Origin: Hydrolagus affinis
Taxonomy: Eukaryota
Length of the DNA: 64,000 nucleotides
Assembly (NCBI GenBank): GCA_012026655.1
Contig: JAAILG010000027.1
Location: forward strand, 1-64,000
Direction of reading: 5' to 3'
Part shown: one piece after another, positions 1 through 64,000 of the stretch
How the letters are laid out: each line of letters starts with the position of its first letter
Position numbering within the stretch: position 1 is the stretch's first letter
Notes under the pieces: model-generated
Seen by the model: only the letters and a program-made list of their open reading frames with translations
Told to the model about the DNA's origin: nothing
Databases searched by the model: none
Translations under genes and position numbers: made by a program

Positions 1-100
1 GTTTTTTTGATTTATCGATATTTTTAAAATGCCTATATCGGCATATCGATATGAAAATTATATCGGGTTTTAGCGATATATCGATATATCGCCGGACCCT
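1..100. mobile_element. Right end of a non-autonomous hAT-like DNA transposon (MITE), truncated by the window edge
   Basis: Dense ATCG/ATCGAT/CGATAT subterminal repeats ending in ...GGACCCTA, matching the TAGGG...CCCTA terminus of vertebrate hAT MITEs. Left end not visible. Confidence 0.5.
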
Positions 101-116
101 AATCCCAAGGCAGTCG

Positions 117-385
117 GCTTACAAGCGAGAGACCTAGGTTCAATTCCGGGCAGCACATAACCATGGGAAAGTTTCCTTACTCCACACACCTGATAATAAT
201 CCTCAAAATAAAACAATAATAATTTAGTTATTTCAATCCATGGCTGTTGGGGGACCCAAATGTTGGCTGCCACATTTCACCCACAAATATGCAGTGAATT
301 CACTTTACAATATATTCTGTGAAGAGCTTTGGGATGTCTAAAAGATGTGGAAAGCGCTATATCAAATGCAAGAATTATTATTATC
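117..385 (+). mobile_element. tRNA-derived SINE with L2-type tail (major local SINE family), 5'-truncated
   Basis: B-box-like GGTTCAATTCC, family body (TTTCCTTACTCCAC...TTTCAATCCA...TTGGCTGCC), tail GGAAAGCGCTATATCAAATGCAAG(ATT)n. More than 12 related copies in the window. Confidence 0.85.
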
Positions 386-665
386 ATCATCAACTCTCAT
401 TATTTAATACAATGAATGTACCTGGATGTGCGTATTCCACATTCTCTCCGTCCACCCCACTCCCCACCCAACCCCACTCCACCATGTTAATGGTGACATC
501 CATGAAATCAACCTCGCAGTATTGGGCTTCCAGCTCCTTGATTACAGCATTCAACTGTCCAATAGCACAATGCTTCTTTTTGAAAACGCTGGTATGTCAC
601 AAACATGTGATGGCAAGCTGGAAGTCAAATGCCATAGACCTGGCTTCAGTGATATCACCATTAAA

Positions 666-968
666 AATAATAATAATAGCATTTGATATAGCGCTTTTCA
701 CATCTTCTAGACATCTCAAAGGGCTCACAGAATGTACTGCAGTGGATTTGATTCTATATTTGTGGGCGAAACGCGGCAGCCAATTGCACAAAGTAGTGTC
801 CCACAAACAGTCGTGGATTGAAATGACCAATTTATTAGTGTTTTTCTTGAGGAATTATTATCAGGCATGTGGAGTAAGGAAACTTGCCAGAGTTTCGACC
901 TGCCGGGAATCAAATCCAGTTCTTTCGCTTGCGAGGTGAGCGTGTTAACCACTGAGCTACAGGACTCC
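666..968 (-). mobile_element. Full-length tRNA-derived SINE (major family)
   Basis: Reverse complement reads GGAGTCCTGTAGCTCAGTGGTTAA (A box), then B box, body and (ATT)n tail. Confidence 0.9.
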
Positions 969-1511
969 ATATCAGGTAATGTCAGATTTTTAGCTTCAAG
1001 CTGCATTTAGGGGACAAAATCCACACTGTCTCCATATAGATTTTATCATTGTCTCTAAATGAGCTGATACTGTATATTCTGGAACCACTTTTGTTAACCT
1101 GCTGGGCATAAGCTAAACATGGCCTGACAACCAGAAATACTGTGGCATAATAAGCCAAGCACCAGTCAAAATCTTGGTTCCTCACCAAGCAATGTTTTCA
1201 GTTCTGTATTGTGCCCAGGTAAAATACACCCTGCAGTTATATTTCTCTGCAGTTAAGTTTGAAATTACCACTTAAAACTCATTGAAATGTGCAAAATAAT
1301 TATTACTGCAGGCTTGTGATTGGGTGCTTACGCCTCATTAAGTCTAACGAATGCTCATCGCTGAAGATCCTATCAACACTCGCTGAAGAATGACCATTAG
1401 AATGTGGTACAGAAGGTCCATGCAATCATCTCTGAATCAGTCATCACCTTCGAAATACGAAAGCCATTAAGAGAATCAATCAAAAGGTTCAGACCCACCA
1501 GTTAGTTGAGA

Positions 1512-1542
<31 letters not shown>

Positions 1543-1547
1543 GTGTG
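1512..1547. repeat. (GT)n microsatellite
   Basis: Direct observation. Confidence 0.95.
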
Positions 1548-2287
1548 AGATGCCTCTTGGCGACATCGTCCACTGACATGGGGTCATCTTCTATATGTAC
1601 GCAGATGACATCCAACCACCCAACTGTATCTCTTCGTCTCCACCCTTGACTCCAGGACCACTGCTGTTTTGACAAAATGTTTGTCAGACATCAAGTCCTC
1701 GATGACAGCTAACTTTCTTCAATTGAATGTCAACAAGACTGAGGCTGTCCTGATTGGCTCCTGTCAGCACCTCCAATCCTCAGGTGCTGATAGCATCACC
1801 ATCCATGGATGCACATGCCATCTCACTAAGCCAGTCCAGAATCTTGGCATCTTGTTCAACCCTTAACTATCCTTTCTATCCCACAACCATGCCGTGACCA
1901 GCTCTGCCTTCCACCACCTCCACAACATTGCCTCACACCACCGGCTACTGAAACCTTCATACATGCATTCATAACATCAAGGCTTGACTATGCTGCAAAT
2001 CATCCAGAACTTTGCAGCCCGTGTCCCCTCCTGCACTAGGCTCCGTGACCATATCACCCCCAACCATTCTGCCCACACCTCAGGAACTCCATCCCGCAGT
2101 CCTTCCACCTCTCCTTCTTCACGCCCCACCTCAAGGTTCTCTCTTTGACCATGCTTTTGATCGACCTCCTTCCCCTCCATGCCCCCAAACCCTACCCCCA
2201 GCTCAGGTCCAGAATACTCTCTGTCCAGCACCTTAGGATGTCCTCCCAACGTCAAGGAGACTGTACAAATGTGATTTGTTATTGTTG
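1548..2287 (+). mobile_element. L2-clade LINE fragment (RT C-terminal region to 3' tail), degenerate
   Basis: TAC GCA GAT GAC (YADD) at 1598; CLSDIKS-MTANFLQLNVNKTEA motif; L2 tail GATGTCCTCCCAACGTCAAGG...TGTTATTGTTG. Confidence 0.9.
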
Positions 2288-2855
2288 CCTGAAATCTAAT
2301 TAAGTAGTGTATTGATAAATCCAACTGCTGATTGACTGTGAAAAATGCAATAATTACATTGAATCTATCCAAACAGGATAGTCCTAACATGGGGCTTGAA
2401 CCCACATCCTCTGTCTCCAAGGCAAGAATGCTACCACTGTGCCAGATTAATATATCCCAAAACATGTGTGCAACCAATGTTCACTCCCCGCATGTTGGCT
2501 TATAGCTGTGGCGAAAAGAAAAAAAAAACTTTCAGGTCACTACCAACATCGCTTCCTTTTTGTTGAGTTTATGCAAAGTAGGATGTGACGTCGACGGCAA
2601 CTTGATGCCGCAAAAAATGGCCATTTGTTAGGCTATCGTGTACTGGACATGTGGAACAAACTACAGCAAAAGCCCTTTTATCCAGCACCCGATCAACCGT
2701 AACTTCAAATATAAAATCATTAAATCAAAGGAATCGTTGAAACTGAATTGGTACCCAAGATTGTCCACTCTTATCTGATATTGTTATGATGTAACTGCAT
2801 TATAAATCATGTAATCATTTGGTTTTGAGGCTAATGAGAAAGAAAAAGCACCCAC

Positions 2856-2987
2856 ATCAAGCTTCTGTGTGACTATCGCTTCCTGGATAGCGGCAATCAC
2901 GGTGCTGAGATCCAATTTTATATCCCGGTTCTCTGTGCGAAGGTGATCAGCTATTTCCATTGAGGTTTCCCATTTCAATTTCAGTTC
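2856..2987 (-). CDS. Coding exon 3 of an uncharacterised coiled-coil protein gene (ELKLKWETSMEIADHLRTENRDIKLDLSTVIAAIQEAIVTQKLD)
   Basis: Acceptor tcctttatgacag|GAA, donor GAT|gtgggt, 132 nt open, phase 0/0, in frame with the exon at 6110-6259; heptad-like composition. Confidence 0.7.
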
Positions 2988-3749
2988 CTGTCATAAAGGA
3001 GGACTGTATTAGTCAACATTATAATTTATTTTGATATTTAACACTCCAGATGTGTAGACAAATAGCAATTTCCTTAACACCTAAAATTGACAAGAATATA
3101 TGAAGAAATTGTAATTAAAACCTGGTTTCAGATCTAGCAACTTCCTATTCGGTAATTGTCGCTGCATTTACATTTTGGCAATATTCATCAAATGTGTACA
3201 GTAATAACCATAGCGCATCAAACTCATCAATTGTTGCATTATCCTGTTCAGGCAACAACCCATCAACATGCTTAAAAGTATCTGACACCAACAGAATTCA
3301 ATACCACCTACACAGAATTTTTTATAAATTAGAATGGAACGCACCTTTCCAAGTTGGAAGAGCAAAAGATTGGGGACACAAGAATGTACTGTGGGATTCT
3401 TCAGGAGTTTAACCAGGTAAAAATCTCACCACTGAAAGCACTGTGCTGCAAGTATCTTGCTGTTTGTCCAACTATGCCCATACTATAATTTAGGATTTTG
3501 GCTTAGTTAACAGGAGCCGAGTATGAAGATTCCACATACCTCTGTTCGCCTAGCAGTAAGTAGGAACCCAGTTGTTAGTCGATTGACAGATCACTTTTTC
3601 AGGGATAATAATTCCTTCAAATAAATAATTAATAATTTGGTCACTCCATCTACGGCTGTTCGTGGGACACTGAGATGCACAACTGTCTGCTGCATTTCAC
3701 CCACAAAATATACAGTCAATTCACTTTACGGAGTATCCTGTGACATACT

Positions 3750-4370
3750 TCGGGACGACTCAAATACGTTACATCCCAAGGTGCTGAATAGTCGAGGATC
3801 AGGACAAGTGTGGGGGGGGGACAGGATTAAGATGAGGGAAGGCAGAGAGGTAGGAGGGCAGCTAAGCGCAGCTCATGGTCGAAAGGGAGAGTTTCCAGTC
3901 ATGCCTTGAAGGTGGCGAGGGAGAAAGGCAAACTGATTGTGGATTGGAGTTACAAAGTGTGGGGGAAGAGAGGCTAAAACCTGGCCACCAGTGGTTCAGC
4001 AGGTGACATGGAGCAAGCTGGAGACAGCTAAATGGAATAAGGCAGGTTGATAGGAGGGTTAGCAGATCAGGGAGTAAGGCCCTGGAGATCCTTGATAGTG
4101 GGGACGATCATTTTGAATTCTATCTCCAGACGGATAGGGAGCCACTGGACCTGAGCGAGGATGGCAGGAATGAAGTCACGGAGCCTGATAGAGGAGAGGA
4201 CACAGGCTGCAGAGTTCTGGGTGATCTGCAGCTTATGGAGAGAAGAGTTGAGGAAGTCGACAAGGAGGGAGTTTCCGTAGTCGAGCCTTGAATGCACATA
4301 TGAGGGTTTCAGTGGCCTAAGGGGTGAGGCACTGACAGAGTTGAAGAATGTTGCGGAGTATATAAAACAA
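3750..4370 (-). mobile_element. L2 LINE 3' fragment
   Basis: SRLDYGNSLL...KLQITQNSAA...WLPIRLEIEFK, the conserved L2 ORF2 C-terminal motif. Confidence 0.9.
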
Positions 4371-4734
4371 AGTTCTCCATTTTTAAAAATAAATGCTTAA
4401 GAAAATAAAAGTGGTCATTATATTGTATTGGCACACTGACATTCTAAATAACAGAAAAAAGGCTCCAAAATATTTGTGTTGTGCTTCTGATTCCTGAAGA
4501 CTTGATTCACAAATAATTTATAACCCAGCCAAAACACTACAAACTATGTTACATTAATTCACTCAATAAATTAAGTATTTATCAAATATTTATATCTACT
4601 TTCTCTAACTGCATTGACTAAGACATGTAACTGAGAATACAAGCTTGTGTAGTTGTCCTAGGAAGTAAAGGGACCGCCTCAACATGTTTCATACCCCATG
4701 GAAGATGTCAGTCTTAGCTCAACACCTAAAATGA

Positions 4735-4830
4735 AAGGATTAGTTGAGGTATGGATCAGCCATGATCTATTTAAATGGCAGAACAGGCTTGAAGAGCTGA
4801 ATGGCCTACTACTGCTCCTATGTTCCATCA
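4735..4830 (+). mobile_element. CR1-type LINE/SINE 3' tail
   Basis: GATCAGCCATGATCT...AATGGCAGAACAGGCTTGAAG-GCTGAATGGCCTACT-CTGCTCCTATGTTC resembles the shark CR1/HER1-type 3' end. Confidence 0.7.
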
Positions 4831-5337
4831 GTATGACTAGCTGCTTTGTTAAAAACTTGATGTTCTACTTCACTTGGTTTTCTTGGAAAGTTCCTCTTCT
4901 TTCCTTCTGTTAAAATGAAATGAATTTTTAGCTGCCATGTAGTTTTAAAGATGCATTTGGAACATTTGTGTTTTTCACTTCATACATTTAAAATGAACTG
5001 ATCGCTGGTAAAATATCAGCTTCTACACCCTTAAAACAGCAAAAGTCACATTTTGTAGTCTTCTTTGATAGATCTATTAACTTGAAATATCAAGTGTTCA
5101 ATACACTTTCTCACAGTTGTACATAACATTAATAAACTCTTCTTAGTTCAACAACAACAACAACTTAAACTTATAAAGCGCCTTTCACATCAGGAGGACG
5201 TCCCAAGGCGCTGGTTCAAATGTACATTACAATTTTCTAATGAACCAGAATGCAGGATACAGTTCTTTACATAAAAACAAAAAGTGTCATGAAAGTTTGA
5301 TTTGAGAATGCCAAGTCATTTATTCACATATACACAG

Positions 5338-6066
5338 AGTAGAAGCCCGTTTATCCATGATTCGATGCACCGACACTTCCGTATAACCGGCACACCAAAA
5401 AAAAAGTTCCCATTCGATAAACTGGAACTTATCCGGAACAATAGCAGTGGAGCATTTGTAAATGCATAAATAACAACATAATAACAGAATATTGTATTGG
5501 TACTTATTGTTAAAACTACTCTCTTGCGCTTTTTACCTTTACTAGTAGATGCTATGCTTGAAGCCATGATGCTGCGGTTGAGGTTTATAGTCCAGCGATT
5601 CTTTTTAAAATGGAGCACGCCAAGCAGGGTGAAAAAAATGGAGCGCGTATGACTATAAAGTCATACTAGTGGCAAGCCGATAATCCACATTGTCGCACAG
5701 GTGCAGTATTTGGGTTTGCTGCTAGTAGAGTCTAGGGCTTCGGCTTGCAGCTAGTAAAATCGCGCAACTTTAAAACCACGCTGCCATTTTTTTCACTCGC
5801 TTGGCGTCCTCCATTTCAAAAAAGAATCACTGGATTGTAAACCTCAATCAGTAAAGGTAAGAAGCGCAAGAGAGTAGTTTTAACAATAAGTACCAATATA
5901 ATATTCTGTTATTATCTGTTATTACTTAGTCTGGTGTGTATGGTGTATGTTAAAAGAACTGTAATTTTTTTTTAGTGGGTTTTCGGCCGCGGGCCGCCCG
6001 AATATCCGGCAGGCGCTTTGACCGGCATTGGCCAGTTATATAAAATATATAACTGACTCTTTTACT
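5338..6066. mobile_element. Tc1/mariner (Tigger/pogo-like) MITE, long form with a large internal inverted repeat
   Basis: Ends resemble the CAGTAAAAGCC(C/T)GTTTATCC TIR of the copies at 13431-13878; internal arms ~5469-5648 and ~5777-5923 are reverse-complementary. Confidence 0.75.
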
Positions 6067-6109
6067 TTTATAAAAGTATAAAACAAAGCTTCTAATGCAA
6101 AACACTTAC

Positions 6110-6259
6110 ATTTAACATATGGTCAGCTTTCCTCAGTTTGGAATCGAGATTAGCCACCTTCTCATTTGCCTCTCTTTCAAGATCTTCAACAGTTTGTACC
6201 AAGACGTCATTCTGATCACTGAGGTCATCTACATAGGATTGAAAAATCCTTATCTTCAT
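6110..6259 (-). CDS. Coding exon 2 of the uncharacterised coiled-coil gene (MKIRIFQSYVDDLSDQNDVLVQTVEDLEREANEKVANLDSKLRKADHMLN)
   Basis: Strong acceptor tgttacattttgacttttcag|ATG and consensus donor AAT|gtaagt; 150 nt open, phase 0/0; clear coiled-coil heptads. Confidence 0.85.
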
Positions 6260-6349
6260 CTGAAAAGTCAAAATGTAACAGCAAAGCATTAGTCTACTTT
6301 GTTCTGAATCTAAGAATAAACAAATATTTTGCCCTCAGTTAATCCTCTT

Positions 6350-6752
6350 CCATTGCTTTCCGAGTCACAAAGTTGTGGGGCAAACTCCCTTCGGACTTGG
6401 AACGCATGTCGTCTAAGTTGACACTCCAATACAATACTGGATTGCTGTATGCTGCATTGTTGGAAGTGCTACCCTTCAGGTGAGACATTAAACTGAGGGC
6501 CTGTCTGCTGTTCAGCTGGATGTTAAAGATCTGACTATTTAAAAACAGGGAGTTTCTGCCGGTGTCCTGACTAACAAACATCCGAATAAAATTGATCAGT
6601 TACTTCATAGATGTTTGCGGGACATTGTTATGCGCAAATTGGCTGCTGTGTTCATGCACAGACACAATAACTCCACTTTACACTATATCCTGCAAAACAC
6701 TTTGAGATATCCTTCTGACATGGAAGGAGCAATACCAATAAGAATTATTATT
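6350..6752 (+). mobile_element. Deu-domain SINE (SacSINE1/AmnSINE1-like superfamily), degenerate
   Basis: Deu-like core TGCTGCATTGTTGGAAGTGC...TGAGACATTAAACTGAGG...GGATGTTAAAGATC...GGTGTCCTG, followed by the same L2-type tail as the major SINE. Confidence 0.7.
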
Positions 6753-7059
6753 ACTGTAATTTTTTCATTCACCGAATAGGCCAGAACTACTGAACATTAG
6801 GTTGCTTGGGACGTCCTCCTGAAGTGAAAGGTGGTAAATAAGTATAATTTTTTTGTTATTGTTTTTGTTATGCGTACGGTGTATTTCAATGGTCTAATTA
6901 GTAAGCAAAGAAAACAATTGTATTTTCTAGGCATGTGTGTAAGCACTTTTTCTGCAACAGTGTTCTGGCTTTAAGTGTTGCTTATATATATCAAATGATG
7001 TCTTACTATCGCCAAAATAGAAAATCTTTCCCTAGCGTGCAGCAACTTTCCTCCACAAA

Positions 7060-7360
7060 TATTCGACCAACATCTGCCTTCAGCGTAGGATAATACAGGA
7101 CACCTTGAGATGCTCTAAAGGGCCAGGTCCAATGCATGTATGTACAGGCTTTCGCAACACCAGCTGCTTGAGGATCTTCAGCAAACAGACATGCACATCA
7201 TGAAGATAATTCCACCTCCAGGGTGCTTGGGAACAGATTAGTCCTCCTCTTCCCTGCACCCAGTTCAACTCATCGCTTGGCTCAAATATGTCAAAAAAAA
7301 ACAATCTCCTGTTCTGTATGCCCAAAACTTCAGGATAGCAGAGATGGAGGAAATGAGCAA
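7060..7360 (-). mobile_element. Possible Tx1/L1-clade LINE fragment
   Basis: Minus-strand translation has a ...GRGGL... segment and leucine-rich helix reminiscent of Tx1 ORF2 downstream of RT; heavily decayed. Confidence 0.3.
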
Positions 7361-7995
7361 GAATCAGGCAGGAATGCTATTGTTGATAATAATACTAATA
7401 ATCCTTGCATTTGATATAGCACTTTTCATATCTTATTGACGTCCTCAAAGCACTTCACAGAATATACTGTAAAGTGAATTGACTGTATTTGTTATTACAG
7501 TACAACAATAATATTGATATTACAACAATAACAACTTCTAAACAACAATAATGGTTTGATTCACCTGTATTTACATGTCCTGTTTCCTAACTGAATAAGT
7601 TTCCCTAAGTTGTAGTTTGGAGTCCTACCTAAGAACTGATGTCTTCTTTATTTATAAAAATCCTTATGGAAATTCATGCAATTCATATAGTGCTTTTTAC
7701 ATCAGAACAATGCCTCAAAATGCTTCTCAGTAAAGTGTAATGACTTGTTTGTGATGCAGATCTGACTGTACAGAGTCTTGGGATTCGATAAATGTAACTT
7801 TGTTGTTGTTTTCATTTAGTCATGAAAGGAGCCATACAAATGTAATTTGTTGTATTCTTGTGGGAAATTGTTGGGCCAGGACATGGAAAGAAGAAACTGC
7901 TTTCTCTGTGTGGTCATGACAGTTCTAAAGTGTTTTCACCACCCACCGCCATTGCCACTTGCACTTTGCCATTTAAGAAAGTACAAGACAACAAC

Positions 7996-8100
7996 TTCTG
8001 ACAAAGGATTATGGACCCGAAACGTTGACTCACTTTTCCTTTCTCTGTTGATGCTGCCTGACCTGCTGAGTGTTCCCAGCTATTTATGTTTTTATTGCAC
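7996..8100 (+). mobile_element. Penelope-type short repeat with a degenerate hammerhead-like core
   Basis: CTGACAAAGGATTATGGACCCGAAACGTTGACTC...GATGCTGCCTGACCTGCTGAGT; same family as 29299, 48826 and 56340. Confidence 0.65.
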
Positions 8101-8104
8101 TTAT

Positions 8105-9000
8105 ATAGTGAGGCGAAGGGACTGCGGGATGGAGTTCCAGAGTGTGGGGGCAGAGAGGCTGAAAGCTCGGCAACCAATGGTAGGGTGGGGGATATGGAGA
8201 AGCCCAGAGCCCGCTGAACGGAGGAGGCGGGCTGATTGGTAGAGAATCAGCAGGTCATAGAGATAGTAAGGGGCAAGCCCGTGGATGGCCTTGAAAGTGA
8301 GGACCAGGATCTTGAATTCGATCCTCTGGGGGATGGGGAGCCAATGGAACCAGGCGAGGGTGGGAATGATGTAGTCGCGGAGATTAGTGCAGGAGAGGGC
8401 ACGAGCTGCAGAATTTTGGATGATCTGCAGCTTGTGAAGGGAAGAGCCATGAAGGCTGACGAGGAGGGAGTTTCCATAATCAAGCCTTGACGTGACGAAT
8501 GCGTGGACGAGGGTTTTGGCGGCCTGAAGGGTGAGGCACTGGCAGAGTATGGCAATGGCACGGAGGCGGTAGAAGGCAGTGCAGGTCACGGTATGAATTG
8601 AACAACCTCGAATTGTTAAGTTGAGGATGCGAGGGACATGTCGGTGGCCAGTGCCAGTCGAGAGGATGCGCTGGGCGATGGAGAGAGAGAGGCAGAGGTA
8701 GGGAGGTGCCAGGGAGTGAAAGGATTTGAACACAAGTGTGAGGATCTTAAAGTCAATGCGTTTGGTGATGGGGAGCCATTGCAGCCTGGCCAGAACTGGT
8801 GAGATGTGGTTATGGAGTTTGGACCGGGTCAGGGACAAAACAATGCACAAGGGTTTTGGCTGCATGTGTACGGTGGAAGGCGGCAGAAGACGGCCAGAGA
8901 CCAGATATGGGGGAGGTTGAACCAGAAGCCCAGATTGGCACTGGTTCGGTGCGTGTGAGGGGGGAGAGCCCAAGGGAAGTTGAGGAGTTCCGCTCCATTG
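8105..9000 (-). mobile_element. Two adjacent or rearranged L2 LINE fragments (explains ORF 8101-8973)
   Basis: Motif HI(S/I)P-LA-L-WLPI--RI(D/E)FKIL-L-FK occurs twice; SRLDYGNSLL and QNSAAR present. Confidence 0.9.
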
Positions 9001-9178
9001 GAGTGAAGAGTTGACGGTGCAAAGAATGCATTTTACAATAGTTTTTATTCACTTTGCCCGCACGCACCCACTCCCTCCCCCACCCCCCCTCCCAAAAAAG
9101 TGGCAAACATTTTACCAAATATCATTGTTGTTATGTGATTAACAAACCCGGACTGATGCCTTCTCCGGATTTACTTAC

Positions 9179-9415
9179 CCTCAACCCATTACTATTCTCA
9201 TCTCTAAACTCGGTGTGTTTCAGCTTCTCCTCATACAAGTCCTTGAACTCCCTGAGAAGGCGCTTCATGTTGTGCCTGACTGATGGCGAGGTCGGTGAAG
9301 AGCATCTCTTGTCTCCCGCTCCCAGCAGCTCTACCTCCCGCCTCAAGCCACCGAGGGCCGGGATTCCGGACCTGGACGGACAAATGGACCCAAGGTCCAC
9401 CTCTCCGCGCTCCAT
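9179..9415 (-). CDS. First coding exon of the uncharacterised coiled-coil gene (MERGEV...MKRLLREFKDLYEEKLKHTEFRDENSNGLR)
   Basis: ATG at 9415 (alternative in-frame ATG at 9268), consensus donor AGG|gtaagt at 9179/9178, phase 0 matching the exon at 6110-6259; lies at the edge of a CpG island. Start codon choice uncertain. Confidence 0.75.
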
Positions 9416-10260
9416 TTTTAACCAGGGCTTTATTAAAGATAAAAGCCGCTTCAGTGATTAGCGAACAAGGCGTCCTCCCATTATGTGAGAGGCGGTGGCG
9501 CTGCCCTTCCCTCCTCCCGCTCGCTCGCCCTGGAGACGGGAGTTTAACGGAACTTTCAAACCCAACAGACAAACTGCACTCGCACCCAGCCCCGCCCCCC
9601 TCCCGCCGAACCCGCAACGCCATTGGTGGACGGCGCGGCACAGGCGGGTCCATCTCACCAGCTCGCTCGCTGACTGGCTGGACGGTGTGTCACTCAACAA
9701 ATGCGTCACACGGCCCCACCCCTCCCTCCCCCTCTCTCTTCGACACGAGTAATAAACAAAACAAAAAAAAGGAACCAACTGCCGGCCGGAGTCGGCTGTC
9801 AGTGAAGGTCATCAACAGGTAGGGAGGTGCGGCAATTAATGGCTGAGTGCTGAAGCTATTCGTCTCTCTAATACATACACACACCAGGCCAGGGTCACGT
9901 GAAACGGAAGAAGACGCTTGGCCGTTGTCAAGTGACGTTCCAGGCGTCGGGGGGGCAGATGAAGAGCGTGTCCTAGGCCCAGGCCTCGGGCTGACCTGGA
10001 GAGAGCTGCAGCCGCCCCGCAGAGGTACCTTCCTCCCCTGTCCCCGTACCCGGCGAGTCTCTGGCGAGTTACCCGGTGCCCACTCTGGCTTCCCTCCCCC
10101 ACCCACCAACATATCGATTCACTTTGCAGTGCAGACCCAAGCTGGCCCTCTCGAAAGCGCGTTGAGACGTCCCGGAGATGCGATCGGGCGCTATTTATTC
10201 ATTGTTATTGATTAATCATTATTATTATATATTATTATTTCCCTCCCGTGGCCTCCCGCT
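9180..10260. promoter_or_regulatory. CpG island / probable bidirectional promoter for PEX2 (+) and the coiled-coil gene (-)
   Basis: Only strongly GC- and CpG-rich non-repeat segment in the window. GC box CCCGCCCC ~9592, inverted CCAAT 9622-9626, E-box GTCACGTG 9894-9901, ETS CGGAAG 9905-9910, CRE half-site TGACG 9933-9937. Confidence 0.8.
9900..10024 (+). other. PEX2: Candidate non-coding first exon of PEX2
   Basis: Inside the CpG island and ending at GAG|gtacct (GT at 10025). A second + donor, CAG|gtaggg, is at 9819. Vertebrate PEX2 has non-coding 5' exons. Boundaries inferred, not proven. Confidence 0.4.
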
Positions 10261-11659
10261 ACAGTTTCAAACCTAAAAGTCCCAGCACTTCGACCATGCC
10301 TTCCTTTGGTCGCCTTCCTTCCTTCCGCCATCTCCCCCCCCCCCCCCTGCAGACATACAGTACATTATTGCTGTACATTCATGTTTATTATATTACACGA
10401 TGTATTACATTCAGTGCATGTAAAATGCCAATGTTGATTCCGGCATCTACCGGATCGTTCTAACCCAAGCCCACTCTTCTCTCGCGATAATGCAGAGTAA
10501 ATATCCCGTCCCATGCTTGAACGTGTTTTCTAATAATCACCCTTGCATTTGAAGTAACATCAACAACTTGCATTTATACAGTGCCTTTTACCCAGGGGAG
10601 CACTTTAACAGTGGCGGAGCCTGACGCCAAGCTTGGGGAGTGAATAGATGACCACAGTAACAATAATGATCCTTGCATTTGATATGCACAGGTATTTGAA
10701 AGGTGCAGCATCTTTCAAGTCTGTAAAGTGTGGTGACTGTATTGCTGGTGTGCCAGCCAATTTGCACATAGCAATGACCTACAAATAACTAAAAAGTGAA
10801 TGATCAATTTTATTTGAGGGATTCCCACAACTAAGGTTTAATGCCTTGTCGTAATATTATAGCTGGGATAGCAATTAGATATAGAATAAACTGAACAATC
10901 ATTTTTTGGTACCATTCCAACAAGTCAGTTATTTTAAGTTTATCATTTCCTTTTTCTGATGCAAAGTATTCTCTCTTCCAGCTATTTCCTAAATTCCTAA
11001 TTTCATAATCTTATTTTGCACTTCTACGGATCCCATAAATTTAAGTTCTGTTTCAATTTATGAATACATAAATGCTTCCCAAACTTGTTGGACTGATTAA
11101 AGTATGGGAAAATGTAATAAACAAATAACACATCATTAGGTTTCTGATATATATATATGCGCTTAAGGAAAGTTTTCCCTCCATATTAATTAACATCAAT
11201 ATCTTTATATTTTCTGGAACCATGCCTCCTAAAAACTGCTCATCACCACCTAAATTCCTACCTAACTTTTTGTTGGTGTCTGATGCATGCGGAAACCCAT
11301 CACTGTATTAAAATCAGAGTTCCATGTATCCCACCTGTAGAAATTCCAAAGGTTTTGTTGGAATGGAATGCGCACTGTCTCCCTGGAGAGTCGCATCCTG
11401 TTTATCTAATTATCCAATTAGTGTAGGTTGGCAAGAGACAAGGCTTGGGGACCCCAGTGTATCTTGGCATATTCCTGGAGCCTAACAAGCTCAAATGCGT
11501 ATCCTACCACTACCCGGCAAGCTTTCCTACTGCTTGTCCAGCTAGGACCATCCAAAAGAAATCTTAAAGAAAAGCATACTTGGAATAATGCTTCCAAAAA
11601 CAACAAAATTACATTTATAGAGCGCCTTTCACATCGGGAGGACGTCCCAAAGCATCTCC

Positions 11660-12040
11660 TCCATATCCCCTCCACAAGCTGCAGATCATCTAGAACTCTG
11701 CAGCGCATGTCCTCTACTGCACCAGACTCTATGACCCCATCATGCTTGCCCATCTCCACCTATTCTAATAGGCTCCCTATTCCCCAGAAGATAGAGTTCA
11801 CAATCGTAGTCCTTACCTTCAAGGCCTTCCCTCCGTAGCCTTCCCCCTCCCTACCACTGTGGCCTGTTGACCCCATATGAACCTGTCACTCCCTCTGCTC
11901 AGCAGACCCTGGCCTGCCCCACTTCCCACAACCAGCCAGCTCCACCATCAGTGGCCAGGCCTTCAGCCTTTCTGCCCCCACCCTAGTGGAACTCTATCCC
12001 ACAGTCTCTTCTCATTCCCTTGTCTTCTTCAAAGTGTTTC
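11660..12040 (+). mobile_element. L2 LINE 3' fragment
   Basis: CACAAGCTGCAGATCATCTAGAACTCTGCAG and LPIPQKIEFTIVVLTFKA, followed by L2 3' sequence. Confidence 0.8.
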
Positions 12041-12461
12041 TCAAATATAAAATATAAAAACAAAAAGTTGTTTGATATATAAAGGCTACACAATAATAAT
12101 AATGAACCAACAATAATAAAGTTGGTCATTTCAATCCACGATTGTTTGTGGGACACCGTTGTGCACAATTGCCTGCCACATTCTGTGAATATTTTGAGAT
12201 GTCAATAAGATATGAAAAGCGCTATATCAAACGCAAAGATTATTATTACACTTTGTTCAGGACTATGGGCATTTTAAAAACTATAATATTCTAATCAACA
12301 GCTGGTAAAAGTTAGCAGGAAGAATGGTTGTGGCAAGACACTGTACACATAAGAAACTGAAAATCTGGTAAAGTTAGTTGGGTCAGTGTTCTGGATTGAG
12401 AGTTCGAATGTGTCTTCACCCTGACTTACCTTATTTATAATAATATAATAAATATTATACT

Positions 12462-12750
12462 TAAGGCTTTCAGCCTCTCTGCCCCCACAATTTGGATCTC
12501 CATTCCACAGTCCCTTCGCCTCGCTTCCTCCCTTGACTCCTTCAAGGCCGGTTTCAAGACCCTCCTCTTTGATCATCCCTTCTGCTGTCCTCCCAAGTCT
12601 CTCCCTCCCCTCCTAACTCCCTCCCCTCCCCTGCCCTCCCCTTTACCCTGCCCCTCCCCTTGCTCGGGTCCCGACCTGACTGTTCACCACCTTGGGACGT
12701 CCTCCCAACGTGAAAGCTGCTCTATAAATGTAATTTTGCTGTTGTTGTAA
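12462..12750 (+). mobile_element. L2 LINE 3' end with C-rich 3'UTR and (TTG)n tail
   Basis: GGCTTTCAGCCTCTCTGCCCCC...CAAGACCCTCCTCTTTGA...GGGACGTCCTCCCAACGTGAAAG...TATAAATGTAATTTTG(TTG)n. Confidence 0.85.
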
Positions 12751-13430
12751 ATAATAATGCCTCATGTAAGAAAATTGCACAGTTCTATACATTAATGCAC
12801 AGTTGAAATAATAAAATCGTAGAAATTTACAGCACAGGAGGAGGCCATTTGGCCCATCAAGTCTGCAAAATTCTCAGGAAAATTCAATCAAACTGATTCT
12901 ACCACCTTATCCATGTCCTAACAATTCTAAAAATTCTCCTAAGGTCTTGTTTCACTACCTGGCATCAGGTAGTGAAACTATTATTAGTTACCCTTAATTA
13001 GCTGCTCCCCATTTACTCCGCTGTTGCATTTTGAGGCTCCCTGAGTAGGCCATTGTTTTAAAGTTTTCAGAGTACACTGACTATGAAACCAATCCCAATC
13101 TCAGACTAATAAAGGTACTAAAACAGAGCATTATTATTCTTATATTAATCCTCTACTGCTAAATTAAATGTTTAAGATCTGCGTACTTTGTTGTCCTTTC
13201 ATCCCTCTTCTCTTATTTTATTAATTTGGCTTTGATTTGACATCATTTCTAATTTTATAATGTAGATTGATACATTTTTCAATTCTTTTGGATCCCACCA
13301 TCCAGTTAATTGAGATCTGGAGTGTGAAGATCAATATGTTGTGATTTAGACACAGAAGCACCTTTTGACACATTAGTCCAGTAATTTAACTTTTCGGTCT
13401 TCAGTTACATGTGCAAAACCAAATACAGTA

Positions 13431-13637
13431 CAGTAAAAGCCTGTTTATCCGTGACCCATATAACCGCAACTTCCATATAACCAGCACCGCAAAAAAAGTC
13501 TGCATTCGATTAATCGGAATTTATCCGGAAAAATGCATTACAAGATTTTTTGGGGGGCGTTTCCACCGAATATTTGGCAGGCGCTTTAACCAGCATTGGT
13601 CAGGTCCCGAGGGTGCCGGATAAACAGACTTTTACTG
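13431..13637. mobile_element. Tigger/pogo-like MITE (207 bp)
   Basis: 21-bp TIRs CAGTAAAAGCCTGTTTATCCG / CGGATAAACAGACTTTTACTG (1 mismatch), flanked by TA at 13429-13430 and 13638-13639. Confidence 0.9.
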
Positions 13638-13664
13638 TAATTAGCTGACAATGGTAATATATGT

Positions 13665-13878
13665 TAAAAGCCTGTTTATCCGGCACCCGATCAATTGCAA
13701 CTTCCGTATAACCTGCATCGCAAAAAAAAGTCCGTATTCGATTAACCGGAATTTATCCGGAAAAATGCATTAACTTTTTTTTAAAAATTAAAAATTGAGT
13801 TTTCGGCAGAATATCCGGCATGCGCTTTAATTGGCATTGGCCAGATCCTGAGGGTGCCAGATCAACGGGCTTTTACTG
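13665..13878. mobile_element. Second tandem copy of the same MITE
   Basis: Colinear with 13431-13637; right TIR ...GGGCTTTTACTG followed by TA; left TIR slightly eroded. Confidence 0.85.
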
Positions 13879-14058
13879 TATATCTATACATTAACACACT
13901 ATATTCAGTCCTCATCATACTGAAACATTATGAACCGTGGTGATTGTTATTAAACAAAACTGTACCACCATTGTCCCACTAATAACAATGAAATAATATT
14001 GACTAAATGTTATGATGTTGCCTGTTCTTTTTCTTAAAAAATAATAATAATACTTGCT

Positions 14059-14240
14059 TTCTGTGAAGCACTTTGAGATGTCTAGAAAACATGAAAAGCA
14101 CTATATCAAAAATACAGGAATTATTATTATTTGATATAGTGCTTTTCACGTCTTCTAGACATCTTAAAGCGTTTCACAGAATATGCTGAAAAGTGAATTG
14201 ACTGTATTTTGTGGGCGAAACGCGGCCGCCAATTGCGCAC
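14059..14240. repeat. Tail-to-tail pair of SINE 3' fragments forming a 52-bp inverted repeat
   Basis: 14059-14110 is the reverse complement of 14130-14181 at 47/52 positions; the minus copy continues to ~14240. Confidence 0.9.
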
Positions 14241-15387
14241 AGCAGTGACCCACAAACAGTCGTGGATTGAAATTTATTATTAGGATGGAGAGCAAACAGT
14301 AGGGAGGGCATTCTGGAAAGAACAGGTTTCTTCACTGTTTAATGGAAACAAAATGCAAAAAACGCCTTAATGTACCTGAATTACCAGACAGCTGAAACTT
14401 CAGTTTAATGATGCAAACAAGATGGAATCTTCAGTGCTCTCAGCCCCTATCTCCCCTTACCTGAAATAAGATCTAAAGTTCATAATACTTGATCCTAGGT
14501 CTTGATAGATTTTTGTTGAACCCTCCTTCGAACTTTTCTGTCCTGTTTCCCCCATTCTTAATTTTTGATTGGTACACTATATATATTTAATATGATCTTC
14601 CACCTTTAGACAGCTGCAGAGAGTAAACTTAATGCATATTAGTTTATTGAAACCACAAATCTAAATATATACAGTATATAAATAATTGATAGTAATCAAG
14701 AAAGAAATCCTCTGACCTGCTGGCTTTATGATGTTTTTTTTCTTAACCATGCCCCTTTTTTGCTCCCTTTGAAACTCCATTGTTGTGAGGAGAGCAAAGA
14801 GTGATTATAATTTTTCACAAGTGGAGGAACACTGTGCTGAAATAAACTGGATTTGATTTTGGTGTCCAGCAAGGAGTGCAAGTAATATCTTCCACCTGGA
14901 TATAAATAGTGGGAGCATTATCAATTCTTGGTCTCAAGGGCAGATTGCAAATTACCCAATGTCTATGCATAGGAAACATAAAATACAAGAACCACTTTTT
15001 ATGTTTGACCAGGAAAGTGTTGTGAGTCCCTATTTAGCATCTCTATGCAAGTTGCACATGGTAAATATGCACACACATTGTAACTTTTAGTGCACATTAT
15101 TGTCCATGTGATAGTGTTTTGGGTCAGTGCCAAATGTGGTCATTATCCAGATATTCGAATGAGAGGAATCTGATTTTGTGTGTGAATGTAGATCCCAGAC
15201 ACTGTTATTTGTCTTTAACCGTTGTTTTCCCTGTTGTAAATTTTTTTCCAAATATGATGAAGTTTCTCTTTGTGACACAGTAAACATGTTGTTTCATATT
15301 TAGTTATTATATGCCATAACTGATTACTGCCATTTAAATGATTACATACAATCAATATGGACATACACCTGAAGCTCAGTGGTTCAT

Positions 15388-15680
15388 GGAGCTCCTGCAG
15401 CTCAGTGGTTAGATCACTCGCCTTACAAGTGTGAGACCTGTGTTTGAATACTGGCAGATCAGGGCAAAACCTTGGGACAAATTTCATCACTCCACAGGCC
15501 TAATAATAATCCGTCCAAAAAAAACCATAATAATAAACATTGGTCATTTCAATCCACGACTGTTTGTGAGACACTGCTGTGCACAATTGGCTGCTGTGTT
15601 TCGCCTTATTCTGTGAAGCACTTTGAGATGTCGATAAGATGTGAAAAGCGCTATATCAAATGCAAGGATTATTATTATTA
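15388..15680 (+). mobile_element. Full-length tRNA-derived SINE (major family)
   Basis: GGAGCTCCTGCAGCTCAGTGGTTAG head through the AAATGCAAGG(ATT)n tail. Confidence 0.9.
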
Positions 15681-18600
15681 CTGATGTGAAAGGCGCCACT
15701 ATAAGCACAATTTGTTGTTCGTGGTATTGTTGTTCATTCTTTGGGCTTAAAGCACTTTTTTCCTTAATTCAGAGCTTTGCGCAGGTTTTCAACAATACTT
15801 TCAGTTTTACGTTGGATATCTTTTATATTTATGCAGTACCTTTCATGTTGGAAGGATGTCTCAATTTGCTTCACAGAATGATTTGGAAGCCCAAGCAGAG
15901 ATTGGTAGATGGTAGGGTGGTTAAGCCATAATACAACCTTTAGAGAACCCATGAATATGACTGGTATGGGAACCAACAGAAGGTACACTCTGGTTCTCAT
16001 TTAAATCTCTTTCCACCATCAATCAACTGGCTGTTTGAAAATTCAAGTACTGTACTATGAGCCGTGTGTGATTGCAGTGGTGTGTTCAGTCCTGTATCTG
16101 AGACAAATGGTTGTCGTATTAACAAAAACAACAAAATTTGTATAGTGCCATTCACATCAGGGGGACATCCGTCCCAAGGGGCTAGACTGTCATTGTCTAG
16201 ACTGAGGTATCAGTGCAATATTGAGGAAGTCTTTATTGCATTGTCAAGGTGCTGTATTTCAGATGAGATAGTAAAATCCAGCTCCTGTCTTCATATTCAA
16301 GTGGGCAGAAACTATTTGAGAAGGGAATTTCTTCCAGAGTCCTTGCCAACATTCCTACTGTTTGTAGCACTTTGCCATCTGCAAATTGCCTTCATCGTCA
16401 CTATACTTAACAGTAATTGTAAGTAAAACATTTTGAACCTTCCATTAGGAGGTAGCAATCTAAAAATACGGGATCAGTCTTTCATGAGTTCACCAAGTTC
16501 CAAATTCTGCTCTATTGCTAACTATCTTAAAAGTGGTATGCACTCAAGTACTCTGCGTGTGTGTTATATGAACAAACCAATACTTATTAACTCTGCAAAA
16601 TTGCTTGTACTTTCAACCCTTCCTTTCAATTCTTCCTGCTTGGTTGCTTTGTCTCCTCTACCTCTGACATATTGAAATACCCTGTAACTTTTATGATTCC
16701 CTTTTACCTCTCTTACTTAGCTGCGGAGCTCCTTAACTGTTTTATCCTCAGACTGACAATTGCCAATTGTTCCTTTTCCTTATTTCAAATTTCTAATGAA
16801 ATTGCTTTTGCAGTTTTTCTGCTATTGCATGTTTCCTTTCAATTGTCATGTTACCCCTTGCCAATAAGGCCACTCATCAGCCTGGCTCAAAAGGACTGAT
16901 TTTTCAAAACATTTTCTACCCAATTAACTGCATCTCTTTTTCATCTACTTGTATCCAGTTCCTGGCTACCAATAATGATATGTTTGTAAGCTGTGCTGAC
17001 TATTTACTTCTGTAATGCATTAGACTGCTCCTGTCAAATCAACTTTAAATAAATTCCAATTATTATTTCTCTATGTTTTGTGCTAAAACCCTAGGTACCA
17101 ATTAGATTCAATGTATACCATCCTTCCAAAATATTGTTTTTTCTTTTGTACACACTTATTCATCAATTGTGAATGTGCTTATTCCTTTCATTCTGTTTCG
17201 TATCACTGGAATTAACAAGTATCCCCTTAATCTTTTTACCTTTTTAAACATACCTTTGCATTCAATCTTCTTGACCCTGATATGAGAATGTGAGTAAGCA
17301 GGTTTAAAAATCACATAATATCCTGTCCTGGCAGCCTAATTTTTAGTTCAACTGTAAGCATACAAACTAAATAATAGCCACAACAACAACAATATTACAC
17401 TTTTATATCACCTTTCACGTCAGGTGGCCGTCCCGAGGCACTTTCATGTTTGAGACCTTCTGTTATCTCCCATTCTGCCGCCATCTACCCCCTTCACGGT
17501 CCCCACCCTACCTGTCCCATTATCACCAAGCTATTCTATATTTCTGCTATTCTGTGGTTGGAACTCTATATGTCCAACTCATGCCCTCCCTATGTTCAAA
17601 GACATGCCTCTTTGACTGCTCTTTCAGTCATCTTTCCTATCCCCAACCTCAACTCTCACCTTCAATCTGAATTCCCAGTCAGCTTCGAGACATTCTCCCA
17701 ACTTCAAAGTCATTATATAAATGTAAATTTGATGTTATCACTTGCAGGTCATTTTTATAGCTTAAAAAATAATGTGATGGCAATACAGTGGTGCGCTTTT
17801 TTAATGATTGACAATATCTTATGGAGTTCGAGAGGCAGTTTTTTGATCTCTCATGATTTCAGCAACATGTTTGATGCTGTGTAAGCTTGCAACTGTGGGG
17901 ATATACCAAGCAAGCAGAGAGGCATATAATCTCCAGGACAGTATCAAATCAGTCTCAAGTAACTAAGGTGCAGTTTGGAAATAGCTTGGCCATTTAGGCA
18001 GTGTGGCATATGATATAAATAGGAAAATAGGTGGGGGAGAAGTTTACTGCAAATAGACAGGACCACCCAATTATTTTTCAAACTGGCATATTTTCCAGAT
18101 ATCAGGTCTGGCACAAAAACAGCACCTCGTTTAGTCGACCTCCTACACTTTTTCTAATTAGGTAGCCAATTTTCAAAATAAATTTTCCAGGTGAGTTTTG
18201 AAGCAGTGAATTTTGCTTAGTACTGTACCTTTAACAGTTCAGAAATTATTATATCCCTTTCTTACCATGCATAACCTCAGTTTTGTTTAAAATTTAGTAT
18301 AAAATAGCAATAATCATGACGTACTATTTGTGGACTATCATAGAACAGAAAATGACAAAAGGAAACCAGGTTTGTCCATAGGCTTAAAGCTTTGTAAATT
18401 TAGATGCCAAATATTTAAAGGGAAAAGTTATTGACAGAAGACTCTAATGGTAATATGTTTCCTGGTTCGTCTGGGGAACTTGTCAATAGAAATGTAGCTA
18501 TTGATAGAAGCCTGTGGGAGATGTCGTTCTGCCTGCCTTACATCTGTGTGATCCTCTAAATCATAACTACATTAATATTGACAAGACCCTGACAATAGCC

Positions 18601-19564
18601 ACATTACTATTGATAGGTTTCTGTCAATAATATGTTCCCAAATAAAATGTATTAATTCATAATTTGTAAACTACTCAATAACTGCATTGACAAAAAAATA
18701 CCAAGGGAAGTTCCTACTCCCACAGTGATCTAGCATTATAATTTGTCTTCGTTCCAAAATACTGTATATATTTTTAATGCATTACTAGCAGCAATTGTAG
18801 TTGATACAGCAAACTGAAGTATAAAGGATCATGAAAACTACACAAAGTTCTGCAGTAAGGTTTTGCTTCAATTATTGGGCAGACTCGTCCTAGTTCTGTT
18901 TTCACTTTTGTACCTGAATGCTAAAAACAAGAGAAAATATTTTTCTGTTCATGACAAATAAAAATCTTAAATATTAGGTTTAATAATTTACAGGTATTAA
19001 CCTACTCTAGTGAGGTTTTGAAGACCCACATTACATGGAACGTAATGTTACAGTGAATACAAATTAGCACACATTTTGGAAATCAAACCCTCAATCTCTG
19101 CTCACAATTATAATCACAGACAATGTTCAGCAAGTGACTTTTTCTATTCTCTTGGTATGAAAAGAATGGTTCAGTGGGTTGCTACACTGTACTTCTGAGG
19201 AGGATTAAAACTACAGAGGGTTACTGTTGCATATTACGTCTTTGAAACACAGCAACACAGATTTTTACAGTGAATTGTAGTGATTCCTCAGCAGGCCTAA
19301 CTGACTCCCAGCAGATTCATTTCAAAGTCCTCAGTATTGCCCATCAATCACTTTGTGCCGTAGCACCTCCCTGTCTCTGATCTTCTCCTACCCGACTGAT
19401 TGGATTTGGCTGTGATACCCAGCCTCACTTTACTGATGCTTTTCCACCCTACACCATTTAATAATAATAATAATAATAATCCTTGCATGTGACATAGCGC
19501 TTTTCACATTTTCTAGACGTCTCAAAGCACTTCACAGAATGTAATGTAAAGTGAATTGACTATA

Positions 19565-20469
19565 CAGGTATCCCTCCCCAACCGCGGGGGATACATTCCT
19601 GTAAACCTTCGTGGTTGGAAAAATCGCAGTTGGAAAATGAAGGGCCCTATGGGAAACACGGGGATACGGGGAGTAAATTCATTTTTTTGCGATTGGGAAA
19701 TGCAGAGCCCTATGCGAAACATGGGGATACGGGGAGTAAAACTAAACACAAAAAACACATACAGATATAACATAGGGGATAGGGGGAGTAAGTTTGAGCG
19801 CATTGGTTGCCAAGATCTGCAGCTCCGCTACAGAGAGAGAGACACGGGGGGCTGGGAGGTAGGGGAGTGACACTGAGGGCTGGGGGTGGGGGGGGGTGAC
19901 ACGGAGGGCTGGGGATGACACGGAGGGCTGGGGGGGGTGGGGTGGTGACACGGAGGGCTGGAGGGGGGTAACACGGAGGGCTGGGAGGACTGGAGGAGGT
20001 GAGAGAGAAGTGGGTGTGGGGTGGGGGAAAAGAGAACTTACAGATAAAGAGATCTGCAGATCCTGGCAGCCAATGCTCCCAAACTTACTAGCTAGGCTGC
20101 GGAGAAGCGACAATAAATTCATGTTACTGTATTTACCTTAATCTTAATAGAGAAGCGATGTCGCTGGTTGCAACATCACAAACTGGGTCCTAGTGCTATA
20201 CGCTAGCTGTTCGCACACACACAGTACCTGTAGATCCACGAGTGCAGCTAGACCATGTGGGGTAGTAAAGATGCTGATAGGTGGGAAATGCGGAGTGGAT
20301 GAATACACACCATTACGCGGATGAATGCAGTCCCTTGTTTGGAGGAGTGAAACTTGAAAATTTAAATCGCGGACGAGCAAAACGCGGTTTGCAAGGGTTG
20401 TCGCATTTAGCAAACCATGGATGCGTGAGTTTCATAGTTGGCAAGGCCGCAATTGGGGCAGGATACCTG
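19565..20469. mobile_element. Tc1/mariner-superfamily (Tigger-like) non-autonomous DNA transposon, ~905 bp
   Basis: TIRs CAGGTATCCCTCCCCAACCGCGG / CCGCAATTGGGGCAGGATACCTG, TA duplication at 19563-19564 and 20470-20471, no transposase ORF. Confidence 0.85.
19845..20030 (+). repeat. G-rich minisatellite (unit ~TGACACGGAGGGCTGG+Gn) inside the MITE
   Basis: About 5-6 copies of GACACGGAGGGCTGG separated by G-runs. Confidence 0.9.
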
Positions 20470-21012
20470 TACTGTATATATACACATATATATCGGTGAA
20501 ATGCGGTAGCCAATTGCGCCCAGCAGTGTTCCACAAATAGTTGTGGATTGAAATTACCAATTTATTATTATTTTTTTTTAGGGATTATTATTAGGTGTAT
20601 GGAGTAAAGAAACTTGCCCAAGATTTCGTCCTGTCTGGAATTGAACCCAGAACTCTCGCTCGTAAAGGGAGTTAGAAGCGCTCTGAGACACCATCCGGCG
20701 TGGAGGGCGCTATATAAATCGAAGTTGTTGTTGTTTAACCACTGAGCTACAGGACACCTAATAGCAGGTGAGATATCAAATGTTTGGGTGAGTTATGTTG
20801 CTTGTAGAACCATATCCCACCACAATTCACTGCATTCAGCTGAGAAGGGGAAATAGTATTTTCAAGGTGGTAGCAATGTACAAATATATATTATTATGCA
20901 CACATACACACGCATGCTTCAAATAATCATCCTATTAGGATTTGTAGACTGCATCCAACACAAATGGATGAAGTAAAAGCATGGATTGTTTCTATGTTTT
21001 TTAGGTGCCAAC

Positions 21013-21918
21013 ATGGATTCGAAACAAGATGACTCAACCTCCCTCCCTCCAGTACTGAGAATAAGTCAACTGGATGCTTTTGAGCTGGATAGAGCATTGG
21101 AACAGCTAATGTGGTCCAAGTTTGCCAGGTGCTTTCAGTGTTTCAAACCTGGTTTGTTAACGCGCTATGAACCAGAGCTGAAAGGCTCTCTGCAGCTTCT
21201 GTTATGGAGATTTACAGTCTTTTCCCAAAATGCAACAGTTGGTCAGGCACTTTTAAATATCAGATACAAAAATGACTTATCTCGAGGACAAAAGTACAAG
21301 CCGATGAGTAAACATCAGAAGTTATGGTATGCGCTATGCACTGTCGGGGGAAAATGGCTGGAAGAGAGACTTCATGACTTATTCAGCAATCGTTCTCCAG
21401 AGTCAGCTATTCACAAGATGAAATATTTCATTACTTTCATAGTTGGATTTTTGAAAGTGGCCGGACTGCTGAATTTTCTCATCTTTCTGCAGAAGGGTAG
21501 GTTTGCCACATTTCCAGAACGACTCCTGGGGATTAGAGCAGTTTTCTCCAGACCTCAGGGTGCACGTCAAGTTGGTTTTGAATACATGAATCGAGAACTG
21601 TTGTGGCACGGTTTTGCTGAGTTTCTGATATTTCTCTTGCCACTTGTAAACACAAGGAAATTGAAAACCACAATCTCTTCCTGGTTTCTTCCAGTACATG
21701 ATCGCCGAGAAAATGATGGCACTCTTGCGAGACACTGCAAAGAATGTACCCTTTGTGGGGAATGGCCAACTATGCCTCACACTATTGGCTGTAGACATGT
21801 GTTTTGTTATTACTGTATTAAAAGCAACTCTCTGTCTGATGCTTACTTCACCTGCCCAAAATGCAGCAGTGAAGTCCATAATGTGTTACCTTTGAAACAT
21901 GAAGTTCAGACTAATTAA
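21013..21918 (+). CDS. PEX2: Peroxisome biogenesis factor 2 (peroxin-2, RING E3 ligase), 301 aa, single coding exon
   Basis: Pex2/Pex12 N-terminal motif [13 protein letters not shown]; [24 protein letters not shown]; C3HC4 RING (CTLC...CRH.FCYYC...CPKC). Acceptor ttttttag|G at 21004/21005, 8 nt before the ATG. Convergent with ZFHX4 as in other vertebrates. Confidence 0.98.
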
Positions 21919-22339
21919 GATATTCAAACACTGTATGTACAAGCTTCACATTTGCAAATTGAAGATTTTCTCAACCAGCTCCTTAAAATTATGATGTGGA
22001 GAATTACCTTTTCCCTGCTTTGGTGTTAAGACTAAATTGCTTAGTAAATGCTTCTTTATTACTGATTACAGTGTGTCCTTTTGTGTTCTAGACAACTAAT
22101 CTACACAATGCCTAAATAGATGAATGAAATTTAGCATAATGGTATTGCCAAATGACTTGCATTAATGGTCTGTTCCAAACTGAAGTAAAGTCATTTGTTT
22201 CAATTAACTTCAGGTCCCCTGTCTCAAAATGACTAAATTTCATCAGTAGCATATGGAAATTCTGCAACCAATTCCCTCAAATACATTCTAACCCCCCTTT
22301 ATTCCACCTACAACATGAATCTATAAATTTCCACAAAAC

Positions 22340-22730
22340 AGGTGCATTGTCAGAGATGGAAGTCCTTTGAGACATTAAATTGAGGACCTGTCTGCCTTTA
22401 CAAGTGGATGTTAAAGACCCCATGGCAATATCTGAAACGAGAAGGAGCTTCTAACTGTCCTGGCCAACACATGTTCTAAATAAAAACAAGTTGTTCATCC
22501 CACAATCGTTTGTGCCATTGGTGTCGATGTGGAGTTGAAATAAGATAGCTCAAATCCCCTTCTTCCAGTACCGAGAATAAGTCAGCTAGATGCTTTTGAG
22601 CTGGATGGAGCATTGGAACAACCAACGTAGTCCCAGTTTAAAAATAATGGATTGTTCAGTTCAAAGATTGCCACTACATTTGCCAGAAAATCAGTAAAAT
22701 TTGTAAGATGTTTAAATGTGAAAAGGCACT
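22340..22730 (+). mobile_element. Deu-domain SINE remnant interrupted by a PEX2-derived fragment
   Basis: TGAGACATTAAATTGAGG...GTGGATGTTAAAGACCCCATGGCA...TGTCCTGGCCAA core; tail-like sequence resumes after 22640. Confidence 0.6.
22520..22639 (+). pseudogene. Degenerate 120-nt duplicate of the start of the PEX2 coding exon
   Basis: Ungapped alignment to 21004-21123 at 97/120 identity by manual count; ATG changed to GTG and Trp TGG changed to TAG. Confidence 0.92.
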
Positions 22731-23480
22731 TTTTTTTTGTTAGTTTTAAATTCTACACCATGTCACCATAAATTAAAGATGATTCAACTAATTCACCATT
22801 TTTATTCTAGTGAAATGAGGCTACAATTTATTGGAAGTTCAAAATCTTAAGAAACAGGATTAGACCTCACTGATGATTTAGTGAGTAGGGGAGGCATTCA
22901 GACAAGAGAAGCTGCCTGGCGAACTCAGGCTATGCTGAATTAGCCGTCTCAGTCAGGTGGCTCTTATAGCACAAGAATTAACTTCAATGCCCGTGGTTAG
23001 GAAGGGAAAAAATCAGTCATTGCCATTTGCAATGGTAATCTGGTGAACCTGCTGGAGGTACATTGGACGGTTTCCAAAACAGGGCTTAGTGTTTATATCT
23101 GAAAACACTGTCGGGGGTCGTACATAAATAATGGTGGCTTGGTCAAGGTATTGGAGGTACCTTGAATCCTCTGCAATCTGCAGTCTAGGAAGAAAGGAGT
23201 TGAATGTCATCATCGGGGTGGATGGAGGGAGAAACATTGCTATGGGGATAAAATGACTGGACTACAATTATATTGTTGGGGTGGAGATTAGATTTAAAGC
23301 AGACTAATTTGTGAATGTTAATGAAGTTTTGGAGTAAATATTTTTGTGTAAACAATTAATCATTACCTCCAGAACTGTGCTTAAAAGTTTTTTTTAGAAA
23401 AACAATTGTTTTATTTTAGCATTGCTGTGCTGATTTTAATAGTGTCTCTATTAGCCACAGCTGCTGTATCCATTTGAATT

Positions 23481-23486
23481 AATAAA
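23481..23486 (+). terminator. Candidate PEX2 polyadenylation signal (AATAAA); a proximal one lies at 22479-22484
   Basis: Canonical hexamer ~1.6 kb after the stop with T/GT-rich downstream sequence. Usage not verifiable from DNA. Confidence 0.45.
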
Positions 23487-26442
23487 ATGGTGATTCATAC
23501 AAATGTCCACTAGATTAAGTTTAGTGTATTAAATCGTTATTTAAAGAGGTAAAATATGTAAATAAGCACTCGGAATTAATCGCTGCAAGGGAAACAAAAT
23601 AGCTTTTTAGACCGTTTGCACATCCTTTCACTAATAGTTCACAAAGGCCTTTCATTCATTATGTCACCCCAGAATTCGGAACATTATTGTGGCTGCTCTT
23701 GCTTTGAGTTATATTTTTCCATAAAGTGTATCTCATAAAAATTCATTATATAAGAGCATAAACAAGAGCTTTTCGTTCCAGTCACTGGCAGTAAGTGATT
23801 CATCAGTTTTCCTCAGAAAACCAATTTCATTGCAGATTCAGTAATTTCCAATCTTACTGAATTGGATGGTGGGGGGAGGGGGAACTATCAAACAGTTCCA
23901 ATACGAGGAATGTGAGAAGAAAAAAGACTTGCACTCAGTCTTTTAATGCAATGGAATACCATCTGCTGTCTCATCAGTTTTGCAAAATAATCAAAAGGTA
24001 ATCAGCCTGTCATTTCCTTATTCGTGCACTGCAAGAGTCATCAATTTACCTTTCTGTGCTGATCCTGCTACATGTAGATGGTGTCCAGCAGATAAACCTC
24101 GTATGTGCCTACCTCTTTAATAATTCATTACTTTGTTCCATTCATTATGCATCGCTTTTTACAATGAAAATTAGTTTTTTTCCAAATCGATCTTTGCACA
24201 AAGTGTACATTAGATTTACACTTCTAATCATCCATGCCTTCCTCCCCCACCACCCCCCATTAAAAACTATATTTTGTAAACCTGAATGTGTCTGCTTTTG
24301 GCTGTTTGCACAATGGAATTTAAAAAAAATCTGTCCCATCAAATCCCAGTGCCTGATACTCTTTGTTATCCTACACATACTGCAAATCCATATAACTGCT
24401 ATGATTTCAGTTATTGTCCATAGTCTGAAAAAAATAAGTAGTGATGATAACCAAGCAGTTTCATTGAAATTGCACAACTTCATCCTTTATTTCAGACTTA
24501 AAAATGCAACATTGAAACCATAACAAAATGTCATGAACACCAGCACAGTACATTGACACAAAAAAATTGCCACCACAACAAAGACCAAATTTATAGATTC
24601 TTTGCTGAGAGCAGCAAATTCTCTTTTTTCAAAACCATTAGAGGGGATAAAAGCTAGGTTTGTATGTTAACTGTTAATAAAATAGGGAATGCGCGACTAT
24701 GGTGATTATTAAGCTCCTGCTAGCAAATGAAAAATACTTAGTCCATAAGTGGCTGAATAAATTAAAGTTTGCACCAGAGTAAGATTTCACAAGGTTTATT
24801 TTCATTTCAAATTAAGAAATGTAATAATCTTTTTCTCAATAGGTACCACACTTTACTACTTTCAAGCACATGCAGTAAATTCCCAGTTGATGTATTTTAT
24901 GGAAGATGTGTAAGCCCTATAGAGAATTTCCACAGCTTCTCTCTAATATCCCCACAGCTCAGATAAGTTAGTCTCAATAGCACAATTGAGTCAAAGCCTT
25001 CTGCCCTCAGCTAGTTTCCAAGTTCACAGAGTGACAGCCCTTTTCTTTGTCGCTCTAGGGGTTTTAAGCATAGTAATCTTACCATCTCCCTTTTTCCGCA
25101 GTCTTCAATCCATTCCCAGTTTGGGAAACTAGCACTTGCTGGTTGACTTCTGGGTTAATCATTGCTTAAAGGGAGGCATCCATTTGGTGAAACACTGTTT
25201 TGTGGACTTCTGATACCTTGATCTACAGACTCCAAAGAATGTGCAACCTCGTTCACTAACTACAGACTGCAGTTTCATTACCAAATTAACTACTGAGGTG
25301 ACCTTTTAGTGTGAGAAATAATATATTTTTAGTTTATCCCTTTAGAACAAAAGGAAAGCTTACGAAAAAGATACCTGGCCATTCACTCTGGACGTAAGAC
25401 TTGAGACTAAGCTGAATGCAATGAAGGCTACACATCATGTACTATCACAGGGCATATCATGTGTACTTTGATACTGGTTTCAAAACTGATATGCCAATCC
25501 TCAGATACACCTTTCAAAAATATAGTGAAATCTTTTAAAAAGAAAAAGAGAGAAACCCATTTGTTTGTGTTAATTTACAAAATTGCTGGTTCAATGCATT
25601 TATTCTCATCTTGGAATTATAAAAGTGTATTTTGAGCCTGCAAATTCCTTAGGGCAAGAAAACACTTGGGTGTCTTATTCCAAAAGATGTCCATGCAGTG
25701 GTAAATGGTTTTATGTATGTTGTAGAATCAGATGATTTTGACCCAAGCACATAGATATAAAAATATCCGTAGACATTGCAAGGGAATTGATACTGAAACT
25801 GCTTAGAATCCAGTTACTTGAAATGAGTGACAGTTGATGCAGATGGTGATATGGCTGATGGCAAAACTGTTCCAGAACACAGTCCATGGTATTATTTTAC
25901 TGTCTTTCAATGGCTTTGTATTTCTGGATTTGCTTCAGAAGGTCAAAAACATTTGCTTAAACTCAGGTAATATCCAGCAGGTAATTCCAGCTGGCCTTGA
26001 AAACTCAGTACAGGTCAGCCCAAGGCGCAAAGCCTCAATAACTTACAAAAATAGCTGGATCTTCATACTTGTACAGTAGTGGATTCCTGCCTTGTATCAA
26101 AAGAGTTCCAGTTTCCATCAAACAGCGGAACCCGTTAGGAAAAAGAATGCTGTTTCACTTTATGGTGATTTTTCAAAATGAGCTTCCAGATTTTTGTTTC
26201 AACTTTTATTTGGATTGGCAATTTAGCTCTCCTACTAGGGCAAGGCATTTGAACCCATTTGTCTCCTGGTTTCTCTCGTTTCTGTACTGCTTAGAAAATT
26301 CTGTAGGCGGATACGATGGTAATTTCATTGATCCCATAGTGGCTAAAAGAGATCCGTATACAAGATCTATCTCCTGGTTCTCAATATGAATAGATCTATT
26401 AGGATTTCTTACAGAAGCCCCCCTGACTTAGTTCACAGCCAT

Positions 26443-26760
26443 ATAATAATCTTGCATTTGATATAGCGCTTTCCACATCTTATCGATGTCTCAAAGTACT
26501 TCACAGAATATACTGTAAAGTGAATTGACTGCATATTTGTGGGTGAAACTCGGCAGCCAATTATGCACAGCAGTGTCCCACAAATAGTCGTGGATTGAAA
26601 ATGAACAAGTTTTATGATTGTGTTTTTTTGGGGATGGATTATTATTAGGCGTGTGGAGTAAGGAAATTTGCCCAAGGTTTCACCCTGATCATGGTTTCAC
26701 CCAAACGCAGGTCTTATGCTTGTAAGGCGAGTGCTTTAATCACTGAGCTACAGGAGCTCC
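26443..26760 (-). mobile_element. Full-length tRNA-derived SINE (major family)
   Basis: Tail through head ...CACTGAGCTACAGGAGCTCC. Confidence 0.9.
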
Positions 26761-26819
26761 GAAAAGCAACCCTAAAAGTGCTATTCCACAACTTTCTGAT
26801 GCAGGTGGGACTGTGTTAC

Positions 26820-27200
26820 TAAGACAAACAAGAACAAAATTACATTTATATACAGTAATGCCTTTCATGTTGGGAGAACATCCCAAGGTGCAGGATAATC
26901 AGTGTTTTGGATCAAGCTGGGGATTGGGATCGGGGAGAATGGAGGGCAGGAGGAAAGTGATCAAAGGCATGGCTGAGGTGGAGGGACTGCGGGATGGAAA
27001 TCAAGTGGGTGGATCAAAGTGGCTGAAGGCCTGCCCACCGATGGTGGGGCAAGGCAGGAGACGTGAAGCAGACCAGAGCCCGTTGAGTGGAGGGAGCAAG
27101 CAGTTTGGTAGAGGGTTAGGAGATCGCAGAGGTAGGGTGGGAGAAAGGCCATAGAAGGCTTTGAAGGTGAGGACCGTGATCTTGAACTATATCCTCTGTG
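26820..27200 (-). mobile_element. L2 LINE 3' fragment
   Basis: Same L2 3' sequence and (CAA)-type tail as other copies. Confidence 0.8.
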
Positions 27201-28853
27201 AAAAGGATACAAACAATAGAAGGCAAATAAAAGCACAGATTTTCCTGACAACTATTATGTCAACAAATGATATTACAGTCCACTATAAAGGCATAATTAA
27301 TCCCAATAAATGGCTATTTTATGTGACACATACTTTTCAAAATGCATTAAATTATCTTTCAGCATCTATACAATCTATAGGTAATTAAACAATGGCTATT
27401 TCATCAATGTGACGCAAAAAATATTTTGCTGCCATCTTCTGTATAATCTCCCTCAGATTCTTCTCTGAACATTGCCTGGTATGTTTCCATCAGGCTTCAA
27501 TATAATTCTACCATCAATCTAGTCTAAATTACAATCCCTACATTATCATGAATAAAACTGACACTTTTAGTCTATTACTTCATGCATTTTTCTTTCTCTT
27601 CCATGCAGGATTGGAATATTTGAGCCCTGGCTTGACACATACATTGAGTGCCCTACAATGTGGTAGCTCATTACAAGTGTAGCAACCATGATGGAAGAGT
27701 GTTCCCAATAATCCAGTCAGATTTGTCTCCTTTAGTCAGATAAAAAAATATTGTGAAATTGCATGAGCTAATCTAATGCTATACTCATCACCAAGCTTTA
27801 GATGCATCTTAAATTTATTTTTGCATCAGAGCTCCCCTTAGTTCATTGTTTTTCTGTCGGTAAGTCGGAGACACAAAAGGCATGATTTTATGTTTTGCCA
27901 ATGTCACAATTGATGCTTAGATTTTGTGCAGGTTTAATCTGCTCTTTGCAGTGTTGACTACACTACAACATATTTTCATGCAGTCAATGTGTCCTGCCGT
28001 TATATGCATGCCCTATGGCATGTTGGAGCACTTAGCACTTGTGTAAATGATGTAGACCATCACATTTTAAGCCACATGTGCTATTTTATATGCCAATTTG
28101 TAGACACTAAGCGGTAATTGCCTGTGGCATTGTTAAAACCACTTTTCATGAGGTTAAATGCAGGATCAGCGTATAAAATACAGCTGCATCTGTCGTCACC
28201 AAGACAATTCCAAAAAATCGAAAAGCTTCCCCCCAAAAAAAACTTAAGTTTATTCTTCGCAGGTGTATATTTAACAAAAGATTCCTATGTCACTTGGATC
28301 AGAAAATATAAGTGGCTTTGAGGGCAACTGAAAGCCCTTGAACCTCATCACTTCATTGGTATATTTCAAACCCCATGATTACGTCACAGCAGATGGAACT
28401 GCTCACTTTATCCATCTTTTTATTTCTTTCCTCTACAAAGATTGCAACAGACAATCTTCATCCAGTTCAGGAATTCATGATTTTTTTAAAGAGATATTGT
28501 TACCCTCTAAGTACGACTCTGAGTAACTTCACACAGTTATGGTGCTATGTGACAGATATTCATAATCATGAAGGCCCCCATATGATCTTATATTTTGGGA
28601 ATATCCACCTACCCATTACCCTTGAGGCCAAAGTGCTAGGGTGGTCCCGGCTGGACAAGCTGTCAAAAAGCTTCCAGATAATGCTATCAATAGAAAGCCA
28701 AGCAGTTCGTCAATGACCAGCATGTGCATACCCTATCAATCTCTCTATGTAAACCTTTTCCAGTAAATGCGTTATTGTTTCTCAATCACGTCTTACAGAA
28801 TGGTTGAAGTTGAAGGAATGAGGGAATCATGCCTTGCAGATGGTTGAATGGTT

Positions 28854-29163
28854 GGAGTCCTGTAGCTCAGTGGTTAGAGCACTCGCCTCACAAGTGAGAG
28901 ACCTGAGTTTGTTTCCTGCCAAGGCGAAACCTTGCTTAAATTTCCTTACTCCACATGCCTGATAATAATCCCTCAAAAAAAATAATTTGGTCACTCAATC
29001 TAAGACTGTTTGTGGGACGCTGCTGTGTGCAATTGGCTGCCGCGTTTCATCCACAAATAATTGGAATACAGTCAATTCTCTTTACAGTATGTTCTGTGCA
29101 GCGATTTGAGGCATCTAGAAGATATGAAAAGCATTATATCAAATGCAAGGATATTATTATTAT
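28854..29163 (+). mobile_element. Full-length tRNA-derived SINE (major family)
   Basis: GGAGTCCTGTAGCTCAGTGGTTAGAGCACTCGCC head through the (ATT)n tail. Confidence 0.9.
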
Positions 29164-29298
29164 CCAGGTAAAACATTGATTACTTTTAACCATTAACACT
29201 TTGTTAACACCCACATTCTTTATGCATATATTTTGTTTCCTTTGCATTTTTCCTATCTAATGGTCCCTCTAATTATATACCTAACTCTATACATTGAT

Positions 29299-29502
29299 AG
29301 AGAGCTGGGAAAACTCAGCAGGTCAGGCAGCATCCATGGAGAAAGGAAAGCGAGTCAACGTTTCGGTCGATCTGACAAAGGGCCGTGGACACGAAACGTG
29401 ACTCGCTTTCCTTTCTCCATGGATGCTGCCTGACCTGAGTTTTCCCAGCTCTCTGTTTTTGTTTCAGATTTCCAGCATCTGCAGTATTTCGTGTTTTGTT
29501 CC
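29299..29502. mobile_element. Palindromic Penelope-type element with hammerhead-like core and 10-bp TSD
   Basis: Arms 29299-29365 and 29392-29454 are near-perfect inverted repeats; loop holds CTGACAAAGGGCCGTGGACACGAAACG; ATACATTGAT at 29289-29298 and 29503-29512. Confidence 0.8.
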
Positions 29503-32084
29503 ATACATTGATGGATGGCTGGATAGTATTACCTTATATAGTATTTCCATTGCTTTGATCCTCTTACTTTTTCTTCTTTCTTTCTGCAGCAAATCATTCT
29601 GCCCTCTATTTTACTAATGTCGCTCTTCGAGTTATCCACAACATGTTGACTGTTATTTCTTGCTGACTGAGGACTTGATTTCTGGGATGAGAATTGAGAA
29701 AGACTGGCTGATCTGACATTTAAGCTGTTGTACCTTGGTCCCCTCAATCCACTCCATCTAGCCAATGGAGGATCTTTTAATTCCTGGGCAGATACACTTT
29801 TTGAGGCAATTTCAGCTTGTGTCTTGTTGCCGTGTCTTGGGTAGCTGCAGGGGAAATTTATAGTTTTATGGACCTTCTCAAAACAAAAGTAAATATTCTG
29901 TCAGAAAATGTTGCTTCTGAACCTTTTCTACTGTTTACTTTGTTGTCACCATCACTTGTCTTTAACTTGTTTATAGCAATATTATTTCCATGTATGTCCA
30001 TTATTTACAGGTACTTTACTACTATGTAGATTTCATATTCCTAGCTGGCAGACTAATTTAAAGCAAATTGTTAGTGCAATTGTAGCATAGCTAATGCAAA
30101 ATTATCACATTGTGTCAACAATGCAGGCTGCAGATTCAGAAGGTAGTCTAAACATTAAAATAGAATTTTAGTATTAGCTTGATGGCCTCCAAGCCCCCAG
30201 TTTGATGAATGTGTATTGTAATGGACACCTTTATACTGTTTCGAATTCTAAATTAACTTACTCAAGTGTTTTGCAGAAGCAAAGCATTAATTGATCATTT
30301 TTATGATTCTTACTCTTCCCTACTGTGGTTAAATCTGTTTAAGTGAACAATCTCTCGCTCCCTCTCTCATGCCCAATTTATACCATTGGAAGTGAAGCAA
30401 TAGCTCTTCCAGCAGTAATGTGATTAGGAGCAGGAAGCCTGATTTATACTTCCTGTTCCTAATTACATTGGCTGGGGCTGAGGAGATTTCTGTGAATGTG
30501 GAACTAGGTGTTAGATTAAAGAGCTAGTGACATGACTCAAGTCATCAATAACATTAAAAAACAGATCCTTGAAAGTTCCTGGATCATACATTGGACCACC
30601 CCAAGCATCTTACAAAGGACCACTTCTGAGTGGAACTCCAATTGAATTTATGCTACAGTGATGCAAATTGATGTGCTGCTGAACCATATTGTCAAGGTGA
30701 TTCTGGTAGCAGTGCTTCAGCACACTTCTGTTTAGGATCACGCTATTTAACCCCGATGAACACTATACTTTCCATGGCAATTTGTTGTGAAACGCATTGT
30801 TTGAATTAGATGTCAAATTCAGACTATTTCTTTTCTGAGCTAGGTTGGAAGTGTAGCAAGGTTATGAGAACACATGTGAAATCAGATTTCATCTGAATTC
30901 TGTTAATACCACTGAGAATTATTCTTAAGCTTTTTGTTTTATTCTCTTCCGTGCTTACCAAGCTGCGCAATCTTATCACAGAGAAATGTAACACTTCCTC
31001 ATTTGGGCATCAGTTTTCAGTATCAAACACTCCAAATCCAAGTACAGCATGATTAGATGCAGAATAAAAGGCCATATAATTTGCTCTACAATATTCCTCA
31101 GCTATATAAGAACATCCCTTATTGTTCCAGTGTGCCATTCCATTTCCCATACTAGCTATTCTGTCTCAATGAGATTGCCAGTTGATTACTGAATTAAAGG
31201 CTATTTGTGTTCACACTTGTCTTGGAATTGAAATGGGGCTGCTCAGACTCTTTTCACACAAAGTCTTTACTGCAACAGACTAGTTTTTCATCACATCAGT
31301 CTTGGGTGGATTCAAAACAAAGTCCCACAAGAAAACCTAGGACTGAAACTCCTGAGTAAATGATCTATTAGTTTTTGTGCTATAGCTTTAAAAATAAAAT
31401 AATAAAAACTTGAAAGTGCAGTATACAAGGCCTTTCCTGTATACAATTCTGATTACAGCACATCATTTTGCAGACTATTGTCCAACCCATCATTTCTCAT
31501 ATATTTGTTTTGTTCCATTTTCAGAGGAATTCAATCCTCTCTTGAAATTAGTTCATTTTTCTTCTAAATTGCAGTACTGGGGATGTTTTGTGTTTAGCCC
31601 TACACCACAGGAGAATTATTACTTCTGTAGTCTTTTCTAATTTATTTAAAGCCTTTGGCAGAGTCCTTTATTAATCCAACAAGCAAGTGCAGGAATCTCT
31701 TGCCCTCTTTTAAATTGGATTTCTTCATACTTTAACTCTCAAGACAAAAAATGCACCAGTCAGTGACGCCTCATCAGTATTATACCTGTTAGGACTGGTG
31801 TCGCTTTAGGCTCTGTATTTGGAAACCTCCAGTTTCAGCTGCACATTAACATGCAATGTTTTATGCTAATATGATAACCCTTCAAAAACCATTATGCCAA
31901 AGATCTATCCCAAGTTTACTATTAATCTAATACACAGCTGTTTGGGTAAGAACCCTTGCACCAGATTTAAAAAAAAATAGTAACTAGAATAGTAGTGCAT
32001 CCAGCAAGCCTGAATCAATTCAGGAATTCACTTATATAGTTTCCTCGACTTGGAATATTCTACCTGATTCTTTACTAACCATAT

Positions 32085-32330
32085 TGGGGGATAACCAAAG
32101 GCACTGTTGAAGAAGAGGGTCTTAAGACGGGTCTTGAAGGAGGCAAGGGATGAGGTGAATCAAAGGGAGTTGCTCTGGGCTGGAGTTCCAGAGGGTGGGG
32201 GCAAAAAGACTGAAGGCCTGACTGCCGATGCTGAGGCAGGCCATGAAGGGGGGGTGTGGGAGGGAGAGAGTGAGTGACATGGAGCAGGACAATGCCTACC
32301 GAGCGGAGAGAGCGGGCAGCGGTATGCATT
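32085..32330 (-). mobile_element. L2 LINE 3' fragment
   Basis: GAAGAGGGTCTTAAGAC...GGAGTTCCAGAG...CTGAAGGC matches other L2 copies. Confidence 0.75.
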
Positions 32331-32479
32331 TTAGTAGGTCACGGAGTTCATGAATGATTCTGAAAATCTCACTCAGAGTTTATTTTCCCAATCTCATTTA
32401 AAATTGTATAGAACTTTTTTTTTTTTTTACGAGAAATCTGCTTTAAAGACCAGCTACTTTAATCATTGCTCACATGTCA

Positions 32480-32760
32480 TTCCCCTAACATTACAGATAT
32501 ATCCTAGTTGTTCTCCACAGTCTTTAGGTCCTGGATAGACCCTTTATAATCGCAGTAACTAGAACCATATGCAGTACTCCAGGTGCAGCCTGACCAGACA
32601 CTATATTGCTTGAGTATGACGTCTGGGGATCCAAACTCAATTGATTTGATAATATAGCTGAGTACCCTGTTTCCCTTGTTTATTGTTGCCTCACACTGTT
32701 TTGACACAGTGAGCAATGAATGGACTAATTCCCTGGATTTCTTTCAGTCTCCTCAAATGA
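32480..32760 (-). mobile_element. CR1 LINE ORF2 fragment
   Basis: SKQCEATINKGNRVLSYIIKSIE...VILKQY, followed by frameshifted LEY---W-like CR1 motif. Confidence 0.8.
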
Positions 32761-35700
32761 TGGACGGTCTTTTTTTTTAAACCCATCTCCTTTTCCAAAT
32801 TGGCAATAATTATATTAAACTGTTGTGAAAACATTCAGTGATGGTTAATGTTATAGCCGCAAATATTGTATGCATACTTTATATTTTATAATTCATTTTA
32901 TTGTTCAGGGATCTCTCTGATCCCAAAAGCTTTAAAAATGTGTTATTCCTTAATTAGCATTGCTGATAGAACCTCTATCATTTTAATTCTATCACTAGCT
33001 CTCTGCCTGTTAAAAAATATATCGCTGTAATTAGTTTCCAGCAGAGTACTGCTCCATGGTGGAGGAATCATTTTGAATGTAAGAGAATAAGTAAAATGTT
33101 TTCAAATAAGTAAAATTAAAAACAATAATAAATTGGTCATTTCAATCCATGACTGTTTGTGGGCCATTGCTGTACTCAATTGGCTGCTATATTTTGCCCA
33201 CATATGCAGTCGATTCAGTTTATAGTATATTCTGTGAAGCGCTTTGAGACATTTAGAAGACATGAAAAGTGCTAAATCAAATGCAAGGATTATTATTATT
33301 ATTTGGGCAGTCTGTGAAATTGAGTCAAGTAGCAAGTTGGAAGGAACTACTGAACCAGCACCTTTGGATGTCCTCCTGACGTGAGAGACGCAGGACAAAT
33401 GTAATTTTGTTGTTGTTGTGGTTGCAAACCCATCCAGGTTTAAAACAGAAACCATAGAAGGTAGAAATTAATATTAATATAATAAGTGTATCAGGAGGTT
33501 GTGTCGACCACTCCACAAAGTGGGACTATAGAAAATTGTCACTGCTATTGTAATAATTGCCTATTTGCATTCTGAAGGTGCCCTTTGGTTAAGTGCTTAC
33601 TTACTAGAGGGTTCATCCTCCACATTCCCTGTTTCCTATTGGCATACTGTACAGAAGCAAAATACATTAATAAAAAATTGCTTTAACTCCTCCGCTCGTT
33701 GCTGTGTGGTGATCTGGGGATGATTCTCTGCCTGGTAGGTGTAAACACCCATAGTACTGTTTGTACTACCCACACAGAATACGTTCATTTTCCATTGAGC
33801 AACAATCTCGCTTTCAACCCGCGCAGGAAATTAAGCCAGCATTGTTCTAACGAGATTTCACATCTAGAATTGTATTTTCTGTACGGCAGAAAATCACAAT
33901 CAAAATCATCCCTTTGTAGATGTTGCGATACATACACATCTGCAATAAGTAATCACACAGTCTTTTTTAAACAGTAAATTGATAGCAAGCCCAAAGAGTT
34001 GGTACACTATTATAAATATATATCCATACGTAATAAGTGAAATCTTTGAAAGCAATAATTTCATTGCTACACCTCAATCATTTACTCTGTTACTGTATCA
34101 TGCATTATATTATTGGCCTAGAATACCTCAGCTGCAGTTTACAGATAGTAAATAGCTTCCATTACTCTATATTGACACATAGGTAGGGCACATTACCTTT
34201 AAGAGGTGACATAAGAGGCCATTGGTGCCAAATATAACATTCAATTTCCAATCATAATGGAGTAACACTGATCTCTTCTGAGATAGAGAGAACTGTAGTG
34301 TGCATGATAACTGATATATGTACATGAATACACCAACAACAATTTACAAGTATATACAGTGAGCTGAATGTTTCTTCCTTTCTGCTCTAGTCTGTCCTTT
34401 TCTCTCCACCACCCAAATAAAACAGCTTTTGTCTTCTTTAAAATTCTTCTTGGTTTTCATTTATCCCATTTTATCTTTTCTGTTTTGTCTGCCTCTGCTT
34501 TCACTCACTGTGTTTCTGAATTAGCTGCAGTTTCCCTTGAGGAAGCAAAGGGCCTCAGGCTAGCCTAGATGACCTGGAAGTCTCAGCAAATGCTTTGGAA
34601 TGGGCAGCGATGGAGGTGTGTATCATTGTAATCTTTCTACTTCTTTTTATACAATGAGCCAAACCAGAGTTTTTTTGTTCGAACAGAGGCATTCCAGAAT
34701 GAGTATCGCTCGACACAAAAATGTATCAACCTCAATTATTGGCAGATGGATTTCACGGTCACCTATTCATGTTGTGTCTAATAGTACTGTTATATCAAGT
34801 TTCTATTGTAACCACCTTGGGAAATTTCAGCACCTTGGGATGTCCTCCTGTCATGAAAGGTGCTTCATAAATGTAATTTTGTTGTTTGTTGTTTTTGTAA
34901 ACCTTGGCATAAAGAAAGAGGTAGGGATGGATACCACATCAATGGCATTACAATCTTCACATAAGGTTATGGTTGAAACTAATTTATTTTGCATGTGAGC
35001 TATTAGGGCTAATTTGATTATCAAATCATCTCAGAGCGGAAAGGTTTTTTGGGGGCAATATGATACTGACAAAAGTGATGATATCCTTCTGTGCAGTGTA
35101 ATGGATGTAAGAGCTTGTAAATGCAGAAGATTGAGTTTGAGTGTTAGATGTGAATCCTTTATTGAGTGAATACTCAAAGTGAGAACCGCATTGGGCCACT
35201 GATGCGGCGGAATTTTTCCAATTACCGCAGAACAATTCCTCCAGTGATAAGCTGCAGATCTCTTGCACTTGTCTCTTGACCCCGCAACCAAATCAAATCT
35301 TCTCCTGAATGGTTTTCTGATACCACAAGAATGTATGAATAATAACCTAATAATAAATGAACCTCGCATTCCACATAGGACAAAAACAAAAGCATTGAAA
35401 TGTTGCAATGCACTTAACAGGGAACTGCTGCCAAGATGTTGCAGGTGCAGCACTTTTACAGCAAGGTGCGGCAATCAGTCTGAGCAATTGTCCTTCAACA
35501 AGCATTATGTGAAAGAACAATTTTATCAGCAGACAGAAAACACCAGAAGATACTCCTTCCTCTTTTCAAACTGTACTATACCTTCAATAGCTCCAGCTCA
35601 CCCAGAATGCCATAGCACTCAGTGTATTCTCCTACACTCGGCTCCCTGTGCCCATTCTCCCCTTTCCCAAACAGGCAGATCTATTAACTACAACGCCATT

Positions 35701-35976
35701 TTCCAACCCATTCTCTTTGTTTCAAGTCTTTGATCCTACTGCATATTCCATGGATTCACCATTGGCAGCTAAAAAATCCCTCTACCATACCCTTGCTTCC
35801 TCTCTTCAAAACCCTGCTAAATGCATTCCTTGTCTACCGAGGCTTCGTTCATCTAACCCAATGCCTCCTTGTCCCCTTGCTCATTGTCCTACACTATACA
35901 TGTAAAATATTCTAGGAGGTTCTTCGACAAGAATGTTTTCTCCAGAGATTTGCCTGGATAGTCCATTCCATACACT

Positions 35977-36600
35977 ACAACAACAAACAACAACAATAAC
36001 AACAACTTTGATTTATATAGCGCCCTCCACGCCGAACGGCATCTCAGAGCGCTTCACAATAGCGGATCCCGGAACCGAGCCAGGAGTAGGGGTAGAAAGG
36101 TGACCGAAGGCGCGGTCGAAAAGAAAGGTCTTTAACTGTGACCTGAAACTGTGAAGAGAGGGGGCAAGGCAAAGGGAGTGAGGTAGAAAGTTCCAGAGTC
36201 TTGGGGTATAGTGGCTGAAGGCATAGGCACCGAGGGTGGAGCAGAGGATTCGGGGGACATGGAGGAGGCCAGACCCTGTGGAGCGAAGGCAGCGGATGCT
36301 GGTTGGGGAGAAAGGAGATCAGAGAGGTAGGGGGGTGCAGAGGAATGGAGGGCCTTGAAAACAAGGGTAAGGATCTTGAAATCGATTTTCTCAGGGACAG
36401 GGAGCCAGTGAAGTCTGGCAAGGACTGGGGTAATGGGGAGTAAAGCTTGGTGCGGGTGAGTATGCGGGCGGCAGAGTTTTGAATTAGCTGGATTTTGTGG
36501 ATTGTAGTGGCGGGGAGACCGGTGAGGAGGGCGTTGCAGTAGTCTAGCTGAGAGGTGACAAAGGCATGGACCAAGGTTTCAGCGGCTTTTGGGGCACTGT
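35977..36600 (-). mobile_element. Relatively young L2 LINE 3' fragment (second L2 subfamily)
   Basis: AETLVHAFVTSQLDYCNALLTGLP...IQNSAARILT; tail GAGATGCCGTTCGGCGTGGAGGGCGCTATATAAATCAAAG(TTG)n. Confidence 0.92.
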
Positions 36601-60884: not shown

Positions 60885-63800
60885 CAGTTGAGTTTGGGGG
60901 AAAACCAGGCAATGAAGCCGGACCGTTCACTCCTGGAAGAATAACAGGAGGAAGGCCTGGGAGTCCTGGATAGGATGTTGGCATGTTGAGTCCATGCAAT
61001 GAATTGTTATCCATCATGCCTTGTTGCTGCAGAGTCTGCTGCTGTGAGGGAAAGACCAGAACATCTGTGGCCTTCTTTAAACGATCCATCTCTTGTTGAG
61101 CCATCAACTGACGGACAGTTGTAGGAGCGAGATAATCCTTTTCCCTATCTAGCTGAGTTCCTACTGTTTCCTTTAACTTATTGATGTGCTGCGGTGAGAA
61201 TATATGATCTCTGATAGATAAACGTGCAGTGTACATCACTCCACACAGAGAACATTCTGGTTTTTGTCCATCAGTTCCAGTTTGATTCATCATGAATGAT
61301 TTGGCAATGTTTATTTTGATTTTTTTATCTTTTGCACGAGCATTCTGAAACCAGACTTGAACAACTCTTTTTGGTAAATGAATCTCGTTCCCAAGCATTT
61401 CACACTCCTGCATTGTTGGCGTGCGGTAATCATTGAAGCATGACTTGAGGAGCTTCAGTTGAAGGTTGTTCATTTGTGTTCTGAAGCGTTTATGACCAAG
61501 GTAATCATTGCTTCGTGATGCCTTATTCCCAAACGGACTCGGAGAGCAGGGATCAGCTAAACTCGACGTTTCACTTCGATCTGCATTATCATCAAAGTCA
61601 TTTTCCTTTGATCTGAAACTTAGAGAGGGGCTTGGTAAGCTTAGACCAGAAAGTTTTTCATCATAATAATCAGAAGCACTCATTGTCGTTACCATCTGAT
61701 CACTAGTTAGTGTTGTTTTCAGGTCTTCTGTAAACTCCATACCAGTAGCGCCCGAATTGCTTTCCATGTCATTATTTCCTTCATCTGCTGTGCTTCCCTC
61801 ACTGATACCTGTGTTAATAGAAGATGTTTCATCATAATCTGTCTTACTCTGATCAAAGCTAACATCACCATGGCCTGCATTTGGGCTTCCAGTGTCTTCA
61901 TTGCATTCTAACTTGAAGAACGAAGGGCTCACCAGATGTTTCGGTGACATCTCTGCTGATTTGCTGATGGGTGTTGACACTGTGGACGGTGCTTCATTTT
62001 CGCTTAATGCATCAGTCTTTAACAAAGCGAAAGTGGGAAATTCAAAATAGTTCTCTTTGTGTGGGCTGTCAATGTCATCGTCCTGAGGCATAATCGGGCT
62101 ATGGGGGAGGTTATAGCCTGCTTGTTTTGCTTCATGCCAATGTCGAGAACGAATATGTGTTTCTAGTGCTGTTTTAGCTTTGAAGAGTGCTCGGCAAAAA
62201 GGACATCTCCTGTGAGAATGAGTGGGACCCACGGCACGGAACTGCCCCTTCCTTTCACGAGCTCGGGTGTTCTGAAACCAGACCTGAACCACCCGTTTTT
62301 TCAAGCCGACTTCATTCGATATGTGATCTAGCATTTTCCGAGTGGGATTAGAATCCAGCAAGTATTTTTCATACAGGATCTCCAATTGTTCTGGGGTTAT
62401 TGTGGTTCGAAGCCTCTTGTCACGCTGAGGTTCATCATTGCTAATCATGCCTTCTTTTTCAATGTGATTGTTTTCTTCCTTTTCTTCCAATTTGCGTTTC
62501 ACTGAACCAGAAGCTGCATTGGGTGTCGTGGGAAGTGGTGTACTTGTCTGGGAGGACATCTGTGTCAGTGGTCCAGGGAGCAACTGCCCTGTCATCAGCG
62601 GGTTGTTGGGGTCAAAAATCATATAGGGCATATCTAAAGATCGATCCAAAATTTGTGAATGGAGGAACTGATTTTGGGCTGCCAAAAAATGAATGTGCTG
62701 GTGCTCTTGCCAAAGTTCCAAGGTTGGAAAGGCATATTTACACTGGTCACATTGGTACTGTAACATCTGAGGAGGTAGACTGTTCTGTAAAGAGGTGACT
62801 GGTACAGGCAGGGGGCTGGAAGGAACGGCTGTGGTTTGAGGTTGTGAATGAGGTCTCGCTATTTGTGATTGAGATTGTTTCTGCTGCTGTGATTGAGGTG
62901 TTGAAGGCTGCGGCTCTGCAGGAGGTGAAGATGTCGGTTGCATTGGTCTGGCCATTGGAGAGGGTTGAGTAGTCTCGCTTTGCTTTGGTTTTTCTGCTGA
63001 CAAGTTAGATTTGGGTGAACTCTTATCTGTTTCCAGTTTGGGTGAAAGCATGAGAGGAGTACTGGAGCCAGAACCGGAACCGGAGCCAGAGCCAGAGTTT
63101 GCTGTTGTTCCTAGTGGGGGGTTTGTGGAATCTGTTGGGCATGAAGCATCAGGGTGCTTTGACATCATTTGGTCTGTAGCATCCATTGAATCTTCCGTTT
63201 GGCTGTCATCTTGACCCTCATCATCTTCGTCTTTGTAACACTGTTTCTTCTGATGAGTAATCAGATCGAAGATGCGGGGAAACACGACATTGCATTTTTT
63301 GCACTGGTACTGCATGTTACTGGTTCGAATATAGCGCTCGTTGGTCAGTTCTCTTCTTTCACTGTCTTTAGCATCAATTTGATTCTCAAACGTTTTACGG
63401 GCCTTTTGACGTGCGTTTTGAAACCACACAACAATGACTCGGGTAGGTAAGGTTAGGACTGTTGACAATTGTTCGATTTCATCATCTTTTGGATAGGCGT
63501 TGGTATCAAAAAAGTCCTGGAGAACTCTCAATTGGTAGTCTGTGAATCGTGTCCTTGATGACCTCTTAGTTAATGCACCATCTGCCCTGTAATATTCTAC
63601 TGCAGTTAGATAAGTATCATTTGTGGATTCATCCAATGTGGTCATAGGAGGGTTGTTGAAGTTATACGGGGAATCCTTGTTTCTTTGTCTTTCTTTGAAA
63701 AGAGTATTGCGAAACCAATGTTTGATGACCTTCTGGGGCAGGCCTGATTTCTCCGACATTTCTTGGATTTGTTCCTCTGTCGGTGAATTATTGATATCAA

Positions 63801-64000
63801 AATAAGCCCGCAAGACCTTCAGCTGATCGTCTGTGATTCTTGTGCGTGGGCGTTTGAACTGGTGATGCCTCAGAAAGTTGGGGTCAAAACCCAACTGCTG
63901 CTGACAGAGCTGGGCAAGTTCAGGAGATAAAGCGTCCATGGTCGGCAGCTGCAGAGTGAGCTGAGCAGGCAGAGAAGAATGCTGCACCATAAGTGGGGGG
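60885..64000 (-). CDS. ZFHX4: Zinc finger homeobox protein 4, large penultimate exon (continues past window end)
   Basis: Four homeodomains ([57 protein letters not shown]) with interspersed C2H2 fingers. LRAYFDINN is ZFHX4-type. Donor ACT G|gtaagt at 60885/60884. Confidence 0.97.

Follow-up and report, generated by a model that had tools for sequence, protein, structure and literature searches.

PMFBP1 (also called STAP) belongs to the SUN5-CENTLEIN-PMFBP1 linkage between sperm head and tail; it is the only member of its family to have been studied, and it is testis-specific. Its partner CENTLEIN, bound by residues 750–1023 of the mouse and human proteins (PMC8363609), is a somatic centrosome protein as well. 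Variants of PMFBP1 and SUN5 together account for ∼70% of cases of acephalic spermatozoa in humans; according to a 2025 review no counterparts of PMFBP1 have been identified in other species, which limits genetic work (PMC12539209). In the silkworm Bombyx mori, the top match of a mammalian PMFBP1 profile, BmPMFBP1, is needed by eupyrene sperm, and the authors favoured convergence (PMC8970482). In human and chicken PMFBP1 adjoins ZFHX3, a paralogue of the ZFHX4 gene that adjoins PEX2 in human. The gene described here lies on the PEX2 side of this paralogous pair, in a window of 64,000 nucleotides from the chimaera Hydrolagus affinis (contig JAAILG010000027.1, positions 1 to 64,000), and comparison of sequences indicates that it is almost certainly a paralogue of PMFBP1.

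Three minus-strand exons of the gene fall within the window: the coding part of exon 1 (9179..9415; 237 nt), exon 2 (6110..6259; 150 nt, 50 codons, phase 0/0) and exon 3 (2856..2987; 132 nt, 44 codons, phase 0/0). All three lengths are divisible by 3, and the joined exons give 173 stop-free codons starting at the ATG at 9415, which is the first methionine codon 3′ of an in-frame stop (frame 9131..9457). GT donors are present at all three exons and AG acceptors after a pyrimidine tract at exons 2 and 3, so that the GT-AG sites ascribed to every exon in the initial annotation hold except at 9415, where exon 1 has its start codon and no AG. The joined frame aligns without gaps to residues 1–173 of Callorhinchus milii XP_007909050.1, with 147 of 173 residues identical (85%), and the exact 50 residues of exon 2 are missing from two elasmobranch isoform models (P0016, P0029); this gap-free match and the exact skipping of exon 2 argue that the three-exon frame did not arise by chance. 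RNA of a close relative (run X3) covers all three exons on the correct strand, with read depths, on which exon support is based, of 7–10 in exon 1 (at 9208 and 9384), 14–21 in exon 2 and 27–31 in exon 3 (at 2871–2906); the RNA runs represent one sample from a single-cell library of unstated tissue. Depths of 6 at 9458, 4 at 9501 and 1 at 9538, together with the in-frame stop 5′ of the ATG, give the 5′ untranslated part of exon 1 a minimum extent of 9416..9538. The open 173-residue frame of three phase 0 exons, first read from the letters, is thus confirmed by the splice join, the Callorhinchus identity and RNA. A fourth exon sought in 1–2855 was not found (best E 0.039, off the expected position), and since the frame is still open the gene runs on to the left of the window, as had been proposed. 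Among the listed exon differences from run X1, at least eight in number, five change a residue and three are synonymous, a count too small to be informative. A Pfam search of the three exons gave sub-threshold matches only.

The initial annotation had been unable to assign a family, a position that is overturned by clade trees and collinear homology. Relatives of the gene are long coiled-coil proteins of ∼1,200–2,000 aa, automatically named interaptin-like, golgin-like or PMFBP1-like, and include mollusc, annelid and priapulid proteins. In a full-length tree of 28 proteins, from which the 173-residue window sequence was dropped for low coverage, the vertebrate family splits into clade A (support 100/100) and clade B (98/99). 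Clade B consists of proteins named PMFBP1 from sharks, zebrafish, reptiles and mammals; clade A is the present gene in chimaera, sharks, rays, gar, teleosts and frogs, joined by a fragment from coelacanth and short ones from turtle and owl. An N-terminal tree that includes the window sequence places it as sister to Callorhinchus (100/99) within clade A (98/93); in the mid-region tree support for clade A is only 80/62, and clade B is not one group in two short-region trees. Mammalian PMFBP1 groups in the full-length tree with the other shark copy, in clade B, and not with clade A, and Sigmodon PMFBP1 scores 254 bits with shark B versus 96–116 with shark A. The homology is collinear and above the coiled-coil background: the window sequence matches shark and ray pmfbp1 at E ∼1e-16 and shark A matches shark B at E 3e-160, whereas myosin and tropomyosin score merely 20–34 bits against the family profile. 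Identity of clade A to mammalian PMFBP1 is low (23–34%) and lies within the coiled coil, which in predictions on homologues makes up most of the protein, with no catalytic domain. A profile search of the PDB returned only myosin/tropomyosin-type background. The best two matches of the shark C-terminal part in an Atlas feature search were PMFBP1 clusters, a lead only; N-terminal matches to the generic coiled-coil clusters CCDC77, fantom and MIPOL1 had no sequence search backing and were rejected. A literature search for a PMFBP1 paralogue, conducted mostly outside subscription journals, and where supplements may carry the gene under LOC numbers, found no paper; within this scope the paralogue is undescribed as such, with gene models already in databases under inconsistent automated names.

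The identification of the neighbour as PEX2 is secure: its plus-strand coding exon at 21013..21918 matches Pfam Pex2_Pex12 (E 3.4e-40) and RING, with Peroxin-2 as the best PDB match (E 5.1e-29). A CpG island at 9001..10500, the sole run of CpG- and GC-rich 500-nt windows in 1–22000 apart from a single window at 8251, is a candidate promoter. The first exon of PEX2 would lie in this island, at ∼9.0–10.5 kb; the coiled-coil gene is likely head-to-head with PEX2, with the PEX2 coding exon starting at 21013 and its first exon placed by inference, and the island is likely a promoter common to both genes. The synteny anchor is an open frame on the minus strand at 52278..53906, the terminal exon of a zinc-finger gene that we take to be ZFHX4 from its C-terminus and the human PEX2-ZFHX4 adjacency; Pfam and further searches on this exon did not identify it as ZFHX4. 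The gene is accordingly linked to PEX2 and to an exon presumed to be ZFHX4-like, and not, as expected of clade B, to ZFHX3.

Hemitrygon, Chiloscyllium punctatum and Caretta each carry the two copies on separate contigs (225 vs 92 Mb, 146 vs 85 Mb and 263 vs 44 Mb, respectively). The full-length tree places the duplication before the gnathostome split; the lamprey protein is unplaced, so the tree gives no date against cyclostomes. Judged from these sequences, the gene is older than the split between cartilaginous and bony fishes and the family has protostome members. The second PMFBP1-family gene would have arisen with duplication of the ZFHX3/ZFHX4 block, and whole-genome duplication is its probable origin; the block paralogy behind this ohnologue reading is drawn from papers and the presumed ZFHX4 label, and a supplementary file accompanying the ohnologue paper contains none of the terms sought. 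All four named mammalian matches are in clade B and most of the 142 new profile matches are unnamed, so loss of clade A in mammals is likely rather than proven. Of the earlier suggestion of an ancient gene, retained in this lineage and lost in mammals, the age and the retention stand and the loss is likely; the gene is not confined to this lineage, as the breadth of clade A shows. The idea that frogs keep clade A alone was rejected, since a fragment from the frog Ascaphus falls in clade B (96/92).

An N-terminal motif, with its core in exon 2, is common to clade A and to shark, ray and turtle PMFBP1, and the window sequence retains all of its residues; mammalian PMFBP1 lacks it. All six frog models of clade A lack the motif too, as do those of Danio, Euleptes and Pangshura in clade B, and some absences may therefore be annotation gaps. 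A C-terminal motif is kept in clade A and shared with an annelid, but is absent from 9/9 aligned clade B proteins. Sigmodon PMFBP1 750–1022 matches a subterminal block in 7/7 tested clade A proteins (E 6e-20 to 6e-9) and in Capitella (E 6e-16). These C-terminal findings come from homologues, the window holding just 173 residues and the subterminal block lying outside it.

AlphaFold2 applied to the Callorhinchus homologue predicts disorder in residues 1–45, a short helix at 46–71, which is the first helix of the N-terminal motif, and a long helix at 76–169, ending in exon 3. A homodimer model of Callorhinchus residues 44–180, in which the predicted dimeric coiled coil starts in exon 2, scores 0.52 versus 0.01 for the best control, with 97% contact agreement and pLDDT of at least 77. 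The homodimer mark was reached by 21/30 homodimers and 0/23 monomers in a microbial benchmark and by 17/29 homodimers (7/16 animal; 1/7 without an older solved relative) and 0/30 monomers in a eukaryote benchmark, so the pass may reflect likeness to known coiled coils. The long helix is predicted to pair in register with a second copy as a parallel coiled-coil dimer. By comparison with sharks, the full-length protein may have about 1,700 aa, which would give a rod no longer than ∼250 nm; the Callorhinchus model has just 518 aa.

Taken together, the favoured reading, to which we assign a probability of about 0.6, is that the gene, which is transcribed, encodes a PMFBP1-family scaffold that probably ties the spermatid centriole to the nucleus, likely derives from the ZFHX3/ZFHX4 block duplication and is predicted to act as a long dimer. 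The clade A protein would form a long parallel coiled-coil dimer whose subterminal block, a homologue of part of the region by which mammalian PMFBP1 binds CENTLEIN, would dock on the centriole, while the N- and C-terminal motifs missing from mammalian PMFBP1 would bind further partners; spermatid centriole and nucleus would thereby be tied together as by PMFBP1, and mammals would have kept only the shortened clade B copy. The product is probably a long coiled-coil rod that anchors a centriole-based structure, be it the sperm tail or some other, and analogy with PMFBP1 tilts the balance slightly toward the sperm neck. A more tentative extension regards PMFBP1 not as an innovation of tetrapods but as the shortened survivor of a bilaterian centriole-nucleus scaffold, whose PEX2-linked ohnologue kept ancestral head and tail motifs, may couple sperm head and tail in fishes and frogs, and may have been lost by decay in amniotes during the evolution of the mammalian-type neck. 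If so, frogs, fishes, molluscs and annelids would be the missing non-mammalian models.

Clade A might instead be a general centriole or basal-body scaffold of somatic or multiciliated cells, clade B having taken the sperm job. A CpG-island promoter likely common with the housekeeping gene PEX2 would suit a broadly expressed gene better than one confined to testis, and transcripts from a library of unstated tissue, CENTLEIN at the somatic centrosome and ancestral motifs kept in A and lost in B point the same way. However, the testis specificity of PMFBP1 speaks against it, and clade A decay in ciliated amniotes is better explained by redundancy with clade B; we consider this role unlikely, though not negligible. 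Loss of the long rod in a truncated or decaying chimaera gene, suggested by the unrelated-looking end of the short Callorhinchus model and by the residue-changing differences from run X1, is very improbable: the frame is open, the splice sites are intact, two sequences of holocephalan type share 85% identity, the gene is transcribed and all motif residues are retained.

Automated names and the Atlas cluster 'GOGB1 protein (Fragment)' would make the product a membrane tether of the golgin, EEA1 or interaptin type, but clear orthologues carry such names in no consistent pattern, two homologues (P0004, P0005) contain no Pfam family at cut-off and the collinear homology is to PMFBP1, which renders a tether highly improbable. 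The PMFBP1 name borne by certain proteins of clade A (P0054 of Xenopus laevis, P0036 of Atractosteus) could suggest a plain orthologue of human PMFBP1 relocated beside PEX2; the grouping of mammalian PMFBP1 with the other shark copy, the bit scores and the three species holding both copies make this exceedingly unlikely.

Compared with known systems, the gene resembles PMFBP1 in its collinear coiled-coil homology, the subterminal block within the CENTLEIN-region match, the adjoining ZFHX gene and the N-terminal motif of the shark, ray and turtle proteins. It differs in its separate clade and locus, in ∼630–800 extra N-terminal residues of clade A proteins over the rodent protein, and in the C-terminal motif of clade A and the annelid. 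Its clade A orthologues carry inconsistent names, namely 'interaptin-like' (Callorhinchus XP_007909050.1), 'golgin subfamily B member 1-like' (Scyliorhinus XP_038665581.1), 'PMFBP1-like' (Heterodontus) and 'PMFBP1' (Xenopus laevis); none of these automated models flags a distinct paralogue, no paper on them was found, and some proteins named PMFBP1, as in Xenopus laevis and alligator gar, are the other paralogue. The mollusc, annelid and priapulid relatives reopen the question of homology versus convergence for the silkworm protein BmPMFBP1. The locus shows a second vertebrate copy of the PMFBP1 family alongside protostome relatives, and defines conserved blocks.

The gene beside PEX2 is present, and it is transcribed in a close relative. 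Its three minus-strand exons (the coding part of exon 1 at 9179-9415, 237 nt; exon 2 at 6110-6259, 150 nt; exon 3 at 2856-2987, 132 nt) are all in phase 0 and splice into 173 codons with no stop. The initial annotation had described a three-exon frame of 173 residues with GT-AG sites throughout; the sizes, phases, open frame, GT donors and the AG acceptors of exons 2 and 3 are as described, whereas coding in exon 1 begins at an ATG at 9415, preceded by an in-frame stop, and not at an acceptor. The GT donor behind exon 3 (2850-2855) is weaker than the other two, and no following exon was found in window positions 1-2855. One contig set and two RNA runs of the same study, three of four data sets listed (the RNA runs X2 and X3, both from one sample of an organism close to but not identical with the window source) were aligned to the window at 85% likeness. 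Depth in X3 is 27-31 over exon 3, 14-21 over exon 2 and 7-10 over exon 1, with zero depth in the repeat-free intron bins 4369-4635 and 7039-7305; X2 is similar in pattern at depths of 0-4. Over all three exons the first mate of X3 maps to the plus strand, as expected for minus-strand RNA in most stranded libraries. Very high read depth was attracted by LINE-like open frames, one of which (8101-9048, minus strand) lies in intron 1 and appears to hold an internal duplication; it and the related frames at 4067-4396, 36044-36676, 47696-48091 and 58464-59159 are presumably remnants of a LINE of L2/CR1-type appearance.

No family had been assigned initially, and a protein search with the 173 residues had been proposed; searches starting from these exons and their relatives return vertebrate and invertebrate homologues, and the gene is now placed as a paralogue within the family of PMFBP1, the sperm head-tail coupling scaffold. 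The joined frame aligns gap-free with Callorhinchus milii XP_007909050.1 (147 of 173 residues identical) and matches Scyliorhinus XP_038665581.1 (1,694 aa) at 93 of 160 residues; by these matches the window probably comes from a chimaera. Exon 2 alone recovered these 2 relatives among 41 candidates, and exactly its 50 residues are missing in two elasmobranch models. The shark N-terminal region recovered 36 relatives among 5,179 candidates, from sharks, rays, gars, basal teleosts, clupeids, salmonids, characins and two molluscs, including a weak match to a ray protein named PMFBP1. With that ray PMFBP1 as query, 21 relatives were found among 8,000 scored candidates, among them named pmfbp1 of ray, shark, zebrafish and gecko, plus frog proteins. 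A six-sequence profile gave 496 matches among 1.84 billion representatives; 142 of the 150 matches listed were new, and 15 of the 20 looked up bore a species name. Non-vertebrate relatives include Biomphalaria, Arion, Ostrea, Capitella and Priapulus.

Paralogy with PMFBP1 is shown, at the level of sequence, by an IQ-TREE analysis of 28 selected proteins with a mollusc root, from which the window sequence was left out for low coverage. Clade A (100/100) unites Callorhinchus, sharks, rays, gar, teleosts and frogs, and clade B (98/99) the named PMFBP1 of shark, rays, zebrafish, gecko, turtle, echidna, rodent and lemur; FastTree runs concur with this split. In an N-terminal tree, where clade B is not resolved, the window sequence groups with Callorhinchus as its sister (100/99) within clade A (98/93). 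Hemitrygon, Chiloscyllium punctatum and Caretta carry both copies on separate contigs, and a lamprey relative found no firm place in either clade. Xenopus laevis P0054 and alligator gar P0036, named PMFBP1 and PMFBP, fall in clade A, so these names hide paralogy.

The motif encoded by exons 1-2 has 15 positions whose conservation reaches 90% or more across 23 sequences of clades A and B and molluscs. Its profile matched two of three turtle PMFBP1, none of four named mammalian PMFBP1 and none of six frog clade A models; absence can therefore stem from annotation. The first residues of Sigmodon PMFBP1 align at position 636 of the turtle PMFBP1 and at 798 of the shark one, suggesting that the mammalian protein was shortened at its N terminus. 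Sigmodon residues 750-1022 match all seven clade A proteins tested and also Capitella; direct binding of CENTLEIN by PMFBP1 750-1023 is reported (PMC8363609). A further C-terminal motif of clade A (complete in 8 of 10, partial in 1) is carried by 2 of 5 outgroup proteins and 0 of 9 clade B proteins, and on this basis clade A is judged the more ancestral-like copy. The mollusc proteins P0042 and P0043 combine the N-terminal motif with a much longer coiled-coil stretch ahead of the middle conserved block. AlphaFold2 predicts for the Callorhinchus protein (mean pLDDT 73.9, pTM 0.31) a disordered start and helices at 46-71 and 76-169; a two-copy model of residues 44-180 forms a parallel in-register coiled coil with invariant Leu92 and Leu99 in the core, scoring 0.52 against 0.01 for the best control. 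Because the calibration is small, and only 1 of 7 eukaryote dimers without an older solved relative passed, the model counts as support for dimerisation, not as proof.

Short pieces of two turtle proteins (240 and 378 aa) and of one from snowy owl (225 aa) join bony-vertebrate clade A (93/91), as a coelacanth piece joins clade A; the sauropsid pieces may be decaying genes or else partial models. Many short clade A-type pieces (P0096, P0209, P0133, P0134, P0142, P0151, P0155, P0156, P0161, P0167, P0175, P0178, P0188, P0189 and P0192; those named are turtles and an owl) span one or two exons, the same in each case, carry substitutions at sites that are conserved elsewhere, and may be decaying sauropsid copies. 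The C-terminal part of the shark protein resembles a 120-member ESM Atlas cluster, 'GOGB1 protein (Fragment)' (1,383 aa), which may represent one or the other paralogue in birds. All four named mammalian matches (Sigmodon, Microcebus, Tachyglossus, Sminthopsis) are in clade B; among 108 further matches sorted by best BLAST score 46 are A-type, and since just 3 of these bear a species name a mammalian clade A copy may exist. A simple swap of copies in frogs is ruled out by an Ascaphus fragment of clade B.

Most likely, by analogy, the protein would act in spermatids as a rod-like dimeric scaffold that ties proteins of the centriole to the nucleus, the dimer being predicted by modelling, and its tissue, location and partners inferred from PMFBP1, which is reported as testis-specific and required for head-tail linkage (PMC12539209). 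In the main rival reading it would act at the centrioles or basal bodies of somatic cells. The gene already exists in databases as automated models, several labelled PMFBP1-like, and is therefore not unknown to them; in the literature searched, no paper on its paralogy with PMFBP1 came up. PMC8970482 gives PMFBP1 as conserved within tetrapods and PMC12539209 its counterparts in other species as unidentified; the one supplement file of PMC13450315 has no match for the pair, which its online database may list. In sum, the gene is genuine and adds a so far undescribed paralogue to an established family.

PEX2 was located as the neighbour expected (coding exon 21013-21918); roughly 1 kb upstream of that exon lie tandem and low-complexity repeats (19522-20137). 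The CpG island at ∼9.0-10.5 kb has no counterpart elsewhere in the first 22 kb, making a shared divergent promoter likely; the RNA signal for a first exon of PEX2 is very thin. In human, PEX2 has ZFHX4 as its neighbour, whose paralogue is ZFHX3 (PMC11326360; PMC2211742); beside the latter lies PMFBP1, both in human (PMC6065313) and in chicken (PMC12193209). Assembly gaps (runs of N) occupy 49711-49897 and 52599-52746, the latter inside a ZFHX4-like frame that is kept across it. Searches gave no identification for this frame (52278-53906), which we take to be the last exon of ZFHX4. Human PMFBP1 follows ZFHX3 downstream and shares its strand, and the gene beside PEX2 matches this layout, being downstream of the ZFHX4-like exon and on its strand.
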